Assembly (NCBI RefSeq): GCF_041956535.1 | Contig: NW_027192195.1 | Location: 1,095,189-1,159,188 of the forward strand | DNA from: Calcarisporiella thermophila CBS 279.70 | Taxonomy: Eukaryota > Fungi > Calcarisporiellomycota | Direction: 5' to 3' | DNA: 64,000 nt | Shown here: piece by piece, positions 1 through 64,000 of the stretch | How the letters are laid out: every line of letters starts with the position of its first letter | Numbering within the stretch: position 1 is the stretch's first letter | Made by a program: the position numbers and the translations under genes | Notes under the pieces: generated by a model | Told to the model about the DNA's origin: nothing | Seen by the model: only the letters and a program-made list of their open reading frames with translations | Database searches by the model: none

Positions 1-1320
1 GTGAACAACCCCTGTGTAATAAAATAAATATACCAGTATTCTGTGTCCAAATATCAAGGGTCCAGTCCCAGACCAGACTGCTTGCATCCAAAATATAGAG
101 AAAAAGCCATTCATCGGCTTATGCTTTGGCGGCAAGGAAAGGCGCAAGCTATGGGTTTGCCGACACCCATTGGACCTGATAGAACCCTTTTAATTGGGCG
201 ATGACTGTTGTTTTGAAGCTCTTGCCTCACCCCCATCATCTGCTCGGTGACTAAAAATGCCGTTCCCTGGTAGCCCTATCCGTAATGTTTGGGCGCCTAA
301 CCAAGTGAGGGTAGGTTAATCTGCTGACCGACTCCCACATTATTCAGCTGCTGCTTAAATTCATCGCGTAGCGCAGATTTAAATTTTCCACTACTAAGCT
401 TGCGGACCAAGATAGATGGTAAGTCTACGGGTCCATCTCTGGAGTTGTACTTCACTCAGATATCTAGACGGGCTGTCTTTGTAACGGACTTTTCCTCTGG
501 TGTTAAACAAAACAATAAAGTACGTAAGTGATATGTAGAGGCATTTAATAGAGGACAAATACAAAAAAGAAAATTTATGTACGGAAGTCCGTCGCGAAAG
601 TAATACAAATGTGGGCATTACTGACCAGTAGTACCTGGTGGAAGGACGGAAGATGAATGAGTCGACAAATAAACACAAAGAGAATGTTAGGAAGTGAGCA
701 ATTAGTAAAAGAGATCATAGTGGCGATGATAACGATGCAGCAATGCCATTGCGGACACGAGCATAAACAGCGTTAAAAACATACCAGGAGTAATCCAGTT
801 AATCAAGCGAATGAAGCGCCGATTATATGCCAACTTATACTCATGTAGTTTTTGAAAGTTTAGAAAAGTTAAAACAGTTGATATTTTGGAACTGTCCTCC
901 GTGAGGTGGGCGGAGAGAATTCCCATTTCGTCGTCGGTCAATTGTAGCGCTCTGAGCTGGTCAAGCAGCTCGATTAAATGTTGCTGTAGTTTGCCTGAAA
1001 TTTGAGAAAGACTTAGTACATTGTATAATTAATGTGCAAAACTGACTGCTGTCGTCAGATTGTGCGTATTAAATCCAAATCTATCACATTAAGAACCTTT
1101 ATCAGTCTTTTTTTTTTCTTTTACTTCTTTCATCTAAGGCACTAGAAATTTGTCCTGTTGTCGAAATTGTACGTGATTTTGAGGGATCATCGGTCACGTA
1201 GAATAATAAAGGCAATGTCAGGATCGTCGTCTGAAGACACGACCATATAATTGTTTTTGTTCGCAAAGTCATACCGAGGGATTTAATATATCTCTCAAAA
1301 GAGAGTTTCCGCAAAAGGAT
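1..1320 (-). pseudogene. Degenerate Crinkler-type/P-loop NTPase gene remnant (runs off window start)
   Basis: Minus strand near 80-240 reads IKRVLSGPMGVGK, then after a frameshift LAPFLAAKA*ADEWLFLYILDAS. This matches the Walker A-containing SGPMGVGKS-YLA-FLAAKAYA-GW-LYI-DA motif recalled from CRN-like proteins of early-diverging fungi. A frameshift and an in-frame TAA are present. Short broken minus-strand ORFs continue to about 1314; the upstream boundary is approximate. Confidence 0.65.
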
Positions 1321-1572
1321 CAGTCAGAATCAGAAATATTGAAATATGATTATTAAAATTTGATTGGTCAAACATTTAAGATATAAATCTTTAGTATTAT
1401 AGCAAAAACTTTGAGAGCTGATAACCCTTCAAATATCCGTTCTAGAGCTCTCGTATGCAATCGAGGTTTGCATTAGCATTTGAAGGTAGGGGGAAACCTC
1501 AAAGATTCTGCTCGCTAGCATAGTGAACCTATTTCCTTTGAGATTATCAACCGTTGGTCCCGAACTCCTATT

Positions 1573-1975
1573 CTATGCCAGGAATTTCTCCCCAAAATAC
1601 AGCCCCTCGTGTACAAAATTATGTACATAAACCTTCAAAGAAATGCAGAGACAGGTATTGGGGTGAATTCTTCGACAAGGAAGATAAGATGCCAAGGAAC
1701 CGTCATGAAAGCGATCGCTTGGAAATTTGGCTTTGATCCAGGAGTACTCTGTGGTAAGTAAGAGAGTATCCGAGGGTTTCCCCGGAGTGGGGAGGACCAT
1801 CGGTCCCATAGGCTGCTTTTTCACTTGCTTGTATATATCTCTGTTCTTCATGTTTTCAACCTTCAGCATTATCCTCTTTCCATTTATATTAACTTGCATA
1901 CTATTTCGCTTGATTGCTACAGCTGAGAGTAACCTCGGAAAATAGGTTATTCCTAGCTTAAGCAGTCTATGACCC
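1573..1975 (-). mobile_element. Possible non-LTR retrotransposon (LINE) ORF2 C-terminal remnant
   Basis: Translation ...NINGKRIMLKVENMKNRDIYKQV...YSWIKAKFP...LPCRRIHPNTCLC resembles the region before and within zf-RVT of L1/Tx1-like elements. No RT core is seen. Confidence 0.3.
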
Positions 1976-2064
1976 CAATCCTGTACTAGTTTTCAATCAA
2001 ATGAAGGATTAATGTGTATATTTTGAACAAGAAAACAAAAAGAAAAATGCACAAAATAACAAAT

Positions 2065-3207
2065 CTACAACTGCACGCGCTTCTTTGCCGTCCGCTGGTA
2101 TGGCCGCAGCACCCATTCCGTGTCTGCCTCAACAATATCCACGGTTCCAAGTTTAATTTCGTAGAGCCGCATTTCGAAGCGCGGCCCCACTTCTGCAAGC
2201 TGCACCTCCTTGTTGTTGACCTTGTAGAAAACGTGATGTCTATGTTATTGGGCCGAGAGAATCCATTAGCCACCTCCGTCGAAAAAAAGAAACGAATTCA
2301 ACCAAAAGAAAAAGAGATATACCGGAAAGAGATGAAGTCGTTCTCGTTGGCAAATGTCATGACTCTTTTGCTGTCCTCCTTAGGGACGGGGAATAAGTAT
2401 TTTAGGATATTGGTGACACGTTGCCCTAGTTTTGAGTTGAAGTTGTTGAAAATCAGGTGTGGGTAGGCTTCGGAAACGGTTCCCGCGTTTTCAATGTCAT
2501 GGCGAAGAACAACGTTGTTAAGGGAGAAGAAGGCGGTGGGGCCGTAGGGAAAATGCGAGATGATAAGGCCGTCTACGCAAATGGGGAAAGAGCATTAAGG
2601 GGGAGTTGGGGAACAATAATGACAGAGATAGAGTAATTACCGGGAACACCTCGGTGCTCGTGCAGGATAATCAAGTCTGTGACCTCATTGGCACGACATG
2701 CGTCAACAATCTCCTTCATCACATGGTTACCTCGATTGATTCTCTGAGAATTTGGGATACAGAGGCGCATCTCTTTGGCAAACTGTTGTAATCTACTGCT
2801 AGGATCACGCGATGTGGTAATTAGAACTTTCGGGTCAAATACGCCTGCCCGTGCGTATTCATCATCTATATGCGTGGTTGGCTCAGTCTGGGCCTCATCG
2901 AAATGCATATCTTTGCGAAGGGCATCGCTCTCATTGCGGAGCTCCGTGGGAATGGGTTTACCCTCTAAAAGATTGGGCAGTTTATATGAGATAGAGTCGG
3001 GGAATAATGTAAGCAAATGGCGACTTACGTGCTAGGGCTTCCTTGATTTTCTGCTTTCGTTCATAGATCTGCCGCTCCTGGCTCTCTAGTGATTTACGGT
3101 AGAGGTATTCTCGGCGTAATCTTGTTTGTCTCCGAAGCTTGATAGATTGAAAATGAGTAAATAAACAATAACATAGCCTGGACCTGAATTCCACTTCTAC
3201 TTACCAT
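2065..3207 (-). CDS. IMP4: U3 snoRNP protein Imp4 (Brix domain), multi-exon
   Basis: M|[61 protein letters not shown]. Stop TAG at 2065-2067. The first coding exon is only ATG (3205-3207), followed by GTAAGT. Confidence 0.95.
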
Positions 3208-3429
3208 CTTTTTTTATTTGATTTAAGGTGGACTTGAGGTAGTGTTGGAGATCGGCTAATCTCTATATGAATTTTCATAGGGCGTGAGACTGCGTCTTAA
3301 CCGTATGTAAACACCATGACTGTTAATCCGGTGACGTCGTTTATGGGATTGGGATTTATTTTTTTTTTCCAAGGTTTTTTTTTTCACTTTGATCCTAACA
3401 CTTGGTTGATCCACAGATCATCCTAGATC

Positions 3430-5941
3430 ATGGACACCCATGAATCCCTCTCGACCGATGCATCAAGCACCCTGAGCACGGAAATCATCCGAGCTCTTGC
3501 TGTAGATGCTTTGGCCGCAAATGAAGCTTATCAACAAGAATTGCAACAGAGGGCATTTCAACTCGATAGAACCATCACGCGGATAACACGGTTAAAAGTG
3601 AGTATGAGTGCATGAAACATGCCATTAATTAATCTCTTTTCCGTGGCTCTCATGTGTTGAAAAAAAAAACATGGAGTTTTTTTAATGGTTTTAATATTTC
3701 AAATGCCAATTTATTAACACTTTTTTTCTATTTTGCCACCATTTATTGACGCAATAGGAAAACCTTTTGAAACTCATTGAGCAAGAGAAACTGTCCAATA
3801 AGCATGCAAGAGCATCGACGACCAAACTTCATCCTTATTTTATCGACAAAAGTGGAGATGTAAGCTTTTCTTTTGATTTTCTTCTGCATGAAACTCTAAA
3901 CCATATGCTCTATACATTATAGAGACCTTCCGAGAACTCGGATATTCCTTTCTCGAAAATGACCCAGCAGTTATACTTTAATCATCGCAAATGTAGGTCC
4001 ATTCCTCGGTCCATGCTTATATAGAATGCTAAAGTTGCCATTTGAATATAGGGACCGACAAGGAGCGGGAGGCCCTTGCACATGCGGTGAGGGCAGCAAA
4101 CAAGAAGCTCCTCTTAGACAGGCAAGACATTACCTCAGACTCGTTCATCCTTATCAATCTCCATTATAGCTGATTTTATTATATGTTCTTTTAGCGGGAA
4201 GCCCCACGATATGGTTAGCAAGGTGTCTCCAAAACAACTAGAGATGAATACCACGAATTTGCCGTGGCCCGATATTGCCAAAGAGGTATGCACTTCTTCT
4301 TGCTACGTTGAAAGGATGCAAAAGTATGAACCCAATTCTCTTTTTGTTAATTTTTCCACAGGTTAAAACGCGGTCTTCCATCGAATGTCTAATCCAGTGG
4401 GTCGTTCACGACCACCCTATGATCAATAAGACCGAGTGGACCGTGGGCGAGTGCGAGCGTCTACGTTCGGTGGTGGAACGGCATGGGGGCCGCGACTGGG
4501 GGCGCATCGCAGTGGAGCTTGGAACCAACCGGACCGCTTCCCAGTGCTTCCAACAGTGGCAAGCTCGTATGAATAAAGAGCTTGCGCGTAAGAACTGGAC
4601 GGAGGAAGAGGATAAGATTCTTCGAGAAGCGGTGGCCACGTTTGGAGAGCGAAACTGGCAACAGGTGGCGCTAGTGCTAGATGGTCGTACGGGACAGCAA
4701 TGCCTGCATCGATGGTTGAAATCACTCAGTCCCGGAAGGCGGCGTGGGAGATGGTCGCCTGAGGAGGATGCGATGTTGAGGCATGCCGTGGAGGTGTATG
4801 GGTCTGGAAACTGGATCCAGATCCAGCAGCATGTTCCGGGGCGGACGGATGTCCAATGCCGTGAACGATGGATGAACGTGCTTCATCCCGATGTTAATTT
4901 GGGTCCGTGGACCGCGGAGGAAGACGAGAAATTACAGGCGGCAGTGGCCAAGTACGGCACGGGAAAGTGGTCGCTGATTGCTAGTGAGGTCCCTAATCGA
5001 ACAGACAATCAGGTAACGAATCTGGCTTTATTTTGTCCAGGTCGTTTACATATGTCCCTAATTTGATTTTTTAATAGTGTCTTCGACGTCATAAGTATCT
5101 CAGAAGGCTTGCCCACCCCGAGGAGGCACCCCCCCGACGTCGTGCGGGCCGGCGGCCAAAACGCCCCCGGGAGGAAAATGAAGGCGTCAATGGGGAGAGG
5201 GGACTCAGTGAAAAACCGCAGGGAGAGAAAAGAAAACGAGGACGACCCCGTAGAAAGCTACCAGAACCAGAGAATCTTCAACAGGCATCTCCCGTGGAGG
5301 GTGCTGGCGGTTTGGAGCCACCACCGGCCGCATTAACGCCTGAGGATTCAAACCCATCTCCTCGGGAAAATTCTGTTCCAAGTGAGACCGTTAATCTTTC
5401 CGCAGCCCATCCAGCACAGGCAATGGAAGAAGTGCCACCTTCTCCTGCGCAAACTCCTGATCATCAGCAAGCCACGGAAAGCCCATTGCCCTCCATGGCT
5501 TCTACCTATCCCTCCAACTACTCAGAAATCGCCGCATCGAATCCCAATCTCGATGACAATCACTCTCTTTCAGTCCCGCCGTCGGCTTGTGTAGAGGAAG
5601 AGGAGGTATGTGAGGGCGAGGATTCGATCGCAAAACGGGTTCGTTCGTCCCCGCGTAGGTTAAGGCGAAATAGCACAATCGGAACCAACGACCATCCTTC
5701 GAATATAAAGTCATTTGGGGCCTCCCTTATGATTGTCAATGAGGATGTCTCTGCCAGCGATGAATTCACCGTCGGCGGCCCAGAAATAGAGGGAGGAGAG
5801 GAGGAGGATAATCTGCAGCAAACAGAACCGATTGCGAGACGATTACGGCGTAGGCAGGCCACATCCAATAGCTCACCTACAAAGAATTCTATGGACAACC
5901 CGGAGGATCCCTTGCCTGGACAATCCCAGTCCATAAGCTGA
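3430..5941 (+). CDS. Multi-Myb-repeat protein, SNAPC4/SNAP190-like, with C-terminal AT-hook
   Basis: About 4.5 Myb repeats (WT-EED...W..IA..RT..QC..RW), a PYFIDKSG motif ahead of the repeats as in SNAPC4, and AT-hook KRKRGRPRRK at about 5228-5257. Spliced exons stay in frame, including a GC-AG intron at 4122-4194. Confidence 0.8.
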
Positions 5942-6432
5942 CATGCTTTCTCTTGAAAGCTGCTGTTGAAATGGACTATGTATACCCACTTACCCCCCCC
6001 CCCCTCTATCACGCTCACGAACCACTATTTCTTTCAAGTTTGCATTTTTTTACACTTAGCACTTGTCTCGTTTTTATTTATTAAAAATGGTGGGTTAAGT
6101 CTTTAAACCAAGTCAAGGGTGAGAAAATGTGTATGGAAGGGAAAAAGAAGTCATGGACCAAAATAAAAACACCAAAAAAATATCAGTTACATAGAGAAGG
6201 GAGACGACATAGGAAGAAAAGATTAATAGGCGAAAAAAAAAATTAAAAGAGAGAAACATGAGACACATAGAATCATCCCTATACATAGGTGCAAAGGGTT
6301 ATTCGTTGAAAAAAAAAACAACGATTAACATTGAAATTAAAAATATAGATATCCATAAGAGAAAAAAATATATATATTTATTTATTTAAACAAAAGAACA
6401 AAACAAACCAACCAAAGAGAATAAATCAGATT

Positions 6433-7917
6433 TCATTTTTGGACTATACGTAGCTGAGGAAGCATGACGTTTTCAAACCACCTTCGCTCCTCCTCCGTGA
6501 TGGCCCACTCCTTCCTCTTCCCCTCCCCATTTTCGGTAGCGGTGGGGCGACTCCAGCCCAGGTCGCGCAAGAATTTCTCCTCTCGTTCCAACGACTCCGA
6601 CATGGGAAGGTCGGAAAGGGTTACTAGGGAAGACGTCAGCGAGCCATGTTGAAGATGGGCGGAGGCGGAGCTATCCGCAGGGAGTGGCTGAGGGGGAGAA
6701 GCAGAGGAGGAGCCGTGAATCGGGATAGGCTCGGTCACCGTGGCCGAGAGTGGTATGGGGTCGTCATTCCGATCATCCTCCTCCGCCACTTCGGCAGACC
6801 TATCCTCCAAGAGCTGGTTCTCGGAACCGCTCCTCCTCTCGTCCATAACCAATTCCGTACCCAATGGGACGGGATCCAGCCCAATATCCTCATTTTCCAC
6901 TGCTTCCCCCTCCTCCCTTTCTACAGCTGCAGAACTTCCTCGCGCAATCGTCGCCCAGGCTACCCCATTGACAAACCCACTTCGTTCTGGAATCTGAGTA
7001 GTCACAGTCTTTTCCTTGCTCAGTGTCCTCAAAAGACCCAGCCGCGGTTTACCTCCTACCGCATCCACCTTGCCAGCGGCACTCGATGCTGAATGATCTT
7101 GCTGCTCAAGGGAGGGCATTGTCATTCGTCGCTGCGCGGATTGAAGCGCTGGCTTGCGTTGCAGGGAATGACTACTGGTGAAGCTAATCGGTCGGAGAGA
7201 ACCGCCATTAGGGGGTCGAGGAGACGTGATCCCTCCCTTCGGCCGGGGCTTTGAACTTTCCATCGCCACGGTTGCTTTGGTGCTCCCACCCTTGATCTTG
7301 GGCACGAGGGACTTGAGCCGCTCGATCTGAGACTCGTAACTTACCGTATCCGTAGGGAGGGGCTCCAGGGTGCTGGGCGGAGGGGTCACATTGTCCGTAG
7401 CCTGGGAAGGAGGAGAAAAGAGCCTCTTCTTTGTCGTATCGTGCGCCCATTTATTCTTTGGCTGTGGCGGAGGCGGGTCAGCTCTGCAAGCAGGTTGGTG
7501 GCTCAGGATGGGGAATTGAGATTCGAAGCCCTTCACCTTCTCCGGGCGTCGGGGCCCATCGAGACTTTGCGCCTTTATGCTCTGTGAACTTGAAGCTACT
7601 CTCCACGAGCTAACTCCATTCTGCTCAGGTTCATTCTCCACCTTCCCTCTCTCACTCGAACCGGATTCTACATTGCTTGCTAGTGGGCGCTCGGCCTCCT
7701 CCAGAGCACTCTTTCTTGCCTTCCTCCCCTCCGGATCCGCCCCGACCGTTCCTAAACCCCGCTGATATCCACCTACACTCGAAAACGCGGTACCACCATT
7801 GGAGAACGAGTTGTCTTTCTGCAACCAGCTCGGGGCGAAGACAAGGGTCGACTTAGATAGGCCATTAGAGGTAGGTCGATCAGTAGCAACCGGAATACGT
7901 TTTGCAGAGGGTGTCAT
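6433..7917 (-). CDS. Vasculin/GPBP1-like protein, copy 1 (intronless CDS)
   Basis: 494-aa ORF with N-terminal FAPSWL, central FESQFPIL and C-terminal SESLEREEKFLRDLGW...ITEEERRWF. Paralogous to 9948-11492. Confidence 0.7.
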   Translation of the reverse strand: MTPSAKRIPVATDRPTSNGLSKSTLVFAPSWLQKDNSFSNGGTAFSSVGGYQRGLGTVGADPEGRKARKSALEEAERPLASNVESGSSERGKVENEPEQNGVSSWRVASSSQSIKAQSLDGPRRPEKVKGFESQFPILSHQPACRADPPPPQPKNKWAHDTTKKRLFSPPSQATDNVTPPPSTLEPLPTDTVSYESQIERLKSLVPKIKGGSTKATVAMESSKPRPKGGITSPRPPNGGSLRPISFTSSHSLQRKPALQSAQRRMTMPSLEQQDHSASSAAGKVDAVGGKPRLGLLRTLSKEKTVTTQIPERSGFVNGVAWATIARGSSAAVEREEGEAVENEDIGLDPVPLGTELVMDERRSGSENQLLEDRSAEVAEEDDRNDDPIPLSATVTEPIPIHGSSSASPPQPLPADSSASAHLQHGSLTSSLVTLSDLPMSESLEREEKFLRDLGWSRPTATENGEGKRKEWAITEEERRWFENVMLPQLRIVQK

Positions 7918-9947
7918 GACCGGTGTTTATGCTAGCACGCGCGTCGTAAGCACGCCGACGCATTTATCAGCTCGTCGGAAATAATAGAGTGAGAATTCGC
8001 GGGACGTGATATGGGATAAGCTTTTCGTATGCGAACAGTTCAGGCAGTGGATGAGGGAGGTTAAGAGTGGAGAGCAGAGGTGTTCAAGCTACGAAGCCGA
8101 TCTTGGGATGAGGGGAGCACAATGAAAATAAGCGACTACAAAATTCCGAGAGAAAAAGGAGCAATGGATGAAGGCGATCTATATACAAGGGGTGGAGCAG
8201 GGAGAGAAGGAAATGGAGAGTATGAAATTGGAAGATCCAAAATATATGAACGAGGAATATCCAATATCAAAAAAGAATAGGTGTGATCAACCAGAAAAGA
8301 GATCTAGTTTTGGTGTCTAGCAATGAGCTAAATCGCCTACGAGATTAAGCCAATAAAATAAATGCAGAGGAGGGTTGGGGGGGGGGGGGAAGGGGGTTGC
8401 TACAAGAAAAACCAAAGAGAGAGAATACAGCAGCTATAGGCTTGCTTATACGCCGTTAAGAGACAAATGGATGTTGGATCAAAGGACAAGAATGGGCAAG
8501 GATAATGGCAACAAGAAATTAGCCCACGGACGACACTGATTCTAGCGGCTGGGAAACGATTAACAGAAGTTGGAGGAGAGTTAGGGATCGATTTTTGTAG
8601 TATTGAATTATATTTCCGGTCCGAATTTTGATAGGTGACTTTTCTTCGTGGTCACATTCTCATCTGAGACTTGGTGTCGGAGTGTGCATTCAGAAATCGT
8701 GTGGAGCATAAGGAGGGTGAGAGCAAAAGCATCGAGTTAAATCACGCAGCCGGACCCTGTAGCGTCAACACTTCTCTCAGCCTCCCCCTCCTCCTCCTCC
8801 TCCTACTACTACTGCCAGTGCGCGGAGCTATCATATTGCCAGATCCGATCACTAATGCTGCTCTGGCCTTGTATTTTTGTTTTTATAGCCTACATCCTGC
8901 TGAATTTGTGATACCAGCTGCAGGCTCCAAAGGGATCTTTTTTCACATCTTAATCTTATCGACGGTTATCCTTGAGCATCTGTAGGCTATCCTGATGCGC
9001 TCAATACAATATAATTTTTGCGTGTATTCACACTTATCCCAAGTGCATTTTTCCTGCGCTGCTGCGATGTGTCAATGAGGCTTTCGCTCTTGGGTAGATA
9101 GCATGCAATATGCCAATAGCTAGCTTGGACCAACGGCCATAGCTGACATAGAATCAATGCATCACTATGATACAGCTCGTTAGATTGACTTGGCAAAAAT
9201 AGCCCCAAGTCCTATTTTCAGCGGTGGTATGAAACGTATTTTCGCTCTATTCACCATCCTTCCTCCCAAAACCTACTAGTATTTTCTTGGCAAAGATGGT
9301 CATTTGCAGCTGGAAATAGCGCGGAATGGCCAATGGTTTTACGGCCAAGCGGATTCATTTGCATTTGAATTCGGACTATTGAGTCTCCGAGCCCACTTGA
9401 ACTCAGAGGATGGATTAGGCCATTCGATCCTAGAGTGAAAAGTGGGCGAAAGAAAGGGATTGTCGGTCAACGGACGATTTTGAAAGACAATCTTCTTTAG
9501 ATGACGCTTGGATTCGGGTGCTTACTCTCTCTCTCTCCACCGCATCCTATCGTGTTAAGCGTTGCATAAGGTGAATCGGCATTTTATTTCATGCAGTGTT
9601 GCTTCAATCGGGATGCACGCATGTTTTTGTGTGGCTTTCGCCATTCCAAAGCATGTGGTAAACTAAATACTTTCATTCTTAAGAAAAGGTTAAAGAGTGA
9701 ACGATGCTGTCGAAACAAGAAAGAGAGATTTAGAAGGGGGAAAGTAAAAAGAGAAGAGTAAAGAAAAATTTTAAACAAGGAAAAATAATCAAATACAGAA
9801 AGAGAAAAAAAAAAAAGAAAAAGAATAACAATATTTATAATAATAAAGTGTTAACACAAAGAAAAAAAAACTAAAAGAGAAAAAAGTTGGAAAGAGAAGA
9901 AAGAAAAGAAAAAAAATTAAAGCAAAATAATAGAGCTAATTACGAAA

Positions 9948-11492
9948 TCATTTTGAAGTCGGACGTCGTCTGGGCAGCATCACCTCCTCAAACCACCTTC
10001 GCTCCTCCTCCGTTATCATCCACTCCTTCCTCTTCTGCTCATCTTCACCCGTTGGTCGACGCCACCCAAGTTGACGAAGAAAGCTTTCCTCACGTTCAAG
10101 CGACTCTGACAAGGGCAAGTCGGATAGGGAGACGACGGAAGATGCGATCGAGTGCCGCTTACTTGAGTTCTGGGTCGAGATGGATGGCGGCTTCATGGCT
10201 GAGGATGCTGACGAGGAAACTTCCTCCGCTGAAGGCTGGATGAGACTCGCATTGCGGATGGGAACCGGTTCCGCCCTGGTATTGGAAGGGGGAGTTTGGA
10301 CTCGCTCAACCGGACTGCTATCTTCTTCTTCTTCCTCCTCGCTTTCAACCCCCGGTTCTACCTGCTCTTCACCGGCGGACAGCTCCTCGCTTAACGGATC
10401 AGGCCCCGAAAACAATTCGTCGTCATCGAATGGCGCATGTGCTTCCTCCGCAGCGGATGCTCCTTTAGCTATGGTTGCCCAAGCCACGCCGTTCGCCAAC
10501 GGCTTCCGCTCCGTTGGGGCCGCAGGGGTGGGCGCCAACTTGCTCTTGTTGAGCGTGCGCAAAAGCCCTAAGCGCGGCTTGTTCCCCTCTGCGCCGTTGG
10601 AGGGTGAGTTGTCGGCGGCTAGGCTCGAGCGATTCTCCATCACAAAGGGCATCGTGGTTCTTCGCTGCATGGAGGGGAGAGTTGGCTTACGCTGAGAGGA
10701 AAAGCCGTTGGGGAGACTGGTCAGGCGTGTCCCATTTCCGCCCCCTTGGCGCAACCCCGGGGGCTCGTTTTTCAGTCGCGCTTTGGCGGCATCCGATCCC
10801 GCCGACATGGACTTGGTTCCAGCCGCCTTGACCTTGGGCACCAGCGACTTCAGCCGTTCGATCTGAGATTCGTAGCGCGAGACATTCTCGGGGGGAGGCA
10901 AGCTGACCTCAGGGGCGGCGGAAGGGGATACAGTAAGAACCTTCTTTTTGACGGATCCATTGGCCCACGCGTGTTTTGATACGGGAGGGTCGGGCTTCGT
11001 GGAAAGCTGACTCAGCGTTGGCTAAAAGAGAGAAGGATAGATGTCAGTCTAGCGATCCAGTCGCTCAGAACTAAGAGAAAGAAGGAAGCTTACAAATTGC
11101 GTCTCAAACGTTTTCACCGGCTTGCCCCTGGTTCCCCCTAGTCCCTCGTGTTTGTTTTCTAGTCCAAGCGTTTGAACCCCACCATTAATCCCGTTGATTT
11201 TGTCATTTCCGCCCTTGGATCCTAGCTCGGTGTTCTCATTGGCCTTAGTCCCAGCAGCATTCAGCTTTCCCCTCTCGCTCCTTTTGGCACTGGCCGCTGA
11301 GAATGCAGTCGAGGAGAGGGCCAAGGAAGGGTTTAAGCCTGCTGAAGGGGAGGATTTGCTGTGCACTCCCGTGAGCCAGCTAGGGGCGAAGACCAGAGTG
11401 GATGAATGTCTAGAGCTGAATGTACTATTGGGGTTGGAGCCGGAGGGTGTTGAGGTGGAATCTATGGGCGTTCGTCTTGCTAGAGGCGTCAT
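9948..11492 (-). CDS. Vasculin/GPBP1-like protein, copy 2 (one intron, 11022-11093)
   Basis: Shares STLVFAPSWL, FETQF|PTL, YESQIERLKSLVPK, KPRLGLLRTL, NGVAWATIA and SDLPLSESLEREE-FLR-LGW with copy 1. A GTAAGC...TAG intron joins the two ORFs in frame. Confidence 0.7.
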
Positions 11493-12111
11493 GCTTTTCC
11501 GAGCGAGGGAAAACGCGTCGCTGGCACACGCACCATTCAACTCAGAAGTAGGTCGATCACCCTTTTAGCGATGATGTTAAATAGAAAGGGGAGGGGAGAG
11601 GGGGGGAGGAGGATAGAGTCCAACGACAGGAAGAATAGAGATGATGAGGTTGAGAGGTCGGGTAGCAGAAATGTCGTAAAGGAAGTGATCTAGCGATCGC
11701 AATTAGAACAAAATAATTAAGTAGGCTATACGGCGAGAAGGCGAACTTAGAGATTGAGCTGATGAAAAATAGAGCGGGATGTAAAATCGTTCGATCAAGA
11801 TTTGAATCGATGAGGGATAGAAAGGCCAAGATTATCGATTAAAGCGCATGCAAGTAGATGTAGATCGGGGAAGACGATTGGAGGAAAATGGAGATGGGCC
11901 AGGAGGAGAAGGGGAGAAGGAGGAGAAAAGAGTCGGAGCAGCAAGGCTAAGGGAGTCAGACAACACAGCGTTGAGCGCAGGGTAATTTAGGATATCGTTG
12001 GAAATCGCAAACAAACAAAACGAAAAACAAGCAGAGATGCGAGGCCAACTGAAATCGCAGCCTTCCACGGAGAATCGGTCCTTCCTCTTCCTACCAGGGC
12101 GGTGCCTGCTG

Positions 12112-12180
12112 ATTGGCTGGCGGCCTAGGCCTGTGATGGGAGAACCGCAGCGGAGCCCAATAGGTAGACAGGAGGCCAAT
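12112..12180. promoter_or_regulatory. Cluster of three CCAAT boxes in the divergent promoter between vasculin-like copy 2 and kexin 1
   Basis: ATTGG at 12112-12116, CCAAT at 12157-12161 and CCAAT at 12176-12180. Confidence 0.3.
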
Positions 12181-12988
12181 CTCTATATGAATCAAAAACT
12201 CAGCTCTGAATGGAGGACCGCAGGGAGCTGATGCCATGCCATCCTCCGCATTGCTATCGGCATCCGCAAGGCATCCCGGGACGAGACAGTCTCTGACTCC
12301 AGCAAGGCATGCGCGTCAGGCTTGTCGCTCCTCTGCTCATCCCTGATTGACGGCCTTGGGATTCAACTGCAATCTTCATAAGTATACTGATAGCTTGCTC
12401 CATAGAGTGTATATCGTCTTGAATTGCATTCTTCTCAAAACCATTTTGCGAGCCTAATCCACTCAATCCTTTGAAATTGCATTACTATTGGATAGAATGG
12501 TCTTCATTTTCAGAGGGCTTAGAGCAGCCCTTTGCTTCTCATTAACGATCCTCTACACACCGTTTGAATCTCCGGGCTGTCACCTATTTTCCGCGAGCTG
12601 GTTACAAGGCTGCGGCCCGTACCGAGGTCGCGCACTCAGACTAGTCACCCTCACCGTGGAAGCCCCCTCCATATAGCACTAAATATGGATGGGCACCGAT
12701 CGGGTTCAGGAACTAGGATCAATGCCCTGCACCGCATTTGTTTTTGGATAAAATTTGGGTCAGAGCGCTTCCCCTTCTTTTTAGGGTCTAATGAATGATC
12801 GAATTCGGCTCCAATCCATTCTTGTCCTCTTCTCCTTCTTACGCTCCTTCCGTGCCCATCCATAGTATAGCCTCTATCCATGTCATGCTAGTCGTGAACA
12901 TACCATCCTGACTCCTGTCATTGTATTTGTCACTTATGGTGTATAAGCTTTGTACATCCCCTCTTGTTTAATCCTCCTAAATTTGATC

Positions 12989-15635
12989 ATGCTCGCTATT
13001 TCAAAATTCCTTGGTTTCCTCCTACTATTTATCACCCCCTTTGCTCTCGCCGCAAAGCGCGATTTCATCCATCGGCATTACTACGCAATCGAGCTTCATC
13101 CCTCTGCTGATGCAGTGCCCACCGAGGTTGCCGATCTACTGCAAGCTCGCTGGGAGGGTCCGATTGGCGAGCTCGAATACCATCACTTGTTTAGTGCGGA
13201 GAGAGGTACGCCGGATGGAGAAGCTACGGTGGAAATGTTAAGGAAGCGGAGAGAAGGCCTGGAGAAGCGGCAATCCGAGTTAATCGATGCCGTAGTATGG
13301 GTTAGAAATCAGCCGCCAAGGCAGCTGGTGAGGCGTGCTCCAGTGCCCGTGGAGCAATCGGAAAAAACAGAGCTAGAAAAACGAAAGAAGCGACCAGGCG
13401 AATATCCAGTGTTGGCCAGCGTTTTAAGGGAGCTCGATATAAAGGACCCAGGATTTTCGAACCAATGGCACTTGGTATTAGAGAGGCCCTTTTTGTGTGT
13501 GTGTTGTGAAAAAGATTAACAAAGAGCCCTTTCCGCCAGTTTAACGAAGCCGATCCTGGAAACGACATTAACGTGACCACCCTTTGGAAGCAAGGAATAC
13601 GCGGAAACGGCAGTGTGGTGGCCATCTTGGACGACGGGCTCGACATGGACAGCGAAGATCTCAGCAGAAATTTCGTAGGCTCGAGTCGTGTTGGTCGAGT
13701 CTCTTTCTTCTCCACTAACTTGGCTTTATTTTGCTCTTTCTTTATATGCTCCAAGTTTGCACCCGGTTCCTACGATTTCAATGATCAAGCCATTCTTCCA
13801 AAGCCTCAGCTCTTTGATGACACCCATGGTACGCGTTGTGCAGGAGAGATTGCTGCAGTCAAAAACACGGTTTGTGGGATCGGGGTCGCGTACGAAGCCA
13901 AAATCGCTGGTAATCATAGTGGGAAATGGGGTATAAGTGGAAGATGGCTAAACATGGAGGTTGTGTTTGTCCCCCATAGGTATCCGCATTCTCTCCGGTG
14001 AAATTACCGAGGCAGACGAGGCGGCCGCCCTCAATTTTGCCTTCCAATACAACCACATCTATTCTTGCAGCTGGGGCCCTCCGGACAATGGGGAGGCTGT
14101 CGAGGCTCCCCAAGGCCTCGTACGCAGGGCCATCATGAATGGAATCGAGAAAGGTCGGGCTGGAAAGGGCTCCATCTACGTCTTCGCCTCGGGTAATGGC
14201 GGAGGATTCGACGATAACTGTAACTTCGACGGATACACCAACAGCATCTACACGGTGACGGTTGGAGCCATTGACCATTTAAACGCCCACCCGTACTACT
14301 CCGAAAAATGCTCCGCTCAGCTGGCGGTCACCTACAGCAGTGGGAGCGGTAGCTACATCGTAAGGCCCAGATCGACTTAGTGGGTTCATTCTCCTGAAAC
14401 GGGCTCACCGCTTTTTTTATTTTTCTATTCAGTATACCACCGACGTCGAAGACCTCACCTACAATCGCTGCACGTCCCGTCATGGGGGTACCTCTGCGGC
14501 AGCGCCCATCGCCTCCGGCATTTTTGCTCTTGTGCTCTCGCTTCGTCCCGACTTGTCTTGGCGAGACATCCAGCATCTCTGCGTTCAAACCGCGGTCCCG
14601 ATTTCGCTGGAGGATGACGACTGGGAGGAAACTGCGGCTGGCCGCATGTTCAACCACAAGTACGGCTACGGGAAACTGGATGCTGGGCGGATGGTGGAGG
14701 CGGCCCGCGGTTGGCAAACGGTAGAGCCGCAGGTGAGAGTGAAGATGAAAACCGTCATGGTGGACACCGAGTTGCCCCAGGATGAGGTCGGGCTCACAAG
14801 CGTCCTACGGGTCAATCCGGAGAACGTGGTCACGCTCAAGCGGCTGGAACATGTGGTGGTCACGGTGAACTTGGAGCACGAGCGACGCGGGGATGTCGAG
14901 ATCTATCTGATAAGCCCCAACGGGGTCACCTCGCAGTTGGCGGCGCGCCGGCGTTTCGACACAAGTTCCGAGGGGCTGGTGGATTGGTCGTTTATGAGCG
15001 TGAAGCACTGGGAGGAGGATCCGGTGGGGGTCTGGGCCCTCCGAGTCGTGGACCGATACAATCCGGAGTCGAGTGGCCGGTTCATTGACTGGAGGCTGAT
15101 CTTCTACGGAGAAGGGCTGGGCGAGGAGGCGATGCCGACCCTGCCCCTCTCCTCGGATCCAGAGCCGGGGGCAGAGGTGGGGGGAAATGCCACCGATCTG
15201 ATGCATCCACCCGAGAATCCAGCTGCGGCTCCACCCACCACCAGCCTTGCTCCTATCCCCACCCACTTCACCAATGGCTCGAACACACCGCTCACCGCCT
15301 CCCCCATCGACCCAGGGCCGGCACTTCCAACTCCTCTGGAAGCATCGGTCGCCGATCACCCCAAGTCTCTTGCCGGTCATTTCCCGTACTTGGCGTTGGG
15401 TGCCGCGTTGGTGCTCGCCGCCTTGGCCATCTACTCCCTCGTCAAGCGCTGGAGATCGTCGACCCCGCCGGTAGGCGAGCAGGTGGAGCAGAGCAGCTCA
15501 CGTGATTCCTATGAATTCGCCGCCTTGGAGAGCGAAACGGATGTGGAAGAGGTCAGCGACCGGGAGGAGGAGGCGGGCGACCCTGGGCTGGCCGAAAAGG
15601 AGAGGCTGCGCGTCAGCTTTAGCGATGGAGAATAG
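12989..15635 (+). CDS. KEX2: Kexin (Kex2-like S8B proprotein convertase), paralogue 1
   Basis: Signal peptide, prodomain ending LVRR, catalytic ILDDG / THGTRCAGE / SGNGG / HGGTSAAAP, P-domain with RRGD, TM helix and a tail with SYEF. Four introns. Confidence 0.93.
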
Positions 15636-15950
15636 CCGTCTTATTTTTTTTTTGTTGTATACACATAGTATTGAGAATCTGTTTTTTTTTTTCTTTTGTA
15701 TTATAAATATTATGAAGAGACAGAGTTCCTAATGAACAGGGGAGCGAAGCAGATTATGGTACTGGTTTTTTTTTTGGCCTCGGAAAGAAATAAGAAGAAA
15801 TGGCGGAAGAAATCCAAAACAAAAGACATGCTGTTTCACCCATACCTAGGAAACCTCGAGTGTCGTCCACATCAAAACACAATATATAGAAGAAAAAAAA
15901 ATATAACGTATATGTATATCCAATGCAATCAAGCTGAAATAATCAACCCC

Positions 15951-18846
15951 TTAATCCCGTCCCTGAAACCCTTCCTCCATGCTGTCGTTGTCGCCCTCTC
16001 TTTCCCTTCTCTCTTCCTCCTCCTCCACTTCTTCTTCCTCTTCGTCGTCGTCTAGTACGCCCTCGTGATCAAATACCACCTCCCCGCCTGTACCGTTCAT
16101 TCTACCCCGCTTCTCATATCCATTCATCTCCCTGTCCACATCCTCGTCGTTGTCATCATCGCTATCACCAAAGGCATCGTAGAGCTCCCTCTCCTCCTCC
16201 TCCTCTCGCTTATCCCGCAAGGGTCTGCGAGCCTCCCGGTCGTCCTGTTGATCCACAAGGACGGAGAACTCGTAGTTGTCACGTGCTCCGCCCTTTTTAC
16301 GCTCTTGCCACCACTGGCGCCCGTAGTATACAAAGCCCACCACCACTCCGGCAAACAAGGCACCCGTGATGATATAGAGAATGGCGCGGCTGGTTGCGCT
16401 GGCACCATAGGCGTCGATATAGGGATTAGAGGTGGAGCTTTCCTGGGCCTCGGCGGCAAGAGTGGAAGCAGTAGTGGCGAGAGAGGTGGAGGGGGAAGCG
16501 GTCTGACTGAGGGTATCGTGAGAGGCTGGAGTGGGTGATTGGTCAGGGGTCTGTGGGGTTGTGGGAGTGGGGGAAGCGGAGGTGGTAGTGGTGGCGGCGG
16601 CAGCAGCGGTGGAGGAGGTAGTGGGGGGTCCTACTGTGGGTTCATCGCTAGGAGCGACCGGGATAACATCCAGCGATGGGCTTGCGGAGGGCTGCACCGG
16701 GGTGCTGGCGTTTGGACTCTGTTCTCCGAAGAACGAAATCCGCCAGTCGACGAGCTTGCCACTGTGATGCGGGTTGTATTGGTCCACTATTTTTAGCGAC
16801 CATTTCCCAACTGGGTTCTCCTCCCAGTGTTTCACCGTCATGAACGTCCAGTTCTTGAGGCCTTCGCTGCTCGTGTCCCATCGGCGCCTGGTGGCTAGCT
16901 GAGATGACACGCCCGCGGGGCTGATCAGATACACTTCGATATCCCCGCGTCGCTGGTGTTCCACATTCACCGTTACGGTGACGTGCTCCAACCGTCCAAG
17001 CTGCGCCTTCTTGACCTCCTCCTCGGTGACCTCGACGCCGGTCATCAGCCCCACCTCGTTTTCCGGGATCGCCATGTCCACCTCCATCACTGGTTTTTCT
17101 AGCTGGACGTTTGGCCCCACATTTTTAAACGTTTTCGCCGCTTCGACAATGCGGCCGGCATCCACCTTACCATACCCGAATTTGTGGTTGAAGAGCCGCC
17201 CCGCCGCAGTCTTCTCCCAGTCATCCTCGTCAAGCGATATCGGCACGGCCGTTTGCACAAGTAGGTGTTGCACATCCCGCCACGTGAGATCGGGACGTTC
17301 CGACAGCACCAAGGCTAGCACGCCGGCAGCCAAAGGGGCTGCCGCGGACGTACCTCCATGTCGGTCGGAACACATCTTTTTTCCAACATCGGACGTATAC
17401 TAAACAAAAGGAATCCTAGGGATTAGCAAAATCCAAGCCAATGTCAACGAGGGAGGCGCCGGCACTCACAATATAGCTCCCACTACCGCTACTGTAGGTA
17501 ACCGCTAACTGGGCCGCGCATTTTTCTGAATAATACGGGTGATTGTTCATTCGGTCGATGGCTCCAATCGTGATGGTATAGCGGCTGTTGGTGTACCCAT
17601 CGAAGTTGCAGTTGTCAAAGAACCCTCCACCATTCCCTGAAGCGAACACGAAAATGTTGCCCTTTCCCCCACGCCCTTTCTCAATTCCGTTGACCATAGC
17701 TTTGAGGACCATGCCCTGCGGCGCCTCCACCGCCTCTCCGTTATCTGGGGGACCCCAACTGCAGGAGTAGATGTGGTTTTCCTGATATCCGTAATTAAGT
17801 GCTAGTGCTTCATCGGCATCTGTGATGTCTCCGGACAGGATACGAATACCTGCACCATTATAAACAAAAAAATAAATACAGCACATTAGAGGTTGAATTG
17901 CTCCACCAACATATCGGGGCTAGTCCTACCGGCCACTTTAGCCTTGAAGGCAACCCCCACTCCACACACGTCGTTCTTGACCGCTGCGATTTCTCCTGCA
18001 CAGCGTGTGCCGTGAAGATCGTCTATTAGCCGGGGCTGTGGGAGTTTAGTGTGATCGTTGAAGTCGAAGGAACCAGGCTCAAACTTATATGGTAGGGAAT
18101 ATGAGTTAATATAGTTGGGTATGGATGCGGTGGAGGAGATTCCATTAGCAGAACAGAGCCCGGATCATGGGCACAAACTTACAAAGTTGTCTTTCAGGTC
18201 ATCACTATACATGTCCAGTCCATCATCCACGATGGCGACCACAACATTGGCTCCAAAATTGCCACCTCTCCAAGCTCCAGTAACATTGATGTCGTTTCCT
18301 GGCTCTAGCTCATTAATCTAACATCATGTCAAGAGTTAGTTTAATTCCATTCAGCATTTTGTTTGTAGGCCATACCAGATGCCACTGTTCTCCAAACCCG
18401 GGGTCCGCAATTCCTAGTTCAGCCGCCACGGCCGCTACACCAGGCCGATCTCCCGGTTTCTTCCGCTTCTCTAGCTGGTTCCGTTGGCATGTTTGCAAAT
18501 CCATCTCAACCGGGAGGGGGGGAATCGGACCCCGCTTGTGTCTTCGTCTTGGAATTTGCTTTTCAAACCATAATACGCCGATATCCTCCCTCTTCTTCGA
18601 CATCTCAAATTCCCTCTCCTTGGAAATGCTGTAGAGATGGTGGTTCTCCAGCTCACCAATCTGGCCCTCCCATGCTAGCCCAAGAGAACGGGCGACCTTG
18701 GCGGGGGATGCATCGGGATGGAGCTCGAGTGCATAGTAGTCGCGTTGTTGGTAGTCACGCTTCTGGAGGGCCCGAGGATACAATGATGCGGAACTGGGGG
18801 GGAGAAGCGCAAGAAGCACGATACTGATGAGGCGAAGCGCTTTCAT
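15951..18846 (-). CDS. KEX2: Kexin (Kex2-like S8B proprotein convertase), paralogue 2
   Basis: Signal peptide, prodomain ending RHKR, IVDDG / LHGTRCAGE / SGNGG / HGGTSAAAP, RRGD, Ser/Thr-rich stalk, TM helix and an acidic tail with NYEF. Introns lie at positions equivalent to paralogue 1. Confidence 0.93.
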
Positions 18847-19243
18847 CACAATGGTGGTTTAAGTATGTTGAGGGGGGGGGGGTGGCGAAGAACGGACTGG
18901 ATGGGCTGATCCAGTTAGATAAAGAATGAGAACTGACGGGATGAAATCCAAAGGAAAGAACAAGAGATCAGTCAATCTATAGATCTTTTTTATTTCTCTC
19001 AAATCAACCAAATAAGATAATGTCTGCCTCTACTGAATGGGGATGCTCTGGGTTGCACTGGAGCCAGAAAAATATAATTTGCCTACAGAAATGTTCTGCG
19101 GCGCAGCATTCCTTTTTTTATGGTAATCCTTGTTTCTCAAAAATGTTAAATTTTTGTATTAATCCCTCGAGAGGGGAAAAGACTTCTGTACAAATTTATC
19201 TAAAGGCTATTTTTTCTTTGGTTTCACCGACGTGAAAGCGTAT

Positions 19244-21040
19244 TTACTCCAAGATCTCCGTGATGACACCTAGTAAAATGGTTGGGTTGAGTTTTAGCCA
19301 CAGTGCAAATGGAGTCCCACCTCTACATAAGCGACTTACCAGTTCCGACGGTCTTGCCTCCTTCACGGATAGTGAAGCGCATACCGGGCTCCATGGCCAT
19401 ATCGTGCACCAGCTCGCACTCCATCTGCACATTATCGCCGGGCATGATCATCTTCTCTTCAGCCCCCTCGGTGCCCTTGGGGTGGCGCAGGGTCACGGTG
19501 ACATCGGAGGTGCGGAAGAACATTTGGGGCCGGTAGTTCTCGAAGAAGGGGGTGTGGCGGCCGCCCTCCTCCTTGTTCAAAATGTAGAGCTGAGCATGGA
19601 ATTTCTTGTGCGATTTGAGCGTACCCGGGGCACAGAGCACCATTCCGCGGCGGATCTGCTCACGCTTGATACCGCGCAAGAGGGCGCCCATGTTATCTCC
19701 TGCCTCCCCACGATCCAACTCCTTGTGGAACATCTCAATGCCGGTGAGGGTGGTGCGGATATTGGCCCCCATGCCGACAATTTCCAACTCGTTCCCCTTG
19801 GAGATGGTACCGCGCTCGACACGGCCAGTCGCGACGGTTCCACGACCAGGGATGGAGAAAACGTCTTCCACGGGCATGAGGAAGGGCTTGTCAAGGTCGC
19901 GTTGCGGGGTAGGGATATGTGCGTCGACAGCCTCCATCAGCTTATAGATGGCCTGCTCACCGATCTCCGGGTTCTTGCCCTCGAGTGCGCAAAGGGCGGA
20001 GCCTTGAATGATGGGGGTTTCCTCTCCGTTGAAGCCATACTGGGTCAGGAGGTCGCGCATTTCCATCTCGACCAGCTCAAGCATCTCTGGGTCGTCGACG
20101 GCGTCCACCTTGTTGATGAAAACAACCAGGTTTTGGATACCCACTTGCTTGGCGAGAAGCAAGTGCTCACGCGTCTGAGGCATCTGGCCGTCGGTGGCCG
20201 ACACGACGATGATAGCACCGTCCATCTAGCAGAAAATTCAAGGAGATAAGCAGCGTGGCAATGGCTGAAAAAAGTGTCCCTCTCTAATCACCTGAGCGGC
20301 ACCCGTAATCATGTTCTTAATGTAATCCGCATGCCCAGGGCAATCCACGTGAGCATAGTGGCGAGCGTCCGTTTCGTATTCGACGTGTGCAGTAGCAATG
20401 GTGATTCCACGAGCCTTCTCCTCGGGTGCCTTGTCAATCTGGCTATAGTCCAAGAACTCGGCCTGACCACGGGCAGCAAGGGTCTTGGTGATAGCGGCGG
20501 TGAGAGTGGTCTTTCCGTGATCTACGTGACCAATTGTGCCGATGTTAATATGAGGTTTGCTGCGGTTGAACTTGCCACCCGATTCAGATGCCATGTTGCG
20601 GATACCTAAAGTAGGCAGGATTAGCGGGACGAGCATAAAAAACCAAGACTGCAGACCCACCATAGCGATAGAACATGGAGCGGGAGGCATAGCACGCGTT
20701 GTGTCCTCTCAGGAGGGTGGCAGCCTGAATAAACATTGAATACCAAATCAGGACCCAATATACTTCGTATTCACATGGGGAACCTGCAGTGCATTGGCAT
20801 CACTTACCGCTTTGCTGGCAGACGATACCGAAGGAAGGGCAGACACAAAGACTTTCCAGAGAGAAATGATAAATTCGGGTTAATCTCCAATCGGGAAGGA
20901 TAATGGGGAAACCCATTCAATTGGGTAGACCTACATCCACGCGAAACAGTGGCTACGCATCGGCCCTTTGTGGCATTATACGCAGCATTCCGCAACGCTG
21001 GGGCTGCCGATTTCGCAACTGTTGTACGTAATGCAAACAT
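19244..21040 (-). CDS. TUF1: Mitochondrial elongation factor Tu
   Basis: [29 protein letters not shown] and [13 protein letters not shown]. Arg/Ala-rich presequence spread over short exons. Stop TAA at 19244-19246. Confidence 0.97.
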
Positions 21041-21549
21041 TACTCGCACGTGTTATGGTAATCTAAAAAAGACTGTGAAATGAGCGAGGCAAAAATTCAA
21101 GGGGTGGGTGGTAATTGTAAACAAGTCAAATTCGGACGAGGGTGGGGTGGCTTGGTGTCCACAGGAGGGTTTTTGGGAAATTGGGTCGAGGCGACCTTCG
21201 TTCTCCAGCGAAAATAAAGCTTGGCACACTTGATCAAACGGTCTCCTAAGGTTTACAATAAGCTTACCCTCTTTTCTAAACGTGTTGAAAAGAGCACATC
21301 CCCCCCACCAGCAGATGCTAGTATACTGATATTGCATAAGTTCTAAACTGTTTAGACACTCCACTTTGACTGCCCTTGATATATTATTTCATTAAATCAA
21401 AAGTATGGATCTTTATACCTATAATTTGTCTTGTCCAATTAGAGTTTCGGATGCACTTAAAAGGTATCCATTCTAAATAACCGAAGCTCGAATATAAAAT
21501 GTTAGAAAGGCTCCCTCCCCCCCTCAGTGTACAACTTAAGTAGCCCAGC

Positions 21550-23439
21550 ATGCAACACGGTAGCTATGTTAGAGAGAATTTCAACAAATATCATCGGATG
21601 GAATTTCGTCCTGACATTTCCCATCTCTCGGAAAACCATGTTGCTGCCTTGAAGATACTTGTGCGCCTGGGAGCTCTGATGGAGAAGTTTTTGCTACGGC
21701 AAGTATGGAGCGAGAATGAGGCATTGTTAAAGAAATTGCAGGAAAGGAATGACCAAGACGAACTAGCCTATTTTAAGTTTCACATGGTCTGTAGCGGCAA
21801 GGCCTGAAGTGGGCATTGAATCCGACTAATGTGTCATTAGGGACCATGGGAGATATCCCCGGAGGTTAAAGCGTGGAGGGACGATGTTCCGCCCAGCCCT
21901 CCCAAGGGTGCCAATTTCTATCCTGAAGACATGACCACAGAGGAATTTGACACCTGGGTAGCCACTCTCACCGAGGAGGAGCGAAGAAAAGCCAAAGGCC
22001 CTTTCCATGTCATCAGGCGTGGAGCCGATGGTAGGCTGCTTGCTGTCTCTTACGCAGAAGCATATGCCGATATCCTTGGCCCCGCCTCTAACTTGCTTGA
22101 GGAGGCTGCTGAGTTGATAGAGGATGCTTCTCTAAAAACTTTCCTGCGGAAGCTGGCGGCTGCTTTCCTGAATAACGATTTCCATTCTGCCGAAATAGCA
22201 GGAATGAAGGTGTCGCCCCAGGCGCCGTTCGAGATTAATTGCATTCCCAAATCGGTGAGTCAGCTTCCGGGTGTCTACCACTAATTTGCAATGGTTAACT
22301 TGCAGATCAACGGATAGCCTTATTTAGACCGTTTATATGGCACAAAAGGTGTCATTTCATTTAGCGTACTAGTGAATGATCTTGAGGTAACAAGATCACT
22401 CAAAAAATATGTAAGCTGCCAGCAAATCGTGGAAAAATTTCTTCCCATTCCGGACGCGTACAAAAATCCTCGCCCGATAAAAGCTAAATGTTATGGCGGC
22501 GAATATGCTCGTGTATAAGGGTAACATCTTCAATTTATTCCTCCTATTGAACGGGGCACTGGATAGTAAACGTCTTTTTGAAAAAGATTCTTCCATGTGC
22601 GTTGCATATCATGAAGAGCCTCATGAACAGGCCGACGAGAATTTGCCGTCTCGTCTCGTACTGATTAAAAACTGCCTGGAGGCCGCCTTTGACAAGCTTG
22701 CCAAGGTGGCCGAGGTCATCCTTGTGGCAGAGCAGAGCAGCTTATTGAAATTCCTCGCCTACTTCCTGTTCGTGCTAATGCACGAGGTGGGTCACGCTAA
22801 TGGACCTCAATATATTGCTGGTAGCGCACGGGTGAAGATTGCAGAGAAGCTTAGAGATCTTCATACCTCGCTTGATGAAGCAAAAGCAGGTAGGTATCTT
22901 GTTAAAAATGGACAAGTGGCTAGGAAATTGAACGTTGAGAGGTTATGATTAGATGTGTCTGGCATGTTTGGAGTCAAGGTGCTGATCCAACAAGGTGTTA
23001 TCACTGAAGCAAGCTACGAGGAAATGACCATCGCTTATACCGTCTGCATTATCACTAGGTATATTCACTCTTACTCACTCGCCACGCCGGCTGACTCTGA
23101 CAACCCTTTTTGTATAGCACTCTACTTGGGCCTGACTTTGCCCGTGGACTGGGTGCCATCATTGAGTTGAATTATCACATGCAGCACGACGCAATTATCT
23201 GGGATAGCGGGGCCAAGCGCTTTTCCATCCATTTCGAAAGGCTCTCCCACTCAGTTGAAAGCTTGGTGCGAGATCTGATGACTATGCAAGCAGAAGGGGA
23301 TTTAGAGGCCGCGCGAGCCTTTGTCTCTAAATATGGTGCCAAAGTAGCTCCTCTAGAGCAGGAAATGGAAATGATAAAAAAAAACTGCAAAGAAATTTGG
23401 CCCGTTTTTCCCCTGGAGACGGAGCTGCTTCATGGATGA
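21550..23439 (+). CDS. Peptidase M49 (DPP III-like), HExxH type, highly divergent, with an apparent 1-nt frameshift near 22485-22490
   Basis: GPW, PPKGANFYPEDM, LMHEVGHANGP, LDEAKA|D and MQAEGD motifs match the peptidase domain of plant NUDX3-type and bacterial DPP III. Introns are present. The reading frame shifts between YKNPRPIKA and NVMAANMLVY. Confidence 0.75.
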
Positions 23440-23696
23440 AACATCCACCCCGCTCTCTTTTTAATACTCTATTTGTAGGATATTATTATTATTGGAATTT
23501 ATTCTTATGTAAAGGACCCAACTGTCCAGGGCCTGAATAAATATGAGCCCTATGTCCTGGATGTGCTCTGACAGTTTAAAAAACCAAAATATAGAGTAAC
23601 CCACAACCCAAAGGCACGACCATTTTGTATATTATTGTGCATGAAAGCAAGATTAGCGGAGTTGAACCAACATGCATTCCCCTTAGCGTTAAAACT

Positions 23697-26669
23697 CTAA
23701 ATCACCCATTCCTTGGTCACCACATCTATGTACGCGGCCGTCACATCCTCGCGTAGCTCCCGTTTAACCCTTTGCAATACTGCATTCCCTGCTCTGTCGC
23801 CTAGCGCCGAAAGGTTCAATTTGAGCTTCCAGGTCTCCCGCTCCTCAAGCGGAACATAATCAGGCACGCGCACCGACAAATCGAGACGCCACGTGTTAGT
23901 GTGGCCATGCCCAGCCACATGTCGGATAACGTACCAATGACCATCCGCTTCATTGCCTTTGGCCTCCACCAGAGCGGCGCGGGGCTTCTCCTTGGACTGG
24001 GCAAGGGGATCGGGGGCGACGTGTGGAAGTTCATCCTGGATCGACCAATCCAAAACGTGTGCGCGGAAACCAAGCACACTCCATGTGTAATCCCCTAACT
24101 CGGCCACGAGTGTTAGGTGTCGCACGTGACGGGTGGCATCGTAGCTGGAGTTGAACGAGTAAAGGTGTGGAATTTTGGGGGGAGGCGTGGCGTTGGAAGA
24201 GGCGAGCGGGAAGCGGTAGGATTCAATAAAGCTGGAGAGTGGGAACGAGATTTGCCAGTCGGCCGAGGCCGCTTGGGGCTCGCGTAGCTCTCCCTCAGAG
24301 AGGGACACCTGCTTCAATACGTCCAAGACGTCCCCCTTATCGTGCGAAAAGGGGGCGGCATCGGATCTTGCGATATGTAGACTAGCCTCGCCACTGGTGG
24401 CATTTACTAGGTGCTGTATGTAGACCTTTCTGGGATGCAAGGCATCGAATGGGGCGCCTCGTAGGGTGGCAAATACTAAGATTGCGATGAGGATCCACCC
24501 ACTCAGGAGCACCAAGACTCGACGGGTCGTGTTCCGACCGTGGCGAAGCGAAAAGGCTGGTAGCAGCGGCGCTAAGACCCATGTAAGCCACCCAAAGACC
24601 GAGGCAATGACATGATCGGCCGGCGAATGTGCACCCACTCTTCCCATTAGCGGAACAAGCATATCCACCAACATCAGGCCATAATAGATGCCAATGCTGG
24701 AGATAAATGCAAAGCCAACCACATACACCCATAGGCCAATCGAATTTCGCGTTCTCCACTTCTTGCTTCCCACTCCATTCCGTGCCTCATTCAACCCAAT
24801 CAGCAAGACAAAAAGAAGAGACACCAGCCAGGGCCCGAATGCGCTAGGGATCCTGTACGCGGACATGAGCAGGGCCCATAAATTATACACACCAGCTACC
24901 CCAATCAGGGTGACATGTTCAGCCGACAGCAGCCCAAAGGCCCCCCACTGATCCGCCAGGTACTGAACTCCTATGGAGCCGAGCGCAGAAGCCGGCGCGA
25001 ACAAAACCCATCCGTACCACTCGCGTGAATACCATGTCATCGGTTTACCCATCTGTACCATGGCCAAGGCAACCAGGTTCGGTACGATTATGGCAGCGAT
25101 GGCCCCCAAAATGAAGGTGGCCATGGCCACGCAATACGTGGAAAAGGTTGAGAGGAATGGCAACTTCTGACGCCGCACGATGTGAATGAAGAGCCCAAGG
25201 GAGACCAGGTGGGTGGCTAGATGCAAGCGAGACGCTATGCTCCAGGGATAGTCAATGAACGCCAGCCCAAAAATATCGAAGAAAACTAAATCGGAAACTG
25301 GTTCCACCTTCGTGAGAGAAGTCGCGGTCAGCTGCTCGACAAGGGCAAGCGTGTTCTCGCCCATATGCTAAGGAAGATGTGGAATGGAACGGGTAAGGGC
25401 GGGGAGGAGGAAAAACAACGAAACCAGGGGTGTGTACCTGAAGTGTTCCAGGAGCAATGTGGGCTATAGTGTCGAGTTGGGTGTGGTAGAGATACGAGTT
25501 TTTGTAAAGAGCCATATCGAGTCCGGTTAAGTTGCCGTAGTGGACAAATTGACGGAAATCGGTGTCCGATAAAATGATCCCAGTGCGGAACACGTCATTT
25601 GCCTGTGCGGAAAGAGAGGATTAGAAATGGGAGGTTATCTCGATCCTCTGAGGGCGCGTTAACCGCCTGCGGAGCCTACCAGCACATTCCCATGCGGATA
25701 GGGCACCTTTCGATAGGCCTCCACCACCTGCTTCGAATTCGCTTGGAAGAGAACCTCGCTTCCCGTGGTTCCACACGCCTCCAAATTCACCACTGCCCGA
25801 ACCGTCTCAGCCAGCCCGTACTTTGTCACAAATGCATGGGATGCATCCTGAAGAGATTCCTCTGCGCCGTTAAACAAAAATACCGCGGCGTTTTGGCCGC
25901 CCCAACTCGGTCGCCGGCTCAAGACACGAATGATTTCGAGCATCACCGCAATCCCTGCGCCGTCGTCTGCCGCGCCAGGCGAGCCTATCATGGAGTCGTA
26001 GTGCGCGTTCAGTAGCACCGCATTTTTATTGCATTCTTCGCCGCAGGACATGCGAACAATGATATTGGTCACATTCGTGTACATTTTGAGCACCACTATA
26101 AACACAAAGTCATTCATGAGTAGAGTTAGAGAACTCGGAGGCAAGGAGGGCGGCTAAGAAGTGGTCCATAATTACTATGATGCATAAAGTCAAAGCGATG
26201 CGTTCCCGATTCCTCCTGCACGAAAACATCGAACTTCGTATTGGCTGAAAGCTGATACTCGCGTAGGCGGGAGAGGAGATATTGTTTGGCGCGCCCTTCT
26301 TCCGCCGTCCCGACAATTCCTGAAAAATATTGAAAATGGTATAGACACGTCTGGAAAATTGCGCGAGAGAGCGAAATTCATTCCAACGCATAAATGGATT
26401 CATCTTCAGAACTTACGTTCTCCTATTTCCTCCGCCAAGTACGTGACCGTCTCTCTCGCATTCAACTCGGAGAATCCCTCCGAATCCTCCTTTAGCACCG
26501 GCTCTGGTAAACGGTAATGCATATAAGAGCCAAACCATACTGCCAAAAACACAGTAATCAAGATAATAATGTAGGAGCGCAGCGGGGAGGATGCATCCTC
26601 GGGGGGAGATTTGGACGATGTCGGTGAAGCGAGAGGGGATGAGTTAGAATGGACTCGTTTGCGTAGCAT
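23697..26669 (-). CDS. ER/vacuolar membrane M28 metallopeptidase (ERMP1/Pff1-like)
   Basis: NAHYDS, PGAADDG, FLFNGAEE, NLEACG, SDTDF, YHTQLD, followed by multiple TM helices. Confidence 0.92.
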
Positions 26670-28373
26670 ATAGTCAAGGGGAAAGGGTGAGGGAGGGGAT
26701 TGGGGGGAGTAGCAGGCGATGAGGCGATCGGGAAATCGAAGAGTTAAGAAACAAAGAAAGCCCAAGCTACTAAAGTTGGCATATGAAAGTTCTAATGAGA
26801 GAAGCTTTGTCTCCTCGTTGAAATTGTCCTAACGCGGTAATGTACGGGTTTTGGAGTACCGTTATGGAAAACTTTAATACTGGGCCTAATTGCCGACGCG
26901 GCCGCAAAGAGAGTTTGCAGCTGCGTCCACAGTTCCACGCATCCTCGGCCTTTCCCCTTAGCAACAGCCATGCCCTAGATAGGAAGTTTCGATTCAATTC
27001 GTGGGGAAACTTGGCTGCACTTGAACCATCTCAGTTTTCCGGCGGGCGGACCGCATTGGTGCTCCGCGATACAGTAAGATCCTGATCCCTTGGGAGCTTA
27101 TGTATCGGGGCCTAGCCCGCGGGTGTTCTTTCATGAAGAAGGCTCGATCGTCGACGCGATAAAGGATGCATCCAAAGTTCTGTATGCTGAGGATGCAGAA
27201 GGGCCGGGCAAAGGGATCTAGCTTGGAGCCAAAGGGGCCCCAACTTGCTGGCCTTTGTGCCCCGACTTTGCAAAGGCTCGTGGAGCTTATTCTACCCCAC
27301 TGTACCGGGCTTGACCTTACCATTATGAGAGTAACCATAGGCTGCCTGTGGATGGTTCGCCATCGTCATTGCATCTCTGTGCTCATTTGTAGTAGGCACA
27401 AGTGCCACCCGGTACTACCGATAAACTACGATCAATAGAAGTCCGAGGATGTGCTAATCGTGAACAGTGTCCGCCGAATGTCCAGTGCAATTGCAAGAGT
27501 GCGCTCTGATTTCCGGCTCCTGACCGGGAGTAAGCATTTCCTTTGTGAGTTACGTACTGGTTCAGACAGAATGCCTCTATGGAACAAAGTTTACACGTTC
27601 ATGTGTAAAGGAGCTTATGCCTATAGGGAAATCCCTAGCTCTAAGCATTTCTCTGTATTATATCATTTGGGTTAAAAAAAAATCATGAGATAATCTTTGG
27701 TTGATTCGCAGTCGATGTTCTGAAATCACGGAATCTTCACCATCAACCCTGGCATTTCTTAAGCGTCTTACTATCCCATCCTTGATGGGCAACGGATATT
27801 AATGAAATAAAGAGACGATTAATTGTCCATAGTTCTTTGTGCCTTCTTAATGCTTAGCCGTACCAGCCACAGCACTCAAGCTACCCTGCAGCTCATCTGG
27901 AGCATATTGGGGAAGGAGGTCAGTCGAGACGGGCCGCAACCAAGTTGATGAGCGCGACCAACTCCATATAGATTAATTTCGTGTTATTCACAAACATGTG
28001 CCCCGATGGAGTATAGGACGGATGTGCTTGCTTGCTGGCCAACCAGCGCCCGCGCTCAGGATGACCGATGGAAGCCACTAGGCCGACAAGAGAGAGACTA
28101 TCCCTCTTTGTCTTTATGGCTCGATGCTCCCCGCCTATCCTCAGCACCATCCTAGTTTCAAAAATGCCCGAGACTCCTGGGTTTTGATTAAAATAGGATG
28201 GCCGCGCATTTCCCTGCGGAGCTCTGTGATTGGCTGCCCCTAACTTAGTTTCCGTTCCAATTCGCCCCATGATTGAGGCTGCTAGGGTTAGATAGCAAGG
28301 CCAAGGGGAACTTGCTTAGTTTTCCTTCACTTTCCCCCTCCCCTTTCCATCCTTTAGATAGAGTAGAGCCAGC

Positions 28374-29650
28374 ATGTCGAAGGAGGACGCTAAAGAATTT
28401 AAAGTCGCCTTCCCGGCAGATAATTCCTCTCCTCTCCCCCCATCACAGCTGCAGCAGCAAAAGCGAAGCGCCTGGGTAGATGCATCGCTCCCGATCTTCT
28501 GCCAATGTGCAGCAAGCATCTTGATGACCGTGACAAACAAATATGTTGTTTCGGGAACCGATTTCAATATGAACTTCTTTCTTCTGGCTGTGCAGGTGTG
28601 CTAACCTTTTGCCTCATCTTTCTCGAATGTTGCTTGATGCTGATCCCGCGATCAAGTCTATTGTAACAGTGTTTCTACTAGAGCTGTTCAAGCGTGTATC
28701 TCTGATCCAGTATCGTCCGTACAGCCACGAGGAAGCCAAGAGCTGGTTCCCGGTCACTGCGCTGCTGGTTGCCATGATTTACACCGGGAGCAAGGCTCTC
28801 CAGTACTTCCCGATCCCCATCTATACCATCTTTAAAAACATCACCATTATCCTTATAGCATATGGAGAGGTGGTCTGGTTCGGGGGCAAAGTGACGCAGT
28901 TGATGCTGGCCTCTTTCGGGCTGATGGTTGGTTTTCCAGCGTTGCAATGAAGATCTCCGTGCTCGATCCTTAGTCAATGACTTGCTATTGTTATCTGCTA
29001 GGTCCTGTCGTCCGTGATTGCAGGGTGGTCGGATGTCGCCGAGATGCTCTCGCAGAACATTGTGCGCATCGATCTCCTCGCTGGCTATCTGTGGATGTAT
29101 GCCAACTGCTTTTCCACGGCGGCTTTTGTCCTCTATATGCGCAAGCGTATCAAGCTGACGAACTTTAAGGATTTCGACACGGCCTTTTACAACAATTTAC
29201 TCAGCATCCCGCTGCTGGTGGTCTTGACTTTGATCTTCGAGGACTGGAGCGAGGAGGGTTTGGCGCGCAATTTGTAAGTGATTTCTCCCCTGTTTTGAGG
29301 TATCTCCTGATTCACGAGCTAAGCCGGGATTTGCTTTCAGCCCCGAGGAGTCCAAGAACTGGCTCTACATCGCCATGATCCTCTCGGGCACGACCGCCTT
29401 TGCGATTTCGTACACGAGCGCCTGGTGTGTGCGGGTGACCTCGTCCACCACCTACAGCATGGTGGGTGCCCTCAACAAGCTGCCTGTTGCCGTGAGCGGG
29501 ATGGTGTTCTTCGGTGATCCCGTCACCGTGCAAAGCGTGAGCGCAGTGAGCGTCGGGTTCACTGCTGGAGTGGTCTATGTGGTCGCCCAGGAGCAAAAGA
29601 AGAGGGCCGAAAAGAGTCAGCTCCCTCTGACCGAGAAGGAGGATAAATGA
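28374..29650 (+). CDS. VRG4: Golgi GDP-mannose transporter
   Basis: [30 protein letters not shown] and [13 protein letters not shown] (GALNK motif). Confidence 0.95.
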
Positions 29651-30072
29651 CGTGTACTTTTTTTCGTTTCTTCCCTGTACTCTATTCATTGGTATTTCTT
29701 CATTTCTTAACACCTTAGACCTTTTTCTTAACGAGGAGTTAGAGTTTCTGACGGAGGAGATCTGAGTGGTTTAGAAAGGAAATGGAAAATGCTCATGGCG
29801 CTGCTTATAGCGCGAAAATCAAAACCCATTGGGCCGAGTTTCTCAGCCCAGATGACGGTGGCTTGTGGTAATACAAGTCCTTGACATGTAAGAGAAAAAA
29901 AATCCGGAAAGGTTGCACCCCATATTCTATTGAATTTTTGGGGGGAAGGGAAATAAATAAGTGATCGAGAGGATTCCAATTTTAATACTCCATCTCCTCT
30001 TCATTCGCGACTTTTTTTTGTGGAATTCCCCAGTGTATTTATGGCAGCCATTCTGCATTGCTCTGAATAATA

Positions 30073-30910
30073 ATGCCGTTCCAGCTTTTCCAGCGTTTCC
30101 GACGCAATCATGCTCTTGAATGCATCGCCCACCTCGACATCCAATCCCTTACCCGGCTTCCTCTACTGAAGGGCCAATATTTCGTGGAATGGCGGCTGCT
30201 TGAAGGGGGAAGCACCTCCGCTCTCCTCAACACCGCATATCAAACGCGTGGGCAAACGAAGAGGGTCTCCCTGGAGAATTATTGTGCCCACTGGGATTCG
30301 CACCAGAAAACCATGATTCGGTTGGGCATAGGCGTGGATGGAGAGCTCCTGCCACTGCGCGCGCAATTCACGGTGACGCAGCTGGTTGAACGAGAAAAGC
30401 CGCAGGTAGCTAGTCTTGAGCTTGACATTAATGATCCTCGGATCCTTTTCCTCCATGGATATTTACATTCATTGCTTATTTTAGATCATTGGCCGTCTAA
30501 TTCTCAACCTTGCTGAATACGTAATTTTGCATAAACAGCCCACCAAGTTGGATGAATCCCAGCCTCCCCGGAAATATCGCCTCGATCAGTGCTATTACCC
30601 GCGTGCCACTCTGCATCTCGGAATTCGTGTCGAGCAAGTTCCATCCTCCACCCCGCTCGCCTACAAAGTCCCCCCGCTTAACCGACGGATGATTATACCC
30701 GACGAGCGTGATCTCGTTGAACTTTTGGGGCAGGAACGAGATATTATTGTGGCAGGAGGCAAGCGAATGAGGGCGAGAGAACTCGTCCATGATCGCTTAT
30801 GGAGGACGTTCGCCGGCGAGGCAGCTGACGACGACCTCTGTCTTAGGGGTCATAAGGGCCTGGATAAAAAGCGCTATGCACGACTCTCCTACGCGGAGAG
30901 CGCAATCTGA
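30073..30910 (+). CDS. NT-C2 (EEIG1/EHBP1 N-terminal C2) domain protein
   Basis: LDIQSLTRLPLLKGQYFVEW, RGQT, then after an intron (about 30406-30484) IIGRLILNLAEYV and ATLHLGI. Confidence 0.7.
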
Positions 30911-31558
30911 CACATCTCTTCTTTGATCGAACACGATCTCCCCTCTTCTTCTCTTCTGTCCACGCCCCCCTTTCTCTCTCTGTCTCTTCAGACTTTTATT
31001 TTGTGCTTTACTATTGTGTAAATACGCTTTTATTCATCTTTTTTTCTTATATTTTCCTGCGAGTGTTCCGTCATGAATGCGTTTTTTTTTTTTGGTTATT
31101 TTATTTTCCTTTCTTTGCTATGTCCCTACTTCATCTTCCCATTTTGGTGTTTATGTATTTGCCTAGTTTTTTGCTGTTGGTTAACGTTTTTCTGCATTCT
31201 TTTTTCACCCAAAAGTTTCAAGAATATAGGTTGAAGAGAAAACCAATGAAGAAGAAAAGAGTCAATGGCTAGTGGGGGAGAGGGGAGAAGGGTCTGCTTC
31301 TTCGTAGTAAGAATCTGTGGGCAAGCGTGACAAAGGGTCCTGCGAGAGATTTGCGTCTCGGAAAAAAAAAACGTGAATAGACAATAATAACATTGAAGAT
31401 AAGCAAGAGAAAAGAAATATCGACAAAAGAACGCGCAATACAGTCGGGAAAAATATGTATAATTAAAAAAGGCCAGCGTATATACTACTATAAATACTAA
31501 ATAAAGCTAAATAGGGGATTTGAAGACGGCTCTTCTACTATGGCTAGACTGCTCTAAT

Positions 31559-32983
31559 CTATAGAAATAGCATGCTCACGTTTGGCACGCCCAGCTCCGG
31601 CTTCTCGCTCACCACGCCAACGCTGTCATTCTTCACGCCATCCCAAGACTTGCATCGGTAAAACCCACACTTGACGCCCCAAGCGTCCCTGCACACCCAG
31701 CAGAATCGGTGCCCACACTGCAAACAGTCCACTTTATTGCATCCGTCGTCGCGCTGGATCAGGACAGAGCATCTTGGGCACGTACGACTATTCTCGAGCT
31801 TCCATCTTAGAGAGGCTAGATCGTCCTCGGAGGACGTGGGTGAGGAGAGGTTGGCGGCATGAAGGAGTTGCTGGTAGAGATAGGCTGAGCAGGTGAGCGA
31901 GAGATGATGGGTTGCAGCACCGCACTGTAGACAAAGAGGCTGGAGGCATTTCGTGCAGCTTGCCTGAGGAAAGGAGGAGATGTGCTTAAATTGAAGCTGC
32001 GTCCAAGTTTCCGGGTGTTGTTCAAGCGAAATAAGGCGGGAGGAGATGTGGTTCGCGGCTTTGACGCACTCTCTTTCTCGCGCCAGGCCGCGCCGTAATA
32101 AGGAGGGCTCTTCCTCGCCCTTCACATCTCTACTCATTAGGGCGGATCTTATGCTTTAATAACGAGCCGCATTTTTAGATACACAATAGAAAATCAAGGA
32201 AACTCCACCTGCAGACCACGCTGACCCATCGTCGTAATTCATCCGAGACGTAGCCATAGATATCCTCCACTCTAGGTAATCCTGAGACTAGGTGGGCTCG
32301 GAAATCATCATTGAAGCGTGCGAGAAATGTATTCGCATGCTCCTCATCGGCATGATCGTCGGTGTAAATGACAAAGAAACTATAGAGCAACTCTGCGATT
32401 TCATTGAAGCAACTAACAATGGCTCCAAGTTAGCTCTCATCGAATGGTTTCTTCCAGTGGTAAGTATTTTATTCACCGCTCACGGTCCCCGTGATACACT
32501 TGTGCTGCTGGCACTACATTGGCGCATACCTGGCAGTAGCGTTGGCATGCGCGAAACGGCTGATTGTACTTATTGTATGTCTCGACAACCGAAATGTCAA
32601 CGTACTGGTACAGCAGCCACATTAGGATGAGTCCTTCACCAGTCATTCATGTAACATGGGAAAAAAAACTTTATTACCTGGCTCCATTCATGAGTTGGGA
32701 TGATGTCTTGACAAACGGGACAGGTAATTTTGGAAATACCAAGTCCCCATGAACTGGAAACCACCTCAGTGAAATATCTAAGCCCATGGACCAGGACGCC
32801 AAGAATAATTCAGTCAAGCTGAAAATGACACCCCCAGCACAAATCCTCTTTATACCTTGTAATACATCGATGGCAGAATTGGTCTTTGCAGCTCCGCAAT
32901 GTCATGCTGCAATTCCGCTCGAAACAGATGGAGCAGAGCTCCCGGAAGTCTTCCCATTCAGCTTTGTATTCGTATTCAGGCAT
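31559..32983 (-). CDS. RBR (RING-IBR-RING) E3 ubiquitin ligase
   Basis: RING1 CSIC...CKDQFCHRC...CPVC, IBR-like CTKC...CLQC...H...C, RING2 CPRC...GCNKVDCLQCGHRFCWVC. Exons splice in frame from the ATG at 32983. Confidence 0.85.
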
Positions 32984-33326
32984 TTTAGTAACTATCTTTA
33001 TTCACTCCAGGGAAAAAAATGTAATGAAATATATATTGGGGTTGAGCCAGCTGTATGCAAACAGAAGTATTATAGGGCGAGTAAGTGGTATAGTAAGAAT
33101 GATGAATCTTCTAACTGGAGAATGGGAGATGTAGAGAGATAAAGCAAAAAGGAACTTGTGTTCTAGCCGCATTGGAAAGAGTGGCAAAAATATTGGACCA
33201 GATCACGCGGGTCTCAACTCACGTGGCTTTGTTCGTCATCGACACTTCATTTTACGTAGAGAAACAATGAGGAGAGATGAGTTAGATTTCTGGCAAATAT
33301 AGATTACTTGTTGGCTGCCGATCAAC

Positions 33327-33593
33327 ATGGTCAGCAGGCTGGCCTTCCATTCCACCTGTCGCCTCTTTTCAATGGATCGGAGGCAAATGATTTCGATTAA
33401 ACCATCATGTCCCGACATTGAAAGGCAAAATGCAAATGAAAAGTATGCCATATATCGCATCGATGATAACGGACGCGAATATCGCCTCTTCTCGAACACC
33501 TACACCTCATATACGGAAGCCCAAAAAGAAGCTAATCAATGGGCACAGCGAGGCCATAAACAATACTATTTTGTAAAGAAAGTCTCTTCGTAA
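33327..33593 (+). CDS. Small intronless protein with bacterial-type DDNG...RGHKQ domain and mitochondrial-presequence-like leader
   Basis: YAIYRIDDNGREY...YTSYTEAQKEANQWAQRGHKQYYFV. The N-terminus MVSRLAFHSTCRLFS is rich in Arg/Ser/Leu and has no acidic residue. Confidence 0.65.
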   Translation: MVSRLAFHSTCRLFSMDRRQMISIKPSCPDIERQNANEKYAIYRIDDNGREYRLFSNTYTSYTEAQKEANQWAQRGHKQYYFVKKVSS

Positions 33594-34191
33594 GGTCGAA
33601 GCAATGTGCTGCCGTAACACTGGCAGTGTTTTTGTAAATATTTCCACAGAATTCATTTCAACAAACGCGCCATTTATCTGTAACATAAACCCTTTATTTA
33701 AATGGTTTTTATATTCATTAACCAGCTGCATTTCATAGCGGCTTATGAGCTTCCTAAAAATCAAAAGACACGAACTTAATTAGTAAAGAGGATTCTAACC
33801 AATTCAGTTAGATGGTTTTATATCATTTTCAGAGAGATTTTATCTCATAGAGGGATATTTCCTCTTCGAAGAGCTGGGTTAGAGCAAAATGTTCTCATCA
33901 TGATGATATAGGAAATTCTGAAACGAAAATAAAAGGAAACTTACATTAGGTTTCCTTTCCGGAAAATTGGCGCGGTAAAAAGTAAGAAAAGGGGATATAT
34001 ATGAGAATGAAGTGAAATAACTAACAAAGAAAAGGAAAAGTGTTAAATGATATAAACAGTTCGAGTTCGCTCTTTTATATTCGCAGTAGAAGTAAATAAT
34101 ACCTCGAAGTGAGACGTCATCCTTATTGGGCCGTCACAAATGTACATACGATTTTGCCACATTGACCTTGTTTACTCGACTGCCTATTACC

Positions 34192-34744
34192 ATGGCCTCA
34201 ACGGAAGAAATGCAAGCCAATGAGCAGGGAGATCTCGACACCCTAGTAGAACTTGAGAACATGTACTATATGACTTGACTTCCATTAAGTAGCATACGAG
34301 TTCATTTTTCGCCTTTTAGGTTTATGGAGCAAGGCAGAGATGAAGGTTTCGAGGCTGGAGAACGAGCAGGAGTAATCGAGGGCCAGGTATTTGGGTGTGA
34401 GAAGGGATATGAACTGGCACTTGAGGTTGGTTACTATGCCGGGTGTATGGAAGCTTGGCAATTAGCTGCATCGCAACACCCTAGCAAATTTTCCCCAAGG
34501 TAATGGATCAATGGTTCATACTAGGATTACGGCTAAATAAGCTAATCTAGATACATTGTACAGAACTCTTAAAGCGTTGTCATCTCTGAATGCGGCCATC
34601 GAAGCTTTTCCAAAGGAAAATAATCTGGATGTAGATTTCATGGAATTGGTAGAGAAAATACGAGCGCGATTTAAAGTGCTCATGTCTTTACTGGGGTCTC
34701 AACAGCGGTTCAAGGAGGAGAAAGAAAAGGGGATTAGCTATTGA
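34192..34744 (+). CDS. LTO1: Lto1/ORAOV1 (Yae1_N deca-GX3 family) CIA adaptor
   Basis: LENM|FMEQGRDEGFEAGERAGVIEGQVFGCEKGYELALEVGYYAG and IRARFK. Two introns. Confidence 0.85.
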
Positions 34745-35224
34745 CGAAGAGGCCCGATATTTTATGATGGTATCTTTCTAGATTGTTTATTATCTTGTAA
34801 TATAGTAAAGTATATCCTATGTGTCCTACTATTGGTGAATCGTAAAGTTTATGGTTTCCATATGAATGGATATTGAGGTGCTTGGGAAAGCATCCGGGCA
34901 CCCTCTCGAACGGTTGGAGTTAATAAATTTCTCCTATCCAAGTAGATTTTGCACTATTGAGACTCTTTCTCATGAAGTATCTATGGAATTTAATATCAAC
35001 ATTCTTTGCATCTGAAAATTGGTACCGCACTGTCATATCAAATTGAAACGGTCTATTCTTTCTTTTTTTTTGGCACCTTATTTAATTTCAACCTTTCTCG
35101 CATACAACACACACACACGCTCATACATTCAATACACATTCAATTTTGCTTTTCGTACGCATAGCTCGTTGTCCTTTCTTGTTCTTCCCTTACACCCTTT
35201 CCCTCTTTGTGCAATAACTCTTTG

Positions 35225-37686
35225 ATGGAAGCATACAAAGAAAGGTCCCAATTACCCGGAAGCAGGACTACTTTTCACTGAGTTACTTACCAGATCTTGA
35301 TTACAGATTAGGGCATTTTGAGTTTATCTTGGACGAGAAGCAGAATGATATCCCAATTATTGATTTGAAAGGGTTCCGAAGGCTATGTTTTAGAGGTATG
35401 TATACTCTAGGGTTACACACCTTGCCCTGGAGTTTGGCTAAAACGATCTACTCTGGTTGCTCTCATTAGGAATTCCCGACAAGCCTGGAATACGCCCAAA
35501 GTGTTGGAAGGCAAGTGGGCGCTCATTTTTGAATGAATACTTTTTTCATATTAATTTTTATTTTTCTTTTTGCCTAACAGCTCTTGATGGGCTACCTACC
35601 CCCAGAAAAGCGTTCATGGGAAAAAGTACTGGCTGATAAGAGAGCGACCTATTATGTGAGCATGAGCTTATCCAGTTAAAGACGAGTTTCTCTGATTAAT
35701 TCTTCTATTCTTCTTTTTTTTTAATAGAATTTTGTTAGGGACTTATTTGTAGAGCCAACTGGTGAAGAGCCCACGGTTGAAGACCATGTATGGATTTGCT
35801 CAAACAATGCGTATTTATTCTATTCTCCTTTAACAAGTGCAATTATCATGTTAGCCACTTAACTCTGCGCCCGACTCAAAGTGGGCTACCTTTTTCCAGG
35901 ACAATGTTATTCTTGAGCAAATTGATAAAGACGTCCGACGTACGCTTCCTGATTTTGCCTTTTTTCAGCTTCCTGTGCCACGCAGCGACCTCTCTCCTCT
36001 TTCGCCCAGAATACGTCCCACAAATAGCGATGAAAAAGTGAGCGATATGCAACTAGCTGCCCCTTGTGCCTCTCTCGGCACTGCTGTTGAAAGTTCTTCT
36101 CAAGTTTCACCCATCCGCACCCGACGAGCTCTCTTTAAACGCATACAGCACTTGAATAAGGATTTCGGAGCGCGTGAGAGACCAGCACCCAAAAAATCAT
36201 CCCCCCGGCACTCCATTGGTTCACCCCTAAGTCCCGATGACTTAGCGGGAGCAGACCAGACAAGCCAGGAGGACGGTGATGAGGAAGTTGACCTGCACTG
36301 GGAGGCCATCGAAAGAATTTTATTTATATATGCTAAACTGAATGCAGGCGTTGGATATGTGCAAGGAATGAACGAAATATTGGGGCCGATTTATTATACA
36401 ATGGCAAATGATACAGATGAGAAGGCGAGAGGTATGCTTTCATCATCGATTCCTTTCCTTTTGTTCCAACTTATGTATATATCCGAATGTCTTTATAGCC
36501 CATGCCGAAGCCGACTCGTTTTTTGTGTTCACCGCGGTAATGGGGGAGATCATGGACCACTTTGTGCGCTCCCTGGATTCGGATGCTAATAGTGGAATTG
36601 GGGCAACAATGAAGCGGCTAAATTCGCGGTTAAAACAGCTGGATCTGGAATTATGGGAAGATATGGTAGAGCCTTAGGTCATCCGCTCCAATTTAAGGAT
36701 ATATTGCTTATCACCATCCTTGCTTTGTGGTTTAGGAGCGTAAATCGCTTCAACCGGCATACTATTCTTTCCGCTGGCTCACGGTCCTCTGCTCCCAAGA
36801 ATTCAGTCTTCCCGACGTAATCAGGCTTTGGGATAGCCTCTTTGCCGATAGCCGTCCAAGTGGAGGCGATAGCGAGGGACAACAGCGCGGGTTTGAATTT
36901 TTGCTCGATTTCTGTTGTGCGATGATCATTTGTGTAAGGGAAGAGTTGATTCAGGGGAGTTTTGCTGAAAACATCAAGCTTTTACAGGTAAATATCTTGG
37001 GCCGTAGCAAACAATTTGTATCACTCATTCAGCTCACGGCATTTTTTTTTCGATGCTTTAAGAACTACCCTATCAACGACGTGGCTATAGTCCTCCAACA
37101 AGCATACAAGCTGCGGGATATCCGTCTCTCAACGGTTAACATGGAGGAACCCATCCCACCAGAATCAAATAGTACAGAGAAACATAAGCTAGAGAATGAG
37201 AAGGCCGCTGACCCAGATAAGTCAAGAGACACACGAAGAGAGACCGTGGATGAAGCCACCAGGTATGCTGAACTCGAAAAAGGAATGACACTACCCGACA
37301 ACACCACCCTCGCTGCGAACAATGTCCCTCGTGGTAAGAACAGTCTCAACTCTTCGCCCACAAAGAAACTCGGCTCCGCGATAGGAAACGGGTTGGAGTC
37401 ACTGAGAAAGGGGAACAATAACTCTATGGAAGAGATTTGGAGAAATCTGGGATGGTCTTCGTCACGCGAAGAAAAGCCGCTCAGTAAACTGTGGAATCGC
37501 CCGCCGACTGCAGCTTTACAAAAGGAGGTTGCGACGGATACAACGCCGCAGAGCAAGGCCGCCGAGCGTGCGAGTGCGACAGCAAATCGAGCAGCGTCGG
37601 CAGCTAGAAAGGCTTTGGTGGATGGGCGAGGGTTCTTCAAACGAATGGGCAAAACCTTTTCGGGGTCTAACGAACCATCCGGATAG
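35225..37686 (+). CDS. TBC-domain Rab GAP, TBC1D13-like
   Basis: CFRG|IPD, EQIDKDVRRT (R-finger), YAKLNAGVGYVQGMNE (Q-finger), AEADSFF and YSFRWLT. GC-AG intron at 35511-35580. Confidence 0.9.
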
Positions 37687-37922
37687 TTCCCACTAATTTA
37701 TTCTCATCACGCGGTAACATAATATCTCTCGATCTATTTTATCTAACCACTGACTCCATTGTTAATTGTGTGTGTGTTCCTATTGTAATATATCTAATAT
37801 AATGTTCATCTATATAATGTTTGCTGGGATTCATGGAAATCAGAAATGGCCGACCAATTTAGTGCCGCTGTTACTCCTCGTTTGGGAAAAAAATGTGTGC
37901 TAAAAGTAAAACTCAAAAATTC

Positions 37923-37994
37923 TGGACGTTCCGGGAATTGAACCCGGGGCCTTCTGTATGCGAAACAGATGTAATACCACTATACCAAACGCCC
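37923..37994 (-). tRNA. tRNA-Ala(CGC)
   Basis: GGGCGTT/AACGTCC acceptor stem with G3:U70, anticodon arm TCTGT-TTCGCAT-ACAGA, T-loop GGTTCAATTCC. 72 nt, with an oligo-T terminator just downstream. Confidence 0.96.
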
Positions 37995-38074
37995 AATCAT
38001 TGAACTTTGTAATCGTAATGTAATAGCTGCGGATGCAAATCACGTGATAAGTTTCAGCATTTTAGGAGAGATGG

Positions 38075-38409
38075 GGGGGAGGGTTAGTGTAGTGGACTAT
38101 TCCTGGGATGCCGATGAGAACGGCGTGGGTTCGAATCCCACTTCCCCCACCAGCACTTACTCTTAGTTTGTGGCTGCTATCCACTTGATCAGAAGCTGAG
38201 TCTTGATTATTGAAAAGATCGCCCTTACGATAAGTACAAAAGATTACATCGGTTTCACGTACATGCTATTCACGACAACTACGATACACGCATATCGATT
38301 GAAAGTCTATCGATCAAGGACCTATATCTCGTTATGTTAAGTCCATTGACATTAACTTCATGTAATATATGGAAATTAAATAAAAAGTTTCCATTGAAGA
38401 TCAAAAAAA
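38075..38409 (+). mobile_element. Full-length tRNA-derived SINE, copy 1
   Basis: A box TAGTGTAGTGG (38085-38095), B box GGTTCGAATCC (38128-38138), tRNA-like head ending in ACCA (38152) and an A-tail. Flanked by the identical 16-mer ATTTTAGGAGAGATGG at 38059-38074 and 38410-38425. Confidence 0.88.
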
Positions 38410-38425
38410 ATTTTAGGAGAGATGG

Positions 38426-38745
38426 ATCCAAAGAATACAAAATGCGCAAAGAGAACGCATACCACCGCCATGGTATCACTTAGCATCCATATTCTTACGG
38501 AACACTACGTCTCAAATTATTTAGACATAGGTATACTCACAACCGACTACGGCAAATAGAAGCTGATGAGAAGAGATGGCATCTGGCCAAGCATATACCA
38601 TGCGTGGCGGGAGCTGGATGGGCAGCTAGATATCGACAGAAGAATTACGCCGATGGAAGTCTTGGCCCTACCGGTCAACAGGAACAAATACTTCCTTGAG
38701 AGAGGTCAACCACTGCAATCTCGTGGAGAACAACATGGGCTCTAG
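38426..38745 (+). mobile_element. Degenerate LINE ORF2-like fragment interrupted by the SINE
   Basis: With the SINE removed, frames read ERWIQRIQ...PPPWYHLASIFLR and IWPSIYHAWRELDG...TPMEVLALPVNRNKYF, resembling the post-RT region of L1/Tx1-like elements. Stops and frameshifts are present. Confidence 0.4.
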
Positions 38746-38914
38746 GTCCTGGGTAACTTCTTCATAACACTTAATCCGACATTTCCAAGCACGGAACTCT
38801 TTAAATTATATCCCATGTTTTCTAGTACTTAATAAGCTTGTTCGGAAGCACATTTGTAATATATATTAAATAAACCACAGGACGCAAGTTCCCGCTTCCT
38901 TAGAGGAAAAAAAA

Positions 38915-39198
38915 TGTAGTGGACTAACCTAGGGATGCCGAAGGGAACGGCGTGGGTTCGAACCCCGCTTCCGCCACCAACGCTCTCTTCTAGCTTGTGG
39001 TTACTGTCCACTTGATCAAGTTTGAGTCTCTATTACTGGAAAGATCCCTCCTACTAAAGTAAAATGATTACATCGATATCACCTACACGCTATTCACAAC
39101 AATGATATATGCCTATCGATTACCGCCTATCGATCAAGATCTATATCTCATTAAGTCCGTTGATATTAACTTCATGTATTATATGGAAATTAATAAAA
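38915..39198 (+). mobile_element. Second, 5'-truncated and diverged copy of the same SINE
   Basis: Colinear with 38088-38386: TGTAGTGGACTA, GCCG-N7-CGGCGTGGGTTCGAA, CCACCA, CCACTTGATCA, GATTACATCG, ATTAACTTCATGTA, ATGGAAATTAA. No clear TSD. Confidence 0.85.
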
Positions 39199-39856
39199 TT
39201 ATGTATAGAAAATACGTATTCGATAACTTAACATTCATCGTTATCGGTGTGTGTTTCATACACGTTAGGGACCACGATCTCGGAATTATCCCAGCAAAGA
39301 TTAGGTAGTCTTGTTATTGCAGTACCTGCGGCCCTAACGATGGCGAGGAGGAACGTAATTGTAAGAGCCGCATAAGAATATCGATGTTTACTGAATTTAA
39401 CTTAACTTTTGTTAATCTGCTTATTGTTCTTGTAAATAAAATATTATAAATAAAAAGCTTTAAAATAAATAATGGATAAAATAATTTGTAGTATCGCTAT
39501 TTTTATATATTTTTTTTAAAAAAAAGACGTTTTCTGTAAACAAAATTCCCATATTATGCATGACATTAATTGATACGTGCAAGAATTGTATCACGAGCAA
39601 TTTTCATGTTTTTACCTTTGCTTTAATTTATTTTACAACATTCAATCATTTTCTATTTTCTGTATAGTAGGTAGCGTGTTTCACTACAGCTCTCACATAT
39701 GGCTTCTGCTCAAGTTATTTCACATCTCTGCTGGCCAATGAAACGAAAACATATTTTTTAGAATTTTACAGATATTTTCTATATTACTTTTGGACTTGTA
39801 TAGAGAGTTATATTTTTTACAAGGTCAGTAGAGAATTAATTTTCAATATTATTCAA

Positions 39857-41933
39857 CTACTTATCCTCAGATGTTGGAGTTGGATCCTCTTGTGATGGCT
39901 TATCCACCAGTTTTTTTTGAAAGTCTATAATGTCGGATCAATAAACTCACTAGAAGAGTTGCTCCAGCGAGTGCAAGATTAGTGAAGTTAACCAACCGGA
40001 TGGATTGTAAGTATGAGTTCAACACAGTTGCTTGCTGTTCTTTCGTCAGAGTAAGAATGTAAATGTAATTTGTTTTGACGCTGTTGGTATCAACATTTGC
40101 GGGGAGTACACCTGCAGCGCGTCGAGATTCTAGGAACTTCACGAAGAAACAAATTTAATGCTGAATAAAATGCTGACTAGCGAGTTGTTGAAGACAGAAG
40201 ACCCAATAGCAATCCCAATCATGTTACCGGTCGCACGGAAAAATTGTGTGAGGGCAGATACTAGGGAAACACTAGGAATAAATTTTATAGAAAAAAATGA
40301 GCTCATTGCCTCTATCCGAGAATTAGAGGGATCCTACGCTTTGTATTCTACTGCACTCTGCGCAGCAGTAATTAAAGGCTGCATGATCAAACCATCCCCG
40401 GCACCAACAAGAATTAAATACCCGATCTCCTGCGCTCGTGTTGTGTTTTCATCAAGTAAGGTTAGCAAACCCATCCCGACTATTGTGATTGAAGTGCCTA
40501 TCCAGAGAAGGAAGCGATAGCGACCTGTGAATGCTGTAAGAAATCTAGCAATAATTGAAGTGACTACGACTGCAAACATCATTCGGATAAGCTCCAAGCC
40601 AGCTGTGGTGGGTGAAGCGCCTTTGACCATTTGAAGGTAGACTGTTATGTAGGTAAACATTCCAAAGAAAGAGCCATTAAAGAGAACTTTGTAGATAAGG
40701 GCGGCGCTCACAGTTACATGTTTAAACACGTGGGCTATTAAATTTTTATATGAATAATGTGCAATGTGTGTGAGGGGGAAGGGGGGGGGGAGAGAACGTC
40801 AGAAATCGTGATAATAATAAAGTGTTTGATTTCACTTACTGGAAATGACGGGTTCGACTGCCACCTTCATTTCAATCCAAATGAACACGACAAGCATAAT
40901 ACTGCCTGGAATTAAAGTGCCGAGCATAGGACCACTCGACCATTCGTAGTCATTTCTACCCCAGCTAATTGCTAGAAGAATGCCCACTAAACTCACTGAG
41001 AGCACATCACATCCATACCAATCGATACGTCGTAGTTTCTCCGAAAGTGAACCTTTAACGGCCGGGAGCTTCAGTGAGTAAAGGAGAACAAGCCCAGATA
41101 CTACACCAAATGGAACATTGATGTAGAAAGTCCATCTCCACGAAACGTGGTCAGAAAACACGCCTCAAAGCAAGAGACCAATTATTGAGGAGACGGCAAG
41201 TACCGAACTATTGAACCCTTGGTATTTCCCTCGATCTCGAATCGGAACCACGTCAGAAATAATGATAACATCCATTGTTGTGATACCGCCAGCACCGATT
41301 CCCGCGATGGCACGCCCAATTGCCAGTGCGGCCATGTTAGGAGCAGCCCCGCAAATTAGGTTTCCAACTTCGAACATGATAAGGGCAAACAACATGGCTG
41401 CAGAAATAAAGTTGAGTGGGTTGAGTCCGGCAGTGGGTGGGCAGAGGGCCAATGAAAAACGAAGCTTCTCCTACCATTGCGCCGGCCGAAAATGTCAGAT
41501 AACTCTCAGAACATCGGTTGATATAAAGTCTGAGTGAGCATAAATGCATTGGTGAGCCAAGATATCTGATTGAGCGAGTGGAATTCTTCGACAATATTAG
41601 GAACACGGGTTGCGACTATGAGGGAGTCGATGGCCACGAGGAAAGTAACTGTTGATATACTATACCGTGACAATCAAATTCATTATCCACGCAAAAATGG
41701 AGTTTAGAAGTATACTCCTTACCATGAATACACAATCATAAGTTGTCGAAATGGCAAGAGTCTTGCCTGCGAGCCTTCTATTAGTTCCAGGTCTATTTCT
41801 TTCTGAGTGTTTGTTTCGGTATCGTTGCCAGTAGAACTATTCTCATTCATTTGTTCAATCTCCAATCCATTTACACCATTTTTTCGAGTTCATCACGGTT
41901 GGTATGTTTTACACTTGCATCATCATCTGCCAT
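39857..41933 (-). pseudogene. MFS drug:H+ antiporter (DHA2, 14-TM type) pseudogene
   Basis: Motifs IDSLIVAT, LSDIFGRR, GRAIAGIGAGG, RDRGKYQG and SWRWTFYINVP. In-frame TGA at 41506-41508 and 41165-41167; apparent frameshifts in A-runs near 41880 and 39915. Confidence 0.85.
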
Positions 41934-43509
41934 TTCTTTTGTATTTTTAAAATTGTAAAACAGGTAGAAATTGTAAAATGGATCACTATTTTTATACTGA
42001 TTTTAAGTTCCTGAAGATCCGGGCTCTAGTTTACACAAGACCACATCTAAGTAGTATAACCACAATTCCTCTGCAAAGATGGCATTTAACGGCTAAGAAA
42101 TGTTGCAATGCGTGGAGCAAAACACTAATTTGCACGTGGAATAGTGATCTAGGTTGTGGCCCAAAAATAAAATCGATAATCTCGTGCGTGGTTATTCGGG
42201 ATGCTTCAGTGATTTTATTTCTCGCTAATGTTGGTGAATCCCTCGGTAATTTAAGCGGAGTCGAAGATGAAGAGACAAGCGGCTCTTGAGAACAAAACTG
42301 ATTCGGGAATACCTGGGAAAATGTTTTCTCCTTTTATCCGTAATACCCCGCATATTGACTGTAACTCTTCAAAATGTGTCCAGCCAAGACACATTTGCTG
42401 TACCTGTACAGGATTGAAAAAAAACAAAGATAATGTTTTGGGTTCACGCGATTACGATTTATAAGAAGCAACAGAGAGTAGAGGATATGATTAGATTAGA
42501 GTGAACCCAATCAAAAACAAAAAAAAAAATCGTTTGTTTTGTTATAAACACGAGATTTCTAAATAACAAAACAAAAATGAAAAATATACGAAGCTCTTAA
42601 GTATATGTTATTTCTAACAAATATATAATGTCATATTTGTGTATGTATTATATACATGAGAATTACCTGAGGGCCACCGAGTAAATCACAATGCCATTGA
42701 ATGAGATCTTAACCAATACAGTATCTTTTTAACTGTATCAATTTAGGGAATATAATCTTTGGGTGTAAGATAGGTTTTAGAAGAGCCGTGTGAGAAACGA
42801 ACTATGAAATTACATCTTAGCGTTTTGAGCTAATATTTCTCATTGAATAAGATAAGCTTCGCTATGGCAAGTTATCGACTACGTCAATCTTTATAAATTG
42901 AGTATGGTGGGGAACAACAAGAAGTGTTCAGATGATCCCTGACAGCTTTTAACTTATCGAGTGGTTTCTGGTTATTTTGAATAATACAAGAAAATGCAAG
43001 CTACAAAATTTAAGAACATTCAACCAGTCGATCTTTACTCAGGGGTCGCTTTAGCATTCTAACCCTTTGCATTACACTCATGGCCTTACCACATAGTATA
43101 TCATACTCGCATTCCATCTTGAATTTCCTGCAATCCACCAGTGCCTCTTGCCTATCCATTAAAATACGTATTATGCCTTAAACTTGATCGATTTCGACTT
43201 GCCCAAACTGTTGCGTGAAGAACCCAAGTGCCATGGCCAAGCAGTTTGACTACGAGCTACAACGAGGAGAAGTTTAAAAAAGGAGGATGCAATGAAATCG
43301 ACTGGAAAGAAAGTTTTATCGACAAATGGACAGGGGAATCTGGTTGGATATCAAAGAAAAACTGATTCAATTTTGAGTGATGGCTTGAATTTATTGAAAT
43401 TGTGAAGGTATTAATCTACTGATGAGGAGAGAAAAAGAATGCAAATTATCTGAAAACAAGAGTAGGAATCATAACACTGGGGAAAAGACAACTCTATGTA
43501 AAAAAGAAA

Positions 43510-44373
43510 TTATTTCGTATTTTTCTGCTTGTTCCAAAGTTTGTGAGCAGAGCACACTGCGGATATGAAGCCGCAGATTGCGTAGAAACCATCAGAGAAC
43601 TGACACTGAAAGAGATCATATCCTACACACAAGAAATCCACATTATTGTTGTTTGTTCGTGTTTTGTAAAGTTAACGAAAATCAAGCCGAAACTTACCAC
43701 AAAATCCTAAATCACACATCAGCTTCACAAAGGAAATATCCGCCCAGTACAACTTCTCGCCCACCTCTTTTCCTTTCTTCTGTTCTCTGCGCAGCCGCGC
43801 AGCCTCTAGCCTGTTTTCTCGTAAATCAATCAGAATACTTGTAAACCAAAGCCGATATGACCATGGCTCCGCACGTTTGGCAGTTGCAGGGGTGAGCACC
43901 CCTATACGACCAAGGCAGTAGAGATCATCCGCGAGGCAATTCCCGAACCCAACAATAGCATTAATCCACCCTAGGTGATAATCTATCCAAACATTGGTCC
44001 ATAATGAGCCCGGTGGAGGTGGGATCCGACTACCCTCGAGGTATTCAGCTAGGACTGCATAGGATTCAATGCCATGCCCTAGACGCAGGATTTTGCGGGT
44101 TGTCGAAAAGTTGGAGATAAGGGAGGAGAGCCGTTTGCGTAATTCCTTGAAGCGAACGGTATTTTGCTTGAGAACATAAATTAGCAGGAGCTTACAAAAG
44201 TATTGGATGAGTTTCAGCGTCTTGTCACGACCGTCGGTGAGCACGAGCATGCGGCGGAATATGGCGAACGTGGATGGGGAGGGTTTCTTTGCGGGTATAG
44301 GCGAAGATGCTGCGAGATGGATGCTACTCTTTTCATTCAGAGGAGGTGTGGGCGGGTGCGATGGAATGGCCAT
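43510..44373 (-). CDS. PEX11: Peroxisomal biogenesis factor 11 family protein
   Basis: DGRDKTLKLIQY, FSTTRKILRLG and SFVKLMCDLGFC. One intron near 43623-43697; stop TAA at 43510-43512. Confidence 0.85.
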
Positions 44374-45396
44374 AATGGAAGGATCCCCTATATGGTTGAG
44401 CTTGTGGATGATGAAATCAGGGGATGAACCGGAATTTTTCCTTTGATGATGGCAGTTTTGAATCTGGAGACCCTCTTTTACAACCGCATGGGGAGACATT
44501 CTACGAGGGTTGAATGGCTTGCTCTGCAGAGCGCAAAGAAAAACATACAAGCAAAATAAATAAAAAGCACTTGCTCGTGTCAAAAAGGTCGGTGAAACTT
44601 TGGCTTGTATTTCATATTCTAATTTTATTTCCCCTTCTTCATATGACAGTAAATACATTATACTCCTCGCATTACATAAAGAGAATTCCCTCAATGCCGA
44701 AAGTTTAAACTCGATTCTGCCTGGGTCTCCATTCACCTCATTTCTTCTTTCTCGTACCCAAATGTCGATTGCATAGCTTGAGGATGGGTTCTAAATAAAC
44801 AACTAATATATAAAAAATACCACCCCATAGCGGGACCTATTTTCGCTCGGCCTTTAAAATAATAGATTAATACCAAGGAAGCTTATTAATGATATAAGAT
44901 CCTGTTGCGTTACAAAGAAATTTTCTTTTTCTTTGTATACATTTATTGATGAACAAGTATTGAATAATGGTATAGTCAAATATCATTGTATTTTTCTCTT
45001 TAATTGGCAAACACAAAAGCCGGGAATCCGTCCATCAACGCGTTGTGGATTTTCTATCAAATGCTATTGAACATCGAAAATACGTGTGACCAGCAAAGGC
45101 TAATTGAGAGGTGAAGTGAGGAAAAGAAATTTGTACAAACAGTACCTAAGCAAATTTCCGTCTATTTTCGAAAGTCGGCTTTTGGCAATTAGTAATTAGT
45201 AGCGTAGGATGCAAACTACATTATTTTGGTATCCCAATATATCAGAGTATATAACAAGCTGTCAAGAACCCTTTAAAATTAAAGTCCGTATTAGTAAAAG
45301 AGGAATGAATGCCGATAAAAGAATGTGTTTATTAATATTGAGGACAAAGAAGCAATGGGTAATTGAACAGATGAATATCGGTATTCCCCCACCTAA

Positions 45397-46447
45397 TCAT
45401 TCGACCCGTCCCCGCAAAAACACCTTCAAGGTGTCAGGGCACAGGTCCCAAGGTGTCTCCTTCTGTTTGTTCTCCCAGTCCATACTCGACCCAGCCTCTA
45501 TCAGAATAAGTGCTACATCTCCATGTCCTTCTTCACATGCGAGATGCAGCGGTGTGTTCCATACAACGTCGCGAGCTCGCAAGCGTGCTCCGCTCTCGAT
45601 GAGCAGTCGCACGATAGCGGTGTGACCAAGTGAAGATGCGCGGTGCAAAGGCGTTTGACTTAAGTTGTCTAGGGGAGAGTGAGAGGAGCCTTCTTTGAGG
45701 AGAAGACGTGCAATCTGGAGAGTATAGAGGGTCAGGGATAAACTAAGAGGCGGTTATAACATGCAGAACAGGTGCTTACCTCAGGTCTGTTTTTTGACGC
45801 AGCATAATGTCTATCAGAAGAGAAATATTGCATGAGTTATAGTTGAAGATAAACTGGCTACCTTAGCCGTATTGCATAAAAGGGCAGCAAGGAGGCGGTA
45901 TATACATACAGTGGTGTTTGTCCTCTATGGTTCGATGCGTTTACGTCAGCCTTTGCCTTGATCAGCGCATTCACTACATCCAAATGTCCAGCGGAGGCTA
46001 TTTCCAAATGTTCCATATAATGAGTACCATGATCCCATGCTGTTTCTCCAAAAAAAGAATCTGTTATTTACCTGCAATTAGAAGCGGCGTCCACCCTTCC
46101 TAGAAGAAGACACGAAATTAAAACAATAAGTATTGATTTCGAAAGACGTGTAATCCGAAATCTAACACACTTCATCTTTTTCATCCACATTAGCTCCATG
46201 CCCTAGAAGAATTTCCACAACTTCCAATTTTCCCCCGCTTGCTAAAATAAAAAGACAATACATAATCGCACTAAATCTTGCGTGAATTCAGGGTCAATGC
46301 ATAATGCTTACCCGCCCAATGTAAAGGCGTACGCTCGTCCTCATCCTTGCGATGGATGGCGCCTGCATCCGCATCGATGGCATCGCGAACAGCAGAGAAG
46401 TTGCCCTCCCGCGCCAGTTCCGAAAGCGGTTTGTCTTGGCTCGTCAT
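45397..46447 (-). CDS. NAS6: Ankyrin-repeat proteasome chaperone (gankyrin/Nas6-like)
   Basis: DEDERTPLHWA, GWTPLLIA, QTPLHYAASKN, TPLHRASSLGH and NTPLHLACEEGH; the protein is almost entirely ankyrin repeats. Confidence 0.8.
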
Positions 46448-47763
46448 TATTACGTCGATTAGTTCGAAGGTCTTCTCGAGAGGTGGCGAAATTATTTCCA
46501 GTCACGTAATTTTTTCGCTATTAGGTTTTAAGGTAACACGGTGAGAGACGAGAGACAGGAATTATATTCAAGGGATTATAAATAAAGGAGAACAAAAAAA
46601 GGGGAGGTATATCGCTAGTAATATTGATTATAGTTATATGATAAAAAGGAGTAGGAATAATTGTCATGTTTAAAGATTTCATTCGAGAATATGGAGAAAT
46701 GCCGAATCCAATTTTAGATATCGAATCAAGGATAGGAAAAAAGTAATAAGTGCAAGGAGATCGATAAACAAAAGGCGAAGTTAATTAATGTGTTTTGGAT
46801 GAAAAATAGCCTGTTTCTAGTTATTCATATTCGCCTTCCTCTATACTAAAGCTCCCTGGATTCTCAACTATCCTCTCTGGATGCGAACTATCACTTGGAT
46901 TTATGATTCGCTGCATTTTGTATTCTAGTTGTTACTAGTGTTCAATTTCGCTTGGTTGAGAGTTGTCCATTATGATAGATATTTTGGATCAATTGATATT
47001 GCAAACCACCGTATCATGTACTGTCGCCACCACTCCTAGTTAGTAGCCAACGATTTTAGTCTATTCCAAAGATCTATATATTTCAAGCCTGACCAGACAT
47101 GCCACATTTAGATACAGAGAATCAAAATTTACACAGTACAGTAGCGTCTGCAACAGTTAATTTATTTTTCAAAATTGATATCTAGAGTGCACGTTCCTAT
47201 GATTTGAGCCATGCGCCTCCTTTTGGTAGATAATCGAGCAGTTAGCACTTAAGCATTCTTGGGACCTGCGAAGGTGTTTATCGTTCCCGTCGGGTAGAAT
47301 ATTCCAAGGAGGGGGCGGGTATCAGTGTGGAAGGATTGTGTTGCTGGAGTTTATGAATGTGTCCAGTGATCCTTGTGCCAAAGATTGAGAGGAGGTTAAG
47401 GGCCCTGCCTGCTTTGTAGTAATATAGTATTCAAGCTACTTTTCTTCTACAAAATTTTGTTTTCGTCAAAGAACACAAGCAAATTGCTCAAGAGAAGAGG
47501 AAAAGCGATTACAATGGAATAAGGTAAGCATGAAGAGAAAAGCAGAATTGAAAGAATAGTAATAAAAAAAGAAAAAAGAAAAAAGAAAAAAAGGAAAAAA
47601 AAAATAATATCATACACAAAATAAAGCTGATGAAATAGGAGGAAGAAAGGAACAAAATTGGGGTGAATCGAGGAGAAAAATAAAATTGCAAAATAAAACC
47701 AATGTTCGAGAAAGGAAAAAGAAATCCTACAATTATATATATATCAACAAGCAGGGGTTATCA

Positions 47764-50700
47764 TCATGTTTTGGTCCACAATTGTCTCGGGCGGTGTGCT
47801 CGGTTTTTTTGGAAATAGAGGCCACATGCATTACACAGCTTTTGCTCGGGAGTCTCGCCCGCACGCCATCCAGGTGTTTCGGTTGTCCCACAATTTGTAC
47901 ATTTCACCTCCATTCCCGCCCCTGCCGATATCGTCTGTGGTTGTGCCTGCCCGGCAGGTGTTAGCCCAGTGGAACTCGTAGACGTGGTCATCACAGGTGC
48001 GATTTTGGTGGCGGTTGGAAGCTTGGATGACTGGGAGAGATAGTAGTTGGAGGTCGGGGTATTGCCTTCGAAGGCCCGCTTGGGGGCGATGGCAGCTGCA
48101 TTGGCGAGCTTCTCTGCAGTGGCGTTCATGGCTGCCATTGGACTGGAAGCGGTTGTCGTTGCCATGGTCGAGGTGGGTGCTTTGGTCACGATCTTTGGAG
48201 TGAAATTCAATTCAGGAAGGGGAGCGTGTCTCGCAATGTCGAATAAACTTGTATGAAGCTCGCTCAACAACTTCTCCCGCTCCTTCTCTCCGACCCCATC
48301 TCCGTCGTTGCTCACGCCCTGGGTCAATGATCTGATCAATTTTGCGTTTGCCTGAAGCATCTCCTCCACGCTTTGCTTCGTGGAATCAGGAGCCATGATC
48401 CTTGCCTGCAGCTCGGAGAGGGTGTCTGCTTGCACTCCAGCCAATAATAAAAAGTCGAGATCCACCTTGGAGCTCCGACAATTCTCAACCATCTCGCGAT
48501 CCTGCTTACTTGTCTGGCGCGTTTTCTTCAGTGTGCTCAGTAGCTTCACGCTCCCAAACTCCACCTCTGTCTTCTTCTCCTCCTCGTCCTCCTGCTCGCC
48601 CTTCATCTTTTCATCTTGATCATCGTTCGCGAGCGCCACGAGCTGTTTCGCAACCGAGTGAGCCCCTCGTGTTAGCCGCTCTATTCTGTCCTCGACATAC
48701 TGCAGAATATCCTCATGCATTCCTTCCACAAAGGTAAGCAGACTTCTCACATAGGCTTCGCCGCGCTGATCAGCATAGACATTTCTTAGCCCATCGTCCA
48801 TTCCTACTTTTGCGACCTGTCCGGCTGGCTGTCCCTTGGCCCCGGCAGCCCCTTGATGTGCGTAAGGGCCATAGTCCAAGTGACGTGCAGACCATTCCTC
48901 CCCACCCACCCCCCTTAGCCGGGGCGCCTTCCCAAATGAAGGATTAGAGATCCATTCACTCGACTCTCCGACGATCAATGAGCCGTCAGGTGCAAAGGTC
49001 GGCTCCATGTCATTTTTCTTCTTCTTCTTTTTCTTCCCGCTCGTCAGGGCCGTCAGCACAGCCGTAGTGTTGGGGGTAGACTTATGTGGGGTCGAGGTCC
49101 GCGTGAAGGTTCCAGCACCCTCCTCACCTTGGCTGTGTCGGGGAGTGTTCTTTGTCGGGCGAACATCGCCAAGTTCTAGGATATCGATTTCCTCTTCTTT
49201 CTGCTTTCCGGCCTGCCCATCTAACACATGGTGCCGCACTGCGGTTGCAATCCCTTGACCGACAGAGGCAATAGGCGTGACGGCTTGAGCGGCTTGAGCC
49301 ATCTCCTCTTCGGGTGAGAGAATGTTACCCCGCTCGCGCTCGATTGCCTTTTCCCCATATTGCAAGATGCGATCGGCCGTCCGGTAGTAGATAGTGCTCG
49401 GAGCATTATAGGTCTTCGCATTGGTCATGACCAGCAAAAAATCTGATTTGAAAGCATCAATGTCGCGGTACTCGCCGGCAGCAAGCTTTTTCTGCATTGT
49501 TCCAAAATCCATCGGGGTCTTGATGACGGAGAGATAGTCGGTCACGATGCTTGTATCCACTGGAGCGAGGAAAAAACCATAGGCATCTTTCCTGTAAGCA
49601 ATAAAAATATACAAATCACTATGCAGCTGGTTAATCAATCACTTAGGAATTCTATCTTACTTGATAAAGGCTTCGAGCAATTTTTGCAAAACAGTCCGAA
49701 GATCTTTCTTCCGTGGAGCCCACTGACGAGGTTGTTTTGAACGCGAGCCCTTCTTTTTGCCAGTGCTCGAGCCTTTTTTTCCTTGCCTCGTTTCGCCACC
49801 CTGAGAAATGGACTTGTTGGCCACGCTCGAATTATCGTACCCAGGTACTGGAGTAAGCGGTTCAAATTGCTGCTGCTGGCGAAATACAGGGTCTTCACGA
49901 ATCAAATGAGCAGGCGTCAGACTTTGCCTTGAGCCCATCGACTCGCTGTCTGTGTCGGTTGTATATGATAGGCGGCGAGATTTGGGGGAGTGCCGCATGG
50001 AGCTGGCTGAAGCTGAGGGTGCCCTGTTCAACCTACCCTCCTCCGCAGGAGTGCCATCAGACCCGATCGAGCTGTACGAACGCTTACCACCAGAGCTCTG
50101 ACGTCTCGCAGTCGCACCGTTTGTGGCGGGAGATGTGTAATCAACGACTCCTTCTTCATAATATTCTTCGTCATTGTCGGATATTTCCATCTTTGTTACA
50201 TCCGACTCTCTATCTGCCATTAGATTGTCCTCATCAACATCCTCCTCCACCTCATCCTTGGTATCCTCTCGAGCTCTAGGTGCAGCAGGGTGTTTGCCCT
50301 GACCGGGTATTGTTTTTCCAGCATAGGATGAGTGTGAGGGTGCGGCTCTTGAGCCCTTTTCATGCTTATGCTTCTTTTTCCTCCCCCGTTCCTTGTTTTC
50401 CTTTCTCTCCTTCTGCGCAGGAGCTCTTCCAGCGGCCGAAGAAATGAGCCGTAGTTTTATTTTTGGTCTTTCCTCCTCTGCACGTCTAGACCGCTCTCGA
50501 CTGTCTACATCTTCTGAATCAACATCCACGAGTCGATCATCAACTTCAGACAGATCATTACTGTCAAAATCTGAAGCTTCTTCCCACTCTTTGCCTCTGT
50601 GCCACTGATCAGGTTCGTAAGATTCGTCCGAGTCTATTCCATCCAATGGGTCATCATGATTTGAATATTGGATTGAGGGGCGGGTTGAATTATCATGGGT

Positions 50701-51146
50701 CTGTGAGGATGTGAAGTTGGCAGAAGCAGGTGTGGAGGCACGATTGCCTAGCTTGAGGGAGATTTTAAGGCGTGGTTTCGGGGGATCTTGTGAATCTGGA
50801 CAAAATCAAGAGGTGTTAGCGTCGAAATCGCATAGCATGATCAAGTGAAAAACGAACAGGACAAAAGTGAGCAAAAGGAAATAGTGGATTAGGTGGAGAA
50901 TCGGGGGTAAGAATTAAAGGAGAGGCTTTTGTAAAGGAGGCCCCTCTACCCCCCCACATTCTCCATGCTATTCCACTCACTAAATGAACATATATGGGTG
51001 TGTGGATATACACACACCAACAAATAAAAGAAAAATTCCAAGGGAAAAATGGAAATGGAAAAGAAAAACTCACCAGCAGTAACAGAAGTCTGATTATCTT
51101 TTGTCCAACTCTTCACTTTTGATTTGGACGAGTTTCTCGACTTCAT
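47764..51146 (-). CDS. BRD7/BRD9-like bromodomain protein with C-terminal GATA zinc finger
   Basis: Bromodomain KDAYGFFLAPV...PMDFGTM...NAKTYNAPSTIYY, a DUF3512-like segment DYGPY...YADQRGEAYVRSLLTFV...LTRGAH, and GATA finger CTNCGTTETPGWR...LCNACGLY. Introns at 50796-51073 and about 49593-49660. Confidence 0.85.
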
Positions 51147-51428
51147 CTTTTCTTTTTCCCTCCCTCAAACTTTTTTTACGTCTCGCTCAGCTTTGTCTAC
51201 TGCTCCTTCAGGGATCTAATGGAAATCGGGCGATTGACGTCATCCCATTTTAATGAGTAGATATTCTAAAATTTCATACTAGCAGAGCGAAAAGAGGAGC
51301 ATAACATAGCCGAAGAGCCTATCGCTTTGGGATTGTGTGAATGTAACATAGAGTGGATTAGATGCCAATGTTCTATTCACTTTTCATCATCTAAAAAGCA
51401 AATTTATAATGAAAATAACATAAAAATT

Positions 51429-53176
51429 CTACAAATTATCCACGCCTTCCTTCGCTTCGTCTTCGCTTCGTTGACTCAGCCCACCAGAGGTAGCACTGGA
51501 TACAAGCTCAACAATGCGGGAACCATTTCGTGCCTCCTTTATCCGCTCCCATCTCCCCAACTTCGGCTCCTGCCCAATGCCGGCCGCTAGCCAAATACTT
51601 CCCGCCTTCACCAATCCCGCCCCCAATGTTTCCAGTGCCAAGTCGTTTACATAGCCGACCATGGGCACCGCACTCACTTGCTCGAATTTTTTCAACCCGC
51701 CATCTATTCTCCACAGCCGTACATACCCATCACATGAGCCGCTCGCAAACAAATCCGAATACCGTAGTGTGGCTAGAGAGGTGATCCAATAAGGTGTCGA
51801 AATGCTACCTTCGGACTCTGATTGATGGACACGTAGTCCATGAGCTTGAGGGCAGGTGAAGATGGGTTTTTTCTTATTGATATTCCAGAGGCAGATGGTA
51901 CCGGAGTCACCTCCCGTCAAGAAATGCTCTTCGTCTACCAGGGCAATGACGTCGAGGGAGCCCTCTACAAACCGCGGACGGCCAGAACCATCCAAGTCTT
52001 TTGTTACGGCGCCGCCCCGGAAGACAAGTTGCGATTCCTCCACAATCTTCCATAGCCGAGCGGTGCGATCCCGCCCCCCAGTGGTGACGCAGCGCTCACG
52101 AGTCAAGGTATCCACCGAAGTGATGATATCTTGGTGGCCAAATCTATGATTCAACGAATAGGTTAGCACGATGTTGCCAAGAGAGAGAGCACGAATCCGG
52201 AAGTACTAACAGCGTCTCAACATAGGCTAACTCGTCCACGTTCCAAACCTTCACCGTTCGATCGTGTGAGACGGAATATAATTGATTTGTTCCCTTCCTG
52301 AACGCTAACCCAGATATTGCGTCCTTGTGCTGGGTGAAACACTTAAGGTGCCGATTTTCTGCTATGCTCCATACGTTGATTTTACGATCACGTCCCCCGC
52401 TGGCAAGATATTTGCCATCATAACTGGTTGCGAGACAAAGGACGTGGCCAACATGGCCTATGTGAGTGCGAGAGTCGGAGGCGCGCCCACCAGCATAGGT
52501 GTGGAGCCTTTTCCCGGTGCGCGCATCCCATTTGACGATAGAGCCATCTTTGGCACCTGTGTATAATATGCCTGTATCTGTGAATGCAATGCTTGTAACA
52601 CTGAGCTTGTGACCTCGACATGTCCGTACAGTGGAAGGATCAATTGGAAATTTAAGCTATGCCAGAAAGAGTCAGTCATTTTCTTTGCCCTGAAGATATG
52701 TGCAAAGAGCACAAGGAATGGCTTCAAAAGTGAAGGACATACAGTATCTGCCACCCGCCGGTGCATTTTCCCTGTTGTCTCCAAAACATCTTTTTTCAAC
52801 CGCTCCGCAATTAAATCTCGATCAATTTCCGCTGCATCGAACCCTCCTTCATCTAAATTCAGGGCAAAAAGTGAGGAAAGATCAGACCAACTTCTATCGC
52901 TTTCTGACGGGATGAGCCACGGGGGGACATACCAATATCCTCTTCAATTTTACGGATATACGTCTTAGCTAGTCTTAATCTCTTCTCAGCCGCGGTCTCC
53001 CGTTTATCCTCATCGCTCTCCTCTTCAACCTCGCTTGCCTCCAAATCCATGTCATCGATTCCTCCTGGACCAATATCATCCTCCTCCAATTCATCACGAT
53101 CCTTTGAAGAGCGTTTGCCATTAGCGGCAAGGGGTTTCTTGCGTTTTCGAGAGGTTATGAAAAAGGGATCGGACAT
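51429..53176 (-). CDS. RRP9: U3 snoRNA-associated WD40 protein Rrp9 (U3-55K)
   Basis: MSDPFF, ETAAEKRLRLAK, YVETLFGHQD, GGRDRTARLWKIVEESQLVF and GQEPKLGRW. Confidence 0.95.
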
Positions 53177-53856
53177 GTCGATTGGGAGATATTGCTCAAG
53201 TACACCTAATCCAGAGAGGGGGGGAAACACGAGTCGAGTTAACTAGAAAGCTTAAGGCAGTGTGGCTTGTGTTTATTACAATTAAGTAGTCCTTTTTGTA
53301 GTCACTCAGTGGCAACGGTCACAATTCAACTAGAAGGGAATTTGCGCACCTATCCTAAGGTAATATCCAAATAGGTACCCCCACTTTATTTTTCGTGGAA
53401 AATAGCAGGTCCACACAAGCATCTTTCAATTTAAAAAATAAAATAAAAGAAATAGATAAAGGATGTATCTGATTATTAAAGTTACTAATCAATTTCTTGA
53501 GGTGCATGTTCCAAATTGCCCGGAAATGAATAGAAGAATACATACCTGTAAATTCTATTAAAGAAACTGCTTGAAATAGGAAAGACGAATTGTCGGGAAT
53601 GATAGTCGAGAAGACTGACATCGAAGAGGGCGTAATCAGCATGAGGAGAGAAGTAAAGATCATTTTCATGCTCCCCTTCATTTTATCTCAGCCAGATTCT
53701 TCAAGTCTCACTATCACAACTGATCGAAAATGATGGTATTCAATTCAGTGGGTGGATGGCGAAAGAGTTGGATTGTTAAATTTTACAAGTCAATAAGTAT
53801 GTACAAAGCGTGAGAGACAAATAAAAATGAAATAGCATCCATAAGACAATATCGAC

Positions 53857-55081
53857 TTAAAAATCCGCATCCAATACTAGAGTTCCCATGTCGTCCCTGT
53901 TGCTGTTCACGACGCCTGCGCGCTGATAGTCGGAAACGCGCTTCTCGAAGAAGTTGGTCTTGCCCTCAAGGGAGATTAAGTCCATGAAGTCGAACGGATT
54001 CTCCACGTTGTAATGACGTGGGCATCCTAAGGCGACAAGCAAGCGATCTGCAACGAACTCTATGTAGCGGCACATAAGAGTGGCGTTCATTCCGATGAGA
54101 GCCACAGGGAGGGCATTGGTAAGGAAGTCCTGCTCAATCGTGACGGCCTCGGTAATGATTTTGTTAATGATGGTTTCGGATGGCCGGTTTCGCAACAGGG
54201 AAAAGAGCAGGCAGGCAAAATCCGTGTGAAGGCCCTCGTCGCGTGAAATCAACTCATTGGAGAAGGTCAGCCCTGGCATCAGGCCACGCTTTCTCAGCCA
54301 GAAAATAGCAGCAAACGAGCCGGAAAAGAAAATCCCCTCGACCGCTGCAAACGCAATTAAGCGGGTAGCGAAGCTGGAGTCCCTGTCCGAGATCCAGCGC
54401 AAGGCCCAGCCGGCCTTCAGCTTGATACACGGCACTGTCTCAATAGCATCGAATAGATAGTCACGTTGAGCTGAGTCCTTGATGTAGGTATCGATGAGGA
54501 GACTTTGAATGGAAAGGCATTAGCATCAAATCAAGACGACCCAGAAGGCCGAGCAGGAGGGGATCGCTCACCTGTACATCTCCGAATGAATATTCTCCAT
54601 CATAATCTGGAATCCGTAAAAGCACCTGGCTTCTGGGATCTGCACCTCGTTCGAAAAGCGCTCGACTAGGTTTTCATTGACGATGCCATCAGAGGCAGCG
54701 AAAAACGCGAGCACGTGGGAGATAAACTTGCGCTCATCTGCGGTCAGGTTATGCTCCCAGTCGTAGACATCCTTTGAGAGATCGACCTCCTCCGCGGTCC
54801 AAAAGGAGGCCTCGGCCTTCTTATACATTTGCCATACCTAGAGATGAGGAGGAAAAGGCAGAGGGTCAGGGTGAGCCGGCTTTCCAACACGTGGGTAGGC
54901 CGCAGCTACTTACTTCGTGGTATTTGATTGGGAAAAGGACAAATCGGCGTGGATTCGGGGTAAGTATCGGCTCTTCCATTTCTTGCTCCTTGAGCTGTGC
55001 GATTTTCGTGGGTACATCGGCTAGGATTTTTTCCGCTTCCTGAGGGGCTGCCATAGAGGGAGAGGGCGATGACGTGTGCAT
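53857..55081 (-). CDS. RNR2: Ribonucleotide reductase small subunit
   Basis: [65 protein letters not shown] and C-terminal LDADF. Confidence 0.97.
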
Positions 55082-56845
55082 AAGTCTAGAGTCGTAGCAA
55101 GAGCGATATGATTAAGGCTGGCGAGGGGAGGCGGTGGAGAGAATCGAGACTTGATATATGGAGTGAAGACGGCAGAACTTTTTTAAAAGCAAGCCATTTT
55201 TATATAATGAATCTCGTAATTCAGAGTGCGACCAATCAGCGGGAAGGCAAACAACTTCGGAACAAACACAAGAAACAGAAATCGAAACATTTTTTAGAGA
55301 GGATACACGACAATCGTCGATGATTATAGGAGCGAACACCGCGCAGGTCAGACCGGTCGGTTCCCCATGCCAATAGGAAATGCGGCCCAGTTCCTCGCAC
55401 ACTCCCAGTTGACCGAAACCTTCATATTGAAGAAACCCACGTGCGGGCCAACTCGATCTTCATATCAGAGGGTTTGATCGAATGACTAATTTTCTGGTCT
55501 AGGACCGTCTTGGGTCTCTTGAATAAAGCAATCTCCATGCCTGCTCTCTGTATCTAAACGAGTCGTGGGAACCCCTCGGCAGCCGAATCGCTAGCGAGGA
55601 CAAGGCCAACTTGAAGAGCGGCTAGCCTTTTTTCGTGGAAGACTCGGTCGGGGGGGGGGGGAGGTCGTAGCTCCGTGGGAGGTGACGAATACCCAACCAA
55701 AGGAACGCAATTCGCCGCTACCCGCTCTCGCCATCATTGCTAAGGAAAAGTTAGCAATCGCTTAATATTTGTCAAAGGAGTGGATGCTCGGATTCAATGG
55801 TCTAATATAGTGTATATCGGCTTAGAAATAAGATGAAAGCGGCCATCCCCTCCGATAAGGAGCACACTCCCCATACCCCCCCGATGCGGGCGAAATTCCG
55901 TCTTAGACCATTATTGCTGAGCCTGCCAAACAAACAACAAAGTTGTGGCCCGTCCAACCTATCTAAATTAATTCATCCACGAAATAGGTTTTAAATTAAT
56001 ATCGACAGCGGCAGTCAGGCTCGGCTCAGCGTCTGGCAGAACAACGAAAAGTGATCCAGTTCGCTCTGGGCCTGAAAGATCCCGATGTGAATAGGATATG
56101 AATATGGGTAAGAGTCTAAATATAGAAGAGGTGGGCAGGAGGATAGGATATTCGTCAGCAAAGTGGAGCAATGGAGGCGTAGCTGCCATTCTATCTGATA
56201 TGGATCGATCCGTTGATATTCACGATGCATCGCCTCCATGCAGCGTAAGATATTTAAGGGCTGCCTAGCTAACTTGGTGGAGAAATCGCTCGTGCGCCAA
56301 ATCTCCTCGAGATATAAGGGACACCCATCAAATATTTTGACATTTCATATTTGCCCTGTCGACGGGGGGATGGGAGAGGAGGGAGAGTCGGGGATCGGTG
56401 CTTAGAAATATGCCTTAAGACCTCTCTTATTGCTAAGCTTCGGCAGCCATGCATACTTGAAATATTTTACAGGAAAATCCGCTGACGAGCTTTACTTCCT
56501 CGAATCCATTAAATCCCCGATCCGCAGTCCACTTGCAATTTCCCGATGGCCAAATGACGCATACCTTTGGGTTAACTCTCCGATGGCCCTCCTGTGTATT
56601 CCTGTCTGGCATGCTTATGCCTTCCTCCTGTTGACTTCCCTCTTTCGGCAGCGTGTAACCTTATTCCTTGAATGGCATTTTCCCTTAATTAAATATCCGA
56701 GAATATGGGCAAGGTTCATATATATATAAATATATCGGCCTTTGCACGGGGTTGGTCTTGTTTGCTAAAAGAAAACAAGCGGATCCGCTGTGAAGAGCTG
56801 CCTCCTTCCTCCCCCTTCCTCCTCCCCCTTCCCCACTCATCCATC

Positions 56846-57947
56846 ATGAATATACCATTCGACATTTCCCAACAACTCCCATGGTCGCCCCCTCCCACGC
56901 CGGGCAAACAGGACGCCCTCCCCACGCCGGATCAGTTCGAGTCCATCATCGACGATTACCTCTCCTCGCTCTCCCCCAAAAAGCGAGACAAGGCCCTCAT
57001 CACCCAGGACATGTATGACCATATCCTCCGCGTCCTCCTCGACCCGCGCAACACCCAGAACTCCACCGCCCAGTTTCGCTTTTGGTCGAAGCGCATGTTT
57101 ACCCTTGCGATGCACCACGGGCGGCCGGTGATATTGCATGAGGGGAAGCCTGTGGCGGTGAGGGAGGAGATTTACGACATCCTAGTGCGGTGCCACCGCG
57201 CGGCGTCCCACGGGGGCCGAGATAAAACCTCTTCCCTGGTAATGAACCTAGTTTTCCCCTCCCCCTCCAGATCCCTTCTCTAACCGGATCGGCTTTCTTC
57301 TTAACTAGATTCGCCGGCATTACTCATGGATTCCAAAGGAGCTGGTCGCTCGCTTCGTAAGGAGCTGCCCGTATTGCACCTCTCGCCGCGTTTCCGTTCG
57401 GACGACCCCGACCTCTCCCGCCACCACTCTCTCCTCCTCACCCCCCGCTCATTTGCTTCACTTCTCGCCTCAAGTAGCCTTATTCAGCGCCCCCACTCTT
57501 CCCACCGCTTCAAGCCAGCGCGTTTCCCCTAGTGCGCCGTGGGAATTCACCCCACACATCAAGGAGGAGGACTGGTATCCGACTGGCTTGGTTACAACGG
57601 AATCGGCAGGGGAGGAGATGCCAAGCTGGCCCTACCAAACGTCACCACTGGAATTGCGCGATATCGCATCCATGCACGAGGTCATCCCCATCAACCTACA
57701 AGAAATGCTGGAGGGATGCTATGACCTGGGGGTGGATGCGATTGGGCTGTCGGGGACAGCCGCCGGCGAGCCGGTAAAGGAATGCGGGACTGACGGGGAG
57801 TTGCTGGGCCTATCCACCGAAGATATCCACCAGCTGTTGCATAGCTTGACGCCTATGGGAGGAGCAGAGAGCGAATCGCCCTTCCGTCGGAGCGTCAAGT
57901 TTGAAAAGGCGGGGATCGCTAGGGACGAGCGGCAGGTTGCGCTCTGA
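56846..57947 (+). CDS. NOL4-like protein with integrase H2C2 zinc-binding domain
   Basis: QFRFWSKRMF, VAVREEIYDILVRCH...HGGRDKT|IRRHYSWIPKELVARFVRSCPYC. Intron at 57239-57308; no integrase catalytic core. Confidence 0.75.
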
Positions 57948-58498
57948 GGAGGACCAACCCGTGTTTTGTAGTATAATTCCAAGTGTGTCTTTATTTTTCG
58001 TAGAACTATCTCATTGCTTTTTATTTCACTTTATTAGTTCTTGGTTACTTTTTACTTTATATGAAAAGTTTGGGTTTAGCTAAAAAATCCGCCCTCGTTA
58101 TGATATCCCTTGATGGTATGATATGCCCTCCCCCTCCTTCGACTTAAGCTATGTATTTTTTTTTTCGCTCGATTCCCAAACTTTTGTATGCATTTTCCAT
58201 TGCTGTACGTTTGTCTTATAGTGTTGTACAGTTAATCTTTCTAGCATACTCTTCACGTTTTTTTTTGGTCATCATGTTTATTTTTGTTTTCATAGCTTTG
58301 ATCGTACTCTTATAATGTGGTTCAATCTTTTATTTTCATTATATAATGACGTATCCACCAAAAATATCCCCGATAAAAGAATGTTGGAAATTTTCGAAAA
58401 AATTTGAAGTCTTGGTATTTGTCATAGCTCGCTTTTTTATATTACCCTGTTTTATTTTAAAAAAAATCTAAATCGTTAACTTCATCCATCACAACACA

Positions 58499-59259
58499 AT
58501 GGGATTTATTGAAGAGCTCAAGTCTAAAAATTTTTCGATCTACGCGCAATGGTACTCTATCACGTTATCTTGTCAATCAGATGGAATCCATAGCTAATCC
58601 CTTTCCATGTTTAAAATAGGGCGGGTCTAGTGTCGATTTTACGTAAGTAACAAGGATGATTTATTTGCAAGGTGGACCAGGATAACCTATAATCCAATCT
58701 CTGTAGTACTTCTCATATTTGGCATCCTTGGCGTCGTTACCTTAGGCAATCTGGTGTTTGGCATCATCGGGTTGATTATGGCAGCTATTCTAGCTTTTGT
58801 CGAGATCCCGCTCTGCCTAAAGGTATGGGTTGTTTTATTCGGGCTAAATGCAAGAACACACGTATTGATGCTTAAATTAATGGCTATAGTGTTGTCCTGT
58901 GAGTGATCGTTTTGATGGATTCATCAAGGTCTTTGAAAACCATTACCTAAGAGCAGTGCTATACCTAGTGTAATAATAACTTTATTCCTTTGTGAGGTCC
59001 CTGTGTTTTGCTAAGGGTATATTCCTTTTTCAGGTTCGCCGTGGTTATGTTCCTCTCCCATTTCCTTGGCTCTACCGGCCTTATTGCCGCGGGTGTTGCC
59101 CTGCTCCTTGGCTGCATCTTCTATGGTAGGAGACTTTCTATTTTATTCCTCGGTGGATGTGTATTCATGCTGTTCTATCCCCTTTTCCTAATAGCTATCG
59201 CTGCATTTACCCACCAAGAGCATGCCGCTTCCAGTTTCACTGGGGGCGCAAGTGTCTAA
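58499..59259 (+). CDS. TVP18: Golgi membrane protein Tvp18 (Flower/Cg6151-P family)
   Basis: MGFIEELKSKNFSIYAQW, FVEIPLCLK|CCP and C-terminal ASSFTGGASV; several short exons. Confidence 0.85.
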
Positions 59260-59879
59260 GTCGAGATATCATACACCATTTCCTATAAAAGCCTTAAAAA
59301 AAGTTAATAAACTTAGCTTGTGTTGAGTGTATTTCTATTTCTATTCTTCGTTGGCCTATTCTTTTTTTTTATTGCATTTTTTTCTAGTTTTTGTGCTAAA
59401 CATGGTTTCTCCTTCGTATGCTTGGCATTCTCGGTTCTGATTTCCTTCCTCTAGTGGCCCAAAGGGGGATGAAAGAATAGAGGTTGGAGTCTTCGATAGA
59501 AATCGGAAGAGGCTTTTTTATTTTTATTTTTTTGATTTCGCAAAAGCTTTTTCCCTCCCGACGCCGCTTAGCCGCGCCGAGAATGGAGGGGGGGCTGATT
59601 GCATCTCAGCCATGAAAGGCCAGCAAAGGAAAAGAATTTCCCTGGTGGCAACAGGAATGATCCAAGCAAAAAGTCTGAAATTCACCACCGATGAGGTATT
59701 ATTGAAAAAAAACTCGATTTCAAATCTATTCACTTTTTCCTCGTTCCCCCCTCTCAATCCTTGATTGCCCCCCAATCTTCCATCATCCTTTGCTTTTGCT
59801 CCGTCTCGCTTACTGCTCTAGAAGATCTGCTTCATTTCATTCCTTCTGTCTTTTTCCTTCCGGCTCCACCCTTTGAAGA

Positions 59880-62151
59880 ATGCTGTTGAGGACCCGCCGG
59901 TCTGATAAGGATCTTCGTCGCAGGCAGGATGCTCAGCCCATCTCTGTCTCAAAACCCACCATCGACACAAAGAATCTCGCCATTATCCCCCCCATCAAGG
60001 CCATCAGGGCGCTATGCGATTACCAGGCCACACTTCCTGGCGAACTCTCCTTTTCAAAGGGAGATTTCTTTCATTTGATTGATGATAACCTTGGAAACTG
60101 GTATGAGGTCTCCAATCCTTTAACAAAGGTGAGGGGAATGGTGCCCGCACACAATTTTGAAGTGTTGGAAAAAGGGAGACAGGGGACAAGAGGAGAAAAT
60201 ATGAAAACTGGAGCAGGAGGATCATCTGGTATTTCAAATGGACCATGGTTGAATTCTAAAACCCCCCTCTGATCCGATTCTGCTTGTCTTTGGTAGTGTT
60301 AGTTGCCACCCTCCCGGAGCCAAATGTTTTCCAGGCTTTGGTGGTATGCGTCGTAGATTCGTTCTCCCCTTTGGATGATGCCCTCTAATTAAGCTTGCAT
60401 TCTCTCTTTTCTTATCTAAACAAAAGTTGTACGATTTCTCTGCCGAGCGTGAAGATGAACTGGAGGTGAAGGCTGGCGAACGCATCTTGGTGCTTGCCAA
60501 TGCAAACCCTCAGTGGCTAGTCGCTAGACCTTCTGATCGCCCGGGCAACCCAGGGTTAATACCGCTCTCCTTTGTACAAATTCTCTCCCACCCATCCCAA
60601 TCTAATCCACCCGCCGCCGCTCCCGCACCGAAGCCGACCCTAGAAATACACTCCACCGAGCCTCCGCTTACGCCAGTGTCGCCCACGCACCCGCACTCTC
60701 CCATCAAACCCTTTGGCGACTTTTCACGGAAGATGTCGGAACACAGTGTTGGTGGAGGAGGGGGCGGGGGTGGGGATAGAGGCGGAGGTGGGGAGGGCAA
60801 TGGGGAGAGACTGTTTGTGAGAAAAGAAAAGGTCTCCATCACTTCCTCGTCAAGCAACATCTCCATCCTTTCTCCCCCTCCGGAGGAGGAGGAGCAGCTT
60901 GAATTTCCCCTGGCGGTTGCTACCGTCATTGATGCACGGGCGGAGGCCTATTGGTTTGAGGGGGAGATGTTTATGTGTCGGGTTCGCACTACCTTCTCGG
61001 ACGGCACCTCCCAACTCATCACTCGCTCCTACGACGATTTCTACTCTTTTCACCGCCAGCTCTTGGCCCACTTCCCCTCCGAGGCCGGCCGCACCAAGGG
61101 ACAAAAGCGAACCCTCCCGTTCTTGCCGGGGGCCGTCCAGAAGGCGGATGGAGAGGTGGTGGTCGCCGAGCTGTGTGATGCCCTGACCCTTTACCTGAGA
61201 GAGCTTTTCCGATTGCCTGGCCATATCCTTGGTCACCCGTTGGTGGAGCGCCTGTTGCCGCCAAGAGGCCTACAGCTGCCCAATGGAGGACAAGGCGAGA
61301 GAAGGCCCAGCGACTACGCGATGATGGGCCACTCGGCCCCGACAGAACACCTGTACACTCGGTCTGCATCCGTGCCTACCATCCCGGCCATTCCCACCAA
61401 GAAACAGCCTGCCTTTACCCCATCCGCTCAAAAAATGCATCCCCCCCCGCCCCCTCCACCCCCGCCCTCCTCCCAACCGAAACAGGAGCCCCCATCCTTA
61501 CAGCGCCATTCGCATCAGCGAACGCAACTCCGTCGGCCAAGGGCCACCATTTCGGGGATGGCTGCAGGTCACGAGCACGGCAAGCCAACCACAGAGCGCG
61601 GCGCACCGTCTCAGGCTGGATTGTTAAGAAAGGTGGCCTCTGCGCCCCGCCTCCGCAATCCTAAGCAGGTCTCATCCACCGCAATCCCATCGGCTATGCC
61701 GCTAGGAAAGGCGCCCGCACCTCTCACGGAGCGCGTCCATCCGCAGCCTAATAAATCTCCCAACATGGGCGCGTCGAAACTCCCCATGCCCAAACGCGCC
61801 AATTCGCGGCCCCCACAACTCGATACGCCTGCAAAACCGCTTCCCGTCCACGCATCCATTCCCACAACTCCTACCTCTACCTCTTTCTCCTTCCCTCATC
61901 AATCCCAGTCGCGCTCCCACGATTATATCAAAGTGAAGGCGCACCTCGACGACGAAATCATCGCCGTCCGTATGCCGCTCTCACTGACCTTTGCGGACCT
62001 ACAGGCAAAGCTTGCCGACCGACTTGAGGGGTGGTCGCGCATCGAGTGGCATGATCCCCAGAGTGGCCGGGTGGTGAGCGTGCGCGGGGACGGAAGGCTC
62101 AGGGAGATTCTCGACGTTTGTGGGTGGAAGTTGGTGGTGCACTTGCATTAA
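59880..62151 (+). CDS. Bem1/Scd2-like polarity scaffold (SH3-SH3-PX-PB1)
   Basis: IRALCDY...ELSFSKGDFF, LYDFSAEREDEL...PGLIPLSFV, PX domain RSYDDFYSFH...FPSEAG...LPFLPG and PB1 domain IKVK. Small internal exon at about 60298-60343. Confidence 0.88.
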
Positions 62152-63076
62152 TCGATGTATTTTGTATAAAGACATTGCCCAGGAGGTTATGCGAGGGATT
62201 GTCCTCAGCTCTATACATACATGAACACATACACCTACATACATCTATATATTTCTATATATTTCTATATATCTGCGGTGACTCCTTTAATTTTTTTTTT
62301 TCCCGTTCCGTCCCGTTTCATTTCGTTTCGTTCTCTCTCTTTTTATGTTAAAATGTATTATTCATCTCCCTGCCATCTGCTGCGCTTTCTTTTTATTCTT
62401 TGATGTTCATTTGTTATTTTTTTTCTCCTATTCTTCTTTCGACTCGCTTCTCTCTCTCATCCCCCGAGAAAATGGTCATCTCTTGTAGGCAGTGCATTGT
62501 TCCGTTCCGTCCATTCCACATTTATCTATAAATGTTGCATCCGGTTGTTTCCATATGCCTTCATCTTGAGGTTGGACCCGAAAGCTGCCAACCGTGGAAA
62601 ACGGTGTATGCAATCTCTCGGAAAAAAGAAAAAGAACTGCAAAGGCACAACAGGTCGCATGGCCTGGGAACCCTACCGGAGAAGGGCGGCCGGGATTGGT
62701 GGGTTCCGGCGTCTGAAAGGCTGTCTGATGATCGAATGAATGCCTAATTTGCCACCTTGTGCAAATCAAGCGACGGGCAGCTGGTGAGAGGAGATCGAGA
62801 GCGTAAGTGTTTCATGCTATGTTTTCTACCCGAAATACCCTGTCTATTTGGTGCTCTTTTTCTCCTCTTCCTAGCTCTGTATTTTAGCATTGAGTTGCTT
62901 CTCATAGTTAACATATCCCTTCTCCCCCCTCCCCATCTCCCACCCCATTCCACTGCTAATACTTCTCCTGCCTCTTCTTTCTACCAGCATCGCTTTGGTT
63001 ACGACAATACCTTCTGGAACACTTTGTGCGTGCGTTTAGGCTAATCTCTGTGTACAACAATCTTATCACTATCTGA

Positions 63077-64000
63077 ATGAGACTCTTTCCATCCTGTTTT
63101 GTCTTCTCTATTCTTCCACTGTTGACGCACTCTTACCATCAGCTTCGATTCCGCTCCCTGGATATATTTGAGACGGCCGCTGCTGAACCAATACCACCGA
63201 GCTTTCGATTCGAGGAAGCGAGCATCGTCGACCTACAGGTAATGTGCCAGAGAATAAAGAAAAGAAATGCAGGGGGATCGAAGCGGAGGCGAAGCAGGGC
63301 TAATTCCATGAACCTTTCCATGCAGAGAGCCTTAGATGGGGGTGAGATAACAAGCCGTCAGTTGGTAGCTTGGTATTTAAATCGCATCAAGGTAGCAATG
63401 TTGACGCAGATCCTCGCATAGTAGCTTGCTTCTGACCTAATCTATGCTGCTGTAGAGGTACGATGGGACCTATCGATCGGTGCAACAGGTGAATCCCGAT
63501 GTGTTCCACATTGCTGGTATGAGTGCTAGTGGGGGATAGGTTGGATTTCCCAGCTAGAATGTTAACGGCAATGACGTTTCTACTAGACTCGCTCGATGCC
63601 GAGAGAAAGGCTGGAGAGAAACGAGGTCCATTGCACGGAATACCGATATTACTGAAGGATGTAGGTGCCTTCTTTTCTTCTTATACAGAGCCGCCATTAT
63701 ACTAGAACATACTCATCCCTGTGCATACTAGAACATCGCGACAGGCGATCAGATGGATACCACCGCTGGTTCACTCGCTCTTCTGGACATTCGCTGCCAC
63801 CCTCCCCGTGATTCTTTCCTTGCCCAACGTTTGCGCGCCCATGGCGCGATCCTCCTGGGCAAAGCCTGCATGTCCGAGTGGGCCAACTTTCGAACTCTCA
63901 ACGGATCAGCCCACACCCGGTATCATGACCCCGACGGATGGAGCGGGCGCTGTGGCCAGACGGCCAACGCATACAACACCTCCACCAGTCCAAGCGGGTC
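63077..64000 (+). CDS. Amidase-signature enzyme, 5' part (truncated by window end)
   Basis: EEASIVDLQ, ITSRQLV, GPLHGIPILLKD|NIAT, TTAGSLAL, GAILLGKACMSEWANFR and PSGS at the window end; hydrophobic N-terminus. Confidence 0.9.

Follow-up and report, generated by a model that had tools for sequence, protein, structure and literature searches.

The window, by which we mean the whole 64-kb stretch of Calcarisporiella thermophila DNA that was analysed, contains a tRNA-Ala(CGC) gene and, upstream of this gene, a SINE flanked by a target-site duplication (TSD), a fragment of a LINE of the family here called Z, and a second, diverged copy of the SINE. One ORF of the window has 100% identity to a protein annotated for C. 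thermophila. The features are, in the order of their positions:

37922..37995, minus strand: tRNA-Ala(CGC) gene (ARAGORN; Rfam tRNA, 66.4 bits)
38059..38074, plus strand: 5' copy of the TSD, 16 bp, located 64-79 bp upstream of the first base of tRNA-Ala
38075..38152, plus strand: tRNA-like head of the SINE with acceptor stem, A box, B box and encoded ACCA
38153..38339, plus strand: body of the SINE, non-coding and of unknown origin, including an ATCGAT/ATCGAT hairpin
38340..38402, plus strand: LINE-X-like 3' tail of the SINE, with a predicted hairpin carrying AATAAA in its loop, followed by the terminal TTGA(A/T)GATC
38403..38409, plus strand: A7 tail of the SINE
38410..38425, plus strand: 3' copy of the TSD, 16 bp
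38426..38914, plus strand: 3' part of LINE Z, an older insertion of 489 bp ending in A8 (38907-38914)
38915..39198, plus strand: diverged SINE copy, inferred to be the oldest layer, 79-81% identical to all other copies

The 16-mer ATTTTAGGAGAGATGG is present at 38059-38074 and again at 38410-38425 and has no other match in the 64-kb window, even if up to 2 mismatches are allowed; in a shuffle control, the mean number of matches was 0.06, and 2 matches were reached in 0 of 100 shuffles. The element between both copies of this repeat measures 335 bp (38075-38409) and opens with GGGGGAG, the 5' strand of a 7-bp acceptor stem whose other strand is TTCCCCC at 38142-38148. Its head further contains an A-box-like sequence (TAGTGTAGTGG, 38085-38095), a perfect B box (GGTTCGAATCC, 38128-38138) and a DNA-encoded ACCA, consisting of the discriminator base and CCA, at 38149-38152. 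The longest open reading frame in the element does not exceed 66 amino acids. ARAGORN, applied to the window, did not call the copy at 38075-38409 as a tRNA, and the Rfam alignment of the head covers only the acceptor, the T arm and ACCA. The head is predicted to fold into the acceptor stem and three hairpins, the central one of which, with a stem of 4 bp, takes the place of the anticodon or variable arm. The T-arm region equals that of tRNA-Leu genes over 21 identical nucleotides, and the 5' half of the head had no match among the 25 tRNAs compared. Since the T arm is the sole part matching tRNA-Leu, the parent tRNA must, as far as can be inferred from sequence alone, be regarded as unresolved. 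In the body of the element, both stems of the ATCGAT/ATCGAT hairpin (38294-38314 in the young copy, 39115-39134 in the old copy) are kept in these two copies despite their identity of only 79%, and the loops differ (TGAAAGTCT vs TACCGCCT).

These results largely bear out what a first-pass annotation of the stretch had claimed about the locus. The perfect 16-bp TSD proved to be exact and, compared with the shuffles, non-random; the tRNA-like head, the A and B boxes, the non-coding body and the A-tail were all found within 38075-38409; and the second, diverged copy at 38915-39198 is real. The claim that the identical TSDs mark the copy in the window as young held in part: since its identity to the other scored copies is 95-98% (see below), only ~0.4 mismatches are expected per 16 bp, so that the TSD does not identify it as exceptionally young.

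The 5' end of the tRNA-Ala gene faces the head of the young SINE across 79 bp, and the spacer between the gene and the 5' copy of the TSD amounts to 63 bp. The adjoining LINE Z piece is 5'-truncated and has an internal deletion of ~930 bp relative to the 1.43-kb copies elsewhere; before the young SINE was inserted, its 5' end lay 80 bp from tRNA-Ala. The old SINE copy aligns to positions 14-311 of the element, without the first 13 nucleotides and the terminal tail, and is followed by single-copy DNA. The order that we infer from this arrangement is, from the gene outward, tRNA-Ala, young SINE, LINE Z fragment and old SINE, with the newest insertion next to the gene.

A high-copy SINE family in the genome

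Using the SINE of the window as a query against its own 28-Mb genome, we obtained 140-146 first-look candidates, 40 of which were scored. All 40 spanned the whole element (positions 1-335) with 95-98% identity to the copy in the window, and they were located on many contigs. The old copy, used as a second query, gave 24 further placements and thus at least 64 distinct placed copies. For 31 distinct copies, the element was read together with its flanks with regard to start, tail, TSD and tRNA neighbour. The 5' start GGGG(G/A)AGGG and a run of A at the 3' end were common to all 31. Copy-specific TSDs of 13-20 bp, mostly 15-16 bp, were detected by script in 21 of them, and three more, with 4-6 extra bases at the 5' junction of the SINE, were visible by eye. 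The mean divergence of the 31 copies from the majority base was 2.1%, with a range of 0.9-6.3%. Members with 5' truncations were found as well, comprising positions 143-335 and 260-335. A paralogous empty site is provided by the upstream region of tRNA-Ala in locus L019, which is uninterrupted and carries a single 17-bp TSD string; in locus L025, the same string flanks a SINE on both sides. The anatomy of the SINE, its copy number and its TSDs are thereby shown.

The claim of the first-pass annotation that the element is a tRNA-derived SINE mobilised by a LINE was supported by all checks that were run. Among the checks it had proposed, the genome-wide search for copies returned a high-copy family with one shared 5' start and copy-specific TSDs, the comparison of the 3' end with resident LINEs returned a match to the 3' end of LINE X (see below), and the search for empty sites returned the paralogous pair of L019 and L025, without a comparison of isolates. 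Two of the conditions it had named as refuting were not borne out: that only two copies exist is refuted by the at least 64 placed copies, and that the copies are LTRs of a larger element by the finding that they are solitary. The proposal that the family is probably undescribed held for the literature searched, in which we found no paper on transposons of C. thermophila or, likewise, of its phylum Calcarisporiellomycota; no comparison with Repbase, Dfam or SINEBase was made. A metagenome scan with a 37-nucleotide pattern of the SINE head gave 0 matches.

Further old copies, 70-80% identical, are present in L016 (plus strand, ~2975-3085) and L035 (minus strand, ~440-300). Both retain the pairing of acceptor and T arm as well as the encoded ACCA, and the copy in L035 shows one compensatory change (G-C to A-T) in the T stem. 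Since these old copies have kept the acceptor/T-arm pairing and ACCA, the family is an old one that underwent a recent burst.

A 3' tail in common with an L1-like LINE

The last ~60 nucleotides of the SINE match the 3' end of LINE family X at 79-86% identity, and when three SINE ends were aligned with five X ends, the similarity reached 65-70 nucleotides. Both ends finish in TTGATTGATC followed by poly-A, and a hairpin with AATAAA in its loop is predicted in both tails, with one compensatory change of a stem pair (T-A to C-G) between SINE and LINE X. LINE family Y has an equivalent predicted tail hairpin at the same place and ends in TTGATC-poly-A. The z-scores of these hairpins are modest, ranging from -0.9 to -1.9 for SINE, X and Y. 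The sharing of the tail between SINE and LINE is shown; that the tail of the window copy, 38340..38402, is the region recognised by the LINE reverse transcriptase is a presumption inferred from sequence alone.

LINE X runs upstream into the loci L061, L063 and L058, which bear a reverse transcriptase (RT) region. In the LINE group including X, an APE endonuclease is encoded together with a reverse transcriptase, and ~750 residues can be aligned with human L1 ORF2p (E = 1e-78); the closest relatives of the group outside the species are APE-RT-zfRVT proteins of 1150-1300 amino acids with 30-35% identity. A zf-RVT was observed in family Z only, the full 1.43-kb copy of which encodes the zf-RVT C-terminus. 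As for the copies of LINE X proper with an RT region, those in L061 and L063 contain a stop and the one in L058 has a short open frame only. An autonomous LINE X partner is thus not demonstrated: none of the examined copies with an RT region is intact, and the analysis contains no full-length copy.

At least five of the 1.43-kb LINE Z copies (L032:1501-2930, L033-L037; cf. 38426 in the window) have an identical 5' start inside ORF2, which suggests that they form a truncated and non-autonomous sub-family being copied in its own right. At L037:410-470, directly after a LINE Z poly-A tail, we noticed an extreme 5' truncation in which the insert consists of TTTGATC and A12 only, with a TSD of ~15 bp. 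Among long contigs, the closest foreign relatives of LINE X are those on a metagenome contig from ENA (L071:900-16900), where three L1-like LINEs with ORF1 and ORF2 are arranged in tandem and in the same orientation and no tRNA gene was detected. The contexts of the closest foreign LINE relatives (L071, L072) contained no tRNA genes and thus gave no evidence of shared targeting.

Position of the copies relative to tRNA genes

The proximity of the SINE to tRNA genes, which in the window concerns tRNA-Ala at 37922-37995, was absent from the first-pass annotation. In 18 of the 31 copies, a tRNA gene is located 77-98 bp (median ~84) from the first base of the SINE, and in 18/18 the two are divergent, i.e. 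head-to-head on opposite strands. The tRNA genes concerned represent 13 different anticodons (Ala-CGC, Ala-AGC, Lys, Thr, Ser, Gln, Leu, Cys, Arg-CCT, Arg-ACG, Asn, His and Val), and for at least nine of them the upstream sequences are unrelated and the distance is still 77-98 bp. Two further pairs of SINE and tRNA gene, on C9 and C8, were taken from coordinate tables and show the same orientation. If the TSD is subtracted from these distances, the first nick is inferred to have occurred 57-79 bp upstream of the tRNA. According to our own estimate, in which all 1459 first-look tRNA candidates were counted as genes, the chance of a random copy falling into a window of 22 bp with this orientation is below 1e-3. 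The same tRNA-proximal position is occupied by fragments of LINEs X and Z; a LINE X fragment in L032, for example, starts 92 bp from a tRNA-Asp gene. The position and orientation of the SINE relative to tRNA genes are thus shown.

For the remaining 13 of the 31 copies, no tRNA was called nearby. Four of these (L002, L004, L013 and L021) could not be scored, the sequence consisting of N for 0.9-1.4 kb from ~85 bp off the head, which is just where a tRNA gene should lie; three abut the poly-A tail of another element and are thus part of stacks; and at least the copy in L026 looks truly off-target. Rfam searches at the gathering score returned nothing for these 13 loci, i.e. no 5S, U6 or 7SL target, and a search of the genome for 5S rRNA revealed only 4 genes, none of them near a known SINE copy.

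Some observations on the surroundings of these genes may be added. The SINE flank at L025:1831-1960 is homologous to the upstream region of tRNA-Ala (L019:700-860), but unrelated sequence stands in place of the tRNA gene. Several different tRNA genes (for Ala, Thr, Arg, His and Leu) are preceded, at a distance of only 9-22 bp, by a repeat of ~385 bp with LTR-like termini (starting with TGTTAC and ending with GTAACA); we found it in L019:1100-1916, L002, L013, L018, L032:2931-3253, L007, L024 and L029. SINEs have inserted inside this repeat, and a second repeat, starting with TGTTACGTCG, follows directly; in L019, a SINE at 1501-1835, together with the second copy of its TSD, interrupts the repeat at 1100-1916. 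Ty3-like LTR elements of Rhizopus oryzae are found alongside tRNA genes (PMC2699053), and by analogy the ~385-bp repeats could possibly be solo LTRs of a tRNA-targeting Ty3-like element.

Proposed mechanism, alternatives and known systems

Taken together, these results identify the SINE at 38075-38409 as one copy of a young tRNA-derived family with ~150 members, and we assign a probability of ~0.8 to this reading as a whole, including mobilisation by LINE X and targeting to tRNA genes. According to the mechanism that we propose, RNA polymerase III (Pol III) would transcribe the SINE from the A and B boxes of the tRNA-like head, which is an inference without expression data. Because the SINE copies have no internal run of four or more T, read-through to the A-tail is possible. 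The tail of the transcript, with the predicted hairpin, AATAAA, the terminal motif and poly-A, would then mimic the 3' end of the L1-like LINE X, and the LINE X reverse transcriptase would recognise the tail hairpin and the terminal motif. Insertion of the SINE by the LINE machinery is envisaged as target-primed reverse transcription giving rise to the 13-20-bp TSDs, mobilisation by LINE X being again inferred. The nick would be position-specific, ~57-79 bp (about 65) upstream of the tRNA gene, and would leave the 5' end of the SINE ~80 bp away and divergent. Repeated insertions at one tRNA gene, each at the same distance, would push the older elements outward and in this way build up stacks.

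As both the identity of the tRNA and the flanking sequence are irrelevant, the feature recognised would be the Pol III transcription complex rather than a DNA motif. Recognition of TFIIIB or TFIIIC, as for Dictyostelium TRE5-A, is inferred here by analogy only, without binding data. A bolder reading is that a fungal L1-like LINE and its SINE independently evolved a TRE5-type recognition of the Pol III pre-initiation complex, and that the promoter of the SINE shares the Pol III factory of the tRNA gene; we would not wager on either side of this proposal. Judging from the size of the TFIIIB footprint in yeast, a spacer of ~80 bp would just hold two footprints arranged back to back, i.e. divergently. 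That the spacer reflects such a fit is conceivable, and it is speculation resting on the yeast footprint.

Three alternatives to this reading have to be considered. The first is sequence-specific targeting, in which the LINE endonuclease would read a DNA motif upstream of many tRNA genes, e.g. in the LTR-like repeat. In its favour, TCGAGAG- or TCGGGA-like strings occur in several targets, and a conserved upstream repeat is common to seven tRNA genes. However, the sequences upstream of at least nine other targeted tRNA genes are unrelated although the distance is maintained at 77-98 bp, and the TSDs of those nine have no shared motif beyond a frequent initial A, so that we regard this explanation as unlikely. 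The second alternative is survival instead of targeting, i.e. the SINE would insert anywhere and persist only in the harmless space upstream of tRNA genes. The compact genome of 28 Mb and the existence of copies without a recognisable tRNA neighbour speak for it, but selection cannot explain a window as narrow as 22 bp, one and the same orientation in 18 of 18 cases and the same junction position in LINE fragments, and the copies, being young (~2% diverged), have had little time to be purged. This makes the survival reading very unlikely. The third alternative is an element that does not depend on a LINE: an LTR, solo or not, part of some larger element, or a cluster of tRNA pseudogenes spread by segmental duplication. 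It can draw on the LTR-like repeats upstream of the same tRNA genes but is all but excluded by the copies themselves, which stand alone, measure 335 bp, have A-tails, are 5'-truncated in some cases, lack TG...CA termini, carry long TSDs of variable length and differ from one another in their flanks and neighbouring tRNAs; LTR, larger-element fragment and segmental duplication are also excluded by the common start, the copy-specific nature of the TSDs and the empty site.

The preferred reading, a tRNA-targeted SINE mobilised by an L1-like LINE, has its closest counterpart in social amoebae. In two reviews, position-specific integration of non-LTR elements at tRNA genes is described for dictyostelids only (TRE5, TRE3, NLTR-A and NLTR-B), and the fungal cases of tRNA-gene targeting are all LTR elements (PMC5006619, PMC5911963). 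Like the C. thermophila SINE, TRE5-A of Dictyostelium discoideum and NLTR-B of Polysphondylium are A-tailed insertions, target-primed (for the SINE by inference), at a fixed position upstream of the tRNA gene and in opposite orientation (PMC5911963, PMC5006619). An L1-like ORF2 with APE and RT is present in these elements and in the LINE group that includes the putative partner X of C. thermophila, and in both cases the targeting is independent of the identity of the tRNA. TSDs of TRE5 belong to the 12-16-bp class and are thus similar to those of the SINE. There are also clear differences. The host is a fungus and not an amoebozoan; TRE5 inserts 40-54 bp upstream of the tRNA gene (PMC5006619, PMC5911963), whereas the 5' end of the C. 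thermophila SINE lies ~80 bp away, with the inferred first nick at ~65 bp; and the system in C. thermophila is ridden by a tRNA-derived SINE, while no dictyostelid SINE is described in the two reviews. The likeness to the TRE clade is likely to be a convergence, although this judgement does not rest on a phylogenetic comparison.

Classical SINEs and the AfuSINEs of A. fumigatus (PMC5063351) resemble the family in several respects: their tRNA-related heads contain A and B boxes, the body that follows is unique, the 3' tail has been copied from a LINE and runs out into an A-rich end, and both TSDs and 5'-truncated members occur. Classical tRNA-derived SINEs that share the tail of a LINE are referred to as the stringent type, and the fungal SINEs described so far include Mg-SINE, Foxy and EGH24-1. 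In contrast to classical and fungal SINEs, the C. thermophila family is targeted strictly to tRNA genes, and the head still encodes CCA but has no normal anticodon arm. For Ty3 and other Ty3/gypsy LTR elements of S. cerevisiae, Yarrowia and Rhizopus oryzae, too, tRNA genes serve as safe sites of insertion within compact fungal genomes (PMC5911963, PMC2699053). However, these elements possess an integrase, short TSDs of fixed length and LTRs, while the C. thermophila element is an A-tailed retroposon with long and variable TSDs.

What is new here, judged from the literature searched and subject to the missing comparison with transposable element databases, is the C. thermophila SINE family and the LINE-type targeting of tRNA genes in a fungus; SINEs and TRE5-like elements as such were already known. 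LINE-type integration beside tRNA genes has so far been a textbook peculiarity of social amoebae, and the yeast examples are all LTR elements that use an integrase. If the bolder reading above is correct, C. thermophila would provide the first example outside Dictyostelia of non-LTR elements inserting at a fixed position beside tRNA genes, and its SINE would be the first to have taken over this ability. A LINE/SINE pair with such behaviour in an early-diverging fungus would represent a clean case of convergent 'safe-haven' targeting and a second, independent system in which to study how the machinery of target-primed reverse transcription reads the Pol III complex. The family also adds a well-defined and recently active SINE to the short fungal list and is useful both as a marker for population studies and strain typing and, as a natural probe, for locating the sites bound by Pol III in the genome.

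A last observation concerns the SINE head. At L011:1836-2011, we found a chimera in which the first 26 nucleotides of the head are joined directly to internal LINE X sequence with 97% identity, and a LINE X tail of 38 nucleotides with poly-A adjoins it. This chimera may be the product of a template switch and, as a mere possibility, a hint of the route by which the SINE head was captured.
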